Shown: positions 1-64,000, counted from the stretch's first letter. The stretch is 64,000 bases of DNA from an uncultured archaeon (GCA_963799775.1 CAWCYD010000003.1:288001-352000); one strand, 5' to 3'. Notes: a model not told the origin generated them from the letters alone. Numbers and translations: made by a program.

Positions 1-1
1 C

Positions 2-148
2 GCAAAGCAGCGCAAGTACGCCTGCAAGATAGACGGAGACCAGGCGAAGATCTCCACCGTCGTCGTGGCCTACGCGTTCAAGCTCCTCCTGCAGGAGATG
101 ATGAGCCTGAACATCGCTCCCCGACTGAGGCTCAAGGACGCGGTCTAG
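2..148 (+). CDS. rpoB: DNA-directed RNA polymerase subunit B, C-terminal fragment (partial)
   Basis: Frame 2 reads AKQRKYACKIDGDQAKISTVVVAYAFKLLLQEMMSLNIAPRLRLKDAV*, the YAFKLLLQE C-terminal motif; lies directly upstream of rpoA. Confidence 0.95.
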   Translation, partial: AKQRKYACKIDGDQAKISTVVVAYAFKLLLQEMMSLNIAPRLRLKDAV

Positions 149-172
149 CAAGGAGCATAGTGGTGAAAAAAG

Positions 173-3100
173 ATGGCAATGCAAGAAGCTCTTAGGACGA
201 TACGCTCAATCGACTTCGCGCTCCTCTCGCCCACCGAGATACGCAAGTACTCCGTGGCCGAGATCACACAACCAGAGACCTACGACGAAGACGGGATGCC
301 CGTCCAGGGCGGCCTCATGGATTCCCGTCTGGGGACGCTCGAACCAGGACAAAAGTGCGGGACATGCGGCAACACGGCCTCCCGATGCCCCGGACACTTT
401 GGGCACATCGAGCTCGCAGAGTCAGTCCTCCACATGGCGTTCGTCAGCGACATCAACAAGATGATCCAAGCGACATGCATGAACCTGCGGAAGGATCCTC
501 CTCTCCCAGGAGGAGCTCGACGCGTACCGCCTGCGCCTGCAGAACATCACCGAGTTCACCCCGACGATGAAGGATGAGATCGCAAAGGAGATCCTGACAA
601 GGGCGAAGAAGGTGAAGCTCTGCCCTCACTGTGGCAAGCAGCAGTACCAGATAGAGCTCACAAAACCGACGATATTCCACGAGATCACCGAGGAAGGAGG
701 CGCGACCAGGCTCCTCCCAGGAGCGATCAGGGAAAGACTGGAAAGGATAACCAACGAGGACATCGAACTCCTGGGCTACAACCCGAGGGTCGCTCGACCC
801 GAATGGTTCGTCCTTCAGGTCCTCCCCGTCCCTCCGCTCACGGTTAGGCCCTCGATCACGCTCGAGTCGGGCATCAGGTCCGAGGACGACCTCACCCACA
901 AGATAGTGGACATCCTCCGTGTCAACCAGAGGGTGAGAGAGGCCAAGGAGTCAGGGACCCCGCACCTCATCGTGCATGGACCTCGTAGACCTCCTCCACT
1001 ATCACGTCACCACCTACTTCGACAACGAGGTCTCGGGCATCCCCCAGGCGCACCACCGCTCTGGAAGGCCGCTCAAGACCCTCAGCCAGAGGCTAAAGGG
1101 CAAGGAAGGGCGCTTCAGAGGCTCGCTCTCAGGCAAGAGGGTCGACTTCTCCTCACGAACCGTCATCAGCCCGGACCCCAGCCTAGACATCAGCGAGGTA
1201 GGCATCCCGTTCGAGGTGGCGAAGAAGCTCACCATTCCGGAGAAAGTCTCCGGCTGGAACATGGAGTCCCTCAAGAAGCTGGTCATCACAGGGCCCTTCG
1301 AGCACCCGGGGGCGAACTACGTAATCCGTCCAGACGGCGTCAAGATCAGGCTAGACTTTGCGAGCGACAGGAAGGCCCTCGCGGATTCGCTCGCGGCAGG
1401 CTACATCGTAGAGAGACACCTCATGGACGGCGACATCGTCCTCTTCAACAGGCAGCCGTCTCTCCACAGGATGTCGGTGATGGCGCACACCGTGCGCGTC
1501 CTCCCTTACAGGACCTTCAGGCTCCATCCGTCGGTCTGCCCCCCATACAACGCAGACTTTGACGGCGACGAGATGAACCTCCACGTCCCCCAGAGCGAGG
1601 AATCGAGGTCCGAGGCGCTGATGCTCATGCGCGTCCAGGATCAGATACTCTCGCCGAGATATGGCGGGCCAATCATTGGCGCCATCAGGGACTTCCTCAC
1701 CGGTGCTTACTTGCTCACTCGCGAAGAGACCATGCTCACACCCGAACAGTTCTCCAACCTCGCGCTCCAGGGTGGATACACGGGCGACCTCCCCGAACCG
1801 AAGACCAAGGGAGCCAACCCGCTCTACACGGGGAAGCAGCTCTTCTCTCTCTTCCTCCCGAAAGACATGAACCTGGTGCTCACCTCAAAGTGGGGCAAGG
1901 CCAAGACCGGGCAGTCCAACGACGTGGTCATCAAGGACGGAGAGCTGATCTCCGGAACGATCGACAAGGCAGCTATCGGGGCGGAGGAGCCCGACAGCCT
2001 TCTCCACAGGGTGGCGAAAGACTACGGCAACGACGAGGCAAGGCGCTTCCTCAACTCAATCCTCTCGGTGCTGAAAGAGTACATCACGCGGCGTGGCTTC
2101 AGCTACGGATACGACGAGCTCAAGCTCTCCGAGGATGCGATGGCAAAGATTGCCGAGACGCTGAAGGAGGCCTACGACAACTGCTCCGACCTCATCAAGA
2201 AGTACAAGAACGGGACGCTACCTCTCACTAGGGGCCTCTCCCCCGAGGGTTCGCTCGAGTTCTACATCGTCAACGAGCTCTCAAAGGCGAGAGACAGGGC
2301 AGGCAGGATCGCAGACCGCTCCTTCTCGACGGAGAACTCAGGAGTGATCATGGCACGCACCGGAGCAAGAGGCTCGAGTCTCAACCTCGGGCAGATGACC
2401 GCGGCCCTCGGGCAGCAGTCGGTCAGAGGGAAGAGGATCGAGAAGGGCCTGCGCGGAAGGTCGCTCAGCCACTTCCCGGTCGGCGACCTCGCGCCTGAGG
2501 CCAAGGGCTTTGTGAAGAGAAACTACAGGGACGGACTGACCCCAACCGAGTTCTTCTTCCACGCTATGGGAGGCCGTGAGGGACTCGTAGACACGGCCGT
2601 CAGGACACAGCAGAGCGGTTACATGCAGAGAAGGCTCGTCAACGCGATGGAGCACCTCCGCGTGGAGTACGACTTCACGGTCAGGGACCCGACCGGGAAC
2701 ATCATCCAGTTCCTGTACGGAGAAGACGGCATCGACCCCGCAAAGTCCGACCACGGGAGGCCGGTCAACCTCGACAGAGTATTGGGTTCAGCCGAGCTCA
2801 CGGACCACTCTCGGGCCAAGTTCGGTCAGAAGGAGGCCGTGTCGATCCTGGAAAAGTACGAGGGCAAGCTGAACAAGAGGCTGTTCAAGGAGCTCACGGA
2901 GAGGCTAGCGGAGGCCAACATCACAGAGGACGGAGTGAAGAACGTCCTCGACAGAGTGATGGAGTCGATAGACTACGCCACAGTCGAGCCGGGAGAGGCG
3001 TCAGGCATCGTCGCGGCCCAGTCAATAGGGGAGCCTGGAACACAGATGACGCTCAGGACGTTCCACTTCGCAGGCGTGAAGGAGAGAGACGTCACCCTGG

Positions 3101-3957
3101 GTCTTCCCAGATTGATGGAGCTCGTCGACGCCAGGAAGATCCCCGCTAAGCCTTCGATGGACGTGTATCTCGACGAGGGGTACAAGACGTCCAAGGAGAA
3201 GGCGGTGAAGGTGGCCAACGAGATCCTCTTCACAAGGATAGGCAACGTCGTGGACTACAGCGAGGTCGACCCGACCGAGGGCATCAAGCTGCACCTGAAC
3301 GAGGCCATGCTCGCCGAGAGGGACGTGAAAGCCGAAGACGTCGGCGAGGCTATGGAGACAGGCAAGAGGAACGTCCAGATCGAGCGCGGAGGCAAGGTCA
3401 TCCGTGTGAACATGGAGAACGCGGACCTCTCGAGCCTCTTCACCCTGAGAAACAAGCTCATGAACATGAAGCTAAAGGGCATCCCCGGCATCACCCGCGT
3501 GACCGTGGTGCAAGAGAACGACGAGTGGGTCATACAGACCGCCGGCTCCAACCTCGCAAAGGTCATCGCAGTCCCGGGAGTGGACACAAAGAGGATCACC
3601 ACCAACAACATCCACGAGGTCGCCCAGGTCCTAGGCATCGAGGCGGCACGCGCCACGCTGATCCGAGAGGTCATGAGCACGCTGGACGAGCAGGGCCTTG
3701 AGGTCGACGTCAGGCACATCTTCCTGGTCGCGGACCTGATGACGTCGAAGGGCTACCTGCAGCAGATCGGAAGGCACGGCATCGCGGGCACCAAGACGTC
3801 CGTCCTAGCAAGGGCCGCCTTCGAGATCACAGTCCCGACGCTCGCCGAGGCAGCGATCTACGGCGAGTCAGAGGAGTTGAAAGGCGTGACCGAGAACGTG
3901 ATTGTAGGCCTCCCCATCCCGGTCGGGACGGGGATAGTCGACCTCTACATGGGCTAG
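173..3957 (+). CDS. rpoA: DNA-directed RNA polymerase subunit A, unsplit A'+A'' (apparent frameshifts at ~480 and ~975)
   Basis: Zn finger CGTC...CPGHFGHIEL (173-), PPLTVRPSI (567 frame), catalytic YNADFDGDEMN and A''-type AAQSIGEPGTQMTL in one continuous frame 976-3957. Confidence 0.97.
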
Positions 3958-3975
3958 AAGGGTTGGATTGAGAAG

Positions 3976-4348
3976 ATGGTCACAAAATCGAAATCGACCG
4001 TGGCAGCCGCGACAGATCAGCAGGCTCCTCACACGGATCTTGAAAGAGGCGGTGAAGACCGGCAAGTACACGATAGGGACGAAGGAGACGACGTCCGAGA
4101 TGAAGAGCGCCAAGCTCGTGATCGCGGCCAAGACGATCTCCGACAAGGAGCCAGCGAAGACGAGCCTCTTCAAAGAGGCCGAGAAGAACAAGGTTCCCGT
4201 CGTGAAGACGGACAAGTCTTCGGCCCAGCTCGGAAGGATGATCGGCAGGCCATTCCGAGTCTCGTTCATCGCCTTGCGCGTGGTCCCAGAAGGAGACTTT
4301 AGGCAGCTTGTGGGCGCTCCTTCCCAGTCTGGCAAGGCTTCAGCGTGA
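3976..4348 (+). CDS. rpl30e: 50S ribosomal protein L30e (probable frameshift ~4020)
   Basis: AVKTGKYTIGTKET...LGRMIGRPFRVSFIAL, L7Ae/L30e-type motifs; canonical position between rpoA and nusA. Confidence 0.85.
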
Positions 4349-4352
4349 AAGC

Positions 4353-4796
4353 TTGCCCGAGATCAAGCTCTCAGCAGATCAACTGGGTCTAATCTCGATC
4401 TTCCAGAACATGAGCGGCGCGACGGTCAGGGACTGCATCGTCGACGAGAAGGGAGCACGTCTCATCTTCATAATCAACAACGGCCAGATGGGCCTGGCGA
4501 TAGGAAAGAAGGGCGCGACCATCCAGAACATCGAAAGGGTGATCAAGAAGCCAGTCGAGGTGGTCGAGTGGTCCGACGACCCCGCTGAGATGATTCGCAA
4601 CGCCCTCGACCCGCGAGCCATCCAGGAAGTGAGGCTGGTCGACAGGCTCGACGGGTCCAAGAGCATGTCGGTCGTCGTTGACCCGAGGAGGAAGGGCGCG
4701 GTCCTCGGTAGAGGCGGGAAGAACGCGGAGAAGGTGAGGCTGATCGCGAAAAAGTACTTCAACATCAGCAACGTCCAGATCGTCACCGCTTTCTGA
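4353..4796 (+). CDS. nusA: archaeal NusA (KH-domain transcription factor)
   Basis: GLAIGKKGATI and KGAVLGRGGKNAE KH motifs; TTG start at 4353; conserved synteny. Confidence 0.95.
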   Translation: MPEIKLSADQLGLISIFQNMSGATVRDCIVDEKGARLIFIINNGQMGLAIGKKGATIQNIERVIKKPVEVVEWSDDPAEMIRNALDPRAIQEVRLVDRLDGSKSMSVVVDPRRKGAVLGRGGKNAEKVRLIAKKYFNISNVQIVTAF

Positions 4797-4806
4797 GTCC
4801 CAACCC

Positions 4807-4813
4807 TTTTATA
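4807..4813 (+). promoter_or_regulatory. TATA box upstream of rps12 (probably leaderless transcript)
   Basis: TTTTATA ending 27 nt before the ATG at 4840. Confidence 0.55.
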
Positions 4814-4839
4814 CGCAACTCCGAGCACGACGCTGAAAC

Positions 4840-5268
4840 ATGCCCAGCGGAGAATTCGCGGCAAGGCAGATTGGGCTTCACAGGCAGAAGCTTCGCTGGA
4901 GCAACAAGTACTACAAGAGGAAAGTCCTCGGGCTAGACATCAAGGCAGACCCCTTTGAAGGTTCTCCGCAGGCAAGAGGCATCGTACTCGAGAAGGTAGG
5001 CATCGAATCGAAGCAGCCCAACTCGGCCATCCGGAAATGCGTAAGAGTCCAGATAGTGAAGAACGGTAAACAGGTCACAGCATTCCTCCCCGGAGACGGC
5101 GCGCTGAACTTCGTCGACGAGCACGACGAGGTCACGCTCGAAGGGATAGGCGGCTCCATGGGCAGAGCCATGGGCGACATCCCAGGAGTCCGATGGCAGG
5201 TGTCCAAGGTGAACGGTGTCTCGCTGAACGAGATGGTCTACGGACGGAAGGAGAAGCCAAGGAGATAG
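4840..5268 (+). CDS. rps12: 30S ribosomal protein S12 (uS12)
   Basis: [14 protein letters not shown] and GDIPGVRW motifs. Confidence 0.98.
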
Positions 5269-5277
5269 AGAGATGCA

Positions 5278-5886
5278 ATGAGCACCAAGCTGGAATACCC
5301 CAACCTCCTCCTCTGGAACAAGTGGGACATGAGTCACGTCAAGGTCGAGGACCAGGGCCTCGCCAGCGTGATAGACCTCAGGCCGATGCTCCTCCCCCAC
5401 TCGGGCGGAAGGCACGAGCACCAAAAGTTCTCGAAGACCAAGGTAAACGTGGTGGAGAGGCTCGTGAACCAGCTTATGCACTTCGGCAAGAAGCACGCCA
5501 AGAACACCGGAAGGATGGGCGGCAAGAAGCAAAAGTCGATGAGCATCGTCCGGACTGCGTTCGAGATAATCCAGATCAAGACCGGGGGCAACCCCGTCCA
5601 ATACCTCGTAAAGGCGATAGAGAACTCGTCCCCCAACGAGGACACCACGAGGATGAGCTACGGCGGAGTAGTGTACCACATATCGGTCGACATCTCGCCG
5701 ACAAGAAGGATCGACCTCGCGCTACGGTCGATATCTGAGGGCGTGAGAGAGGCCACTTTCAAGGCCAACCGGTCTGTCGAGGAAGTCCTCGCGGACGAGA
5801 TAATCGCAGCGGCGAGCGGCGACTCGAACAGCTTCGCGGTCAAGCGGAAGAACGAGCAAGAAAGAATCGCGATGGCCTCGAGATAG
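5278..5886 (+). CDS. rps7: 30S ribosomal protein S7 (uS7)
   Basis: NPVQYLVKAIENSSPNEDTTRMSYGG, EQERIAMASR. Confidence 0.98.
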   Translation: MSTKLEYPNLLLWNKWDMSHVKVEDQGLASVIDLRPMLLPHSGGRHEHQKFSKTKVNVVERLVNQLMHFGKKHAKNTGRMGGKKQKSMSIVRTAFEIIQIKTGGNPVQYLVKAIENSSPNEDTTRMSYGGVVYHISVDISPTRRIDLALRSISEGVREATFKANRSVEEVLADEIIAAASGDSNSFAVKRKNEQERIAMASR

Positions 5887-5913
5887 GCCTAACAGAAATA
5901 CCGGTATCCTTTC

Positions 5914-6640
5914 CTACGCCTTCTTATCTTTCTTCAATGCGAGTCCCCGAAGCTCGTTCTCCATCTCTGGAGGTTCCGACGTCGAAGCCTGCGGGGATGC
6001 GAGGAAGGCGCGGCACAACCTGAGGAGCCTCGTCTCTCCTCGAGACAAGGAGCGTGTGCGCGAACGTAAAGTCGTGCTTCGGGTCCTTCGCGACGGGCGG
6101 AAGGACCTCAAGGCGGGAAGTCCGCAGTGCGTCACGGAGCAGGTATCCTCCCTTGAGTTGGGTCACGAGGTCGTCCTCTGCCCATATCACGAGGCTCGGC
6201 TTGCCCACGCGCGAAAGCTGGGGGAGCTGGCTCTTGTCGTAGGTGCTCGCTACGAGGATGAGGTTCTCGACCCTCTCGGGCCAATCGATCGCGACCTCGA
6301 GCGCCACTTGTCCTCCCCAAGAGTATCCGAGCAACGTGGCGGTCGGGATCTTCATGACGTCCACCAGCTCGTGGATGACCCTCGCCTGGCCCTTGTAGTC
6401 CGGCGTCTCTGCGGGCCTGGAGGACTTGCCGTAGCCGACAAGGTCGGGGACGACCAACCGGTGGCTGTCCGCCAAAGCGAAGAGCCCCTCCATGTCCTTC
6501 CAACTCGGCCTCTTCTCCTCGCCATGGAGCATGACGATCGCAGGCCCGTTCCCCGTCGATGCGACGTTGATCTTGAACTCGCCGACATCCACCATCTGCT
6601 CGACCACCTTACCCGTTACCCGACTTCCGGCGCTCATCAA
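5914..6640 (-). CDS. small alpha/beta hydrolase (probable frameshift ~6030)
   Basis: VMLHG, PDLVGYGKS, nucleophile elbow GYSWGG, IWAEDD acid, HTL histidine; C-terminus continues in the 5914 frame. Confidence 0.85.
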
Positions 6641-6668
6641 TCCAAGTCCAGTTCTGGAGGGGTTTTAT

Positions 6669-8009
6669 CAATTCCTACCGAGAAAACCCACTGGCTTTAG
6701 CCGCGGGATGAAATCGAGCATGGGCGCTTTAATACATGAGGGCACCTAATCTGCTGATGAGGAGCGCCCTTCGGTTCCGCCTCTACCCGTCGCACGAACA
6801 AGAAGCGAGGATGGTCTGCACTCTCGATTCGTCTCGTCGGCTCTGGAACGACGCCCTCAGGCACAGGAGAGACAGGTGGCAGGAAGAGAGAAGATCTACT
6901 TCATACAGCCTGCAGGCGTCAATCCTTACGGTCGAGCGCAGAGAGGACGCTAAGCTCAGCGGGCTCTATGCCCAGGTTGCCCAGGACGTCCTCAAGAGGC
7001 TAGACAAGGCATTTCAGGCGTTCTTCAAGCACAAATCGAGGTATCCGAGGTTCAAGAAGCATTCAGAGACGGGTTCGTTCACGTACCCCCAGGCCTACAA
7101 CGGCTCCGCCAAACCCGACGCGACAAGGCGAAGGCTCTTCCTCTCAAAGATCGGAAATGTCAGGACGGTCTTCCATAGGCCGCTGCCGAAGGACGCCCTC
7201 CTGAAGACGTGCACGGTCAACAGGGAGCCCGACGGCAAATGGTTCGCGTCGCTCGTCTTCGAGGGCATCGTCCCGCTGCAAGACATCGGCGTCAGGATCA
7301 AGTTCGGATCACCTGTCGGCGTCGACCTCGGCCTAAAGTCTCTGATAGTCACGAGCGACGGCACCGATATCCCGCATCCCCGATTTCTCAGAAAGAGCGA
7401 GAAGAAGCTCAAACACCTCCAGCAGGTGCTCTCTCGCAAGAAGAAGGGCTCGAAGAACAGGCTCAAGGCACGTCAGAGGGTGGCGTCGCAGCACGCCAAG
7501 GTCAGGAGGCAGCGTACGGACTTGAACCACAAGCTCTCGACGGCGCTCGTGAGACGGCACGACCTCCTCGCCTTCGAGGACCTTCGCATCAGGAACCTGG
7601 TGCGGAACCACAAGCTGGCGAAGTCGATTCACGATGCTGGATGGGGTCAGCTCGCGAGGCTCGCGGAGTACAAGGCGCTCTCAAAGGGGAAGCGCGTAGT
7701 CAGAGTCGATTCCGCGTACTCGACCCAGGAGTGCTTCCATTGCGGCGCGCTCAACAAGATCGATCTCGACGTACGAGAGTTCGACTGCATCGGTTGTCGT
7801 CGCCATCTCAGACGCGACCACAACGCGTCGTGCATCGTGCTGAAGCGAGGACTCGCAATGGTAGGGCAGGGCATGCCCGAACTCAAGCCTGTGGAGATGG
7901 AACCTCTACTCGTCCAGACAACTAGGCGAGCAAGCTCTATCTGTGAAGCAGGAACTACACGCCCGCAAGGGCTGGAATCCCACGGCCAAATGCCGTGGGA
8001 GGATGTCAC
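6669..8009 (+). mobile_element. IS200/IS605-family element, TnpB-only (IS1341-like)
   Basis: Left-end hairpin CCCACTGGCTTTAGCCGCGGG (6687-6707); right-end 9-bp stem TCCCACGGC/GCCGTGGGA (7978-8000) followed by GGATGTCAC; candidate TAM TTTAT at 6664-6668; no tnpA. Left boundary is inferred. Confidence 0.8.
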
Positions 8010-8037
8010 CCGCTTCGCAAGGCACTACGTCGCCTGA
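6736..8037 (+). CDS. tnpB: RNA-guided endonuclease TnpB
   Basis: N-terminal RFRLYP, RuvC residues GVDLG / AFEDL / RDHNAS, Zn finger CFHC...CIGC. Confidence 0.95.
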   Translation: MRAPNLLMRSALRFRLYPSHEQEARMVCTLDSSRRLWNDALRHRRDRWQEERRSTSYSLQASILTVERREDAKLSGLYAQVAQDVLKRLDKAFQAFFKHKSRYPRFKKHSETGSFTYPQAYNGSAKPDATRRRLFLSKIGNVRTVFHRPLPKDALLKTCTVNREPDGKWFASLVFEGIVPLQDIGVRIKFGSPVGVDLGLKSLIVTSDGTDIPHPRFLRKSEKKLKHLQQVLSRKKKGSKNRLKARQRVASQHAKVRRQRTDLNHKLSTALVRRHDLLAFEDLRIRNLVRNHKLAKSIHDAGWGQLARLAEYKALSKGKRVVRVDSAYSTQECFHCGALNKIDLDVREFDCIGCRRHLRRDHNASCIVLKRGLAMVGQGMPELKPVEMEPLLVQTTRRASSICEAGTTRPQGLESHGQMPWEDVTRFARHYVA

Positions 8038-8106
8038 AACCGGTGAAAACTTGAATTTCACACTGCTAATATAGCACCGAGCGTCCATTGCCCTAGCAAG
8101 AGAGAC

Positions 8107-8274
8107 ATGCCCCAAGAACCGATGAGCTTCTTCGGCTGGCTGATGGCCTGCTGCGTCAGCGACGAGGACGGCTCTCGAACTCGCGAGACTCTGTCGACGG
8201 CTCTCGTCTTCGCCTCGGGGATGGTAGCCAGCGGGATTACTCTCTACCTCGCGGGAATGCTGCACCTGCTCTAG
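8107..8274 (+). CDS. small membrane protein (55 aa, absent from ORF track)
   Basis: MPQEPMSFFGWLMACCVSDEDGSRTRETLSTALVFASGMVASGITLYLAGMLHLL*; TAATATA about 35 nt upstream; C-terminal hydrophobic helix. Confidence 0.55.
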   Translation: MPQEPMSFFGWLMACCVSDEDGSRTRETLSTALVFASGMVASGITLYLAGMLHLL

Positions 8275-8386
8275 CCGGCATCGTCGCTCCGCGGTTTCGT
8301 CTACGGAAATCGACCTAGATGTCGAGAAATACTACTCTCGCCCCATTTACGAGTGCCCGGAGGTATCATGTTTCAGGTAATCCAAA

Positions 8387-8593
8387 ATGGGAAGAAAAAT
8401 CGTACTGTTCGGATTCTGGTTGCTCGGCTACAGCTTGGGCTTCGTCGCCTGGCTGGTCAGGACACCAATCATCAACTCCATCATGAACCTCGGCATCAGC
8501 TCTGACGTCGCAGGAGCGATGATCACGGGCTTGGCGAGTTCAATCATGATGCTCGTCGGTGTCTTGCTCTGGAGCTTCCTGTCTAGACAATAA
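8387..8593 (+). CDS. small two-TM membrane protein
   Basis: 68 aa with two hydrophobic helices. Confidence 0.65.
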   Translation: MGRKIVLFGFWLLGYSLGFVAWLVRTPIINSIMNLGISSDVAGAMITGLASSIMMLVGVLLWSFLSRQ

Positions 8594-8612
8594 GTCCATC
8601 CATCGTAACTTT

Positions 8613-8635
8613 GGGTCGGGTCCCTCCCCCGACCC
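8613..8635. terminator. hairpin between convergent genes
   Basis: GGGTCGGG-7 nt loop-CCCGACCC, perfect 8-bp stem. Confidence 0.4.
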
Positions 8636-8643
8636 TTAGTTCT

Positions 8644-9480
8644 TCACCCCATCTCCGGCGCTGCGGGGATAGGGCTCCCGCATGCTGTGCAGAACCGTGA
8701 ACCCCCCTCGACACTCTTTCCACAAGTTGGACAGAATAACGTCTCGCCATGTCCACCGACAACCGGTGGGTTCTCAGGTTTCATCATCTCCATCTGATCC
8801 CTCTCCTCTAGTGCTGGCGCTTCTCTCCTGGCCCTCCGCCAGAACTTTACGACCCCTATGAAGACCACGATGAAAGGGAGCCATGTGAGCAGTGCAAGTA
8901 GCGGCATAGAGCTAGACTCGAGCTGAATCTCGGTCACCTCGAAAGTGGCGGCGACCGCAAGCACCCCGGCGATCAGAAGGACGTTCACGACGAGAAAGCG
9001 GAACTCCCTCGCGAAGTTCGCCCACCCCGACTTGAAGCCAAGGTAGACCGAATAGACCAGGTAGATGCTCTCTGCCGCGGCTATCGCGTAGGCGGGCAGC
9101 TCCAGCCACGTGCTCGGAAGGATGAAGAGGTTGGCTAGCGCCGCGGCAATGGGGTATCCCTTGACGATGCCGATGACCTCAACGATCCTCGCGGTCTCGT
9201 AGAGAGAGAGGGCGAGAATCAGTAGTCCGAAAGCTGGGATTATCTCGACGACGGCGACCCTGAAGTTGTTCGAGAAGATACCTGCGACCTGACCCAGAGC
9301 GGATTGATTGAGGACTGCCGCCGTGCTGTTGTACTGCTTCTCGTAGGTCGGGAGCTCTGAGGGAAAGAAGGCTGAGTTCGATACCACCACGACGACGGCA
9401 ATCTCCAGCAAGAAGATGCCCAGGATCAGGGGCCATCGCCTTCCAACTATGATCTTGAGAAACTCTATGGTCGATGTCAA
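8644..9480 (-). CDS. SpoIIM/DUF95-like membrane protein with C-terminal zinc ribbon
   Basis: IFSNNFRVA, LPSTWLELPAY, AATFEV motifs; C-terminal CPTC...CTAC. Confidence 0.8.
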   Translation of the reverse strand: MTSTIEFLKIIVGRRWPLILGIFLLEIAVVVVVSNSAFFPSELPTYEKQYNSTAAVLNQSALGQVAGIFSNNFRVAVVEIIPAFGLLILALSLYETARIVEVIGIVKGYPIAAALANLFILPSTWLELPAYAIAAAESIYLVYSVYLGFKSGWANFAREFRFLVVNVLLIAGVLAVAATFEVTEIQLESSSMPLLALLTWLPFIVVFIGVVKFWRRARREAPALEERDQMEMMKPENPPVVGGHGETLFCPTCGKSVEGGSRFCTACGSPIPAAPEMG

Positions 9481-9785
9481 CTAGGCCACCCATCCCGACG
9501 CAGCAATCGTGAAGCAGAGTCGGGGGATCTGGTGCCGCCTCACGAGGCTCGAGTTCATGGAGGGGTATAAGGTTGTGCAAGAATTCTCCGTCCTCCAAGG
9601 CGGGACGTCGCCTCAGTCCGGCTCGCAAACAAAGGGGTGGCGCGCAAGCTTGGTTGTTTCTCTAAAGAATCGCGGCGGATATCAGGCGAAAGACTGCAAA
9701 CGGAGACGTTCCTGCCTCATATCGACCCTGCAGAGGCAGTTCTTCCCTTTCTGCCCCTTTCAAACACTGTTTCCGACGGCCAAAC

Positions 9786-9796
9786 CTTAAATAATA
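9786..9796 (+). promoter_or_regulatory. TATA box of the EF-1alpha gene
   Basis: CTTAAATAATA about 40 nt upstream of ATG 9836. Confidence 0.5.
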
Positions 9797-9835
9797 TCTC
9801 GAAGGGGTCTTTTCGTATACCGGAGTTAATGCATA

Positions 9836-11161
9836 ATGGCAGACAAACCACACCTAAACCTGATTGTTACTGGTCACGTAGACCACGGCAAGAGCACCAG
9901 CATGGGTCACTTCCTGTTCGACCTTGGTGCAGTAGACGATAGGACCATCCAAGAGTATGCGAAGGAGTCCGAGAAGACCGGAGCGGGTGACTCGTTCAAG
10001 TACGCCTGGGTCCTCGACCAGCTCAAGGACGAGAGGGAGAGAGGAGTAACCATCGACCTCGCGTTCCAAAAGTTCGAGACGCAGAAGTACTTCTACACGC
10101 TCATCGACGCGCCAGGGCACCGCGACTTCATCAAGAACATGATCACTGGCGCCTCCGAGGCGGACGCCGCAGTGCTCGTCGTCTCTGCCAAGACGGGCGA
10201 AAGGGAGACGGCGCTAGGGCCCGGCGGACAGGCCAGAGAGCACGCCTTCCTGCTAAAGACCCTCGGCGTCAACCAGCTAGTGGTCTGCATCAACAAGATG
10301 GACGACCAGACCGTGAAGTATTCCGAGAAGATGTACAACGACGCGAAGCAAGACGTCGAGAACCTGCTAAAGGCCTCCGGATACAACATCTCCAAGATCC
10401 GGTTCATCCCCACGTCGGGGTGGACGGGCGAGAACCTTGCCAAGCCAAGCACCAACATGCCCTGGTACAAGGGGCCAATCCTGCTCCAGGCGCTCGACGA
10501 GTTCACCGAGCCTCCAAAGCCCATCGAAAAGCCGCTCCGCGTCCCGATCCAGGATGTCTACACCATCACGGGCGTAGGCACGGTCCCGGTGGGGAGGGTT
10601 GAGACAGGCCACATGAAGGTCGGCGACTCGGTCATAATCATGCCAGAGGGGCTCACGGCTGAGATCAAGTCCATCGAGACCCACCACACGGCCATGCAAG
10701 AGGCGTTCGCAGGTGACAACATCGGGTTCAACCTCAGAGGCGTCTCGAAGACCGACTTCCACAGGGGCTCGGTCCTAGGGCCTCTGTCCAACCCACCCAC
10801 GATCGCAAAGGAGTTCCTCGCGCAGATCATCGTCGTCTTCCACCCCACGGCGATAGCTGCCGGCTACACACCGGTGCTGCACGCGCACACGGCGCAGGTT
10901 GCCGCCACGATAACGGAGCTAGTCGCGAAGATTGACCCCAGGACCGGTCAGCCAACCGAGGAAAAGCCAAAGACCATAAAGACGGGCGACTCGGCAATCG
11001 TCAAGATTACCCCGCTCAGGCCTCTGGTCCTTGAGACGTTCAAGGAGTTCCCTGAGCTCGGAAGGTTCGCCCTCCGTGATATGGGATCGACAGTTGCCGC
11101 AGGAATAGTTCGTGAAATAACGATCAAGGGCCAAGTAGAGAAGGCAGTCGCAAAGCAGTAG
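9836..11161 (+). CDS. tuf: translation elongation factor EF-1alpha
   Basis: GHVDHGKST, ERERGVTID, DAPGHRDF, NKMD, LGRFALRDM. Confidence 0.99.
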   Translation: MADKPHLNLIVTGHVDHGKSTSMGHFLFDLGAVDDRTIQEYAKESEKTGAGDSFKYAWVLDQLKDERERGVTIDLAFQKFETQKYFYTLIDAPGHRDFIKNMITGASEADAAVLVVSAKTGERETALGPGGQAREHAFLLKTLGVNQLVVCINKMDDQTVKYSEKMYNDAKQDVENLLKASGYNISKIRFIPTSGWTGENLAKPSTNMPWYKGPILLQALDEFTEPPKPIEKPLRVPIQDVYTITGVGTVPVGRVETGHMKVGDSVIIMPEGLTAEIKSIETHHTAMQEAFAGDNIGFNLRGVSKTDFHRGSVLGPLSNPPTIAKEFLAQIIVVFHPTAIAAGYTPVLHAHTAQVAATITELVAKIDPRTGQPTEEKPKTIKTGDSAIVKITPLRPLVLETFKEFPELGRFALRDMGSTVAAGIVREITIKGQVEKAVAKQ

Positions 11162-11168
11162 ACTGCCG

Positions 11169-11204
11169 TTCCTCCTCGTTTTTTCGTCTTCTCTCTGTTT
11201 TTCC
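11169..11204 (+). terminator. T-rich archaeal terminator after tuf
   Basis: Pyrimidine tract with T runs directly after the stop codon. Confidence 0.55.
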
Positions 11205-11222
11205 TAGTCTCGTGAAGTGGTG

Positions 11223-11693
11223 CTAGACCACTCCCAGGACAACTATGACCCCGAAGAGCAGTTGCGTCGCGATGAAGAGCGAGTCCTTCGCGAGTCGCTC
11301 CTTGACATGATTTCTTTCATAGCTGATGTCCACAACCGAGTAGATCAAGGTCATCAGCCAAGAAACAGCGAAGAAGAGGAGGCTGACTCCGAGACCCACC
11401 ACGTCGCTCAGGAGTATCCCGATGACGTTCAGGATCAGAGCATAGGCGACGATGAACGAGACCCATCCAAGCGTGTCCCATCTCTCCGTCTGCGCCCTGT
11501 ACCCCACCTTCGAGTAAGAGAGTATCGAGGTCAGCAGCAGGGGGATGGGAAAGACCAGCTGGATGGCCACGAGTTGGGGCACGATGAGCTGTGACCTCAG
11601 ACTTACCACGAGGAAGAAGATTCCGACGGCTACCGAGAGGAGGGCAGTGTTGAGAGAAATCCTCGACGCCGCTTTGGACTCTAGGCCTGGCAC
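11223..11693 (-). CDS. multi-pass membrane protein
   Basis: 156 aa, about 5 hydrophobic helices. Confidence 0.7.
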   Translation of the reverse strand: MPGLESKAASRISLNTALLSVAVGIFFLVVSLRSQLIVPQLVAIQLVFPIPLLLTSILSYSKVGYRAQTERWDTLGWVSFIVAYALILNVIGILLSDVVGLGVSLLFFAVSWLMTLIYSVVDISYERNHVKERLAKDSLFIATQLLFGVIVVLGVV

Positions 11694-11841
11694 CCTCGGC
11701 TTCCGCCCTAGAGCCCATGTCCGGGTTAATATCCAATCTCAACCCCGTCGCAGGCGCGCCATGCTTGGTGACCTTCATCGCATCCAGAAAAATTCACACA
11801 AAAGACGTATTACTTGGCGCCCATGCTCAGGACGAAGCTTA

Positions 11842-12135
11842 ATGTCGAACTCGCCTCTCGTCTATGACGGTCTAGAGTTCAAAGAGAAAGAGATCCTCGC
11901 CCGCTACCGATCTCTGAAGCGAAGGCTGGGCATCTCGAGCGTGATCAGCATAATGACCATCATCCCAGCGATGGGGCTCCTCGTCCTTTACTACGTCTCC
12001 CCTTCCAGCACCTCCCCGTATCTTTACCTCGTCTTCCTCGGGGTCTCGATCCCCTTCACGATCCTCAGTTTCCTCTCCAACTCGAAGATCACAGAGATCA
12101 TCAATTCCAACGAAGTCAGGCACGTAGGGTTCTAA
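11842..12135 (+). CDS. small two-TM membrane protein
   Basis: MSNSPLVYDGLEFKEK..., two hydrophobic segments; start moved to ATG 11842. Confidence 0.65.
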   Translation: MSNSPLVYDGLEFKEKEILARYRSLKRRLGISSVISIMTIIPAMGLLVLYYVSPSSTSPYLYLVFLGVSIPFTILSFLSNSKITEIINSNEVRHVGF

Positions 12136-12136
12136 G

Positions 12137-13617
12137 CTAAGGAATCAGTCTCGGACGGTCCTTCTGTCTCGTCGCCCACCCCAGCAAGAGGGCCGCGGCG
12201 AAGACTGGAACCGACAGGGCGAAGAACGTGGTCGGAAACTCCGGCGCGGTCGTGACGGTGCTCGACGTGGTCGTGCTCGAGGCGCTCGTCTCGGTCGTGC
12301 TCGTGGTCGAAGAGACGGTCGGCCCTCTAGCCAGAAGGTAGTATTCGAATCCCGTGGGCGTCAACGTCAGCGACCTCATGTTCTGCGCCCATTCTTGATT
12401 GATTTGGCCATCCAGCGTGAAGTATCCCTCGGTGTCCAGCTGAGGCGTGTAGTTCAGGTAGGCAAAGAAGTACTGCTCAGAGAACGCGTTGTACACCTCC
12501 ACATGGTATATCGAGCAGAACCTGTCCATTATCTGGAGGAACGGGACGTCTATGTTCGAGCTGAAGCCCCAGACCTCCTGATGGTCGGCGAACTCCCCAC
12601 CGACCCCAGTTCCCGGAGGAGGAGAGGGGACGGTGACCTCTTCGCTCCAGGACTCGCTTATCACGAGACGCTTTCCATCCTGCTGGGCCAGCTGCGCCAT
12701 TTCCGCAAGCACCTGCAGGTTGTTGCCGTAGATCGGGTAGATGTGGGTCGTCAGGAAGTCCAGCCTCGGATCGCTCGCAAACCCCTGCATGAACTGCACC
12801 CCGAGCCACGTCCCAGCCCCCGCGCAGATCTTCGTCGGGCTCCCGGTCTTGTTGAGCGACGCGAGCTGCTGCTCGATGAAGGCAGTCCATCCCGACGGCG
12901 TGTCTAGCTGGTGATATCCAGACAGGGCAGCCTCCGTGTCCGCCTCCGTCCCGATGTCGATGTAGTCTGGCTTGATCTGGTTGATTATCAGCTGGTTCTG
13001 CGCGATGCTGTCGCTCACGAACTGAGCGTACGGCAGGCTGTTGAAGCTGTAGTTGATGTTGGAATACCCGGTCCCCACGAACGCCACGTGCGATTCCACC
13101 AGCGCTTTCATGCCCCTCGAATGCACGTTCTGGACGAGTTGAGTGTAGTAGCTCAGGTATTGGGAGCTGTTCGGGAACGAGGGCTGCAAGAGCGGGAACG
13201 GGATCGAGATCTCCACCTCGTTGACGCCGAGGCTCTGGTAGGCGTCAAGGTTGGCGTTTACGGTATTCTGGTTGCTGGCCTGAAGGAGGGTGGTCCCCTT
13301 GTTTCCGTCAGCTGGGACGAGCGAAGCCGAGAAGGTGAAGACGTTCCTCACTGAGGGATAGGGCCCAAGCTCGAGTTGAACGCGTTCAAAGTGGACTCGA
13401 GCGACGTGTAGTTTGCTTCGTAGGCGGCTGCAACCGTGGTGTTGTATTGTTGCACTGTGGCCTGAGAGAGCGGCCCGCCAACAAGGACAGGAGTCGCATG
13501 GCCTCCTGTCGAGAGGCGTGTCCCACCGGATGCCGCCTGGGAGACGTGGACGACCTGCACGAGCAACAACGAAACAACGATCAGAGCGGACATGGAGAGC
13601 CACCGACGTCGCGCCAA
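12137..13617 (-). CDS. secreted glycoside-hydrolase-like (TIM barrel) surface protein with S/T linker and PEF-CTERM-like anchor (frameshift ~13350)
   Basis: Signal peptide in ORF 13348-13617; body has IDIGTE and LVISES candidate catalytic Glu; C-terminus is S/T-rich, then APEFP, a TM helix and a basic tail. Confidence 0.7.
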
Positions 13618-13656
13618 TCCGCGTTTCTGCCCCTCGTGGGATAATAAGCGAAGGCT

Positions 13657-13836
13657 TTAGGGCCCTTCGAAACCGCAGTTCACGCACTTGTATCTTCTGG
13701 AGAACTTCCTGCAAAGCTCGTCGCGCCAGATGAGCACCTGATGGCAGCTCGGGCAGTTGAACCTGACCGCCTTGGTGCCCGGAAGGATGGGTCTGTTGCA
13801 TGATGTGCAGTGCGAAAGAGAGAAGCCCTCTGGCAT
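13657..13836 (-). CDS. archaeal zinc-ribbon protein (DUF1610/HVO_2753-like), absent from ORF track
   Basis: MPEGFSLSHCTSCNRPILPGTKAVRFNCPSCHQVLIWRDELCRKFSRRYKCVNCGFEGP*, with the family-typical CxxCGFEGP end. Confidence 0.9.
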   Translation of the reverse strand: MPEGFSLSHCTSCNRPILPGTKAVRFNCPSCHQVLIWRDELCRKFSRRYKCVNCGFEGP

Positions 13837-13927
13837 TTCCTGTTGTCGGTTAGGAGCCTCTTTGATGATTTATTAAACTAGAGCCCTGCGAATGTCCGAT
13901 TTAGACGCTTGCACCATAACCCCTTAA

Positions 13928-15118
13928 CAGTATCTCCGAACGAGCGCGGATTTTAGCCTTCGCTCAACGAGTTGTGATTTTGGGTCGTAGGGAGTCCTCA
14001 CCTCGAAGCCTCAGGTTATGATTACCACATCCAACCTGTCAGCCAGAGGATTCGATACCGTTCTGAGGCGATACGTGCCCAAGCTGTTGTGCTTCGAGGT
14101 GAAGCCCAGCTACTCGTACAAGAAGAGCGACTATATGCGTCTCCTTGTCAACTCGTCTGTACTCAATGCCTACGCGGAAGGTATGAGCAATGTCTCCAAC
14201 AAGATGGGGTCCGGAGTGCCGAACTCTGACACCGCGCTGATGCGCTTCAAGAGCATCGACAGGTACGAGCTGCAGAGCGTCGTCTCCATCGTCCTCGAGG
14301 AGCAGGTCGACGAGCTGAGGAGGAAGGGCCCTTCTTAGCAGGCCCGTCCCGATCGCTTTCGACTGGCACGACCAGATGTTTTACGGCGAGAAGGAGACGG
14401 AGATGGTCAACGGGACCAGGCCCAAGGACGGCTCCTGTTACGCCTACCAGTACCTCACGGCGTCCATCCTCGTCGACGGGAAGAGGCTGACCATAGTCCT
14501 CACTCCAATCAAGAGCATGAAGCACCTCCTGGATTATGTGAAGGACGCGCTGAACCAGATACGGAACATTGGCGTCATGGTGAGATACCTCCTCTTCGAC
14601 GGAGGCTTCTCGTGCCTCGAGCTTCCTGCCTACCTCGAGGAGAAGGGGTACACGTACACAATCCATTTCACCCCTAACGCTGTGACGAAGAGGATTGGCC
14701 TCCAGGACGGTCGATCTGCCCTCTATCCGTCCGAAAGGCCGTTCAAGCTCGTCAGGGTCGACGACGCAGAGACGAAGATCACCTACCTCTTCGCGACGAA
14801 CATGTCGTGCAGGCCGAAGAGGCTGCTGAAGCGCTACAAGACCCGCTGGGGCGTGGAGACGACCTACCGGGAGCACAACCTCTTCCTCCCGAGGACGAAA
14901 TCGAAGAACTTCACGGTGAGGCTGCTCTACTACGCGGTGGCAGTCTGCATGTACAACGCGTGGTGCATCCTCAACGCGTCAGAAGACGACCCGGATGCCA
15001 AGGAAGACGAGGGTGCCGACCACGTGACAGCGTTGGAAGCGAAGGTCTTCATCCTCCTCGCATTCCTAATCCAAGCACCGGCGTGTGGAGCGTGAACCAT
15101 GCTCATTCGGAGATACTG
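13928..15118 (+). mobile_element. ISH3-family insertion sequence (1191 bp)
   Basis: TIRs CAGTATCTCCGAACGAGC (13928-13945) and GCTCATTCGGAGATACTG (15101-15118), 17/18 match; TTAA duplicated on both flanks. Confidence 0.9.
14018..15095 (+). CDS. ISH3-family DDE transposase (frameshift ~14332)
   Basis: IAFDWHDQMFYG, LLFDGGF, YKTRWGVETTYR. Confidence 0.88.
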
Positions 15119-15288
15119 TTAAGAGTCGGCGCCTCGAATCGATCCTGAACGGACATCGATCATTTGGTAGATTCAATCCTCTGTCTTGTTTCTCTGTTCG
15201 CGGGCAACCGCCGACTAACGCTTCACAAACCTTTAATTGTCCGAATGGGCCTTCGGGGTTTCTAGTTTTGCGGTTTATCGGCAATAAG

Positions 15289-18200
15289 ATGCCAGCGTTT
15301 CCCATCGTGATATTCCTAGCAATCCTCCTCCTCATGCCATCCTTCCTCGTGCTCTCGGTCGGGAGGGTCTCAGGAGCGCCCACACCGCAAGCCGCCCCCT
15401 CCTCGTCTAGCCCGATCCCGAGCGTGAAGATCAACCCTCTTTCCAGCTACAGGAGCCTCGGCGCCGCGGACCCGAACATGCCCATCCTGATATCGGTGGC
15501 CATCCCGCTGAGAAACCTTCCGCTACTCTCCTCTATGGTCAAGCAGTCCTCCGACCCTACATCAGCCAACTACAGGCACTTCATCAACCTCTCAGAGGCC
15601 AGCAGTCTCTTCCTCCCTACCCAGAGCCAGTACCAGAGCGTCCTGAATTACCTCAGCGCGAGCGGGTTCACAGTCGAGCTCTCCGAGTTGAACTCCATGC
15701 TCGTCGTGAGGGGGACCGTAGCCCAGGTTCACCAGTACATGGGGCAGGGGGTCCAACTCTACACGAACGGGACGTATTCCTATTACGCGACCACGGGGGC
15801 CAGCTCGCTCGTCGGGGCGTATTCCTTCGGGTCCAACTCGAGCGCGCTCTTCATGCGCCCCGACATCATGAGGGCGGGAGCCACCGGTTCGGGTGCGATC
15901 CCCAGCCAGAACGTGACCTTCACAGAGGGAGGACAGGCTACAACCCTCCTGCGGAACGTCTACAACACGACAGGCCTGATCTCAAAGGGCTTCGACGGCA
16001 GGGGGTACACAATCGGGTTGCTCGACTTCTACGGCAATCCTCTTGTTGGAAGCGATCTAGCCGCATATGACAACCTCTTTGGGCTGCAGGCCCCTCCAAG
16101 CTTCTCGGTCGCCCCAATCGGACCTTACAACCCCAACCTAGGCGACGCGTTCGGCTGGGACGGTGAGATCGACCTGGACGTCCAAGTCTCTCACGCGATG
16201 GCTCCGGGAGCAAACATCATTCTCTATGCCGGCAACGGTGAGCTACCTCTGTCGACGGCGATTGCGGCTATCGTCCAGGACGGCAGGGCGAACGTCGTCT
16301 CTCAGAGCTTCGGGATACCAGAGTGGGAATACTATGAGATAGGGCCCATGTCTTATCTGTTCAACCTCGTCTTCGCCGACGACTACTACATGCTCGGCTC
16401 GGCGTTGGGAATGACCTTCACCACCTCTACGGGAGACGCCGGCGGCAGCGGATACAGCGCCGGCCCCGAGGGCGACGTCGAGTACCCCAGCGCGTCTCCG
16501 TATGTCACCGCGCTAGGGGGCACGGCGACTTACATCTCCACTTCAGCCAGCGGAGCGACGATCTTCAATCAGACCGCCTGGTCCAGCATCGGGTACTCTC
16601 CCTACCTCGTCAACGAGGGAGGCGGCGGTGGGGGAGTCAGCATCCTCGAACCTACGCCGTGGTATCAGTCGTCCCTCTCGATACCCACCTCCTTCCCCCA
16701 CGGGCGGATGGTGCCGGACCTGTCGCTGGATTCCAGCGGTCAACCAGGCACCTACGTCGTCTTCCAAGGCGCTCCGATCGCGATCGGAGGGACGAGCGAG
16801 GCCAGCCCCCTCTTCGCAGGGCTGCTCACGCTCATCATGGGATCGCAGAGAGGGACGCTGGGGCTCGTGAACCCGTGGCTGTATAGTCTCGCCTCCAACC
16901 CCAAGACATACCTCAGCGCCTATCACCCGGTCACCTTCGGTTACATCATCCCGTGGGTCTCCAAGTTCGGCTACAATCTGGCAACCGGCTGGGGCGCCCC
17001 GAACATCGGAGAGATGGCAAGCCTCCTCCCTTCGGCCGGGACAGGTTCCCAGTCGCTGAACATTGACGTCGCATTCTCCAATCCGGGCAAGAGTAACTTC
17101 ACTGACTTCTCACTGGACCAGAAAATCAACGTGGTCGCAACCATCACGTCCTCCTCGGGCCTGGCAGTCACGACAGGGTCGTTCAACGCCAGTCTCCAGA
17201 CCCTGGCTGGGAAGTCTGCCGCGGTCCCGATGACTTACGCCGCGTCGCAGAGGAACTGGGAAGGGACGATAGTCATGGGCAACCAGTCCGGCATCGCGTA
17301 CATCAACGTGGCCGGCACCAGCGGCTCCGGCCAGAGCGGCACAGGTTTCGCCTCGACCTTCACAGGTTTCCTGGCGACCTACAACCAGCCGCTAGCCCCG
17401 TATCCATGGACCTTCCTCAAAGGACTCGAGGTCTCGATATCGATAACCGACCTCTTCGGCAACATCCCCGTCCTCGGGGCTGAGCCGATCTCCTTCAACA
17501 CGTACTCTATCCAGACCAACCAATACTATCAGGAGGCGTTCTCGAACGTCAACTTCTCCGACATCAGCGGCTACTACATAGGGAACATCCAGGCCAACCT
17601 GGTCGACGGCATAAGCACTCTCACGACCGGCGGGCCCGTGGTGGGATACCTACCATTTGTGAGCGGGATAAGCCTCCTCGGGTCCGACATCTACCCACAG
17701 GTGGTCGCCGAGCCTGGGGCGGTGGCGCCGGGACAGTCGCTCACCATCGTCGCCACGGTCACCGCGCCGGAGAACATCTACCTCATGCAGTCGCTAGCCA
17801 CAGGCCTGTCCATCGGCGCGAGCGTCGCCGAAGGCGCCAACGTGACCGCGACCCTCGTCAGCCCGTCTGGGGTGAAGATGACGACTTCCAGCATGGCCGA
17901 GACGCCGTGCGCTCAGGCGCTGCGTGCCTGCGGCGCATCCTTGACTCTCATCAACGGCTATCTCACCGTACCAATGAACGCGGCGCCCGGGCTCTACACC
18001 GTGATGCTCAACGCCGCTTACAACGACGAGACCACGGGCCTAAACCTCGGAGGGAGTTACTTCGGCCAGATTTACGTGGCAAAGGCGGCCTCGGTTCCTG
18101 GTATCTCCGTGAGCCCCACGACGGTCTTCGAGGGGCAGAATGCGACGATCGCTGCGAGCATCACCGAAGCTAACGGGAGTGAGGTGACGAACGGTCTTTA

Positions 18201-19368
18201 CACGGCGTTGATCTACCCTCAGAACTCGCAGGACCAGTACTCGACCATCATGCACTCCACGTACGAGGGGTTCGGGCTCATCCCGCTGTCCTACGACGCC
18301 AACCTCAACCTTTGGACGGCCAACGTGACCATGCCGTCCCCATACGATTCGGCCCTGGTAGCCTCGACGAACGGAAATGCCGAGTACTACGGAGGTCCGT
18401 ATGACGTCTACGTCTCCGGACTGTCGGCGAGCGGTGTGCCGACGGCATCGAACCTCGATGCCCAGCAGAGCTTCTTCATCCAGCCCTACGTGTTCACGGC
18501 GAACACGGTCCTGACCAACCCCGGGCAGACGTCTCGCCTGGCGCTCTCGAACGTCACTATCGATGGCGGGTCGTCGGCCCTGAACCTGCAGTATGATTAC
18601 TTCATCGGGTCCAACACAGTCAAAGGCGCCGATGTCACCATAACGTCATCCACGGTCTCGGGGCACCTCAACATCGAGAACGGGCAGACGACGCTCACAG
18701 ACGTCAACGGCGGGGACATCGTCGCGACCGACGCCAACGTGGTGTTGCAACACTCGTCTGTCTCGTCGCTGAACCTCGGAAACGGGGCGACCGCCTCTTT
18801 GGACTCGTCTTCCTCATCCAACATCTTTAGCCCGCCGCTGCCCGTGCTCACCATCTCGTCGCCCACCGGCAACGTAACATACAAGGGGACGCTCAACGTC
18901 AAGGTCGGCGTACAGGGGACCGGGGTGAGGGTCGTCTCGTTCTACCTGGACGGCAGACAGCTCCCGACTTCCCAAACCGTCTCTGCTGGAAACGTCACCT
19001 CTCTCTCCATCGACACCTCGACGATCCCTGACGGCATCCACATCTTCACCGTCCAGGCGACCCAGTCGGATCTCCTGACATCCAGCGCGTCGGTCTCCTT
19101 CGTCACCGACAACCAGCTCTCAGCGGTGAGCAGCAACCTGTCCAAAGCCCAGAGCGACCTTTCGACAGCCAACTCGACGATAGTATCCCTGGGAGGCAGC
19201 CTTGACCAGGCGAACTCTAACCTGTCGACCGTCCAGAGCAACCTGAAATCCGCCAACAACACGATCAACGAGCTCACGTATGTCGCCGTGGCAGCGCTCG
19301 CCGTGGGAGTCATCGGGCTCGGGCTCGCCGTCTATGCGGTGAAGGGCAAGGCTCCCTGGAAGTACTAG
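15289..19368 (+). CDS. S53 (sedolisin) peptidase with pro-domain, long C-terminal extension and membrane anchor
   Basis: Signal peptide from ATG 15289; EIDLD, TGDAG, PDLS, GGTSEASP, YNLATGWG; C-terminal heptad-like region plus TM helix. Confidence 0.93.
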   Translation: MPAFPIVIFLAILLLMPSFLVLSVGRVSGAPTPQAAPSSSSPIPSVKINPLSSYRSLGAADPNMPILISVAIPLRNLPLLSSMVKQSSDPTSANYRHFINLSEASSLFLPTQSQYQSVLNYLSASGFTVELSELNSMLVVRGTVAQVHQYMGQGVQLYTNGTYSYYATTGASSLVGAYSFGSNSSALFMRPDIMRAGATGSGAIPSQNVTFTEGGQATTLLRNVYNTTGLISKGFDGRGYTIGLLDFYGNPLVGSDLAAYDNLFGLQAPPSFSVAPIGPYNPNLGDAFGWDGEIDLDVQVSHAMAPGANIILYAGNGELPLSTAIAAIVQDGRANVVSQSFGIPEWEYYEIGPMSYLFNLVFADDYYMLGSALGMTFTTSTGDAGGSGYSAGPEGDVEYPSASPYVTALGGTATYISTSASGATIFNQTAWSSIGYSPYLVNEGGGGGGVSILEPTPWYQSSLSIPTSFPHGRMVPDLSLDSSGQPGTYVVFQGAPIAIGGTSEASPLFAGLLTLIMGSQRGTLGLVNPWLYSLASNPKTYLSAYHPVTFGYIIPWVSKFGYNLATGWGAPNIGEMASLLPSAGTGSQSLNIDVAFSNPGKSNFTDFSLDQKINVVATITSSSGLAVTTGSFNASLQTLAGKSAAVPMTYAASQRNWEGTIVMGNQSGIAYINVAGTSGSGQSGTGFASTFTGFLATYNQPLAPYPWTFLKGLEVSISITDLFGNIPVLGAEPISFNTYSIQTNQYYQEAFSNVNFSDISGYYIGNIQANLVDGISTLTTGGPVVGYLPFVSGISLLGSDIYPQVVAEPGAVAPGQSLTIVATVTAPENIYLMQSLATGLSIGASVAEGANVTATLVSPSGVKMTTSSMAETPCAQALRACGASLTLINGYLTVPMNAAPGLYTVMLNAAYNDETTGLNLGGSYFGQIYVAKAASVPGISVSPTTVFEGQNATIAASITEANGSEVTNGLYTALIYPQNSQDQYSTIMHSTYEGFGLIPLSYDANLNLWTANVTMPSPYDSALVASTNGNAEYYGGPYDVYVSGLSASGVPTASNLDAQQSFFIQPYVFTANTVLTNPGQTSRLALSNVTIDGGSSALNLQYDYFIGSNTVKGADVTITSSTVSGHLNIENGQTTLTDVNGGDIVATDANVVLQHSSVSSLNLGNGATASLDSSSSSNIFSPPLPVLTISSPTGNVTYKGTLNVKVGVQGTGVRVVSFYLDGRQLPTSQTVSAGNVTSLSIDTSTIPDGIHIFTVQATQSDLLTSSASVSFVTDNQLSAVSSNLSKAQSDLSTANSTIVSLGGSLDQANSNLSTVQSNLKSANNTINELTYVAVAALAVGVIGLGLAVYAVKGKAPWKY

Positions 19369-19392
19369 GCAGCGATCCTTCGGGCCAGAGCA

Positions 19393-20105
19393 TCAGCCAG
19401 TGACTGTGACTTCGGCCTTCATCACTGGGTGTATCGTGCAGTAGTAGTCGAAAGTCCCATCATTTGCGAACGTGTAGCTCACCGTCTGGAAGGTCGATAT
19501 CAAGGGTGACGTGTAGTTCGCCCCAGTCAGGAAGCTGACGTCGTGCTCGCCCGGGTCGCAACAGGTGATGTATCCGTTCAGGTTGATCCACGTCACCCGG
19601 GTCCCTTTGCCACTGTGACGTTCCGGGGATAGAAGGAGGGGTACTTCATCAGGACCAGCATCGGAACGACCTCGACTCGGAGCGATTGGTTCGATGGGGC
19701 GATCCCTTGCCCGCTGACCTCTATGACGACCGAGTAGTTGCCGACCGTGATTCCAGACTTGGCCGTAATCACGACCGGTATCCTCTGCGGGCTCGCCGAG
19801 ACAGTCACCGAGCTCTGGTTCATGACGAAGGTCACCCCGCCGGGTGAGAATGCCTTCAAGGTCACCACGGCTCCGACCTGCTGACCAACTGCCGCGACCT
19901 CGATCAAGGAGTAGTTCTGCACCTGGCCCGGGGAGATCAGGGGAGAGGGCGGGATTGCCGACACGGTCACGCTCTCCTGCTTCGCGCCGCCTCCTAGCGA
20001 CCCGGCGAACTCAACGTAGGCCGCCATGCTAGCGACGATGACGACGGCGACGAGGACGACAACGATGGCCGCTCTGGACGCCGCCGGCCTACCCGGTGCT
20101 TCCAA
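19393..20105 (-). CDS. membrane-anchored cupredoxin (plastocyanin/amicyanin-like; frameshift ~19595)
   Basis: N-terminal TM; FYPRNVTV then VTWIN...EHDV...YYCTIHPVM type-1 Cu ligands. Confidence 0.85.
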
Positions 20106-20108
20106 GGC

Positions 20109-20987
20109 TTAGGCCGCCTGCGGGGCTTGCTCTCCCGAAGGCGTTTCATCCAGTTTCATCGTGGCGATCGCGCTGGAGATCGCCTGTGCCGCAATCTCCC
20201 TTTCCTTTGTCAACTGCGACCTTTCCCGCCGCGCGGTCTGCGTCTCAGCCAGCTTGTTCCTAGCTGACTCGAGCCTTTGCTCTATCTCCAGCAACCCATC
20301 CTCCCCTCCGGCAGACCTCCCTTTCTTCCGCGACCGCTCTATCTCTGCCTCCACCCCGGCAAGCTTGGTCTCTAGCTCCGCGACTCGCTCTTTAGCGGCC
20401 TCGGTGGATGGGCCCGTTCTCAGCACCCTCGTGAAGAACGTCCTAGACTGCCTTGAATTCTCCATCTCCTTCAGCCTCTCCTTCTCCTCCCTCAATTGCT
20501 TGGCGCGCCTGTCTCTGTCCTCTCGTAGCGAGGCCAGCCTCTCGGCTGCCTTTCTTTGCGCTTCTTCGAGCGCGCTCTGGGCGTCCGCCTCGTCTCGGAC
20601 AAGCCCCTCGATTTCCTCATCTAGGTCCGAGCCAGGAGAAGATACCTTGAGCAGGCTAGAGGCCTCTTGGCGCCTCGCTCGAAAGTCCTCAGTGACCCTC
20701 TCGGCCCCGACCTTGTCTTGAAAGTCATCCAGGAGCGAGTCGAAGTTCCGCACCCAGTCCTCCAGGTCGTAACCACCGGGCTCCGTCGAGAGGGCCTGAT
20801 GTCCTAGGCGGTCGAGTGCCAGCATTGTCCGAGAGCGGACCTGCTCGAGGTCCACGCTGCCTTGGTCCTGGAGATAGGCTCTCCTGTGCGTATGGAACTC
20901 CTGCTTCTTGCGCTTCTGTTTCTTCTCTCTTGAGGAGAACCCCTTCGTCCCGGACCGGGTCCTCCCAGTCTCGCTGCCGAAGCTCAA
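20109..20987 (-). CDS. coiled-coil hypothetical protein
   Basis: 292 aa, E/K/R-rich with heptad character. Confidence 0.7.
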   Translation of the reverse strand: MSFGSETGRTRSGTKGFSSREKKQKRKKQEFHTHRRAYLQDQGSVDLEQVRSRTMLALDRLGHQALSTEPGGYDLEDWVRNFDSLLDDFQDKVGAERVTEDFRARRQEASSLLKVSSPGSDLDEEIEGLVRDEADAQSALEEAQRKAAERLASLREDRDRRAKQLREEKERLKEMENSRQSRTFFTRVLRTGPSTEAAKERVAELETKLAGVEAEIERSRKKGRSAGGEDGLLEIEQRLESARNKLAETQTARRERSQLTKEREIAAQAISSAIATMKLDETPSGEQAPQAA

Positions 20988-21109
20988 AGAATCTGCACCC
21001 TGCCACAGGTCTCCGACGTTTAAAGGTGAAGGACGGCTCGAAAGCCTGCCCTCCGACTAGCGGATCGAGCAAGACAAAAATAGTGCTCGGCGAACTCCGG
21101 AGCGTCGTG

Positions 21110-21283
21110 ATGGCGGAGCAAAAGCTGGCGCCCGTGCTCAAGCCCCTTTACAGAATCTTCAAGGTCGCTAACCTTGAGAACCTCATCAAGAGGCTGCTGA
21201 AGCTCGTCTTCACGGTGGTCCTCCTGATCCCGCTGGTCATTCTCCCCCTCTACTTCTTCTTCTTCACGCTGCTCCATGTCTGA
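21110..21283 (+). CDS. small membrane protein (57 aa)
   Basis: MAEQKLAPVLKPLYRIFK..., C-terminal hydrophobic helix, GC-rich third positions. Confidence 0.55.
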   Translation: MAEQKLAPVLKPLYRIFKVANLENLIKRLLKLVFTVVLLIPLVILPLYFFFFTLLHV

Positions 21284-21347
21284 TGCGCGAACAGTTCCCT
21301 AAGTCTTCTCAAGCGCCCCCACGCACCCTGGTGATCGTGACTGGGCC

Positions 21348-21809
21348 TCAGGAGAGCCTCGCTATCGCAGCTTTGATGGCTCCCGCCACGTCAGACATCT
21401 CTTTCTCGCTCAGCTTCATCCTCGTGAACCTTCCCTTGTCCTGAAGCTTGCTCGGGATCACGTGGACATGTACGTGCGCGACGGCCTGGTTCGCGGCCTC
21501 ACCGTTGTTCTGCATGATCCTGAACCCGTCCGCGTTCATGGCCTCCACCACTCCCATGGAGACCTTGGAGGCGGCCTTGAAGACGGCCGAGATCTCGTGC
21601 TCGTCCATGTCCCAAAGGATCTCCCCGTGCTTCTTCGGGCATACCAAGGTGTGGCCTGGCGAGAAGGGGTTGATGTCCAGGAAGGCCACGTGACCCTCAT
21701 CCTCGTAGACCATGTAGGATGGGAGCTTCCTCGCGACGATCTTGCAGAAGACGCAGTCTTCCTGAGGGACGCTGGCCGAGTTGTAAATCCGCTTCGTGGA
21801 CGTCTTCAA
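21348..21809 (-). CDS. HIT-family hydrolase
   Basis: DCVFCKI, FLDINP, GHTLV, HVHVHVIP. Confidence 0.95.
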   Translation of the reverse strand: MKTSTKRIYNSASVPQEDCVFCKIVARKLPSYMVYEDEGHVAFLDINPFSPGHTLVCPKKHGEILWDMDEHEISAVFKAASKVSMGVVEAMNADGFRIMQNNGEAANQAVAHVHVHVIPSKLQDKGRFTRMKLSEKEMSDVAGAIKAAIARLS

Positions 21810-21910
21810 GGGGGGCTTTCACCTCCTCTCGATTTTTGTTCTAAACCTTTCCCTGCGCGCTGGGAAACGATATAACGGAAGGACTGTCGGGATGGAAAGA
21901 AGCGATCTAC

Positions 21911-22120
21911 GTGCGGTCATCCAAAGGGACTTCAGGCACCGGGGGCGTCAGGACGATGCTCGCCCTCTTCGCCGTCTTGGCGATCGCAGGGGTGCTGACA
22001 CTTGCCATCTCAGTCGTCCTCGGGCTGGTCCTCCTCATAGTAGCCGAGGTGTTCTTCGCCATGGCCTACCGCAGGTTCTCCAAGAGCCCGAAGACGGGAA
22101 GTCAGGCTCCGGCGGGCTGA
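21911..22120 (+). CDS. small membrane protein
   Basis: 69 aa with a long hydrophobic hairpin. Confidence 0.55.
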   Translation: MRSSKGTSGTGGVRTMLALFAVLAIAGVLTLAISVVLGLVLLIVAEVFFAMAYRRFSKSPKTGSQAPAG

Positions 22121-22602
22121 TCTCTCGCCTTTGGCTTGTTGGTCCACCTTCCCGCTGCCGGATGGCCTGAACTGACCGCGACGAACGTGCCCCGGAGCTT
22201 TGCCGTCACGTCGTCGCCCGCCCTGAGGATGGACTCGGTCACCACCTTCCTGCCGACCGTATCTCTCACCCTCGCCTCTAGCAGCAGTGGGCCGATGGGG
22301 GTGGGCTTCAGGAACTCCACGTAGAGAGACGAGGTCACGGTCGACGGCGGCACCTCGGCGCCCGTCTTCAACATCAGGGAATACGCGCTCGCCCAGTTGC
22401 CGTGGCAATCGAGAATCGTGGAGATTATCCCGCCGTTGAGGAATCCGCCGAACGCGTGATGGAAGGGCTTCGGTGTCCATCTTGCCACCACGCTATCTCC
22501 CTCGACGATGCTTCGGATCTTCAGGCCGTGGATGTTCGCGGGACCACAACCGAAGCAGACGCTATCGGGCGCATACGTTTCCTGCAGGCTGAGCTTCTTC
22601 AT
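22102..22602 (-). CDS. PaaI-family (hotdog) thioesterase
   Basis: CFGCGPANIHGL, LNGGIISTILDCH, YVEFLKPTP. Confidence 0.9.
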   Translation of the reverse strand: MKKLSLQETYAPDSVCFGCGPANIHGLKIRSIVEGDSVVARWTPKPFHHAFGGFLNGGIISTILDCHGNWASAYSLMLKTGAEVPPSTVTSSLYVEFLKPTPIGPLLLEARVRDTVGRKVVTESILRAGDDVTAKLRGTFVAVSSGHPAAGRWTNKPKARDQPAGA

Positions 22603-22650
22603 CTCCGAGCTCCTGCGACTTTGGCCGTATTATTCTGTCCGGCACCTCCA

Positions 22651-23948
22651 GGCTTTGGGACGTAATTAACCGCACCCTTGTTGGATAGCTGTCAAGGCTT
22701 TGAATTATGGGTCTGGGACCAGACTCCGTCACCGCGTTGAGAATCTGTTGCTACACCGCTGATTAAAAGGAGGCCTTTGCGTTCCATGGGGCGTTGGGCG
22801 AGCAGGAGGACAAGGACCATCATCGGCGCACCGTAGACGAGCTGAGGGGTCTCGTCAAATCCGTCAGGTCGGGAGAGTTCGAGTACGACGAGAGGCCGAG
22901 GAGATCGCTCGACTGGTCCTCCGACACGGAGGCGCAGGCATACGAGCTCGCGGACATGCTCTACAACATCACGAAACTGGTCGACGAGGCGGTCAACCGG
23001 ATACCCGTCGAAGACCTGGAGAGGAAAGGGCGCGTTGGGAGGCCTCCCACCTACTCCCCTGGAGACGTCGCGAAGGTCCTCCTGATGCAGTCTTACTTCG
23101 GCGTCTCGAACCGGGTGGCCGCAGGGCTCGCGCTAGTCTTCAAGGAGAAGCTCCGCCTCGCCGATACGTTCTCCTACAAGACGATAGAGAGGGCGTACGA
23201 CCCGGGCCCCGTCACCAAGATACTCCAGGAGGTCTTCAGGCTCACCAACGAGTACGGGAACGCGAACGAGGACACCTTCTCCTTCGACGGGACTGGCGAG
23301 CCCACGTCGACGAAGGTCAACTACGAGACGGTCCGTTCGGAGCAGAAGAGGAAGGAGGACGGTGATGACGACCCGACGGGTTCCTGGCCGTCGCCGTCGT
23401 CGTCGAGGAGGCAGCACGTGTTCCAGTACTCGGAGTCGTCGGTGGGCGTCCACACGAAGATCTTCGGAGGCTCCGTCTCGACAGATGGCTACTCGGTGGG
23501 CGAGCTCCTGATGTTCCCGTCGGTCCTCTCGCAGACGCGGATCAACTGCCCTGACATCAAGGAAGTGCTCGGTGATGGGCTCTACTCGACGAGGCCAGCA
23601 TGCTCGATGGTCGCAGCAGCAGGTGCGAGGCCATACTTCTTCCCCAAGGTCAACTCGATCTACCTGAGCCACGGAGTCCCGTCCTGGAAGGAGATGATGC
23701 ACTCGTTTGTCGAAGACACTCAACAGTGGCTAAGGCAGTACCACATGCGCTCGATATCGGAGACGGCCAACTCGATGGACAAGAGGAGGTTCCCGTGGAA
23801 GCTGAAGAAGAGGCTCGCTTGGAGGAAGGACGTGGAGTCGTTCCTGAGGAGGGACGTCCACAACATCAGGCAGTACTCGTACCTGTGTTACCTGGAGCCA
23901 GACCTCATCAAGAAGATGAGGTTCTGAAAATAATTACGTCCCAAAGCC
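22651..23948 (+). mobile_element. IS5-family (IS903-like) insertion sequence (1298 bp)
   Basis: Perfect 18-bp TIR GGCTTTGGGACGTAATTA (22651-22668, 23931-23948); 9-bp TSD GCACCTCCA (22642-22650, 23949-23957). Confidence 0.92.
22794..23927 (+). CDS. DDE transposase (IS5/IS903-like), intact
   Basis: FDGTG, LGDGLYS, YHMRSISETANSMDK (Y-x2-R-x3-E-x6-K signature). Confidence 0.88.
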   Translation: MGEQEDKDHHRRTVDELRGLVKSVRSGEFEYDERPRRSLDWSSDTEAQAYELADMLYNITKLVDEAVNRIPVEDLERKGRVGRPPTYSPGDVAKVLLMQSYFGVSNRVAAGLALVFKEKLRLADTFSYKTIERAYDPGPVTKILQEVFRLTNEYGNANEDTFSFDGTGEPTSTKVNYETVRSEQKRKEDGDDDPTGSWPSPSSSRRQHVFQYSESSVGVHTKIFGGSVSTDGYSVGELLMFPSVLSQTRINCPDIKEVLGDGLYSTRPACSMVAAAGARPYFFPKVNSIYLSHGVPSWKEMMHSFVEDTQQWLRQYHMRSISETANSMDKRRFPWKLKKRLAWRKDVESFLRRDVHNIRQYSYLCYLEPDLIKKMRF

Positions 23949-23968
23949 GCACCTCCATGGCCGCTTAA

Positions 23969-24208
23969 ATGCGAGGCGAAGATTCTCCATCGGCGATACT
24001 GGTGAGGCGGGGCCTTTGCTTCAGGTGCAGAAAGGAAATCGGCGGACTCTTCAGACCTACCTCATGGAGATGCGCCGTCTGCGAACACCTCTATTGCGAG
24101 AGGTGCGCGAGAGACAGGGTGGGCCTGATATTCAAGAAACCGGTCTGCCCAGAATGCAGGGTCGAGCTCACAGAGGGCTCGAAGCAACCGGCTTTCTCTA
24201 GGGGCTGA
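23969..24208 (+). CDS. small multi-CxxC zinc-finger protein
   Basis: CFRC...CAVC...CERC...CPEC in 79 aa. Confidence 0.7.
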   Translation: MRGEDSPSAILVRRGLCFRCRKEIGGLFRPTSWRCAVCEHLYCERCARDRVGLIFKKPVCPECRVELTEGSKQPAFSRG

Positions 24209-24668
24209 ACTCGACAGACCCGACCCATGTGACCGTCTGGGAGAGGCTGTCGGTCACCTTGATGGTATACGTGCAGACCGAACCGACCTGTTGAGCAGCC
24301 GGGGAAAGCGGGACGCTCCCTGAGCCCTTGGACGAATCGAACGTGAACGGGATGTAGGTGTACGTGGTCGCCTCTCCCTGCGTGGAGTTCGGCATCGTGC
24401 AGAGGCGCGAACCAGCGACGGAAGAGATCTGCGTGGAGAAAGCGACCGTGAAATATGCCGTCACGAGCGACTGGTTTTGCGTGACCTTTGTGAGGGCGCC
24501 CTGGCGCAGAGCGTTTCCCTGAGACGCGGTCCCCCAGTAAACAGATGAGATGACGGGCGTCGACTGGGCGCTCTGCCCGGGTGAGAAGCTCGAGAGCACG
24601 AGGACGACCGCCACCAGGGCGACGAGCTGGATGGTCACGATCGCTACCTCGCCACGCTCTAGCTTCAT
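24198..24668 (-). CDS. secreted or membrane-anchored hypothetical protein
   Basis: N-terminal TM followed by an S/T-rich beta-type domain. Confidence 0.65.
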   Translation of the reverse strand: MKLERGEVAIVTIQLVALVAVVLVLSSFSPGQSAQSTPVISSVYWGTASQGNALRQGALTKVTQNQSLVTAYFTVAFSTQISSVAGSRLCTMPNSTQGEATTYTYIPFTFDSSKGSGSVPLSPAAQQVGSVCTYTIKVTDSLSQTVTWVGSVEFSP

Positions 24669-24731
24669 AGGGCTCTACTCCCCCCGCTGCGCCTCGTGCG
24701 AATATACGTTGGCCCGGCTCTCCAGGGTGCC

Positions 24732-25827
24732 TCAGGCCGGGCCCTTGCGTAGCGCTTCAAGGAACCTGTCGTCGATGTCCTCGGTCGCGATGGTGAGCCG
24801 CAAGCAATCAGCTATGCCGGAGCCCTTGCCATAGCTCCGGAGCACCAGCCCCTTTTTCATCAGAGAGGCCTGCAATCGGCCCGCCCGTGCCGGTCCCCCT
24901 CGCACGCGGAACAGGATGAAGTTCGTCTCGCTCGGGAAAGGCTGGACGAGGCCTTCCCTCTCCAGTGCATCAAAGACCCTCCTCCTCTCACGGACGATCT
25001 TCCTGACGTTCGACCGCATCTCTCCGAGGTTCCTGAGCGCTGCCTCGGCCAGCATTATCGAGATCACGCTGAGGCTGTTGGGGGGCCTGACAAGGTTGAG
25101 CTGGTCGGCGGTCTCGCGCTTCGCGACGAGATACCCTACCCTGACTCCCGCCATTGAGAAGGCCTTCGAGAAGTGGCCTGCAGACGACGAGGTTCCCATA
25201 TTTCTCCGTCAGGTCGATAGCAGACTTGCCCCAGAACTCGAAGTATGCCTCATCGATCGCGACGGTCGAAGACGTCCCCTTCACTATCCTCTCGACCTCA
25301 GAGAGGGGCATAGGGTTGCCTGTCGGGCTGTTTGGGTTGCAGAGGAAGATCAGCGTCGTCTTTGGCGTCACGGCTCCAAGGATCTGGTCCGAGGTGATCG
25401 AAAAATCGTCGGCGTCCCTTCGGACGTATCTCACGCGCGCTCCCATGAGTTCCACGACGACCCTGAACATCGAGTAAGTGGGGGCGGGGACCACCGCCTC
25501 GTCGCCGTTGTCAAGGACCGCCTTGCCTATCAGGTCGAGCCCTTCGTCGGCTCCGTTCGTGACGACGAAACGGTCCAGGTCGGCTCCGCAGTAGGCGGAC
25601 AGGCCCTCCCTTATCCCCAGGTAGGTGGTATCCGGATACTGGTTGACAGGAAGCTTGGGGGCAAGCTTTGCGAGACTTCTCAGCTCCGGGACAGGCGCGT
25701 ACGGCGAGGTGTTCGTGTCGAGCCTTGCTATCTGATCAGTCCGGAGGCCGACCTTCTTGGCGATTTCGTGGCTTGGCGTCTCCCAGCCGTATGCCTCGAA
25801 GCCGTCAAAGATCTTGCGGATCCTCAT
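24732..25827 (-). CDS. hisC: histidinol-phosphate aminotransferase (frameshift ~25185)
   Basis: LDTNTSPY, TNGADEGL, LCNPNSPTG, IDEAYFEF, FSKAFSMAGVRVGY. Confidence 0.9.
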
Positions 25828-25883
25828 CGTCCCTCGTTCTTCCGCGTTCCCGCGTTGGCGAATTAAAGTTGTCCAGTAGCGCT

Positions 25884-26408
25884 TCAGGCGCTGTTCTGGA
25901 ACCTTGCCATGAGGTTCCTGTTCCAGAGACGAGCCGCGATTAGCCCTCCGATGCCTCCGCTCACGACACCAAAGATGAGCACCGTCAAGTCGAGGAAGAA
26001 GTCATTCGGGACCAGCTTCAGGACGCTGACGGCGGTGACGTAGTAGGCGACGAACCCCACGATGCCGGTGCTAATCGTCATGGCCAAGGTGAGCCTCCAG
26101 GCCCTGGCGCGAGACCCGTCCTTCACCCTCATGGCGAGGCAGAGGGCGTCTACCATCACGCCAAACATCAGCGAGAAGACGAGGTCATAGGGAAAGAATG
26201 ACAGCTTCACGGCCGTTATCAACAGCCCGCTGACCAATCCCACATAGGTCGCCCCTCCCATCCCCACTATGAGGTAGCTCAGGGCGAGGAGGATGGCCTG
26301 GAAGATGATGAGGTAGTCCGAGCTGGGCGCCGGGATGAACCCGTTGATGGCAAGGATGAGTACCCCGAAAAGACTCGCGAGGGCGATCCTCCTCGTGCTT
26401 GACGCCAA
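25884..26408 (-). CDS. membrane protein, ECF S-component-like
   Basis: 174 aa, 5-6 TM, N-terminal TRRIALASLF typical of S-components (inference). Confidence 0.55.
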   Translation of the reverse strand: MASSTRRIALASLFGVLILAINGFIPAPSSDYLIIFQAILLALSYLIVGMGGATYVGLVSGLLITAVKLSFFPYDLVFSLMFGVMVDALCLAMRVKDGSRARAWRLTLAMTISTGIVGFVAYYVTAVSVLKLVPNDFFLDLTVLIFGVVSGGIGGLIAARLWNRNLMARFQNSA

Positions 26409-26445
26409 CCATCTGGCCAGTTTTGGTAGGGGATTTAAGGCTTAA

Positions 26446-26459
26446 CTAACGTTCGTTAG
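26446..26459. promoter_or_regulatory. palindromic candidate TetR operator
   Basis: CTAACG-TT-CGTTAG between the divergent membrane gene and tetR, next to an AT-rich TATA-like element. Confidence 0.6.
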
Positions 26460-26477
26460 GTTTTGCGTCCTCCCTCT

Positions 26478-26499
26478 CGACGGATGTCAACATCCGTCG
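26478..26499. repeat. perfect 10-bp inverted repeat
   Basis: CGACGGATGT-CA-ACATCCGTCG. Confidence 0.75.
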
Positions 26500-26554
26500 T
26501 CGGTCGCACGCTGCACAAGCGTTAATAGAACAAGGCGAACTCGTGCTAGCGGCA

Positions 26555-27142
26555 ATGCAGGTCCAGAAGAGCAAGCCAGGCCCGAACGAGATCCTCGCCG
26601 TGGCAGCTCGTCTCTTCGCCCAGAAGGGGTACTCGAACGTCTCGATCCGCGACGTCTGCAAGGAGGCGAAGACCACGGCCCCGATGATCTACTACTACTT
26701 CAAGGACAAGAAGAGCCTCTTTCGCGCCGCGGTCTCGGACAAGCTCAGCCTCCGCCGCTTCATCATCCCGCTTCGGCAGACCCTCGAGTTGAGCGACGTC
26801 CCCAAGGCGGTCGCCTCCTTCGTGAAGATCTATCTCACTTCGTTCCCGGAAGCCGCCTTCGACCCCGGCCTCTACATGAGGGAGACGGCGAAGCTGGACA
26901 ACCGCAGCGCCGAGCTGGTGAGCAGACAGCTCGACGAGGTCCAGACCATCGCCACCTCGCTCGTCCAGAAGGGCGTGAGGACGGGCGCCTTCAGGACCGG
27001 CAGGCCCGACGAGGCAGCGGATTGCCTTATCGGGATGTTGAACCACGTTCTGTTCCAGAGGATACACTTCTCAAAGTCGTTGGACATCGAGCGCAAGGGG
27101 GAGGCGATAACCTCGTTCTTCCTGAGCGCGATGAGGCCCTAG
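26555..27142 (+). CDS. TetR/AcrR-family transcriptional regulator
   Basis: ILAVAARLFAQKGYSNVSIRDVC...MIYYYFKDKKSL HTH. Confidence 0.95.
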   Translation: MQVQKSKPGPNEILAVAARLFAQKGYSNVSIRDVCKEAKTTAPMIYYYFKDKKSLFRAAVSDKLSLRRFIIPLRQTLELSDVPKAVASFVKIYLTSFPEAAFDPGLYMRETAKLDNRSAELVSRQLDEVQTIATSLVQKGVRTGAFRTGRPDEAADCLIGMLNHVLFQRIHFSKSLDIERKGEAITSFFLSAMRP

Positions 27143-27145
27143 TCT

Positions 27146-30000
27146 TCACCAGAACGGGCGCGTCTCGATGAACTTTAGCTTCGCATCGAGAAGCTCCTTG
27201 TAGAAGGTCTCCTCGTCTTCGTGCATCTTGGCGAGTATCCTCGCTGCCGTCTGAGGCCCCACCCCGTAGACAGCCTGGGCGACGATGGCCCTTCGCCCGT
27301 ATGACAAGACGAGGTCTGCGGCTCTCCTGGCCTTCGCGAGCTCGGCCCGCTCGTCGTCGTTCGGAGGCGAGGCCGCGGCCATCCTCTTCCTGAGGAGGCC
27401 CAACACGGTGCCCGAACTCCAGAAGCACGGCGTCAGCAACCCTGACGAGCAGCTCTTGCAACGCGGCTCTTCGGCCACCTCGCCGATCGTTGCAATTCCC
27501 TGAGGTTCGCCGCACTTCATGCACACGAGCTCGACCGAGGTGGTGTAGATGCTCAGCCTCATCTTCTCGATCGTCGTCTTGGCGAGGGAGTCGGGCGCTA
27601 TCAGCTCCGGCGCCTCTAGGTATCTGTAGAGGATGCTGTACGCTATCGGAGATGGTCGCTCCTTCGAGAGGTGCGTCTCGACCGTGACCTCCCCTGCGGC
27701 GACCTTGACAAGGAACTGCTTCGCGCGGGGCATGTCTATCATGTCCCGACCCGTCTCTTGCAGGGCCTCCTCGAAGATCGGGGTGTTCTCGAACCGGGTC
27801 GGGAGCGAGCAGAGGTTCGGATGGGCGATGAACTGACCCCGCCTGAGCGCGCCGAACCTTTCGGCTATCTGCTTCACCCTCGCGGGAAACGGGAAGTTCC
27901 TCTGCGCCGCGACCGCGTAGGTCTTCTCGAACTCCTCTGGACTCATCCCGATGAGCTCCTTGGAAAGGCTCTTCAGGTCGATGTCCTCTGTGTCGGTCGT
28001 CAGTTCGATCAGTATCCTGTAGCCGTCCATGTACCATAACCTGATGAGTCCTTTGCGGGAGACTGAACCTCTTCGAAGGTGTAGGCCAGCAGCCGGTTCA
28101 CTTTCTCGCCGAAGCAAGAGTGGATTATCAGGTACTTTTGCCATCCTTCGAAGAGCACGAGCTTGTCCGAGGGCAGAGGTATCCCGAGGCCTATGTGCTC
28201 AGAGATCTCGTCCGCGACCAGCTTCGAGCCGGCTGCGTTCACCGGAAACTCTGTGCTGAATGCGCCTGAAGCCTCCTCCTCGCTCGGCACCTCGTGAATC
28301 AGGTCTGCCACCCTCTTCCTGAGCTCTCCGCTCTTCTGGGCGAGTCCGAACGGCACGGGGAGCATCTCGCCGTCCCATCCAGGCACGGCGGCGAGAGGGT
28401 CCTCGATGGAGGTCACGTAGATCTTCCTGTCGTTGGCGATCTTCTCTATCTGCCAGATCTTTCCCTTTAGGATGAAGTGGAGGCCCACCTTCGCCTGGAG
28501 CAGAACGAACTCCTCTCCGAGTATCCCCACAGCTTGGTTCGTTGCCACGTCGACCACGAAGTATCTCGTCTCGTCCGGGATCGTCGAGAGGTTCTCGTAG
28601 TAATACTCCCTCGTAGCCCGCGTCCTAGAGAGCCTCTCTCCGTCCAACCTTATCTTGCGGATCTCACTCAGATAGCTGATGACCCTTCCCAGGGTCTCGT
28701 CGTCGAGGTCGCGGTAGGGGTAGCAGGCCCTGAGCTCTGAGAGGAGCGTCTTGCGCTCGACGCTGTCGTAGTCCATGAGGTATCCGGCGACCTGGTGGGA
28801 GAGCACGTCGAGGCTCTTCTCATACGGCGCGGTCTCCTCCATCCTTCCGTTCGTCGCCTCGACTATGGCAGCCGTCGACTCTAGGACGTCGTCTGCGCTC
28901 ACGGCCAGTAGAACCCCCTTCGAGTGGCGCTGGAGGCTGTGACCCGACCTCCCCACCCTTTGGATCAGCGACGTGACCTGTCTCGGAGACATGTATTGGA
29001 TCACGAGGTCGACCGAGCCTATGTCTATCCCCAGCTCCAGCGTGGAGGTGCAGACGAGTGCGCGAACCTGGCCGGTCCTGAAAGCGTTCTCCACCCGTTC
29101 TCTCTCCTCGCGCGGAAGGGAGCCGTGGTGCACCCCGACGTCCCCGCGCATCCTGTTCAGCTTCTCGCCGAGCATCTCGGCGGTGGTCCTGCTGTTGACG
29201 AAGATCAAGGTCGACCTGTTCGCCTCGATCAGCTCGCTCATCTTCGAGAGCCTCGAGGCCATGTCTATGCCGGCGAAGGCGTCTCTCGAGACAGCGGCGT
29301 CCTCGGGCCTCGGCGTCGTGTACTCCACGAGGTAGCCTACTTTCTTCGGAGCGTAAGCCTGGACTATGTGGTGCTCTCCCCCAGGGCCGAAGATGAAATC
29401 CGCCGCCACCCGGGGGCTGCCGACCGTGGCCGAGAGCGCGACCACCTGATATCTTCCCGCGACCTTCCTCAGGCGCTGCAGGCCGACCGTCAGCTGCACC
29501 CCCCTCTTGCTCTCGACGAGGTTGTGAAGCTCGTCCACGACCACCGCCTTCACGTCCGCCAGGCTCACGCGCATCCGCCGACCGGGTAGCATCGCCTGGA
29601 GCGTCTCTGGCGTGGTGACTAGGACGTCCGGCGGATTCCTCGACTGTTTCTCCCTCTGGGATTGTGGCGTGTCTCCGTGCCTCACGTCAAGGGTGAGGGA
29701 GAGCTTCGTGCACCAGAACTGCAACCTACGCAACATATCCCTGTTAAGGGCTCTGAGCGGTGTGATGTAGAGGAGTGAGATGCCATGCCGGGGACCGCTC
29801 CTGACCAGGTTGCTCAGGAGAGGCAGTATGGCCGCTTCCGTCTTGCCCGACCCCGTCGGAGCTACGACCAGGACGTCCTTGCCTTGCAAGATTAGGGGGA
29901 TGGCCTCGACCTGGGGAGGTGTCGGGTCGCCGATTCCGCCCTCCGTCAGGAGCGCCCTGACCGGCTCGGCGAGAGACTCGAAGACCCCTGCGTTTGCCAT
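27146..30000 (-). CDS. lhr: Lhr-like DEAD/H ATP-dependent helicase with C-terminal Zn finger (frameshift ~28070)
   Basis: APTGSGKT, DELH, SAT, HHGSL, TSTLELGIDIG, QRVGRSGH; C-terminal CMKC...CKSC and GVGPQTAARIL. Confidence 0.93.
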
Positions 30001-30437
30001 CAGCCCACGCTTCCTCTGCCGATCACGGAGGCTTGCTTTGCGCAATCCTCGCACTCGCAGATCTCAAGGAGGTAGTCGTAGGGGTAGATCCCGCTGCTGT
30101 GCCTGTCCGACCAGACGAAGGAGATGGCGTAACGCCCAATCATCGAGTACCTTACCGCCAGCACGCCCTCGGGCGCCGAGAGTGTGAGAGGGATCACCAA
30201 GGAGGTCCCTATAGCCGGTGGCTCGCCTTTGCAGATCGCACAAGGGCACGCCTCACGTAGAGACTTGTTCTGGTGAATGGACTTGTGCCCATCGCTCCAC
30301 TCGATCACGACCTGGGTGGGGCTGAGCGCGACTTTTCTTGGGATAGGCAAATCGAAGAGGGCCTCGTTGCTTTGTTCCTCTTCGACCTGCTCGTCCTTGA
30401 TAAGTCTTGGGAGGCGAATCGCACAATCTTGAGGCAA
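30000..30437 (-). CDS. DUF971/GBBH-N-like domain protein (start uncertain)
   Basis: IEWSDGH, LREACPCAIC, GRYAISFVWSDRHSSGIY; its stop overlaps the lhr start. Confidence 0.85.
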   Translation of the reverse strand: MPQDCAIRLPRLIKDEQVEEEQSNEALFDLPIPRKVALSPTQVVIEWSDGHKSIHQNKSLREACPCAICKGEPPAIGTSLVIPLTLSAPEGVLAVRYSMIGRYAISFVWSDRHSSGIYPYDYLLEICECEDCAKQASVIGRGSVG

Positions 30438-30478
30438 GGTTTATCGGGCTCTCTCCGTCGGCGAGCTTCGTATCTCAC

Positions 30479-30871
30479 ATGGCAAAACTTGACGACAAGG
30501 CAAGGACGCTCTTGGAGGGGAAGAATTTCGTTTTTGTTGCGACCGTCAACAAGGATGGGACCCCGCATCTTACTCCTACATGGGTAGACACCGACGGCGA
30601 GAACGTCCTGGTGAACACGGCTCTCGGCAGAAAGAAGGTCGCCAACATCAAGAAGGACGCACGGGCCGTGGTCGGCGTCTTTGACATGTCAAACCCATAT
30701 GAGCACCTGACCATCCAAGGAAAGGTCGTCAAGCAGATAACGGGCAAAGAGGCAGAGGCCCACATCGACAAGATGGCGAAGAAGTATCTTGGCAAGGACG
30801 TCTATCCCTATAGAAGGCCAGGCGAGAAGAGGGTGATCTTCGTGATAAAGCCCCTCAAGACCTACGCCTGA
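30479..30871 (+). CDS. PPOX-class (putative F420-dependent) oxidoreductase
   Basis: VATVNKDGTPHLTPTW, KKVANIKKD, IDKMAKKYLGKDVYP. Confidence 0.9.
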   Translation: MAKLDDKARTLLEGKNFVFVATVNKDGTPHLTPTWVDTDGENVLVNTALGRKKVANIKKDARAVVGVFDMSNPYEHLTIQGKVVKQITGKEAEAHIDKMAKKYLGKDVYPYRRPGEKRVIFVIKPLKTYA

Positions 30872-31002
30872 CGGGTGCTCGCGCCATCCCAACCTGCATC
30901 TGCAACGTCTGTAAGCACCTCAACTCCGCCTCTTGTTCGCGGTGTACCTGCTGCTCCTACAAGAAGGTGGCCTGCGTCCAGAACGAGAACGGCAGCACCT
31001 AG
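30868..31002 (+). CDS. Cys-rich metallothionein-like peptide (non-ATG start), absent from ORF track
   Basis: ..IPTCICNVCKHLNSASCSRCTCCSYKKVACVQNENGST*; 8 Cys in 38 aa; strong GC3 bias; fills the intergenic gap. Confidence 0.55.
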   Translation: MTGARAIPTCICNVCKHLNSASCSRCTCCSYKKVACVQNENGST

Positions 31003-31013
31003 CGCTAGTCGGC

Positions 31014-32501
31014 CTAGAACCCCGCTGGCTCACCGTCTCCGCGGATATCGCTCACAGCGACTTTCCCACCGGGGGTAAGCTCAATGCCCTGGGCGACGCC
31101 TTGGCGCGAGGGATAGTCGACGAGGCGCATCCCCGGGACGTCTCCTCCTAACCGGTATCCCCTCTCCACCAAGGTCTCCTCGCCGTCCCAGACGAAGCGC
31201 GGGTATCTCAAGCACTTCTCGATGTCCATCGAGTAGTCGATGACGTTGGAGGCGAAGAGCGCATGCAGCTGAGGCCGGCGTTCTCCGCCGCTCGTCCCAA
31301 TCGCGAGATACGGCGCCTCTCCCTCTCCCTTCGCGAGGAGGAGGGCCGAAAGCGTGTGGACCGGCCTCTTCCTCGGCGCCAGGGCGTTCGGCCCTGAGAG
31401 CTTGAATGCCGAGGCCCTGTTGTTCATGAAGAACCCTGATCTCGGCAGATACACCCTAGAGCCGAACGGATGAAAGAGACTCTGGATGCACGAGAGCAGG
31501 TTCCCTTCGCTATCTGAGACAGCGAAGTACGTGGTGTCTCCCTCTGCGACACGCGAGGTTGCTGGCGTGGGGCCAGAGTCAAGGAAGGTCGAGAGGTCGA
31601 AGGGGACGAACCTCGGGTCTCCAAGGCGCTCGTCCTTGGCACTCATCGCCGCCTTCGTCGCCTCGGTGACCAACCTCACCCTCTCGAGCGAGTCCGGCGG
31701 TGGAGGGTGCTCCCGTTCTATCCTCTTGAGGATGAGGAGGGTCGCCGCGCCCATGCTGTTCGGAGGGACCTCGAAGACCTCTCGTCCCCGATATCCGACC
31801 TTGAGCGGTTCCACCCACTCCGGCTTGAGCTCAAGGTCTTGGCGACTGACGTCCACTCCTCCGGCGCCGAGCACCTCCGAAATCTCATCGGCCGCATCTC
31901 CTCGATAGAACTCCTCGGCGCCGCCGTCTGCGACCTCCCTCAGTCGCTCCGCCAGGGCACTCTGTTTGAACAAAGCTCCGGCCTGCGGCCCGAGGCCTTC
32001 TCCGAAAACGAGCTGAGCGTCGCGGGGGAGGCTTCCCAGGTACCTGTCGCTCGCCCTCGCGAGCCCAGGCGAGACTTCGAAGCCAGCTTCGGCAAGCTGA
32101 ATCGCCCTCTCGAGGAGAGAGGCGAACTCCAGCCTTCCGTTGCCGCGGTGCAGCTCCTGCACGCCCGCGACAAGGCCTGGCAGGACCACGCTGAACGGGC
32201 CGAAGAGCGGCATCTCGTCGAGGCCCCTGGAATGGACCGACTCGAGGGTCAGTCCGGAGGGCGCCCAGCCGCTCCCGTTCAGGCAGCGGACCTTGCCGCT
32301 CTTCGCATCGTAGAGTAGGGCGAAGAAGTCACCTCCCAGCCCGCTCAGGTGAGGCAGCACGACGCCCAAGGCGAAACTCGCCGCGACCGCAGAGTCGAAG
32401 GCGTTGCCTCCCGCGGCCATGGTGTCCGCACCCGCCCAAGAAGCGAGCGGGTGCTCCGTCGCGATCGAGCAGCGTCTCGAAAGGGTGACCTTTGCTCCCA
32501 A
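31014..32501 (-). CDS. ggt: gamma-glutamyltransferase family protein
   Basis: GGNAFDSAVA, SGLGGDFF, PPNSMG, DTTYF (catalytic Thr), PRKRPVHTL. Confidence 0.93.
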   Translation of the reverse strand: MGAKVTLSRRCSIATEHPLASWAGADTMAAGGNAFDSAVAASFALGVVLPHLSGLGGDFFALLYDAKSGKVRCLNGSGWAPSGLTLESVHSRGLDEMPLFGPFSVVLPGLVAGVQELHRGNGRLEFASLLERAIQLAEAGFEVSPGLARASDRYLGSLPRDAQLVFGEGLGPQAGALFKQSALAERLREVADGGAEEFYRGDAADEISEVLGAGGVDVSRQDLELKPEWVEPLKVGYRGREVFEVPPNSMGAATLLILKRIEREHPPPPDSLERVRLVTEATKAAMSAKDERLGDPRFVPFDLSTFLDSGPTPATSRVAEGDTTYFAVSDSEGNLLSCIQSLFHPFGSRVYLPRSGFFMNNRASAFKLSGPNALAPRKRPVHTLSALLLAKGEGEAPYLAIGTSGGERRPQLHALFASNVIDYSMDIEKCLRYPRFVWDGEETLVERGYRLGGDVPGMRLVDYPSRQGVAQGIELTPGGKVAVSDIRGDGEPAGF

Positions 32502-32581
32502 GAGCCCGCCTTGGAAGGTCTCCCTCCGATAAAAGCGCGCCAGTCGTCACCGAGATATACCACCATAGCACTAGTCGCTTC

Positions 32582-33474
32582 GTGAAGAGCGAGAGAATAG
32601 GCTTCATCGGACTGGGGATAATGGGAAGTCTCATGGCCCAGAATCTGATCGACGCAGGATTCAAGCTAACCGTGTTCAACAGGAGCAGGCCAAGGATGGA
32701 GAGGCTCGTCTCAGCAGGAGCGGCTCCATCGACGTCACCGAGGGAGGTCGCGGAAAAGAGCGACGTCGTGATCACCATGGTGACCGACTCGGAGGCTGTG
32801 AAGGAAGTGGTCCTCGGCAAGGGAGGCGTCGTCGAAGGGGCGCATGCGGGCCTGGTCCTCATCGACATGAGCACCATCTCTCCGAGCGTGACGAGGAGCC
32901 TGTCTTCAGCGCTCAGCTCAAAGGGGGTGACGATGCTCGATGCCCCTGTCAGCGGCGGAGACAAGGGAGCCAAGGAGATGGACACCTGACGATTATGGTC
33001 GGAGGCCCGTCCAAGGCCTACGAATCGTGCCTGCCGATCCTCCAAGTTTTGGGCAAGAAGGTGGTCCACATGGGCGAGAGCGGGGCCGGGCAGTTCACCA
33101 AGCTCGCGAACCAGATCTTGGTGGCGTGCAACATGATAGGCGTCTCGGAGTGTCTGAACTTCGCCCGCAAGGCCGGGTTGGATCCAGACAAGCTCATCGA
33201 CTCCCTCTCAGCGGGTGCGGCTTCCTCTTGGAGCTTGGTGAACCTTGGTCCAAGGATGGTGAAGAGAGACTTCGCGCCCGGCTTCAAGGTCAAGCTGCTC
33301 GAGAAGGATCTCCGCTACGTCCTCTCGTCCGGCGAGGAGTAGGATGCATCCCTCCCAGCGACCTCCCTCGTCTACAAGCTCTATCAGCAGCTCGAACGAA
33401 AGGGTCTCGGGGACCTCGGCACCCAGGCATTGCTGACCGTCGTCGAGCAGCCCTCTGACGAGAGCCGAGACTAG
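32582..33474 (+). CDS. NAD(P)-dependent 3-hydroxyisobutyrate dehydrogenase-family oxidoreductase (frameshift ~32985, in-frame TAG at 33340)
   Basis: IGFIGLGIMGS, DAPVSGG, FTKLANQI, FAPGFKV; homolog-like sequence continues past the TAG (SLPATSLVYKLY...GLGDLGTQAL). Confidence 0.88.
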
Positions 33475-33510
33475 AAAGCCATATATTCGCGGTCGCATGT
33501 CAGAACAGAC

Positions 33511-33642
33511 ATGTGCGACTGTGAAGAGATGGAGTTCGAAGACTTTGAAGTCATGCTGTCTGCAATCTCAGCAAGGCCTGCTCCGCCCGTAGAGGCGTCT
33601 GTTGCCCCTCTGATCAAGGTCTCCACAAGACGAAACAGGTAG
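33511..33642 (+). CDS. small protein MCDCEE... (43 aa), absent from ORF track
   Basis: MCDCEEMEFEDFEVMLSAISARPAPPVEASVAPLIKVSTRRNR*; TATA-like ATATATT at 33481. Confidence 0.5.
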   Translation: MCDCEEMEFEDFEVMLSAISARPAPPVEASVAPLIKVSTRRNR

Positions 33643-33693
33643 GGAGAGCCTCGGCAGCGGCCCGCGTCGCGTGCTGGCGGTTAATGAACGTAG

Positions 33694-33725
33694 GAATAAC
33701 TGGGTCAGAATAACTTATAAGATAT
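33694..33725. promoter_or_regulatory. candidate operator upstream of the methionine synthase operon
   Basis: Two copies of GAATAACT and near-palindrome ATAACTTATAAGATAT (33710-33725) in an AT-rich patch. Confidence 0.45.
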
Positions 33726-33785
33726 GAATATTGCGACGGGCCCCTTGGCGAAGCTTTTACTCCGCACGTCAGGAGGCGTTCGGGT

Positions 33786-34815
33786 TTGACCGAGTACGAC
33801 ATCGGGCTGACCGGTCTTCACGCGAGGAACGAGAAGACAATCCAGGCGACCCAGGACTGGGAGAGGAGCAGGATCAACGACACGATACTTGACGAGAACT
33901 TGGTCAAGGACTGCGAGCAGCTCGTAGAGCTTCAGAAGCGCCTCGGGGTGAGATATCTGACCGACGGGCAGATCACCCTTCCGTGGCATGAACCTCTTCC
34001 GACCCATCAGCGCCGGGTTCGAAGGGCTCGAGCCGGGGCCGATGGTCAGGTGGTTCAACACCAACACATTCTTCTTCACTCCCATAGTGACAGGCGAGAT
34101 TTCATCAGACGGGAATGTCCTCTCCAAGACCATCGAGAAGAGGTTCGCCGACCAGGCGTCGTCCTCCCTCAAGGTCGTCCTGCCCGACCCTCTCACGTTC
34201 TCTGAGCTCTCCGAGGACAGGATCTACTCGAACAAAGAGAAGCTCCAGTTCGCCTACGCCGACGCGATCTCAAGGGAGCTGCGGGGTCTCTCTTCCGTCG
34301 GCGTGAGGTACGTGCAGTTCTCGTCGCCCAGCCTGGTCTACAGGCTGAAGCAGCGGCCCCTCAAGCGGGACGATCTCAAGCAGCTCGGCGAGGCGATACG
34401 GAGCGCCCTGAAACGGGTCAACCTGGCATCGGGGTTCTATCCCTTCTTCGGAGACGCCTCGCCTTACCTCCCGGACCTTTTCGACGTCATCCCGACGGAC
34501 GACATCGGGATAGACCTCACGCAGACGGACGATTCGGCCCTCTCGGAGACAAAGAAGGGGATTATCGCGGGGATAGTCGACTCTCGCACCACGTATCTCG
34601 AGGACGTCGAGTCGCTCGCGGCGCGCGCCGAGCTAGTCCAGGAACGGACGGGCACGAAGAGGCTCACGCTCGCCCCCTCCGCCGACCTCAGGTACATCCC
34701 ACGAGTCCACGCCGACCAGAAGCTCGAGCTTCTCGGGCGTCTCAAGTCTGTCTTGAAGAAGGGTTCTCCGAAGAAACGAAAGGCGCCAGTCAAGAGGAGG
34801 ACATCGAGGAATTGA
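33786..34815 (+). CDS. metE: cobalamin-independent methionine synthase, N-terminal (non-catalytic) half of split MetE (frameshift ~33988)
   Basis: LTDGQ, VRWFNTNTFF (compare RWFDTNYHY), GIVDSRTT, LAPSADL; no Zn ligands. Confidence 0.82.
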
Positions 34816-36007
34816 AGCCCTTCCCTACGCAAGAGATAGGCAGCCTGCCGAAGTTCGCGTGGAGGTCCAAGCCTTTCAGGCAGATGCCTCTCACTGACGA
34901 CGACCTCGAGACAGCCCGCCAATGGGGAGACCGGCTCCAGGTCGAGGGAAGGACCGACCTCTACAGGCTGCTCTCGAAACGCTACTCTTTCAGCGAGGAA
35001 GAGAAGAAGACTATCGTCGACTTCTCCCTCCTCTACGCCATACGGATGTGCGAGACCGCTGGCCAAGGCATCGCCGAAGAGCCCGGGCTCGACCTGGTGT
35101 GGAGCGGCGAACAGGCGAGGACGGAGATGTACGAGACACCGGTCTCAAACATCGACGGCTTCGAGTTCGTCGGCCGGGTGAGGAGCTTCGACAACAAGTA
35201 CTGGAGGATGGCGTCGATACGCTCGCCACCGAGATACAAGGAGAACTACCACCTGGACGAGTTCCTCTACACCAAGGAGAACACGTCTCGGAGACGCAAA
35301 GGTCCCCGTGACCGACGCCATCACAATCATGGCGTGGTCGGACAACAACTACTACACGGGCAAGTGGGCGAAGAAGGGCAGCCTGAAGCCTGCCCAGAGA
35401 AGTTTCAGCGCCCGCAGGGACTTCACTCTGGAGCTCGCGAAGATAATCCGGAAGGTTATCCGAGAGCTCATCGAGAAGGGAGTCGAGGAGGTCCAGATCG
35501 ACATCCCAGCGGCCACACAGTATCAGTCGGAGGACGACATCAAGCTGGTAGCCGAGTCTTTCAACGAGACGACGGAAGGGCTCTCGGCCACCTTCAGCGT
35601 CCACAGCTGCTTCCCTCCGAGCACGGGTTACGGAATACTCTTCCCCCACCTCCTCGAGATGAAGAAGTGCGAGCGTTTCTCGTTCGAGTACGGCAACCGG
35701 GACACCTTCGAGACGGGTCTAGACGCCCACTCCAGAGTCGGGTTCGAGGAACCTCAAGCTGTTCAAGGAGTACGGCTACAAGAAGGAGCTGGGCGTCGGC
35801 GTGATTCACATCCACACCGACACCCTCCCGAGCGCCGAGGTCGTCAGGGACCGCGTCCTGTACTCCGCCAAGGTCACAGGGCTCCCGCCAGAGAACCTCT
35901 TTGCGACCCCGGACTGCGGTCTGCGGACGAGGCGCCCAGAGGTGGCCCAGAAGATGCTGGACCTCACCGTGGCCGGGGCGGAGCTCGCGAGGCGAGCTTA
36001 CGCTTGA
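34812..36007 (+). CDS. metE: cobalamin-independent methionine synthase, catalytic half of split MetE (frameshifts ~35297, ~35750)
   Basis: PTQEIGSLP, SGEQARTEM, VRSFDNKYW, Zn ligands VHSC / FEY / PDCGLRT. Confidence 0.88.
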
Positions 36008-37255
36008 TTCCCAAGGTCACGACAATAGGGAGCTATCCCACATTCCCGCGGTCCGAGGAAGTGGAGTACTACTACACGATCTCGCAGCACGGACTCGGCG
36101 GCGAGGTGGTCGACCCCTACCTTTGGGCGATCGAGGAAGCCATCAAGGACTTCACCTCCGCTGGAGTCGAGGTTCGCGTCGACCGGCCAGTCCAGAGGTG
36201 ACCTCTACTCGCTCTTCCTCGACCCGAAGTTCGTGAAAGGCGTCTCGTGGCAGGGGGCGGACGCCTACATCAACGAGAAGATCGAGCGAACCGGGCCCAT
36301 CCGCCTCGCCGACGCGCTCCATGCGAGGGCCGTCCTCCCGAGGCAATACGAGCTGAAGGAGCCCATAACCGACGCCTACACGCTCGCCCGTTACGCGAAG
36401 ATCAACACGGGGGCCTACGCAGACACAAGGGAACTTGCGAAGGAGATCAACAGGAAGATAATCATCCCCGAGATCGAAGACCTACAGAAGAGCGGCGCCG
36501 TCTCATGGCTCCAACTCGACTCCCCGACGATCGCGGCCGAGTCCTCCCCCCCCGACTACATCAGGGACCTCTACGAGGAGCTCGCGACGGTCTCGAAACT
36601 CCCGATCGTCGTGCACGCCTGCGGCGACACGGTGAGGATATTCTCTTCGTTGCTCACGAAGCTCAAGGTCCAGACGATCTCGATGGACTTCTACCATTAT
36701 CCAAAGCTCTTCGAGGAGGTGGCCAAGAAGAGCTACGACCAGACCATAGGCCTCGGCTGCACCGACAGCCAGAGCCCGCGGGTCGAGACCGTCGACGAGA
36801 CCAGGCGGCTCATCGCGTTCGCCCAGGTGAGGATAGGGAGGGACAGGATCCAGTTCGTGCACCCTCACTGCGGCCAGAGGAACCTCAACCGCGAGGTCGC
36901 GTACGAGAAGAACGTCGTCCTGACCCTCGCTCGGGACGACGCTTGCTTCGGCCAGCCTGAGGAGGCCTCTGCGTCCCATCTCACTGAGAAGGAGTACGAC
37001 CCCAAGGGCTACTTCCTCGTCGCGGTGAGCAGGGAGACGAAGGAGATAGTCGTGACCTACTACACCTTCGAGCACGTAGCGAAGAAGAGGTTCAGGAGCA
37101 AGTCCGCCGAGAGGCTATTCCAGTCCCTCAACGACGAGGCCGACGCTCTTGGGCTATCGAGGAGGCACCTCTCCTACCTGACGCTCGAGCTTGGGCGCGC
37201 CGAGGCCTCACTCGCCTCCGAGTCGCAGACCTATCGGCAAAAAGTGATAGAGTAG
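36004..37255 (+). CDS. second core methionine-synthase-like protein (MesA-like) fused to a C-terminal DUF4346-like domain (frameshift ~36175)
   Basis: TTG start overlaps previous TGA; TTIGSYP, DPYLWAIEEAI, TGQSRGD, VHACG, PHCGQR; C-terminal DPKGYFLV...HLSYLTLELGRAEASL. Confidence 0.78.
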
Positions 37256-38131
37256 TGAGGCTTGCGGAGAGGCTGGAGAGAGGCATCTTCACCACGGTGG
37301 TGGAGATCTTCCCTCCGAACTTCAGCGCCGAGACGGCAAAAGAGCCTCTGCTCGGCCTACGCCAGAAGACGCAGGACATCGTCGCCCGGGTGAAGAAGGT
37401 GGAGTACCTGGCGGACTGCGTCCTTGTGGCCGACATGAATGGACCTGGGCAGGCTGAAGCTCTCGAGCATATACACCGCGGCGATGCTAAAGCGGGAACT
37501 TGACACGGAGGTCATCCCGGTCATCGCAGCCAGGGACGGCAACAGGTCTGCGGTAAGGGCACTCTTCTTGAGCGCCCTTTCCTACGGTCTGGACTCCGTG
37601 ATGCTCGTGTGGGGTGACCGGTATAACGAAGGGGAGGGCTCTGCCAACGTCTACGACTTCCCTTCGCTCTCCGTCGTCATCAAGGAGATGAGGGAGCTGG
37701 CGGAAAGGGCGGACGTCAAGGCCACCATCCTTGCCCCCGTGAACATCGCGACGCTCGGGACCAAGAAGGGCGACGAGATCGCGAGCTCGCGACTCAAGAA
37801 CGGGGCCGATTGCCTGCTCGCCCAGCCGCCCACCTCTGACGTGACGCAGACGCTGCCCAGTCAGGTCAAGATCCTGGAAGAGAAGAAGCTGAAGAAGAGG
37901 GTGCTCCTCAACGTCTTCCCGTTCAGGGACAAGGAGGACATCGAGGCGTGCCGGAAGCGATTCAACTGGAACATCCCACCGGCATTGGACAAGATGGCCG
38001 AGGAAGGAGGAGAGGCCAGGCTGCTCAAGGAGTCGAGGTCTGTTGTGGAGAAGATGCGAAACGACCGCCTCCCCGGGGTCTACGTCTCGACTAGAGGCAG
38101 ACCTGAACTCGCGCGCTTCATCCTCGACTGA
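37255..38131 (+). CDS. metF: 5,10-methylenetetrahydrofolate reductase-like protein (frameshift ~37440)
   Basis: VEIFPP, VIPVIAARDGNR, MLVWGD, GADCLLAQP; directly follows the methionine synthase genes. Confidence 0.8.
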
Positions 38132-38199
38132 GACGAACCCTTCGCACGATCCCTTGAAGACCTAAATATCGTCGAGCGTGCGAGTTCGAGTCTCTCCCA

Positions 38200-38913
38200 T
38201 TGAAGGCCCTGATTCTCGCCGGCGGTCAGGGCCTGAGGCTCAGACCGCTAACGGACGACAGGCCAAAACCTCTGGTGGCTGTGGGAGGAAAGCCGATAGC
38301 CGAGTGGCAGCTCGACTGGCTCATCAGGAACGTCAAGCTGGACAGGGCGACGTTTCTCTGCGGCTACAAGTGGACTAGGCTCAAGGAGCATTTCGGGAGC
38401 GACTATCGGGGCGTCAAGATCGAGTACAGCGTCGAGGAGACGCCTCTCGGGACAGGTGGGGCCTTCCGCAAAGCGATAGAGTCAGGCGACATGGGAGACG
38501 AAGACGTCGTCATGATGAACGGGGACATCATAACGGAGCTCCCGCTCAAGGAGATGATCGGCGCCCGTTCAAGGGCCAAAGCGACCCCGGTGATAACGCT
38601 CATGCTCGTGCCCTACAAGTCGCGGTTCGGGATAGTGCACGTCGACGAGGAGGGCTTCGTGAGAGGCTTCGAGGAAAAGCCCGAGTTCAAGGATGTCTGG
38701 ATCAACGGCGGCGTCTACGTGGGGAACGCGAAGAGGCTCCTTCCGTCGCTCCCAAAAAGAGGGGACATCGAGAGAGAGACCTTCCCGAAGCTCGCAAAGG
38801 CAGGACAGGTCGCGGCCTATCGGTTCAGGGGTTTCTGGTCGCTGGTCGACTCGATCAAGGACATCCAAGAGGTCGAGAAAGAGCTCGCGCCCCGCAAGCC
38901 AGGCACTAGCTGA
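38200..38913 (+). CDS. sugar-phosphate nucleotidyltransferase (mannose-1-P guanylyltransferase-like)
   Basis: ILAGGQGLRLRPLTDDRPKPL, PLGTGGA, MNGDI, FEEKP. Confidence 0.92.
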   Translation: MKALILAGGQGLRLRPLTDDRPKPLVAVGGKPIAEWQLDWLIRNVKLDRATFLCGYKWTRLKEHFGSDYRGVKIEYSVEETPLGTGGAFRKAIESGDMGDEDVVMMNGDIITELPLKEMIGARSRAKATPVITLMLVPYKSRFGIVHVDEEGFVRGFEEKPEFKDVWINGGVYVGNAKRLLPSLPKRGDIERETFPKLAKAGQVAAYRFRGFWSLVDSIKDIQEVEKELAPRKPGTS

Positions 38914-38983
38914 ACCCTGGTTGGTCGGGGACACGGGCGCCTCCGCTGGGAAATCCTTATTATGGCACCGCGGGGTGCGCCCT

Positions 38984-40105
38984 TTGGTAAGGGTCAATGA
39001 ATCCTTGCCACAAAGTTTTGTCGCGAAATTAAAGTCAGCCTCTCAAGCTTACACTTTCAGAGACTTCATCCTTCTCCCCGGGCGGAGCGAGGTCGAACCA
39101 AAGGACATCGACCTCTCTTCTCGAGTGACCAAGAACATCAAGCTCTCCCTCCCGTTCGTCTCTTCGCCCATGGACACGGTGACCGAGTGGAAGATGGCCG
39201 CGGAGCTCGCGAGGATAGGAGCGGTGGGCGTCATCCATCGCAACATGAGGGTGGAGAGCCAGGTCGACCAGGTCAAGAAAGCGAAAGCAGCCAAGGTCGA
39301 AGCCAAGACAGTCGATGCGAAGGGAAGGCCGCTCGTGGGGGCCTCGGTCTCCCCCCTAGACACGAAGAGGTGCGAGGCTCTGGACAAGGTCGCGGACTTC
39401 CTGGTCTCGGACGTCGCGCACTTCCACAACTCCAACCTCCTGAGGGTCACGGCGAAGCTACTGCCGAACCTTAGCTCTGACTTTGTAGCTGGAAACATAG
39501 GCACGAGGCGGGCCGTCCGAGACATCCTCGCCGAGCTGCCCAGGGTCGAGGGCTTTAGGGTCGGAATCGGCTCAGGTTCTGTCTGCATCACCTCGGAGGT
39601 GACGCGCGTGGGCGCACCGACGCTCTTCGCCGTCTCCGAGGTCGCGACAGCCGTCAACGAGCTCAACTCGGACGTCCCAATCATCGCGGACGGCGGCATC
39701 CGTGGCGCGGGGGACGCCTCGCTCGCGCTCGCTGCCGGCGCCTCGACTGTCATGCTGGGCTCGATGTTGGCGGGCTGCGACGAGTCCCCGTCCAAGGTCG
39801 TCATCAAGGACGGCAGGAAGATGAAGGTGCACAGGGGGATGGCAAGCGCCGCCGCAAGGAGCGTGAGGTTCGCGCTCGACAGATACAGCGTCCCGGCGAA
39901 AGGGCTCGAGGAGGGGGTGGAGGCCTACGTTGCCTACTCGGGCAAAGCCTCAGACGTCCTTGGCAACCTGGCGAACGGCCTGAAGGCTTCCTTCGGGTAC
40001 TCCGGGGCGAAGAGCATCCCCGATCTCTGGAACGTCGCATCGTTCGGTTACGTTTCTCCACAGGGCACCACCGAGCTCGGCGTCCACTCTCTAACCCTAA
40101 AGTGA
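38984..40105 (+). CDS. guaB: IMP dehydrogenase without CBS domains (start uncertain)
   Basis: SSPMDTVTE, VIHRNM, GIGSGSVCIT, IIADGGIR, VMLGSMLAG; adjacent to guaA. Confidence 0.88.
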   Translation: MVRVNESLPQSFVAKLKSASQAYTFRDFILLPGRSEVEPKDIDLSSRVTKNIKLSLPFVSSPMDTVTEWKMAAELARIGAVGVIHRNMRVESQVDQVKKAKAAKVEAKTVDAKGRPLVGASVSPLDTKRCEALDKVADFLVSDVAHFHNSNLLRVTAKLLPNLSSDFVAGNIGTRRAVRDILAELPRVEGFRVGIGSGSVCITSEVTRVGAPTLFAVSEVATAVNELNSDVPIIADGGIRGAGDASLALAAGASTVMLGSMLAGCDESPSKVVIKDGRKMKVHRGMASAAARSVRFALDRYSVPAKGLEEGVEAYVAYSGKASDVLGNLANGLKASFGYSGAKSIPDLWNVASFGYVSPQGTTELGVHSLTLK

Positions 40106-41732
40106 GCGTGCGACACTTGCGCTCTTCCGGACTCGAATCAGCGCCGCCGAGTCGAGCCGACAAAGGGAAGAGGCCGAAGAAGGAGCTCAGCCTCTTGCGA
40201 GGAGGGATAGCGGTCCTGGATTTCGGAGGTCAGTACTCTCACCTCATAGCCAGGCGGATCAGGGGCCTCGGCGTCTACGCGGCCCTCCTCCCGTTCGACG
40301 CGACGCTCCATTCGCTGCAAGAGATGGGAGTCAAAGGCGTGGTCCTCTCAGGGGGACCGTCCAGCGTCTACGAGCCAGGGGCACCTCACCCAGACAAGGA
40401 GATCTTCTCCGGGAAGATCCCGGTCCTGGGCATCTGCTACGGCTACCAACTCCTAGTCCAGGGCCACGGCGGCGAGGTTAAGAAAGCTGCAAGGAGGGAG
40501 TACGGCAAGTCCAGCCTCAGGATAACCGACCGCGCCACCCTCTTCAAAGGGATAGACGAGGCGACGATGACCTGCTGGATGAGCCACGGCGACTCGGCGA
40601 CGAAGCTACCGCGAGACCTCTCCACGATGGCCACGAGCGACAACTCGCCCTTCGCGGCGATCAAGTCTGCCGACGGCGTCCAGTTCGGCGTCCAGTTCCA
40701 CCCTGAGGTGGTGCACACGCAGAACGGCGACAGGATACTCTCCAACTTCGTCTTTTCTGTCTGCGAGGCAGAGCGAAAGTGGACGATGAAAGAGTTCCTC
40801 GAGGACACGCTCGAGGAGCTCGAGCGGACCGACGATGGAAGGGTGCTCTGCGCCGTCTCTGGAGGCGTCGACTCCTCTGTCGCCTCCGTCCTCCTGAACA
40901 AGGCCCTCCACGAGAGGCTCCAGTGCGTCTTCATCGACACCGGGCTGCTGCGGGAGGGCGAGGCCGAGGAGGTGTCACGGTTCCTTAGGCACGACCTGGG
41001 GGTCCCGATCGAGTTCGAGGATGCCTCTGAACTCTTCTTGAAGTCCCTGAGAGGCGTCACCGACTCCGAAGAGAAGAGGAAGATCATCGGGCGAACCTTC
41101 GCCGAAGTGTTCGAAGAATACGCGAGGAAGAAAGGGCCTTTCCGATATCTCGCTCAGGGGACACCTATATCCGGATGTGATAGAGAGCGGACACACCAAC
41201 GCGCCCGCCTCGATCATCAAGACGCACCACAACGTCGGAGGGCTCCCGAAGGCAACTCAAGCTGGAGCTGATCGAGCCTCTGAGGGAGCTATACAAGGAC
41301 GAGGTCAGGGCGCTCGGAGTCCTGCTTGGCCTGCCCTCCACCGTGGTCGGCAGGCATCCGTTCCCTGGTCCCGGTCTCGCCGTCCGGATAATAGGAGAGG
41401 TCACTCCTGAGAAGCTCACGGTCTGCCGGGGCGCCAACGCCGTGGTCGAGCAAGTCATGCGGGAGGAGAAGCTCTATGACGAGGTCTGGCAGGCATTCGC
41501 GTACGTGGGCGACGACAAGGTCACAGGCGTGCTCGGGGACGTGCGGCGCCTCGGTTACCAAGTGACTGTGCGGATAGTCCAATCGGTGGACGCGATGACC
41601 GCCGACTGGTATCGCCTTCCCTACGAGGTCATGGAGAAGATCTCGGGAAGGATAACCAACGAGGTCGAGGGCGTCGTGAGCGTCGCGTACTCGATCTCCT
41701 CGAAGCCGCCTGCCACGATCGAGCCCCAGTGA
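40102..41732 (+). CDS. guaA: GMP synthase, glutamine-hydrolysing (frameshifts ~41160, ~41260)
   Basis: [59 protein letters not shown]. Confidence 0.95.
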
Positions 41733-41747
41733 AGGCGTGGATGGAGT

Positions 41748-42744
41748 TTGCCCGAGTTTCTCGGCCCCCAAACCGAGCTCGCTGAGCTGCACGTCCACCT
41801 GGGGAGCTCTGTCGACCCTGCGGTGATGTGGGAGATCGCGCACGCCCAGGGGATCAGGCTACCCACGAAGGACTACTGGCGCTTCGTGGACCTGATAACG
41901 GCGAACCCAAGGAAGGTGAAGTCTTTCGAAGACTACCTGGCCCTCTTCCACTGGACCGAGCTCATCCAATCGAGCCCCCTCGCGATAGAAACCTCCGTCT
42001 ACCAGACCATCGCCGGGGCATATCGGAAAAACAACATCACGCTCCTCGAGCTTCGGTTCAACCCAATGAAGAGGAACCGCGGGGGCGAGAGGGACCTCGA
42101 CCAGATAATGATGGCCGCGGTCCGAGGCATCGACAGGGCGTCGCTAGAGTACCCGGTGAAGACAGGCATCATCATATGCCTCGACAGGACCTTCGACAGG
42201 CACCTCAACGAGATACTCCTGGAGAAGGCACTGAAGTACCAGAGCAGAGGGGTCGTGGGGATAGACATCGCCGGCTCCGCCCGAAAGGGGTTCCGTTATT
42301 CTGAGTGCAAGCCCCTCTACAGGAGAGCGCGCCAAGAAGGACTGGGCTTGACCGTCCACGCCGGTGAGGACGAGGGCCACAGATCGGTCCTAGACGTCCT
42401 TGAGCACCTCGAGCCGCAGCGGATAGGACACGGCGTGAGGGCGATTGATGGACCCCGAGACGCTCGACCTCATCCGAGAACGGGGGGTCACTCTGGAGCT
42501 CTGCCCCTCCTCGAACCTGAGCACCGGCGTTGTGAAGGGCGTGGGAGACATGAAGCGTGTCTTCAGGCAGCTCAACAAGAGCAGGGTCAAGTACACGATA
42601 AACACGGACGGGCCGGAGATGCTCATGACAAACTTGAGGGGCGAGATCGACTTTCTGCTGCGGAATCACATCATCGGGAAGGATGACGTGCTGAGGGCCA
42701 ACAAGAACGCCTTCGCCGCCAGTTTCGTGGGCATGAAGGCCTAA
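41748..42744 (+). CDS. add: adenosine/adenine deaminase family protein (frameshift ~42446)
   Basis: ELHVHLG, ELRFNP, TVHAGE, RIGHGV, LELCPSSN, INTDGP. Confidence 0.88.
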
Positions 42745-42771
42745 ATCCGGAGCGAGCGACTAGAGGGGAGA

Positions 42772-43335
42772 ATGAGCGTGGAGCGTCCAGGCAAGCCGAA
42801 GAAGGACGACGAGAGCCCGTCTCCCAAGACACAGGCCGAAGACGCGATAGACGAGAGCGTCCTCGAAGAGGGGTCGTACTACCTCTCCAAGCTGGATCTG
42901 GACGTCGACGCCATAGCCCAAAGATTCGAGATCCTTCGAGCAGAGGTGCTGAGGCACAAGACGAGCTTCGAGCGCAAGCTGAAGAGCGGGGACGCCCTAG
43001 AAGTGTCGACCGACCTGGCCTTCTGGCGGAGCGTCAAGGAGGAGGCGGAGGGGAACGTCAAGGTGACGTTCGTCTCAGACAAGGGCTTCCACCACGCGTG
43101 GAGATCCGACCTGGAAAAGATGGACGGGCCCACGCTCCTGGGCATATTCGAATCCTGCAAGCGGTTTCTCAACCTCGACCCCAATTCGAGGTTCTTGGAG
43201 TACTCGCCGCCGAAGAACTACGACCCCCTAGCCATGCAACGTGAGATCAGCAAGGCCGTCGCCGTGATCACCAGCATCATGGAGAAGAAGTGGAATGCCG
43301 GGAGCGAGGAAAAGTCGACGTCGCGCGACGTTTAA
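42772..43335 (+). CDS. hypothetical protein
   Basis: 187 aa, GAGGGG RBS-like motif upstream, coding-like composition. Confidence 0.7.
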   Translation: MSVERPGKPKKDDESPSPKTQAEDAIDESVLEEGSYYLSKLDLDVDAIAQRFEILRAEVLRHKTSFERKLKSGDALEVSTDLAFWRSVKEEAEGNVKVTFVSDKGFHHAWRSDLEKMDGPTLLGIFESCKRFLNLDPNSRFLEYSPPKNYDPLAMQREISKAVAVITSIMEKKWNAGSEEKSTSRDV

Positions 43336-43365
43336 CTCCGTCCTCGCTCGTCGAACATCCTCCGG

Positions 43366-43723
43366 ATGAACAAGATACCTCACTCCTCGAAGGGCTCCGA
43401 AGCGCTCTTGCGCTCGGTCCTGCCGGAGAAAGGCGGCATCACCATCCGTCCAATGTTCGGGAACCTGGCCGCTTTCATATCGGACAACCTCTCGGTGGGG
43501 CTCTATGGGGACGACCTCTTCGTGAGGCTGCCCGAGGAGGGTCGCGCCGAGCTCCTGAAGAACGAAGGCGCATCCGTCTTTGAACCGATGAGGGGAAGGC
43601 AGATGAAAGAATACATCGTCCTCCCCAGGAGATGGCTAAAGGACACCGTCTAAGGTCAGGCCCTGGGTGACCCGATCGCTGGAATGGTCGAGCCGTCTCC
43701 CTGCGAAACCCAAGAGACGCTAA
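43366..43723 (+). CDS. TfoX/Sxy N-terminal domain protein (frameshift ~43645)
   Basis: RPMFG, LFVRLP, FEPMRGRQMKEYIVLP; continues as SKVRPWVTRSLEWSSRLPAKPKRR*. Confidence 0.8.
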
Positions 43724-43785
43724 CCGCCTGCGAGACCCTCTCCTGTCAAACACTTCAAGAGGCAGCGGAGTGGGGCGGCGTGGCA

Positions 43786-44067
43786 ATGCGCTACATGGCG
43801 GATGCGAACCTGAGCGGGCTGGCGAAGGAGCTCAGGGCCAAGGGGATAGACTGCGAGACGGTCCACAAGCTGATGCTTGGGAACGAGGACTCGCGGGTCA
43901 AGATCACCGATCCCGAGATAGTGAAGTTCCTGGTGGGAAAGAAAGGGTCCATCACGCTGATTACGCTTGACAACGAGCTCGCGGAGTACTGTGGCACGTT
44001 CGAGATCCCTGTCATAAGGGTCCAGGACTTGGTCACCAGACACATCCAGTCCTTAGAAGCGCGCTAG
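43786..44067 (+). CDS. PIN-like (Mut7-C/DUF5615) domain protein
   Basis: MRYMADANLSGLAKELRAKGID...DPEIV...LITLDNEL. Confidence 0.75.
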   Translation: MRYMADANLSGLAKELRAKGIDCETVHKLMLGNEDSRVKITDPEIVKFLVGKKGSITLITLDNELAEYCGTFEIPVIRVQDLVTRHIQSLEAR

Positions 44068-44140
44068 GCCCGCTCCCGACGGGAGGGGGAAGGAGGATTG
44101 TTGGGAAAACCTTTAACGCTCTTTCCGTTTGTGGCGCCCC

Positions 44141-44749
44141 ATGGCAAAGACCTACACCCTTCCGCCGCTGCCGTACGCCTACAACGCTCTGGAGCCGCAC
44201 ATCTCCGAGCAGATAATGAAGCTGCACCACGACAAGCATCACCAGGCATACGTGAACGGGGCGAACGCCGCGCTCGACAAGCTGGAAAAGGCGAGGGCAG
44301 GGACCGCGCAGATAGACCTGAAAGGGACGCTCAGAGACCTGAGCTTCAACGTCGACGGTCACAAGCTTCACTCGATATTCTGGCCGAACATGGCGCCGGC
44401 GGGCAAGGGAGGAGGGGAACCCGGAGGCAAGCTGGCTGACAAGATCAAGGCGGACTTTGGAGGCGCAGACAAGTTCAAGACCCAATTCAGCGACGCAGCC
44501 AAGGCAGTCGAAGGTTCGGGCTGGGCCCTCTTGTGCTACGACAAGGAGATCGACTCCCTTGTCATGACGCAGGTCGAAAAGCAGAACTTCATGGAGCTCG
44601 CGGAGCTGCCTATCCTGTTGGGCCTCGACGTCTGGGAGCACGCGTACTACCTCCAGTACTGGAACGATCGGGCCAAGTACGTGGAGGCATGGTGGAACGT
44701 CGTGAACTGGTCTGACGTGGACGGAAGGCTCTCGAAGGTCGTAAAGTGA
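44141..44749 (+). CDS. sod: Fe/Mn superoxide dismutase
   Basis: LPYAYNALEPHIS, HHDKHHQAY, GSGW, DVWEHAYY. Confidence 0.98.
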   Translation: MAKTYTLPPLPYAYNALEPHISEQIMKLHHDKHHQAYVNGANAALDKLEKARAGTAQIDLKGTLRDLSFNVDGHKLHSIFWPNMAPAGKGGGEPGGKLADKIKADFGGADKFKTQFSDAAKAVEGSGWALLCYDKEIDSLVMTQVEKQNFMELAELPILLGLDVWEHAYYLQYWNDRAKYVEAWWNVVNWSDVDGRLSKVVK

Positions 44750-44810
44750 GGCGCCGGACCGCTATGGCTCGGCCTCCCAATCATCTCAATTCTGGCCCTG
44801 TCCTCTATCG

Positions 44811-45737
44811 ATGACGGAGTTCAAGCTGAGCCTCTCGACGGTGCCCTTCGACCTGAGGCACAGCCTAGACAGCGGGCAGGTGTTCCGGTGGGAGCAGAAG
44901 GGCGAGTGGTGGACGGGGTGCAAGGAACGGAGCGATCAAGGTCAAGCAGGAGGAGGCATCGCTCCTCTGTGTGACGGAGAGCGATTCCATAACAGCTCAG
45001 ACGATGCACGAGTACTTCCGCATCGACGACAGCATGGAGAGGATATACTCGCAGATAATGAAGGACGAACACATCTCGGAGGCCATCCAGCGATTCTACG
45101 GGCTGCGGCTCATGAAGCAAGACACTTGGGAGTGCCTCGTCTCCTTCGTGGTTGCGACGAACGCGAACATCCCAAGGATCAGGCTGATGATCTCCAACCT
45201 CTGCCACAAGTTCGGCGAGACGATATCGTTCGAAGGGAACCCATACTCTCTCTTCCCTGATCCCGCGTCGCTGGCCGCCGCAACGGTCGAAGAGCTCACG
45301 TCTTGCGGCCTAGGATACCGCGCCAGGTTCATCAAGTCGGTCGCCGAGATGGTGAGCTCAGGCCACGTCGACCTCGAAGAACTGAAGCTCCAGGACTACG
45401 AGAAAGCGAGGGGCCTCCTAATAGAGCGCCTGCTCGGGGCGAAGACCCTGCTCGGCATAGGGAGGAAAGCGGCGGACTGCATCCTCCTCTTCTCGTGCGG
45501 CAAAGACTCGGCCTTCCCGATAGACGTCTGGATGGCGAAGTCCTCGCGAGATACTACCCGTTCCTCTTCGACAAGGAGACGGCCCGGCGACTCGAAGCCC
45601 ACGTCACGGGTTCAAAGCGGCTCGCGTCGCGCGAGTACGAGACGACCTCGTCCTCAATGAGGGACTACTTCGGAGAGTACGCAGGGTACGCGCAGCAGTA
45701 TCTCTTTCACGACGCGAGGAAGAACAAGCTGGCCTGA
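44811..45737 (+). CDS. ogg: 8-oxoguanine DNA glycosylase, OGG1-type (frameshifts ~44920, ~45540)
   Basis: LDSGQVFRW, QDTWECLVSF, GLGYRA, GIGRKAADC, FPIDVW, AGYAQQYLF. Confidence 0.9.
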
Positions 45738-45744
45738 CGGCGAG

Positions 45745-46201
45745 CTACTTCTTCTTCGAGGCAGCGGCCGGCTCGGCGGACTTCGGGACCTTGAACCAGC
45801 CCTTGAGCTTCTCAACGTTCACAACGTGAACGCTCCTGCGCCTTAGGTCTAGGGAGAGGCCCCCGCGCCTGGCCGTGTTCAGAGGGACGCCTGCGGAGCT
45901 GAGCTCGCCGAACGAGAATCCTCTCGCTGGCCTCTCGCGCATCGAGTCGAAGTGCCTCGACTCTGCGATCGCGGCCGGCGGAGGTGTCCAGCTTGATCGG
46001 CGCGGCCTTGGGCTCCTTCCTGGCTGGTTTCTCTTGCGTCTTCTCCGGAGCCTTCGCGGGCTTTGGGGCCTTTTTCGGCTTGTCTACGGCGACCGTCTTT
46101 GCGACTGTCTTTGCGATTTTCTTCTCCTTTGTCACCTTTGCTTTCTTAGGCGGAGAGGCATCCTTCCTCTTCGCGGATGACTTCTTTTCTTTCGAGCTCA
46201 T
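45745..46201 (-). CDS. rpl13e: 50S ribosomal protein L13e with Lys/Ala-rich N-terminal extension (frameshift ~45965)
   Basis: RPARGFSFGELSSAG...DLRRRSVHVVNVEKL matches the L13e core. Confidence 0.8.
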
Positions 46202-46203
46202 TT

Positions 46204-46673
46204 CTACTGCTTCCTGACCTTGCTACCACGATACGCTAGGATGGCACCCAGAACCGCCAGCGCGACGCCCCCGCCGATGACCGGGACGCTCTTCAGCACC
46301 AGATATCCAGGAACGGCGATCGCGTCAAGGCCTATCACTATGAGGGCGATGCCGAAAACGATTTGCCCGCCGCTGTTCAACCACTCCGGGGCGAACGTCC
46401 TCCCCGCACCCGATGTCTCGGGATCGCAGGGCCCACCCTCTTGCCGGGAAGGCCTCCCTTTAGGATCCCAATGGGGATGAACATCACGCCGAAAATGAGA
46501 AGTATCCCTGCCGTCCCTTGCATGGCCGAATTCTCGGGGCTAGGGATTATGCAATAACACGAGTCGCCGGCCGGAGTCTTCCCGCCGTTGAACAAGATTA
46601 TGCCGGAGACGCCAATCAGCGTGAGGACCACAGCGAGTAGAATGTACTCTGAATCCAAGCTTGCAGCAACCAC
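46204..46673 (-). CDS. four-TM membrane protein (frameshift ~46420)
   Basis: Two TMs in 46377-46673; two more TMs in the shifted frame ending at TAG 46204. Confidence 0.6.
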
Positions 46674-46711
46674 TTTCGCAACACTCGTTTCTTAAGCGTT
46701 TCGCGGCCGCG

Positions 46712-47778
46712 TAGCCTGTAGCTTAATTCTTCCTTGTGAGGGTCTCTACTTTCTTCACTGCTTCTTTGTCACCATCTACGGACGTATCGAGAGGAACCTG
46801 TTGTACAGCATGACCTTGAGGGACGCTTCCGCCTTCTGGCTGAGGAACCTCCTCGCCCTCAACGTGTCTCCCAGCACTCGCTTGAACGCCGAGAACGTTA
46901 TCTCCACGAGCCACCTCTGACCATAGTCCTTTACTGCCTTCCACCCCTCGTACCCGAGGGCGTCGAGGGCCAGGGCCTCGTCCCGCCTCGCTCTCGACCC
47001 CATCAGCTTGAGGCTCGCGTTCTTCCGGAGCTTGATGGCGGGCTCCGCGCCTATCTCGCTCAGGAGGTTGAAGTTCTTCCTCGCGTCGTACGCCGCGTCC
47101 GCGTACGCCTTCGCGACCTTCCTCTTCTTCGCCACCTCCTTGACCATCGGGACGAACTTCGCGTTGTCTCCGGTCTTCTCGCTGGTGATGCGGAACCCCT
47201 TGATCTTCCCCGTCTTCTTGTCCGCGAGTATGTGCAGCTTCACGTACTTCCTCTTCTCCTTCTTCCACTTGTCCTCGATGTAGGAGCCCTTGTTCGAGAC
47301 CGAGAGGCCTGTGGAGTCGGCTATCACCGTCATCGGCTCGTCGCCGTCCGCGTCCCTCCCTACGATCTCTGACGGCTTCTTCCCCTTCATGGAAGAGAGT
47401 ATCCTCCTGCGCATGTGGGTGTAGTGCATCTCCTCGACGAACCTGACGTACTCCTCGAGCTCCCTCGTGATGCCTTCGAGCGTCCTGTACGGTATGTCAA
47501 ACCCGACCTTGACGAACGCCAGGAAGGAGATATACGAGTTTGGGAACTCGAACGGCCTACCCAGCTTCGAGCTGTTCATCGCGTCCAGCTCCTCCTTCCA
47601 CGAGACCAGGGAGCCCAGGTCCAGTATCGCGCATCCCCTCTCGATGAGGGCCTCGTCGTAGTCGTGCCAAGATCGCATTCCCAGCGGTATCATGACGAGT
47701 GTAGCGAGAGAAGCCCTTAGACGAGACCCAAGCAAATCGGCTTGACAGACGCGTGAGATTGGATTAAGCTACAGGCTA
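46712..47778 (-). mobile_element. IS5-family (IS903-like) insertion sequence (1067 bp)
   Basis: Perfect 16-bp TIR TAGCCTGTAGCTTAAT (46712-46727, 47763-47778); 9-bp TSD GCGGCCGCG (46703-46711, 47779-47787). Confidence 0.92.
46776..47693 (-). CDS. IS5-family DDE transposase, intact
   Basis: SWHDYDEALIERG, IADSTG, YVKLHI, ADAAYD, YGQRWLVEITFSAFKR. Confidence 0.92.
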   Translation of the reverse strand: MIPLGMRSWHDYDEALIERGCAILDLGSLVSWKEELDAMNSSKLGRPFEFPNSYISFLAFVKVGFDIPYRTLEGITRELEEYVRFVEEMHYTHMRRRILSSMKGKKPSEIVGRDADGDEPMTVIADSTGLSVSNKGSYIEDKWKKEKRKYVKLHILADKKTGKIKGFRITSEKTGDNAKFVPMVKEVAKKRKVAKAYADAAYDARKNFNLLSEIGAEPAIKLRKNASLKLMGSRARRDEALALDALGYEGWKAVKDYGQRWLVEITFSAFKRVLGDTLRARRFLSQKAEASLKVMLYNRFLSIRP

Positions 47779-47837
47779 GCGGCCGCGACGTAGTTGGCCG
47801 CGCAAATGACCGAGACGCCCCTAGAAGTCTAGAAGAG

Positions 47838-47844
47838 GTTATAT
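47838..47844 (+). promoter_or_regulatory. TATA box of tRNA-Tyr
   Basis: GTTATAT preceded by purine-rich AGAAGAG, about 27 nt before the tRNA 5' end. Confidence 0.6.
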
Positions 47845-47870
47845 CCCCCACGCCGATTTCCGGGCTCGGT

Positions 47871-48026
47871 CCCGCGGTAGCTCAGCCTGGCAGATCCCAA
47901 AGTGGAGCCATAAGCTTCCGGCTGTAGTGGTCGGCCTTGGCCGACTCGTCCAGCCTGTTCAGGCCACAGATACCGGAGTGTCGTCGGCTCAAAAGCGCGA
48001 AAGCGCGGAGCGTCCGACCCGCGTGA
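47871..48026 (+). tRNA. tRNA-Tyr(GTA) with three introns (47894-47912, 47928-47971, 47994-48012)
   Basis: Spliced sequence CCCGCGGTAGCTCAGCCTGGCAGAGCTTCCGGCTGTAGACCGGAGTGTCGTCGGCTCAAATCCGACCCGCGTGA folds as a cloverleaf; C1-G72 and A73 Tyr identity elements; BHB-like motif at each junction; one acceptor-stem mismatch (C2/T71). Confidence 0.9.
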
Positions 48027-48043
48027 GACCTCCAAAGACCTCC

Positions 48044-48898
48044 TCATTGTGCCCCATCCGAGCCGCGGCGCACGGTGATGACGTGCGTCAGGCGCGCAAG
48101 CTGCCTCTTCTTTCTCCATATGACCCTCGAAGGCAGAGAAATCCACGGGATCCTGTAGGCGACCGCGAACAGAGCGATGCTGAGGACCAGCCAATTGCTG
48201 AAGAGATAGGCGCCGCCAACGTCAAGCATCCTCCAGCCCCCATCGGCGACGCCTCCTAGCCAGAGGTAGTCGGTGACGTGCCAGGACATGTCCTGCGGGG
48301 CAGAATACCAGAGGGCAAGCTCAAAGACCACGAGGATGGGGGCCGCGAAAAGCGTCAAGACATCATTCAGGGCGGTCCATTTCCCCTTCTCGGACCTTAT
48401 CATGAACACGCCGAGACAGGCCAGACCGAAGAAGATGGATGCCTGCGCTCCCTTGTCAAGCGAGCCCACGTAGGGGATGCGCGCGACGAACTCCGCATAG
48501 ACCCGCCCCAAGGTCGGATAGTGCGCGAAGGCGTAACCGTATCCGTTGTAGCCTCCCAAGACGTCCGCGATGCTCCAGAACGCGAAGACGAACAGGCCCA
48601 GCGATACCAGCACTACGGCGGCCACGAGAGCCGGCCCGGGAAGGCGAACGCTCCTTCTCATCGCGTTCGCGGCAGAGCTGGGGCGGCGGACGAGCATCCC
48701 CTTCGCGGGTTCCATCATCAACACCGAGACGAAGAAGGCCAGCGCGGCGACCTTGATCTCGAGGATGCATACCAGAGTCGGCGCAGCCGCACCGATCATG
48801 GGCCGGGTGGCGTCGAGGAGGGCTGCGAAGGTCAGGGCAGCGAGAAGGAAACTGACGACCGAGACCCCTCCGAGGACCGTCTTGGTTCGGGACTCCAT
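48044..48898 (-). CDS. multi-pass membrane protein
   Basis: About 6 hydrophobic helices from MESRTK (48898). Confidence 0.65.
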   Translation of the reverse strand: MESRTKTVLGGVSVVSFLLAALTFAALLDATRPMIGAAAPTLVCILEIKVAALAFFVSVLMMEPAKGMLVRRPSSAANAMRRSVRLPGPALVAAVVLVSLGLFVFAFWSIADVLGGYNGYGYAFAHYPTLGRVYAEFVARIPYVGSLDKGAQASIFFGLACLGVFMIRSEKGKWTALNDVLTLFAAPILVVFELALWYSAPQDMSWHVTDYLWLGGVADGGWRMLDVGGAYLFSNWLVLSIALFAVAYRIPWISLPSRVIWRKKRQLARLTHVITVRRGSDGAQ

Positions 48899-49094
48899 CT
48901 GCTCAACCCTGGCCGAGCTGCGCTCCGGAAACACAGAGCCGTTGCATCGGACGGAGCACCAACAGTCACATCCGGAAGCGCGACTCCCCGCTACGCTATA
49001 AAGCGTTGGAGAGATTCTTCCTGATTGGCGCATCACTTCGCGCGAAGCGCTTTAATAACGCGGAAGGGCCGCAGACCATCGGACGCAACGGAAC

Positions 49095-49286
49095 ATGATA
49101 CGTCGAGTCCTCGTCGTCGTAGCCATCATCCTTGCCGTAGAGATAGCTTGGGCGCTTTTCTGCGCTATCACCGGCGTGAACCTCTTCGTCTTCTACGGGG
49201 TCCTCGTCGTCGCCTCGCTGGCTTTCTGGGTGCCGGGTCTCTTGGACAAGAGGAGCCCTACCGAGCGCCCCCAGACCAACAGATAA
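49095..49286 (+). CDS. small two-TM protein
   Basis: 63 aa; TTTAATAA about 40 nt upstream. Confidence 0.6.
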   Translation: MIRRVLVVVAIILAVEIAWALFCAITGVNLFVFYGVLVVASLAFWVPGLLDKRSPTERPQTNR

Positions 49287-49314
49287 AGCCTGGAACGGCG
49301 CGCATGGCTCGAGG

Positions 49315-50205
49315 ATGCCGAACCGCGCTTTCATGTCTGCCGCCGCCCTGGGCTCGATGCTCTTCGGCACGGCGATCTCCGTCTTCAACATGTTCTACTG
49401 GGACCGCGACATCCAGTCCTTCGAACAGGGCGGGGGATCGCCCGGCTCGGTCTCGTACTTCTATCTGGCGGAGGCCATATCGATCCTCTTGCTGCTCCTG
49501 GGGATCTATCTGGCCTACGGATACCTTCGGAGCGCCTCGGGGAGGTCGCCTCTCTCCTCCTCGCTCTCCGTTATAGGCAGCGCCCTCTCCGACCGGAACC
49601 TCGTCCGAATCGGCGTGGCGGCGACCCTGCTCTACGGGGTGCTCTACGCGTTCACGTCGAGCATCGTGGTCGTCCAGCCGCAAGTCGACTTCGCCACGAC
49701 CTATGGGGCCAGAGGCGTTGCCTCTTGGAGCTCCACGCCCTGCTGCGGCCAAGTGGGATTCTTCCCTGAGGTCTACTTCTACGTCTCGCCAGCGCACGTC
49801 GCTATCCAGCTCGTTCCTCTCAGCCTCTTGCTCCTGTTCATCGTGCCGCCGCTGGTCGGCCTGAACCTCTCCCTGGCAATCTTCTCAGTCCGGAGGACAG
49901 TCGCCAAGCTCACCGGTCGATGGATGGTGGCCTGTGGCGCAGCTGTCGGCCTGTTCACAGCCTGTCCCACATGTGCGGGATTCTTCCTGGCGGAGTCTGT
50001 GGGGGGCATGGGAGCCACCACGCTTGCCGTGGCGCTCGCTCCCTACCAGGCCGTCTTCATCGCCGTCAGCATCCCTCTCCTCTTGGCGACACCGCTCGTC
50101 TTCGCGCGGCGCATCGTCACCGCGGCTGCCTCGACCCAGAGGGAGTCCGCTTCGAGCCCCAAGGGACCAGACGGCGAACCGCCTATCTACGCCGGAAACC
50201 GTTAA
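49315..50205 (+). CDS. membrane protein with PCCG and CPTC motifs
   Basis: 296 aa, multiple TMs, TPCCG and FTACPTCAG; upstream of the heme O/A synthase genes. Confidence 0.75.
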   Translation: MPNRAFMSAAALGSMLFGTAISVFNMFYWDRDIQSFEQGGGSPGSVSYFYLAEAISILLLLLGIYLAYGYLRSASGRSPLSSSLSVIGSALSDRNLVRIGVAATLLYGVLYAFTSSIVVVQPQVDFATTYGARGVASWSSTPCCGQVGFFPEVYFYVSPAHVAIQLVPLSLLLLFIVPPLVGLNLSLAIFSVRRTVAKLTGRWMVACGAAVGLFTACPTCAGFFLAESVGGMGATTLAVALAPYQAVFIAVSIPLLLATPLVFARRIVTAAASTQRESASSPKGPDGEPPIYAGNR

Positions 50206-50243
50206 ATGCACAGACCAAGGCGCGCGGCAAGGAGACCTTCTGC

Positions 50244-51107
50244 ATGAGCTTCCGAGACTACGTCGCCCTCACCAAGCCGAAGATAGTCTGGCTCCTCCTG
50301 CTTGTCGCGCTGGCCTCCGCCGTCATCGCCGCTAGGGCAATCCCTTCGATCCTGGTCATGGCGGGCCTATTCGTCGCGGGGAGCCTCACGTCGCTGGGCT
50401 CTCTCGCCTTGAACAGCTACCTCGAGATGGACATCGACGCGAAGATGAAGAGGACAAAGAACCGCCCCCTGCCTGCCGAGAGGATCATCCAGCCCCGGAG
50501 AGCCCTCGCCTTCGGGCTAGCCTTGCTCGCTATCGGTCTGGCCGTCTCATGGGTGACGCTCACCCCCCTCGCCACGCTCTTCATGGGCCTGGGCTCCCTG
50601 ATCTATGTCCAGGTCTACACGGTCTGGTTGAAGCCTAGGACCAGCTGGAACATCGTGCTCGGTGGCTTCGCCGGGAGCTGCGCCGCCCTCGCCGGCTGGT
50701 ACGCGGTCACGTCGGCCAACCCTCTGATAGCCTGGGTGCTCGCCGCGCTCGTCTTCGTCTGGACGCCCAGTCACTTTTGGAGCCTTGCCGTGATTACCGA
50801 GGAAGACTACTCGGCAGCGGGGATCCCGATGCTCCCATCGGTGGTGGGTGAGAAGAAGGCGGCGAAGTTCATCGTGGCGAACACACTCCTCCTCATCCCG
50901 ATCAGCCTGCTCTTCTTCCTCTACCTGGCGGGCACCGGAGAGGTGCTCTACCTCGTGGGGGCCCTCTTCTTCGACCTTCTCTTGCTGGCCACCAACATCA
51001 AGCTGCTGATCGCCCCCAACAAGAGCAACGCCCTGCTCGCCTTCAAGGCCTCCAGCCCTTTTCTGGCAGTGATCTTCATCTTGGCTTGTGTCAGCGTCCT
51101 CGTCTGA
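50244..51107 (+). CDS. cyoE: protoheme IX farnesyltransferase (heme O synthase)
   Basis: ALTKPKIV, DIDAKMKRTKNRPLP, YTVWLKPRT, WTPSHFWSLA, DYSAAGIPMLP. Confidence 0.95.
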   Translation: MSFRDYVALTKPKIVWLLLLVALASAVIAARAIPSILVMAGLFVAGSLTSLGSLALNSYLEMDIDAKMKRTKNRPLPAERIIQPRRALAFGLALLAIGLAVSWVTLTPLATLFMGLGSLIYVQVYTVWLKPRTSWNIVLGGFAGSCAALAGWYAVTSANPLIAWVLAALVFVWTPSHFWSLAVITEEDYSAAGIPMLPSVVGEKKAAKFIVANTLLLIPISLLFFLYLAGTGEVLYLVGALFFDLLLLATNIKLLIAPNKSNALLAFKASSPFLAVIFILACVSVLV

Positions 51108-51154
51108 TGCTCGCCAGAAAGTCTTAACTAAGTTACCAAGGGCGGCCCGCAATA

Positions 51155-51640
51155 TTGAGCGCCGGAAAGTACCTCGTCTACGCCACGGTGATCTCGACGT
51201 TCGTCCTCATCGTGTGGGGGGCCTACCTCACGGCCGGGAACTGGGGAGGCGACTGCGGGACGGGGAGCGGTTCGGCGGTCAGTTCTGACTGGCCCTACTG
51301 CAACGGCTCGCTCTCGATCCCCAACCCCTACAACGCGGCAAGCTACGGCTCGTTCGTCGAATACGTCCATCGGACCTTGAGCGTCTTGGTCGGCGTGATC
51401 CTGATCGCTGCGGTGGTAGCCGTGGCGAGGATGAGACCGAGGCCCACCGGGGCCTACAGGGCGCTCCTCCTATCGGGCGTCCTCCTCCTCATACAGATCG
51501 GCCTGGGCAACATAGTCGTCAATTCCGACCTCAACGCCGTCGTGACGGCCATCCACCTGGCGAACGCCACCGCGCTCTTCGGGGTCATGGTGGTCTCTGC
51601 CGTCCTCATACACCAAGAAGACCGCTCGAACAGATACTGA
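51155..51640 (+). CDS. ctaA: short-form heme A synthase (COX15/CtaA family)
   Basis: DCG...DWPYCNG Cys pair, EYVHR, QIGLG, IHLANA; four TMs. Confidence 0.85.
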   Translation: MSAGKYLVYATVISTFVLIVWGAYLTAGNWGGDCGTGSGSAVSSDWPYCNGSLSIPNPYNAASYGSFVEYVHRTLSVLVGVILIAAVVAVARMRPRPTGAYRALLLSGVLLLIQIGLGNIVVNSDLNAVVTAIHLANATALFGVMVVSAVLIHQEDRSNRY

Positions 51641-51685
51641 CACTCCCAAACCCAAATACGGTGACCCTGGCTTTCAGCGCACCCC

Positions 51686-52184
51686 ATGGGCAGACCTCCT
51701 CGGTTCGTCGCCGACGCGATGCTAGGCAGCCTGGCGAGGAAGCTGAGGATATTCGGTTTCGACACACTCTACTTCAAGGACGGCGGCGACTCGGAACTCC
51801 TGAAGCTCGCCAAGAGCGAAGGACGAATACTCCTCACGTCTGACGATGGACCTCTTCGGCCGTGCATCGCGGCGCGGCGTCGAGTCGTACCTCGTATCGG
51901 CCAAGACAGACAGGTCGAGGCTCGTCTCGCTCCAAAAACAGGCAGCGTCGATCTTTGTTCGCGCGTCCGGTTCCGGACTCCTCAGCAGGTGCGCGGTGTG
52001 CAACGGAGAGCTCGTCGTGGTCTCCAGGAGTCAAGCAGCGGCGGGAAATGGCCCCCCCAAGGTCATCCAGAGGCACCGCCTCTTCTACAGGTGCGCGTCT
52101 TGCTCCCGGCTCTACTGGCGAGGGGGGCACTGGAAGCGGCTGCGCCGGCTCTCCGCCGTCATGGAGACAAAGGCTTTAACGTGA
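51686..52184 (+). CDS. Mut7-C RNase-domain protein, PIN plus Zn ribbon (frameshift ~51847)
   Basis: FVADAMLGSLARKLRIFGFDT, SRCAVCNG, YRCASCSRLYWRGGHW. Confidence 0.88.
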
Positions 52185-52221
52185 AAAGACCTCGAGTTCG
52201 ATCACTCCGAGGCTTGGGCCC

Positions 52222-53376
52222 TTGAAAGTCTATCTTGCGGCCTTCGGTTCGGGCATGGGGCACGCTTCAAGGATGACGACGCTGGCGAACGAGCTGGCCG
52301 CCTCCGGCGCCGAGGTCATGTTCTCGAGTTCCGGTGAAGTGACCAAGTGGCTGCTCTCCAAAGGATTCCGTTGCAACGACCTGCCTCTCGTCGACGTGGT
52401 CTTCACGGACCAAGGCGCTTTCTCCGCCACAGCCACGCTGAACTTCTTCCCGAAGATAATGACTCGCCTGCTTCAGCAGGTGCGGAGAGAGGTCGCCAAC
52501 CTATCGAGGTTCGGGCCTGATGTCGTGCTGAGCGACTCCGTCGCATCGACCTTGGTCGCTGCGAGGCTGCTCGGGATAAGGTCGGTCGCGGTGCTGAACC
52601 AGTTGCGGTTGATATCCTCGCCGAGGACTCCAAAGTCCATAGCGAGCGTCCTGACGGCAGCGAGCGTGGCAGCGGGAAGCATGTTCTGGAACCCATGCGA
52701 CGAGATACTCATACCCGATCTTCCGCCCCCCTACACGATAAGCGAGAGCAACCTCTGGAACGCAGGCCCCGCCTCCTCGAGGGCGAAGTACATCGGGTTC
52801 CTGACACCGCGATGGGCCGGAGGACAGAGGACGGATGGGGCATTCGCAGAATGGAAGAACGAGAAGAGGAAGCGCAAGGTCTACTGGCAGATCTCCGGCC
52901 CCCCGGCTACGAGAATGCCTTTCCTCGCGAAGGCCCTTGCTGCGGCGGAGGCGCTGTCAGAGGACTACCTCTTCGTCGTCACGGCGGGGAACCCTACAGG
53001 AACGCGGTCTCCCGCAGCCATCAGTGGGGGATATCTCTACCAATGGTGCGATGTCTCGGAGGCCTACATCGAGACCTGCGACGTCGTCGTCTCGAGGGCA
53101 GGACATGTGAGCATCTCCGACTATATCCTCAGGGCGAAACCATCGCTTCTGGTCCCCATCCCATCCCAGTCAGAGCAGATTGGGAACGCGAGCAAGGCCC
53201 AGCGCCTCGGAGTCTCGATAAGCGCTGACGAGGCGCAGCTCGACCCTAGGACAGTACTCGCTGCTCTCGTGCAGCTCGAGTCAGGCCGATTCGCAACCCG
53301 AGGGGCCGAGCTGAAGAAGATAGCCGACCAATTCGATGCGCTAGGAACGATGATGCAAGCTCTGAGCAGGCCCTAG
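52222..53376 (+). CDS. GT-B glycosyltransferase (GT28/MurG-like)
   Basis: GSGMGHASR, VVSRAGHVSISD, PIPSQSEQIGNA. Confidence 0.88.
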   Translation: MKVYLAAFGSGMGHASRMTTLANELAASGAEVMFSSSGEVTKWLLSKGFRCNDLPLVDVVFTDQGAFSATATLNFFPKIMTRLLQQVRREVANLSRFGPDVVLSDSVASTLVAARLLGIRSVAVLNQLRLISSPRTPKSIASVLTAASVAAGSMFWNPCDEILIPDLPPPYTISESNLWNAGPASSRAKYIGFLTPRWAGGQRTDGAFAEWKNEKRKRKVYWQISGPPATRMPFLAKALAAAEALSEDYLFVVTAGNPTGTRSPAAISGGYLYQWCDVSEAYIETCDVVVSRAGHVSISDYILRAKPSLLVPIPSQSEQIGNASKAQRLGVSISADEAQLDPRTVLAALVQLESGRFATRGAELKKIADQFDALGTMMQALSRP

Positions 53377-54381
53377 CTCCTGGATCTCTTGATGGCGTCT
53401 AGCACTGTGTTCGCGTCAGCCTCTACGCCGCCGAACGAGCGCTCCGAGTATGCCCCGTTCTCCTCGAGCGCAGCGAGAGTCATTGCTCCGCCGCTCATAC
53501 CCTTTCGATGACCCAGGCCGAGGGAGCGGTAGGTCTCTCCGATTGCGTCGGCTTGCACGAGCAGCAGGGGGAGAGAGAGGTTGGGGAAGGCTCCTGCGAG
53601 GAGGGGGATCGCGCGAAGGGCCCCTCGGACGAAGGCCTGCTAGAGCCGTCTCATCGTGCTTCCTGAGCCACTGCCCGACCCTCCCGAAGGTCTCACTCTC
53701 CCTTCCTTCCAAGATCGCGAGTTGCAGCGATGTCGCATCCATCCTGAAGGACAGCTCGGAGTAGAGCCCGGCGACCCGCCGGAGGGCTGCTTCGTCCGTG
53801 CGCGAGTGCACAAGGCGGATTGCGAACCCGGAGAGCGCGGCCATCCACGCCATCGATGAGCTGTTCTGCCCTCCCGACACCAGGCACGTCACCCATCCAC
53901 CGCCAGTCGGAGACCCGCCGGGCCCGGCCCGTATCTCGACCCCACAGGCTCCTTTCTCACCGTCCATGGAGACGTGGAACCTGACGTCGGGCCTTCTCTC
54001 GCTGACCCTCGAACCCTTGACGGAAGAGAGGACGCCGGAGTTCCCAGCAAGGACGAGATCGCCCGCGCTCTTCTCGGAGTTGACGGCATGCGCCGAGACC
54101 CGGAAAGTCTTGCCCTCCCCGATGTAGTGCCCGGCGAGGTGCTCCAGGTTCTTCAGATACGCTTCGACACCTTGGAAGGTGTAGCCCACCGATATCCAGG
54201 CCACTCCTGGCAGGAACGACGCCCGACGCGCGACCATCACCGGGTCATCAGCGTCCAGGACGAACGTGTTCGCTATTCGCTTGGTATGAATCCTGGGCCT
54301 GCGGAGCTTCCGGACGAGCGTCACCTCGAGGTCTTCAAGGGAGCCGGCGCCGCTCCAGCCGACCATTGCCGCGGGCTTCAA
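53373..54381 (-). CDS. ThiI-like THUMP-domain protein with degenerate PP-loop (frameshift ~53600)
   Basis: FLPGVAWIS, KTFRVSA, RPDVRFHV, GPGGSPTG, LVSGGQNSS. Confidence 0.7.
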
Positions 54382-54477
54382 TCCGATTTTGGAGCCCCAA
54401 GAGTGGTTTTTAAGCGGAACAGGGGTCGTTCTTGCTAGGGACTGGAGATGGAGGAAGGAGTCGTCAAACAGGATTCG

Positions 54478-55767
54478 GTGCCCTTCTTCGTCGATCAAGG
54501 AGGTTCTCACCAAGCGTAGCATCTCGAAGACGACCGTCCACGGCTGGGTCGCGGGTAAGGCCGGGGTCGGCGGGATAGTCTTCGTGATACTGAGAGATGG
54601 CACGGGGTATCTGCAGTGCTCCGCCAAGAAAGGGGTAGCCACTCAGGACGTGTTCGAGGCCATTCGGGATGTGCCGAGGGAGTCGGTCGTGCAGGTGACC
54701 GGGGCCGTCAGGGAGGACAGGAGGGCCCCCGGGGGCGTCGAGCTGGTCGCAGAGCGGTTCCAGGTGCTCTCTCGCGCCGAGCCGTGGCCGATAACGAAGA
54801 CGGCCGCGAAGTCCGCCTCCTTCCTCTACGACATGCGCCATCTGAGCATAAGAGGACGCAAGTCGATTGCGACGATCAAGCTGAGGTCGGAGGTGATGGG
54901 GGCGTGCTCGGATTACTTCCGCGGGAGAGGCTTCACGCTCATCAGCGCACCCAGCTTCGTCCAAGCCGCGGTCGAGGGGGCTCGACCCTCTTCGATGCCC
55001 GTATTTCGGAAAGAAGGCGTACCTGAGCCAGAGCGCACAATTCTACGAGGAGGCCGCGCTTGCGGGCCTCGAGAAGGTCTGGATCTGCCAACCCGCGTTC
55101 AGGGCGGAGAAGTCGAGGACAGCCAAGCATCTCACAGAGTTCTGGATGGTGGAGGCGGAGCGCGCCTTCGCGGACCAGGCGGCGAACATGGAGCTTCAAG
55201 AAGGGCTGGTAGAGTTCATCGTAGACAGCGTGCTGAGGAACAGGAGGGACGAGCTTGCGACGCTCGGGCATGGCCCTAGTCAAGCCGGCGATCCCCCTCG
55301 AGAGGGTGAGCTACGACAAGGTGAGGGATTTCGCGGACTCCCAGGGGGTCCATTTCGAGTGGGGAGAGGACATCCCGACCGAGGCCGAGAGGCTCATCTC
55401 GCTCTCAAGGAAGGATCCCTTCTTCGTCACTGACTTCCCTCTGTCCGCTCGCTCTTTCTACCACATGACCTACGACGACAGGCCCCATGTGACGATGTCT
55501 GCCGACCTCATCGCGCCCGAGGGCTACGGCGAGCTCGCGACGGGAGGCCAGAGGATCGCCGAGTACTACCCGCTTCTGCAGAGGATAAAGAGCCATGACC
55601 TCCCTCCAGAGGCTTTCTCCTGGTATCTAGACCTGCGCAAGTTCGGTATGCCCTACCATTCCGGGTTCGGGATGGGCGTCGAGAGGGTCACCCGTTGGGT
55701 CGCCGGTTTGAAGAACATCAGGTCTGCGAGCCTCTTCCCGCGGACCACCACGCGCCTCTCGCCCTGA
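54478..55767 (+). CDS. asnS: asparagine--tRNA ligase (several frameshifts)
   Basis: LRDGTGYLQC, AYLSQSAQFY, FRAEKSRTAKHLTEFWMVEAE, APEGYGELATGGQR, WYLDLRKFGMPYHSGFGMGVER. Confidence 0.88.
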
Positions 55768-55845
55768 CCCGCAGTCCAGACCGAATACTTTCACTCTCCC
55801 CTACGCTAACGCTTTTAAGACTGCGAGAGGCCTTCGAGTTTCATC

Positions 55846-56869
55846 TTGGTTGAAGCAGAGACGGAGGAAATCGAAGAGGTCGACGAGGACATGGACGTCA
55901 CGAGCCTTCCCGGAGTCGGGCCGGCTACTAAGACCAAGCTGAACGACAAGGGGATACTGACCATTCTTGACCTCGCGACGGCAGGGCCAGCGGACATCGC
56001 CGAGGCAATCGACGTCGACATCACAAAGGCCGTGGACCTCAACAACAAGGCAAGGAAGAAGCTGGTAGAGATCGGAAGGCTAGAGCCTGATTTCATCAGC
56101 GCTTCCGAGCTCCTCGTGAGGAGGAAGGGGATTAGCCGTCTCTCGACGGGCTCCAAGAACCTCGACGAGCTCCTCGCAGGAGGGATCGAGACCTGGGCGT
56201 TGACCGAGTTCTACGGGGAGTTCGGGTCTGGGAAGACGCAGATCTGCCACACTCTCTGTTGCATGGTGCAGCTCCCTATCGAGCAGGGAGGCCTCGACGG
56301 AGGGGCCATCTACATCGACACGGAAGGCACTTTCAGGCCCGAGAGGCTGGCGCAGATAGCAGAGGCGCGGGGCATGGACCCGGAGACCGTCCTCTCGAAG
56401 GTCATGGTGGCAAGGGCGTACAACAGCGCCCACCAAGAGCTGATAACGAAGGGACCTCGGCAGGATGATAGAGAAGAACAAGGTCAAGCTCGTCATCGTA
56501 GACAGCGCCGTAGCCCACTACAGGGCCGAGTTCCTCGGCAGAGGGCACCTCGCCGAGAGACAGCAGAGGCTGAACAGATTCATGCACCAGCTCCTGAGGA
56601 CGGCGGAGATCTACAACATCGCGATAATCCTCACGAACCAGGTGCAGGCGGCACCAGACAGCTTCTTCGGGGCCCCGACAAGGGCGACGGGAGGCCACGT
56701 CGTGGCGCACACGAGCACCTATCGCATCTACCTGCGCAAGGCCGGAAAGAACCGCATCGCAAGGATGATTGACAGCCCCTACCACCCGGAGAGGGACGCG
56801 GTCTTCATGCTGGACGAAAAGGGGGTCGACGACCCGCCCGACGAGGGCACCAGCTCCAAGAGACGGTAG
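55846..56869 (+). CDS. radA: DNA repair and recombination protein RadA (frameshift ~56455)
   Basis: [52 protein letters not shown]. Confidence 0.97.
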
Positions 56870-56917
56870 CTGGGCAACGGTTTTAATATCTTCAGCTGGC
56901 GGCCCTAGACAGTTCTG

Positions 56918-59687
56918 ATGAAGTCAAGGGCCCTCCTCGTTTTTGTCCTGATACTTTCCCTCACGCTAGTCCCGACCCTCCAGCTTGCTCTGGCAGCGTC
57001 GTCCAGCACTTCGACCACCTCGACCTCGACGAGCACCACGTCGACGTCGACCTCGTCCCCCTCGAATGCTTTCTCGCAGAGGCTGGACATATACGTCGCC
57101 GGCTCGAGCGACTACTGGCTGGCAAAGATCAGCCCGATCAACGCGACGAAGCCTGGGCCCTCGCAGCAGAGTCTGTTTCAGGCGTGAGCGCGTACGAACT
57201 GACCGCGATGAAGATCAGCTCTGCGACAGCGGCCACGCAACTGTTCTGGGGAGACGGCTACAGGCTGTTCAAGCTGCCCTTCCTTCCTGACTCTGGGATG
57301 TTCCTCAACGTCACCGCGACAAGCGCTGCTGCAGCCGCCAAGGCCGCGGGCGGCTTCAACCAGTTCGTAGGCGGGAACTTCGAGCAGATTGGCTCCTCGG
57401 GGAGCAACTACACATTCTTCAGCGCCGGCGACTTCACCCTAGGCGGAGAGATCATCTATTCCGCTACCGTCCCGACGGCAGAGAAGGGTCTCGCGAGCAT
57501 AAGTTCAGCCTTCAGCCTTGCGGCCGACCCCACGCCTACGGCCATCCTGACAGGAGTACGCAGCGGGAGCTCGTTCACACACACGATAACGTTCGGCTCG
57601 TTCGAGACGAACGGTGTGGCTGCAAACGCAAGCCTCACGCTCGCAAAGGCCCTGAGCCAGTCGAACGACAGCATCCTCGCGCCGGCAAGCCCAGGAACGA
57701 CGAACGTCGTCGTCCACGCGCTCGACGGCTTGATCAGCAGCACGGACCCTGCCAAGATCGCCAACCACGAAGGAAACTACAGTTCGAGCTACGCTTTCAC
57801 CGTCCCGCCGGGCTCTAGGTTCAGGCCGAACATCACTTTGATGCAGGACCCGCCTGTGCTGACCGCCACCAGGCTCGTCTCGTCCGGCTCTGCGATCCAG
57901 AACGGCCTCGTCACGGTAACGGTGCTCCTAAGGAACACGGCCAAGGCGGGGACGATCGACAACATCAAGACGAACGACAGCTGGTGGACCGCCTACCCGT
58001 CGCTCTTCTCTCTCTCGGCCGGGAGCTCTTCCATCACCGTACCTACCCTCGCGGGAGGCCAGAACGCCTCTGAGGTCTACGTCCTCAAGGTCATCTCCTC
58101 GACGAGCGATGGAGCCTGACCGTACCCGCCGCGACCGTCTCCTACTCGTATTCTGCAGGAGGAAGCGGCAACCTGACGATAAGCGCGACGACGAAGACCA
58201 ACCAGGTGGAGGTGAGGACCAACAACGTAGGCCCGGCAATCGAGATAACCGCCGCAAGCGACGCCAAGTCAGGTTCGCCGATCGGCACGAACGCGCACTA
58301 CACCGTGAGCGTGGAGAACACAGGCAACGACGCCGCCCTGACCCTCAAGGCCGGGAACTTCACCGACGCGACCCTCGTACAAGGAGGGGCGGTCTGGACT
58401 TTCAACATGTCCGTCCCCGTCACAAGCCTTGTCCAAAGGAACTTCACGCAGACTTTCACCGTGACCTGGACGGCACCAGACGGCACGCCGGGGACGTTGA
58501 CATCGAACGCGGACACGCTCACTCTCTCGCACAACGGCGTGCTTCTGCCGTTGATGGAGTTCTCATACGCCTCGACCCTCTCGCCTGAGGTGCTGGCGAG
58601 CGGCAAGGCCAACGCGACCTACACGCTCACCAACTCTGGCACGGCCGGGTCCACGAGCACGACCGTCACCCAACCGTTCGCCTCTGGCGTTTCCTGCACG
58701 TCGGTGGTGAGCGGGAACGCCACCTGCAGCGGGTCGAGCTTGACTTTGTCGACGGGTCCGGTCGCCCCCGGGAACAACGTGATAGGACAGGCGGCGATGT
58801 CGTTCGGGACTGACAACTACGTCTCGTCCCCGGCCAGCATCACCGCAAGCTACCAAGGCATCACCCTGCAGACGAGAGGGGATGGCTACGTCCTCCCGGC
58901 CGGCCTTACAGTGGTGAGGACCGACTCGCCGAACCCGATCTTCCAAGGAGAGAACGACACGGTGACGATGAGCGTCATAAACACAGGCACCCTCCCTGTG
59001 TACAACATGTCCGTCTCAACCCAGCCTGACAGCTTCGACAGAGCGGTATCCGGGAGCCTTTTCAAGCTCTATCCCGTGGTCAACGCCAGCACGACGGACT
59101 CATTCAACTACACCACGAACATAGTGACGCCAGGGAACCACACGACCGCCCAGATCATCCTCTCGTACGCCTTCGCCGGATACGCTGCGTCCTACAGCGC
59201 CTACTCGGGGACGGTAGAGGCCTACAAGGCTGTCACGGTCACCACGACCACCAAACCTAACGTACCGACCGAAGGGTCGGACTTCGCCCTCGCCGTATCC
59301 ATCGAGAACCCATCAAAGACGAACGTGACGAACGTCTCGTTGTCGCTCCCCGTCCCTCAAGGACTGACCATCGCGAACAGCTCATCGGCGATTGAGGTCC
59401 GCGGCCACACGCTCTACATCAGTCTGCCTTCCCTCGGGGCAGGGGTCACCTCGACCCACTTCATCGCGGTAAAGTCAGGGACCGACGGGACTTTCGCCTT
59501 CGGCACCGGGAGCCTGAGCTTCCAGTATCTGGGGCAGACGATCAACGGGATCATCAACGCTCCTGCCATCTCAGTGGGGGTGGACCTCTTGCTGCGCTAT
59601 GAAATCCCGATAGGCGCTGCGGTGGTCCTGACAATCCTCGTCGCCGTCTACATGCACAGGAAGCTCTCAGTCCCCCAACCCAAGTGA
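56918..59687 (+). CDS. large secreted S-layer/cell-surface glycoprotein-like protein with C-terminal TM (several frameshifts)
   Basis: Signal peptide and S/T tract; many N-x-S/T sequons; repeated (V/I)xNTG/NPS Ig-like strands; C-terminal TM and basic tail. Confidence 0.72.
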
Positions 59688-59693
59688 CCCAAA

Positions 59694-60180
59694 GTGGTCG
59701 ATGAGTCAGGTGCTCAGCGCTCGACTTCGACAGGACTGATTGAAGAGAGGTCAGCCGGGGCCATAGTCTTCAGGCGCGAGTCCGGGTCGCCCAGGTATCT
59801 CCTCTTGAAGTATCCCGCAGGACACTGGCGACCTCCCAAAGGGCAACATAGAGAAGGGAGAAGAGCCGTTGCAGACCATGATGAGGGAGGTCCGCGAGGA
59901 GTCGGGAATCCAGGAGCTCCAGGTCGTCCCAGGCTTCAAGAGGAAGATCGAGTACTTTTACCGACGAGACGGCATGAAGGTGCACAAGACGGTGGTCTTC
60001 TTCCTCGCTGAGACCGCGGTCGAGAAGGTGACCATCTCGTTCGAGCACCAGGCCTACGGTTGGTTCGACTTTGCCGACGCGATCAAGACGGTGACCTACC
60101 CGAACGCGATAAGGCTCATCAGGGAGGCGGAGTCTTTCACAGGAGACGAGAAGGCTACGACGCACGCGCAGTCCGGTTGA
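59694..60180 (+). CDS. NUDIX hydrolase, Ap4A-hydrolase-like (frameshift ~59830)
   Basis: SAGAIVFR, YLLLKY..GHW, PKGNIEKGE...MREVREESG, KTVVFFLA, SFEH. Confidence 0.88.
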
Positions 60181-61250
60181 CCCAGTCTTCCACCCTCTCC
60201 ATCGCTATCTCGTCGGGCATCGAAGAAGGAGGGTGCTTCATGAGCCAGGCGCTGGCCTCGATTAGAGGCCCTCCGACCTTGCGGTCGAGAGCGATCTTGC
60301 AGTACCTGATGGCGTCGACGACGACGCCTGCTGAGTTGGCCTTGTCGTCCACCTCCAGCCTCATCTCCATGTTGAAGGGGATGCCGGGGAACATCGAACC
60401 CTCTATCCTGATGAACGCAAGTTTCGTGTTGCCCAGGTATGGGATGAAGTCGCTAGGGCCGACGTATATCCTCTCGCTGGGTAGGCGATGCTTGAGCATG
60501 CTCTGGACCGCCTCCGTCTTCGAGATCCTCTTCGACTCCAAGCGCTGCTGCTCCTTCATGTTGAGGAAGTCCGTGTTCCCGCCGACGTTGATCTGGTATG
60601 TCCTGTCCACCCTCACGGACCTGTCCGAGCAGAGCCTGGCGAGCGTCCTGTGCACTATCGTGGCCCCGACGACACCCTTCACGTCGTCCCCGATTATCGG
60701 CAGTCTCCTCTTCGAGAACCTGCTGGCCCATGCGGGCGTCGAGGCTATGAACACGGGGATGCAGTTGATGAACCCGATTCCGGCCTCGAGCGCGACGTCC
60801 GCCCAGAACTCCGTCGCCTTCTGGCTCCCGACCGGCAGGTAGTTGACGATGGACCTGCGTCTTGGAGCTCTTCAGGTCGTCGAGCACCTCTTCTCTGATC
60901 TTGCCTATCGGCCTGCCGCTCTTGATCGGCCTTATCTTCTCCCCCACATACAAGCCCACGCCGTCGAGGACCGGCGATTCGTTCACCGTCGCGTCGCAGT
61001 TCGAGACCGAGTCCGTCCACCTGACCATGTTCGGCCCCAGGTAGATGGCCTTGGAGAGTGGCTTCCCCACTTTGTTTGCTCCGACGTCGAAAGCGCTGAC
61101 AAAGTCGATATCCTCGATTCGGTAGCTCCCGATCTTCGTATTCCCAAGCGCCCTGGCGTCCTTGTCTCCCCGCTTGCAGAGCTCAATCCCTTGGATGATG
61201 CCAGAGGCGCAGTTCCCCACCCCGACGATGCCGGCGCGTATCTTCGACAA
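60155..61250 (-). CDS. ino1: inositol-3-phosphate synthase (frameshift ~60853)
   Basis: IVGVGNCAS, IIGDDVKGVVGATIVHR, YQINVGGNTDFLNM, SKRISKT, DKANSAGVVVDAIR. Confidence 0.95.
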
Positions 61251-61324
61251 CCAGACTCTTTCCTGTTTGCCTGCCGGCCCGGCACGTGATTATAAACTGC
61301 TTCGTGAGTGTCCTTCGAAACTGG

Positions 61325-62068
61325 CTAGCTCTTAGGAGCCAGATCAAGATTCAGCTCCTCAACGGCTCGGATTGGGTCTCGCGCATCGATCACCGACCTG
61401 CCCACGATGACGTAATCCGAGCCGGCCGCGAGGGCTTTCCTCGCGTCTCCACCTTGGACACCGACTCCCGGGCTGAGTATCAGCTGATTGTCTCTGAGGA
61501 TCGACCTCACCTCCCTGATTATGGAGGGAGACTTGGACGAGACGACGGCGCCGTCGGCACCCCACTTTTTCGTCTTCTCTGCGAACTTCACATAGAGGGG
61601 TACGCCTCCCCCCACCTTCAAACCGTATCCCTCGCGTGCGCCGCGGTGGCTCATGTAAACAAGTAGGAGGAGCGCCTTGCCCATCTCCTTCGACTTTTTC
61701 AGGACGTCTCCGATTCCCTCGTCGTATCCAACGAACGGGTTGGCGATCAGGACGTCGAAGCCGTTCGAGAACAAGGTCTCGGTCGCTTCCAGATTGGTGG
61801 AGCCTATGTCGTTCAGCTTCAAGTCGGCGATGAGCGGGAGGTCGGCGTCTCGGCACGTCGTGGCCAGCTCTCTCAACCCCAAGACGCCGAAGGGCAGGAT
61901 GAGGTGCATGTTGACCTTGACCGCGACGATTCTGTCCTTCACCTTGGAGACGAGACCCGTGGCCCTCGAGACCCTGCTCTCGTACGGCCCTCCGATGTCG
62001 GCGGCGAGGACGATCCTGCTACCAGTCTCTATTGACCTTGAGTTGAGCCAATCGATGAGGGGCCTCAC
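61325..62068 (-). CDS. pyrF: orotidine 5'-phosphate decarboxylase
   Basis: VLAAD, IADLKLNDIGST, LSPGVGVQGG, VIVGRSV. Confidence 0.93.
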   Translation of the reverse strand: MRPLIDWLNSRSIETGSRIVLAADIGGPYESRVSRATGLVSKVKDRIVAVKVNMHLILPFGVLGLRELATTCRDADLPLIADLKLNDIGSTNLEATETLFSNGFDVLIANPFVGYDEGIGDVLKKSKEMGKALLLLVYMSHRGAREGYGLKVGGGVPLYVKFAEKTKKWGADGAVVSSKSPSIIREVRSILRDNQLILSPGVGVQGGDARKALAAGSDYVIVGRSVIDARDPIRAVEELNLDLAPKS

Positions 62069-62733
62069 TTGAACTCGACCAGAGGGTGTTTCTCTTTGAG
62101 CTTCACGACTTTGACGTAGATCGACCCATGTTCGTCGATCCGCTTGCTAAAGTCGGTGTCCGCCAACCTCGAAGCCGAGTACCTGACAAAGCCCGATGTC
62201 GGCTCCTTCTCGAGCCTGCAGTAGAAGAAGAGGGAGGCCTCCTCAAAGTCGTCGAGGCGGGCGAAGCAGCCCGTAATCCAGCTCGTGCCGTTCTTGAAGG
62301 TGTAAAGGGGGAGGGGCGGCTCCTCGTAGAGCATCTTGTAGGAGGCGATTTTCATCAGGTTTGCAAGGTCTGAGACCTGCGCGGCCAGGAACCTTGCCTT
62401 GAACCCCTGTCTCTTCTCGAGGACGCGAGGGAGTTTCAAGACGTGCACGATGGGCGCGTACATGTACGAGGGGTTGAGGGCAGCCTCGACGAGCTGGGCC
62501 TCCTCTGTCTCTCCCGAGCTCCTGTAGGCGATGAACTCGCCGCCTTTCTCGACCTCGATGTAGTAGAAGATGGGGATCCCCATGAAAAGATCTGTCTGGA
62601 CGGCTAGCCTGTACTTGCTCCCTTCCTTAGACATGAAGATTGGGAAGGGCGCCCTCTCGAACGCGCAGGAGAGCCGTGCGAGGTCGGTGAGGCTCGTGAG
62701 CTCGACGAAGCAGGCACCAATTATTCGCTTCAT
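62065..62733 (-). CDS. hypothetical protein with two similar halves
   Basis: SLTDLARL...PFPIF and DLANLMKI...PLPLY repeated pattern; overlaps the pyrF start. Confidence 0.7.
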   Translation of the reverse strand: MKRIIGACFVELTSLTDLARLSCAFERAPFPIFMSKEGSKYRLAVQTDLFMGIPIFYYIEVEKGGEFIAYRSSGETEEAQLVEAALNPSYMYAPIVHVLKLPRVLEKRQGFKARFLAAQVSDLANLMKIASYKMLYEEPPLPLYTFKNGTSWITGCFARLDDFEEASLFFYCRLEKEPTSGFVRYSASRLADTDFSKRIDEHGSIYVKVVKLKEKHPLVEFK

Positions 62734-62825
62734 ACCTACTGCCTCGGCTCTAGGTTTCGCTGACAAACTCTGCGCTCGCAATTCTTGGTCTTTAATAATG
62801 TTCGCAATTCTTTGAGGCCTAGCCG

Positions 62826-63239
62826 ATGCAATCGCGGACGAGCGACGGGGTCCAGACCATTCCTCCAGAGGACCGCCAAAGGTTCAGCAAGCGCGCGCTG
62901 ACCCTACAAGCGATGCTCTCGACCGGAGAGCCGAGCGACGATGTCGTCTGGCGGGCATATTCCGAGACTGAGAAACTGATCGCGATCCTGAAGTTCAAGA
63001 CGGGCTACGAGACCCCGGGCGTCTTCACAAAGCTTCCCGACGCCAAAGACACCAGGCGCTTGGTCAAGAATGCAGTCGAGTTGCTCGTGGCCTCTGCCGA
63101 CGTGCTAGAGAAGGGGGAGGTCGTCACATCCATAGAGACCCTGCGAGGTGCTCGGAACAACCTCAGGAGCTATCTGAGGGCAAAGCGAAGGCTCGCAGCC
63201 AGGCCTTCGAAAGGAACAGATTCAGCGGCTAGCCGGTAG
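62826..63239 (+). CDS. hypothetical helical protein
   Basis: 137 aa; TTTAATAA about 30 nt upstream. Confidence 0.65.
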   Translation: MQSRTSDGVQTIPPEDRQRFSKRALTLQAMLSTGEPSDDVVWRAYSETEKLIAILKFKTGYETPGVFTKLPDAKDTRRLVKNAVELLVASADVLEKGEVVTSIETLRGARNNLRSYLRAKRRLAARPSKGTDSAASR

Positions 63240-63615
63240 ACTCTTTCTCGGTGGTCTTCGGGGGAGTCTTTTCCTCGTCGGAGGCCTTCTCCTCCTCCTT
63301 CTCTGGTTTCGTCTCCTCCTTCTTCTCCTTGGCCTTCTTCTCTGGTTTCTCTTCCTCTTCCTCCTCCGCCTCTAGCTCGACCAGCCTGAGTTCTCCGGCC
63401 TCTACCAGCACCCTGTAGTCGCTCCTTACCTTCTCAATGCTGAGGAACCTCTTGATGTAGGTCTTGACCTGCCTTGATCCCACTCCCTTCCTGAGCGACT
63501 TGTCCTCGATGTCCATCTCTCCCCCGCTGACCTCTCCTTTGGTGCCGATCCTAGGCTCCAAGAAGGCCGCGAGCTGGCCCCCTTTGTCCTTGAGGGTGCC
63601 GAGAAGTATCTTCAT
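63229..63615 (-). CDS. eL22-like ribosomal protein with acidic/Lys-rich tail
   Basis: LAAFLEPRI...[24 protein letters not shown] resembles the eL22 pattern; TTATAA about 32 nt upstream of ATG 63615. Confidence 0.6.
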
Positions 63616-63655
63616 GGCTTGTTCTGCTGACCCCTCCTCCATGTGATTATAACGA

Positions 63656-64000
63656 TTATCGTCCTAGCCTTCTCCGACGTCTCTGGTAGGTGCCTGATCG
63701 CGCGAAGGAGGTCTATCTTGCGGAACGCCGGCCAGTAGACATCTAGGAAGACAAGCTCGCTGTATGCTCCCTGCCACAAGAGGAAACCGCTCGTCCGCTC
63801 CTCCCCGGATGTCCTGATGATCAGGTCCGGCTCCGGGTTCGGCAGGTGCGAGGTGTAGAGCCTTTGGGCGATGGTCTCCTCTGTGATGCTCTCAGGAGAC
63901 AAGATACCTTTCTTGACGTCCTCAGCGATCCCTCTCACGGAGTCGGTAATCTCGGTCCTCCCCCCGTAGGCGACGGCTATGTTGAGGAAGTGCCCGTCGA
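63656..64000 (-). CDS. uppS: polyprenyl diphosphate synthase (cis-prenyltransferase), partial
   Basis: [41 protein letters not shown]; frameshift ~63692. Confidence 0.95.

What the first reader, a model, noticed from the sequence alone, without database searches (positions are those of the whole stretch)
33786..38131. Methionine-synthesis operon with split MetE, a second MesA-like synthase fused to a DUF4346-like domain, and MetF
Seen: four genes overlap at their start/stop codons (34812-34815, 36004-36007, 37255), so they form one coupled operon. Genes 1 and 2 are a split MetE. Gene 3 is a second MetE-barrel protein with its own Zn ligands (HAC, PHCG). Its N-terminus (TTIGSYP...DPYLWAIEEAI...GQSRGD) resembles the methanogen core synthase MesA rather than gene 2, and it ends in an ~85-aa domain (DPKGYFLV...HLSYLTLELGRAE). 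Known: MesA-type core synthases lack the folate-binding half and are thought to take methyl groups from corrinoid proteins; DUF4346 occurs with dihydropteroate-synthase-like and MtrA-like proteins. Inference: the fused domain may supply a methyl-pterin or dock a methyl carrier. That would be an undescribed methionine-synthase architecture or a three-subunit complex in a non-methanogen. I am not aware of a characterised example.
Basis: partly seen in the sequence, partly recalled or inferred. Interest (0 to 1): 0.85.

Follow-up and report, generated by a model that had tools for sequence, protein, structure and literature searches.

The report
Methionine operon with DUF4346-fused extra synthase
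A soil archaeon's methionine operon holds an ordinary two-piece MetE, a folate reductase and a second homocysteine methyltransferase fused to a small uncharacterised domain; relatives keep this layout, and I found no study of it.

Summary
Window 33786-38131 (+) carries four translationally coupled genes. They are a Meth_synt_1-type half (g1), a Meth_synt_2 catalytic half (g2), a second Meth_synt_2 barrel fused to PF14251 DUF4346 (g3, 416 aa when read through) and a divergent MTHFR (g4).

All four are broken by five single extra bases. These are assembly errors, not pseudogenes. Three of the five are missing from otherwise identical contigs of a public run, and 9 of 18 neighbouring gene proxies are broken in the same way.

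The fusion is real. About 100 proteins of roughly 415 aa carry it. It occurs in 21 of 22 genomes of the genus, and 33 of 38 named Thaumarchaeota/Nitrososphaerota MAG loci keep the order g1-g2-g3-g4.

g3 is not a g2 paralogue. It groups with PRK00957-type (MesA-like) core synthases and has Gln at the E. coli Glu484 position. It keeps all zinc and homocysteine residues, with Asp at 665. It fails the PRK00957 cut-off.

Its nearest fused relatives, labelled Nanoarchaeota, lie in mtrA-mtrH-mesA(DUF4346) clusters beside MTHFR. The window's lineage lacks MtrA and MtrH. The methyl donor of g3 and the role of DUF4346 are therefore open. I rate it a new variant of a known kind, of moderate to high interest.

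The parts
33786..34815 (+). g1: Meth_synt_1-type (N-terminal-half) subunit of a split MetE. One extra base near 33989 breaks the frame. 342 aa when read through. The start is uncertain: similarity to orthologues begins at 33744, but TTG at 33786 is the first start codon.
   Evidence: Pfam gives Meth_synt_1 53.2 bits against Meth_synt_2 18.1. Orthologue L014 gives 51.8 against 15.7. The orthologue aligns to residues 93-331 of the 755-aa S. mutans MetE 2nq5 at E 8.5e-10. Frame change.
34812..36007 (+). g2: Meth_synt_2 catalytic subunit of the split MetE. Extra bases near 35293-35296 and at 35750. 397 aa when read through.
   Evidence: Orthologue: Meth_synt_2 at 3.2e-22. Best NCBIfam hits are NF002272 (208 bits) and NF003317 (201 bits), both below their cut-offs. 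It has S, E, D and H, C, E, C at E. coli positions 433, 484, 599, 641, 643, 665, 726. It forms a clade with the AOA split-MetE catalytic subunits, support 100/99. Run X1 contigs lack the extra bases at 35296 and 35750.
36004..36976 (+). g3, barrel part: MesA-like core homocysteine methyltransferase (Meth_synt_2 fold). One extra base near 36173-36176.
   Evidence: Meth_synt_2 at 5.4e-14 in the window and 7.4e-20 in the orthologue. NF002119 is the best family at 136.5 bits, below its cut-off of 258. The AF2 model has pLDDT 90.5, and its best Foldseek match is the T. maritima MetE C-domain 1xpg at 1.5e-18. Residues at the E. coli positions are S, Q, D and H, C, D, C. These residues are invariant in 43 family members: Q62, D172, H204, C206, D228, C289.
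36998..37240 (+). g3, C-terminal PF14251 (PterinBD-DUF4346) domain. Predicted as three beta strands followed by two long helices. Conserved motifs are GYF, RH..Y, ELG(R/K)AE..L and YRQ.
   Evidence: PF14251 scores 52.1 bits at G000:C3:324998-325240, which is window 36998-37240, and 48.9 bits by hmmscan. Domain model pLDDT is 86.6. Motifs.
37255..38131 (+). g4: divergent methylenetetrahydrofolate-reductase-family protein. One extra base at 37440. 291 aa when read through.
   Evidence: Pfam MTHFR scores 16.9-21.2 bits for this genus, below the cut-off of 24. All 14 of 14 family members match MTHFR at E<=0.01, best 7.7e-14. The family profile hits T. thermophilus MTHFR 1v93 at 3.2e-07 over positions 71-289. 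A run X1 contig lacks the extra base at 37440.

Best explanation
This is the methionine-synthesis operon of a Gagatemarchaeaceae-type Nitrososphaerota (Thaumarchaeota) soil archaeon. The frameshifts are consensus errors of the assembly, and the four genes are intact in life.

g4 is a divergent MTHFR. It makes the methyl-tetrahydropterin, most likely methyl-tetrahydrofolate. g1+g2 are an ordinary archaeal split MetE that uses it.

g3 is a second, catalytically competent homocysteine S-methyltransferase. It descends from MesA-type core synthases and is permanently fused to a DUF4346 domain.

Its fused relatives in Nanoarchaeota-labelled contigs sit behind a soluble MtrA-like corrinoid protein and an MtrH-like methyl-pterin:corrinoid methyltransferase. 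There the route is probably MTHFR to MtrH to MtrA to MesA-DUF4346. The window's lineage has lost, or never had, MtrA and MtrH, yet it keeps g3 with its DUF4346 under strong conservation next to the MTHFR.

My reading is that g3 here takes the methyl group from the pterin made by g4. It may do so directly or with the help of g1. DUF4346 would be the module that recognises the methyl donor or its carrier.

Shown: the gene identities, the fusion, its conservation, the catalytic residues, its kinship, and that MtrA, MtrH and MetH-type domains were not found.

Inferred: the methyl donor, the role of DUF4346, and why two synthases coexist.
For: **The frameshifts are artefacts.** Searches show this (see the observation check).

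**The fusion is conserved.**
- 106 homologues were found, and full-length ones are about 415 aa carrying PF14251+PF01717.
- 21 of 22 same-genus genomes match. So do one of two other genera of the family and two other families of the order, at 40-43% identity.
- 38 loci were found in named MAGs. 30 carry Thaumarchaeota- or Nitrososphaerota-type labels, one of them Ca. Gagatemarchaeum stordalenia.
- 33 of 38 loci have g1-g2-g3-g4. Three more are cut by contig ends. 36 of 38 have g4 directly after g3.

**g3 looks catalytically competent.** Ser433, Gln484, Asp599, His641, Cys643, Asp665 and Cys726 (E. coli numbering) are present. The six from Gln484 to Cys726 are invariant in 43 sequences, and Ser433 is kept in at least 90%. 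Price et al. 2021 (PMC7857596, section 11, read) say that MesA and MesC have Gln at 484 and that the characterised MesB has Asp at 665.

**g3 is kin to MesA-type cores.**
- In the tree, the g3 fusions form a clade (100/100) sister to the Nanoarchaeota-labelled fusions (83/95), next to proteins that pass NF002119. They are apart from g2 plus the AOA split MetE (100/99).
- BLASTP gives 109 bits to P0127 against 39 bits to g2.

**A folate route exists in the genus.** A true DHPS (TIGR01496, 220 bits against a cut-off of 162.6) lies beside a CADD-family folate protein in G007.

**No corrinoid relay was found.**
- MtrA was found in 0 of 5 genomes of the genus and 0 of 5 divergent g3-bearing genomes.
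- MtrH was found in 0 of 24 genomes of the family.
- The MetH-type PF02574 domain was found in 0 of 23.
- The only clear B12-binding domain lies beside a methylmalonyl-CoA mutase.

**MTHFR is the shared neighbour.** It is the one family next to the fusion in both operon types.

**g3 may suffice alone.** In G042, the only Meth_synt_2 hit is g3, with a g4-like gene beside it. That genome is small, and its completeness was not given.
Against: - No result here shows which methyl donor g3 uses.
- MesA-type enzymes lack a known folate site, and the characterised ones use methylcobalamin in vitro (Price et al. 2021, abstract).
- The closest fused relatives are encoded with MtrA and MtrH. This points to a corrinoid-dependent ancestry. 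The organism does use B12, since it has methylmalonyl-CoA mutase.
- g2 keeps all catalytic residues in every lineage examined, so g3 is not needed to explain methionine synthesis.
- DUF4346 has no solved structural relative and no literature. Its assignment as a donor-recognition module rests only on the company it keeps: DHPS-like, MtrA-like and MesA-like proteins.
- The own genome is 81.7% complete, and no DHPS was found in it.
Confidence: 0.5

Rival explanations
1. g3 is still a corrinoid-dependent synthase, like its Nanoarchaeota-labelled relatives. It would take the methyl group from methylcobalamin, free or on a corrinoid carrier that Pfam MtrA and B12-binding models do not recognise. 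DUF4346 would dock that carrier or the cofactor. The operon would then encode a B12-independent route (g1+g2) and a B12-dependent route (g3), as E. coli has MetE and MetH.
For: - Fused relatives sit in mtrA-like, mtrH-like, mesA-DUF4346 operons. The MtrA-like protein aligns to solved MtrA 5laa at 7.5e-24. The MtrH-like protein matches a methylcorrinoid:tetrahydrofolate methyltransferase, 6sj8, at 2.6e-27.
- DUF4346 is also fused to MtrA-like proteins (P0117; NF002128).
- Price et al. 2021 (section 7, read) predict MtrA as MesA's donor.
- A B12 enzyme, methylmalonyl-CoA mutase, is encoded in the genome.
Against: - MtrA was found in 0 of 10 g3-bearing thaumarchaeal genomes searched.
- MtrH was found in 0 of 24 genomes of the family.
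- The PF02574 MetH-type domain was found in 0 of 23.
- The only Pterin_bind protein found in the genus is a true DHPS.
- So no enzyme was found that could load a corrinoid from a methyl-pterin.
- CoFeSP-type proteins were not searched for.
Confidence: 0.2
2. g3 is a third subunit of one complex with g1 and g2, a three-barrel methionine synthase. DUF4346 would be an assembly or oligomerisation domain rather than a ligand-binding one.
For: - The four genes overlap at start and stop codons, and the order g1-g2-g3-g4 is kept in 33 of 38 loci.
- The two halves of split MetE are known to form a complex (Price et al. 2021, section 6, passage read).
- DUF4346 occurs on three unrelated catalytic or carrier folds, which suits a generic assembly role.
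Against: - g3 keeps a full catalytic residue set of its own.
- g3-g4 occurs without g1-g2 nearby in L069, and g4-g3 alone in L073.
- PF14251 is single-copy in the 6 genomes of the family searched, so it cannot pair with another DUF4346 protein there.
- No binding test gave a usable answer.
Confidence: 0.12
3. g3 methylates an acceptor other than homocysteine, such as another thiol or selenol. It would sit in the operon only because it shares the methyl donor.
For: - Two catalytically intact barrels in one operon invite a division of labour.
- The g3 clade sits on a long stem (0.75) with its own motifs, HPHCGQR and LDFYHYP.
- Price et al. 2021 (section 11, read) suggest another function for some MesC proteins that coexist with split MetE.
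Against: - The three homocysteine-contacting positions are kept as Ser, Gln and Asp, the MesA/MesC pattern (Price section 11).
- In G042, g3 is the only Meth_synt_2 hit.
Confidence: 0.08
4. The frameshifts are real and the operon is decaying in this strain.
For: Five frame breaks in 4.3 kb.
Against: - Three of the five extra bases are absent from otherwise identical contigs of run X1.
- 9 of 18 neighbouring gene proxies, housekeeping genes among them, are broken in the same way.
- There are no other disabling changes, and the read-through lengths equal the orthologues'.
- No other methionine synthase was found in the genome.
Confidence: 0.03

Closest known systems
Split MetE of archaea (Price, Deutschbauer & Arkin 2021, PMC7857596)
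   Same: g1 (Meth_synt_1-type) and g2 (Meth_synt_2, 397 aa) are adjacent, and g2 has the canonical MetE residues S, E, D and H, C, E, C. AOA-type relatives in the same order have just this pair.
   Different: Here the pair is followed, with overlapping codons, by a third MetE-fold gene (g3). That paper does not describe this: it has 0 occurrences of PF14251, Thaumarchaeota or Nitroso. Its supplements could not be opened.
MesA, the core methionine synthase of methanogens (the NF002119 / PRK00957 type, by my reading)
   Same: A single Meth_synt_2 barrel without a folate-binding half. Gln at the Glu484 position. NF002119 is the best-scoring family. It sits next to NF002119-passing proteins in the tree.
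   Different: It scores 136.5-138 bits against a cut-off of 258, and is 29% identical to a member. It has Asp, not Glu, at 665. It carries an extra 90-aa DUF4346. The host is not a methanogen, and MtrA was not found. That NF002119 equals MesA is my recollection. The control only says that 1 of 14 named genomes passes the cut-off.
MesA-type + DUF4346 fusions labelled Nanoarchaeota (P0121, P0123-P0126)
   Same: The same two-domain architecture and the same DUF4346 motifs. They are the sister clade in the tree (83/95). MTHFR is adjacent.
   Different: Their barrels pass NF002119 at 280-290 bits. They have Glu at 665 (shown for P0121). They follow mtrA-like and mtrH-like genes rather than split-MetE genes. 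They are 29-33% identical to g3.
MetH (cobalamin-dependent methionine synthase), as a functional analogy
   Same: The Nanoarchaeota-labelled cluster has the same division of labour as separate proteins: a pterin-binding methyltransferase, a corrinoid carrier and a homocysteine methyltransferase.
   Different: There is no homology of the homocysteine module. PF02574 was not found in 0 of 23 genomes of the genus. No corrinoid carrier was found in the window's lineage.
Other PF14251 carriers: the DHPS-like protein family TIGR00284 and the MtrA variant NF002128
   Same: They share the C-terminal DUF4346. An AOA relative has a 520-aa DUF6513-Pterin_bind-DUF4346 protein. P0117 is MtrA+DUF4346.
   Different: The catalytic or carrier domain is different. 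None of these is present in the window's genus, where PF14251 is single-copy.

Membership tests
Split MetE (Price et al. 2021) | A separate protein of at most 400 aa whose Meth_synt_1 score exceeds its Meth_synt_2 score | tested here: met
   g1 scores 53.2 against 18.1 bits in the window piece. The L014 orthologue, 355 aa, scores 51.8 against 15.7.
Split MetE (Price et al. 2021) | A catalytic component scoring at least 200 bits by phmmer to P. furiosus PF1269 | not testable with these tools
   The PF1269 sequence was not at hand. As a proxy, g2's best NCBIfam hits are NF002272 at 208 bits and NF003317 at 201 bits, both below their cut-offs.
Split MetE (Price et al. 2021) | The two components are adjacent, and the zinc and homocysteine residues are kept in the catalytic one | tested here: met
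   TTGA overlap at 34812-34815. S, E, D and H, C, E, C are present.
MesA (Price et al. 2021) | At least 174 bits, about 40% identity, to the characterised MesA | tested here: not met
   Tested by proxy only, because the characterised sequence was not at hand. g3 scores 136.5-138 bits on NF002119 against a cut-off of 258. It is 29% identical to P0127, which passes that model at 392 bits.
MesA (Price et al. 2021) | Gln in place of E. coli Glu484, with Ser433 and Asp599 kept | tested here: met
   S, Q, D in g3 and in all fused relatives except P0116, which has Lys at 433.
MesA (Price et al. 2021) | Zinc ligands His641, Cys643, Glu665, Cys726 | tested here: inconclusive
   g3 has H, C, D, C, with Asp at 665 invariant in 43 sequences. 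Price section 11 reports Asp there in the active MesB.
MesA (Price et al. 2021) | Found only in methanogens, with MtrA as the predicted donor | tested here: not met
   The host is a Nitrososphaerota MAG. MtrA was found in 0 of 10 genomes and MtrH in 0 of 24 of the family.
PF14251 PterinBD-DUF4346 | Score above the Pfam gathering cut-off over the whole model | tested here: met
   48.9-52.1 bits against 29.6, profile positions 2-85 of 86.
MTHFR (PF02219), for g4 | Score above the Pfam gathering cut-off | tested here: inconclusive
   16.9 and 21.2 bits against 24 for the window and L014. 14 of 14 family members match at E<=0.01, best 7.7e-14. The family profile hits MTHFR 1v93 at 3.2e-07. Flavin-binding residues were not examined.
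Full-length MetE (TIGR01371) | A single chain of about 750 aa scoring above 930 bits | tested here: not met
   g1, g2 and g3 score 51.5, 85.2 and 32 bits.

The most novel reading that the evidence does not exclude
g3 is the founding member of a fifth kind of core methionine synthase. It would be a MesA-derived barrel that has escaped its corrinoid relay. DUF4346 would act as a portable methyl-donor module that binds the methyl-pterin, or docks the MTHFR or pterin enzyme that makes it. A barrel without a folate-binding half could then use methyl-tetrahydrofolate directly. The same domain would be the missing adaptor that links MtrA/MtrH-type relays to MesA in other archaea. That would give the first handle on the physiological donor of MesA.
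Probability: 0.28. Interest if true: 0.8.

Novelty: new variant of a known kind. Interest (0 to 1): 0.62.

Why it matters
**Open question on core synthases.** The physiological methyl donors of core methionine synthases are still only predicted (Price et al. 2021). This finding gives two natural experiments.
- One clade has the MesA-DUF4346 fusion encoded directly behind MtrA-like and MtrH-like genes. This is genomic support for the predicted MtrA to MesA route, and it occurs outside methanogens.
- A sister clade in abundant acid-soil Thaumarchaeota keeps the fusion although MtrA and MtrH were not found. There it is joined to a split MetE and an MTHFR.

Comparing the two should show what DUF4346 does. 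The domain has no literature I could find and no solved structural relative. The comparison should also show whether a MesA-type barrel can work without a corrinoid.

**Annotation.** These genes are called 'hypothetical protein' or generic 'methionine synthase II' in the source records.

**Assembly quality.** This assembly's frameshifts would hide all four genes from gene callers.

Tried and rejected
**Tests that gave no usable answer**
- Complex prediction of g3 (A7) with g4 (A5): no verdict, score 0.00 against a mark of 0.32, controls not run. I use it neither for nor against binding.
- Foldseek of the DUF4346-only model against the PDB: nothing at E<=0.001. The best was 0.048 with TM about 0.3, to reverse-transcriptase chains, which I read as noise.
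- The PDB profile search with A1 found only the barrel.
- The protein atlas gave no usable hit for the DUF4346 part. For whole g3 it gave only generic archaeal core Meth_synt_2 clusters.
- phmmer of the 92-aa domain against 1.84 billion representatives gave only 19 hits. The census of architectures is therefore thin.
- Expression: no RNA holder was listed. In the read lay, two of the five frameshift sites had no identical contig over them, and run X3 laid nothing.
- Single-sequence PDB search with g4 gave 0 hits. The family profile was needed.

**Ideas considered and dropped**
- DUF4346 as a heterodimerisation tag between several DUF4346 proteins of one cell. PF14251 is single-copy in the 6 genomes of the family searched.
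- The B12-binding protein at G000:C2:186494 as a methyl carrier. It lies beside a methylmalonyl-CoA mutase fragment.
- The genus' Pterin_bind protein as a MeTr-like methyltransferase. It is a true DHPS.
- g2 as a decayed, non-catalytic subunit in divergent lineages. It keeps all seven residues.

**Papers**
- Price et al. 2021 (PMC7857596): I read the outline, sections 7 and 11, and passages from a term search.
- Sheridan et al. 2023 (PMC10640624): term search only. It has 0 occurrences of methionine, cobalamin, folate, methanopterin, B12 or pterin.
- Wagner et al. 2016 (PMC4915002): passages only.
- Not found in print: 'DUF4346' gave 0 papers. 'MJ0107', 'TIGR00284' and 'PF14251' gave 0 papers. 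'MtrA'+'MtrH'+'methionine synthase' gave 7 papers, of which 6 were listed. By their titles and abstract beginnings, none is about such an operon.
- Supplements were closed. Price et al.'s lists of split MetE and Mes proteins could include some of these genes.

**Tree**
- It has 40 rows. Fused proteins were cut to their first 305-325 residues inside the script.
- P0115 (partial) and most of the 106 family members were left out.
- No named MesB, MesC or MesD reference was available.
- E. coli MetE is a long branch, and the root is the midpoint only.

Full report
**What is in the window**

Between 33786 and 38131 on the + strand lie four genes in a row. TTGA at 34812-34815 and again at 36004-36007 gives start TTG and stop TGA. 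TAGTG at 37253-37257 has stop and start sharing one G.

Each gene is interrupted by a frame change: g1 once, g2 twice, g3 once and g4 once. Aligned to three intact orthologues, each break is one extra base in the window. The places are about 33989, 35293-35296, 35750, 36173-36176 and 37440.

**The breaks are assembly errors**

In public run X1, short contigs that match the window with no other difference lack exactly one base at 35296, 35750 and 37440 (one contig each, depth 2.2-3.7). The other two sites were not covered by an identical contig.

The problem is general. I took 41 gene proxies from the syntenic 50 kb of the complete relative G007, and 18 had usable hits in the window. Nine of those 18 change frame there, with 13 changes in all, or 0.63 per kb. 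They include a 945-aa gene and the GMP synthase gene.

The genome has only 3 contigs but is scored 81.7% complete, which fits broken marker genes. Read through, the genes give 342, 397, 416 and 291 aa. The last three are the lengths of the intact orthologues.

**Gene identities**

- **g1** is the Meth_synt_1-type half of a split MetE. It scores 53 bits on Meth_synt_1 against 18 on Meth_synt_2. The orthologue aligns to residues 93-331 of a 755-aa MetE.
- **g2** is the catalytic half. It matches Meth_synt_2 at 3.2e-22. Aligned to E. coli MetE, it has the canonical Ser433, Glu484, Asp599, His641, Cys643, Glu665 and Cys726. It keeps them even in the most divergent lineages.
- **g4** is a divergent MTHFR. 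In this genus it stays just under the Pfam cut-off (21.2 bits against 24). All 14 of 14 family members match MTHFR, best 7.7e-14. The family profile finds solved MTHFRs, with 1v93 at 3.2e-07.
- **g3** has a Meth_synt_2 barrel at 7.4e-20 and then PF14251 at 50 bits against a cut-off of 29.6, over positions 2-85 of 86. The AF2 model of the closest intact relative is confident (pLDDT 90.5). Its barrel matches MetE C-terminal domains, with 1xpg at 1.5e-18.

**The fusion is real and conserved**

A search of 5.8 billion proteins gave 106 homologues. The full-length ones are 410-430 aa, and most carry PF14251 and PF01717.

By genome, 21 of 22 genomes of the genus have it. The miss is 57% complete. 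One of two other genera of the family has it, as do two other families of the order at 40-43% identity.

In named assemblies I found 38 loci, all MAGs. Thirty carry Thaumarchaeota- or Nitrososphaerota-type labels, one of them Candidatus Gagatemarchaeum stordalenia. Eight are labelled only 'archaeon'.

The order g1-g2-g3-g4 is kept in 33 of 38 loci. Three more are cut by contig ends. L069 has only g3-g4, and L073 has a g4-like gene before g3. AOA-type relatives of the same order have the g1-g2 pair without g3.

**What g3 is related to**

- g3 is 24% identical to g2 (39 bits). It is 29% identical (109 bits) to P0127, a 301-aa protein that passes NCBIfam NF002119 (PRK00957) at 392 bits.
- NF002119 is g3's best family, at 136.5-138 bits, but its cut-off is 258.
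- In a maximum-likelihood tree of 40 barrels, g2 and the AOA catalytic subunits form one clade (100/99). The g3 fusions form another (100/100). That clade is sister to a group of fused proteins, of which P0121 is labelled Nanoarchaeota (83/95), and lies next to the NF002119-passing cores. The tree lacks named MesB, MesC and MesD references and is rooted at the midpoint only.
- At the E. coli positions, g3 has Ser433, Gln484, Asp599, His641, Cys643, Asp665 and Cys726. The last six are invariant in 43 family members, and Ser433 is kept in at least 90%.
- Price et al. 2021 (section 11, read) report Gln at 484 as the MesA and MesC pattern, and Asp at 665 in the active MesB.

So g3 is a catalytically plausible, MesA-like but distinct core homocysteine methyltransferase.

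**The DUF4346 domain**

On its own it folds confidently (pLDDT 86.6) as three strands and two long helices. It has no PDB match at E<=0.001. I found no paper that names DUF4346, PF14251 or TIGR00284.

phmmer against 1.84 billion representatives gave 19 hits. A Pfam scan of ten of them showed these architectures:
- Meth_synt_2+DUF4346
- MtrA+DUF4346
- DUF4346 alone or followed by unknown sequence

NCBIfam shows the same domain at the end of the DHPS-like family TIGR00284 and of an MtrA variant, NF002128. An AOA relative has a 520-aa DUF6513-Pterin_bind-DUF4346 protein.

The domain thus travels with three kinds of protein: pterin-binding proteins, corrinoid carriers and thiol-methylating proteins of methyl-transfer chains. 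In the window's genus it is single-copy.

**The informative relatives**

Two metagenome contigs (L092, L093) carry the Nanoarchaeota-type fusion, whose barrels pass NF002119 at 280-290 bits. On both, the gene is third in a codon-overlapping row:
- An MtrA-like protein of 192 aa comes first (118 bits). It aligns to solved MtrA 5laa at 7.5e-24, and a His of its GH motif aligns to a His in 5laa.
- An MtrH-like protein of 287-289 aa comes second (145-152 bits). It matches a methylcorrinoid:tetrahydrofolate methyltransferase, 6sj8, at 2.6e-27.
- The fusion comes third.
- A canonical MTHFR (168-209 bits) converges on the row from the other strand.

This reads as a MetH-like relay made of separate proteins. 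It fits the prediction of Price et al. (section 7, read) that MesA is fed by MtrA.

**The window's lineage is different**

- MtrA was not found in 5 of 5 genomes of the genus, nor in 5 of 5 divergent g3-bearing genomes.
- MtrH was not found in 24 of 24 genomes of the family, though it is present in 3 of 16 genomes of other families of the order.
- The MetH-type homocysteine domain was not found in 23 of 23.
- The only clear B12-binding domain sits beside a methylmalonyl-CoA mutase.
- The genus has a true DHPS next to a CADD-family folate protein. None was found in the own, incomplete genome.

A folate route is therefore plausible, and no corrinoid relay is visible. MTHFR is the one neighbour family common to both operon types.

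**Reading**

I am confident that the operon makes methionine. g4 supplies the methyl-pterin, and g1+g2 are a split MetE.

I read g3 as a second active synthase. It would take the methyl group from the pterin route without MtrA or MtrH, with DUF4346 as the donor-recognition or docking module. My confidence in the whole statement is about 0.5.

The main rival is that g3 remains corrinoid-dependent through an unrecognised carrier (0.2). Lesser rivals are a three-subunit complex (0.12), another acceptor (0.08) and real pseudogenes (0.03).

The donor, the role of DUF4346 and the reason for two synthases are inferences. The experiments that would settle them are listed under next steps.

**Verdict**

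- Core and split MetE enzymes are known kinds. This conserved DUF4346 fusion, its pairing with a split MetE and MTHFR in Thaumarchaeota, and its MtrA/MtrH-linked sister clade appear in no paper my searches found.
- I rate it a new variant of a known kind, with interest 0.62.

Noticed in passing
L093:4555-8134 and L092:4561-8173 (metagenome contigs): A cluster of an MtrA-like gene (192 aa), an MtrH-like gene (287-289 aa) and a MesA-type+DUF4346 gene (401-407 aa), with overlapping codons. A canonical MTHFR converges from the other strand. It looks like a modular corrinoid-dependent methionine synthase outside methanogens. The fusion protein of L093 is labelled Nanoarchaeota by NCBI.
   Followed up: partly
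window 1-64000, e.g. 27149-29982 (-), 32989-32995, 40342-41729 (+), 44811-45719 (+): Frame changes are common across the window: 9 of 18 gene proxies from relative G007 are broken, with 13 changes. Gene calls on this assembly will be fragmented, and its completeness of 81.7% is probably an underestimate.
   Followed up: yes
L111:356-2370 (G029, an AOA-type relative of the same order): A URO-D-family protein (363 aa, 158 bits) lies directly before an MtrH-like protein (301 aa, 278 bits). This may be a corrinoid methyl-transfer pair in an ammonia-oxidiser-type genome. MtrH-like genes were found in 3 of 16 genomes of other families of the order.
   Followed up: no
L084:1955-3514 (-) (G029) and G034:C32:35905-36927: Proteins of 520-570 aa with DUF6513, a weak Pterin_bind match and a strong DUF4346 match (89.8 bits). 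This is the TIGR00284-like architecture. It is present in AOA-type relatives but not in the window's genus.
   Followed up: partly
L087:1044-3749 (G027, same order): A g4-like MTHFR-family ORF (35% identity over 107 aa) precedes the g1-like and g2-like split-MetE genes. The divergent MTHFR is therefore linked to split MetE even where g3 is absent.
   Followed up: no
L060, L061, L075, L076 (about 3700-4990 in each): In these lineages the g2 orthologue is very divergent (stem length 2.62 in the tree, 29% identity), with its own motifs (TMDIGSG, FDLEWPRTEM, VLDCGQRN). It still keeps all seven catalytic positions.
   Followed up: partly
L013:864-2117 (G007, just upstream of the operon): A 417-aa ORF with zinc-finger-like Cys pairs has no counterpart in the window (no hit). 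It may be a mobile-element gene inserted next to the operon in that relative.
   Followed up: no
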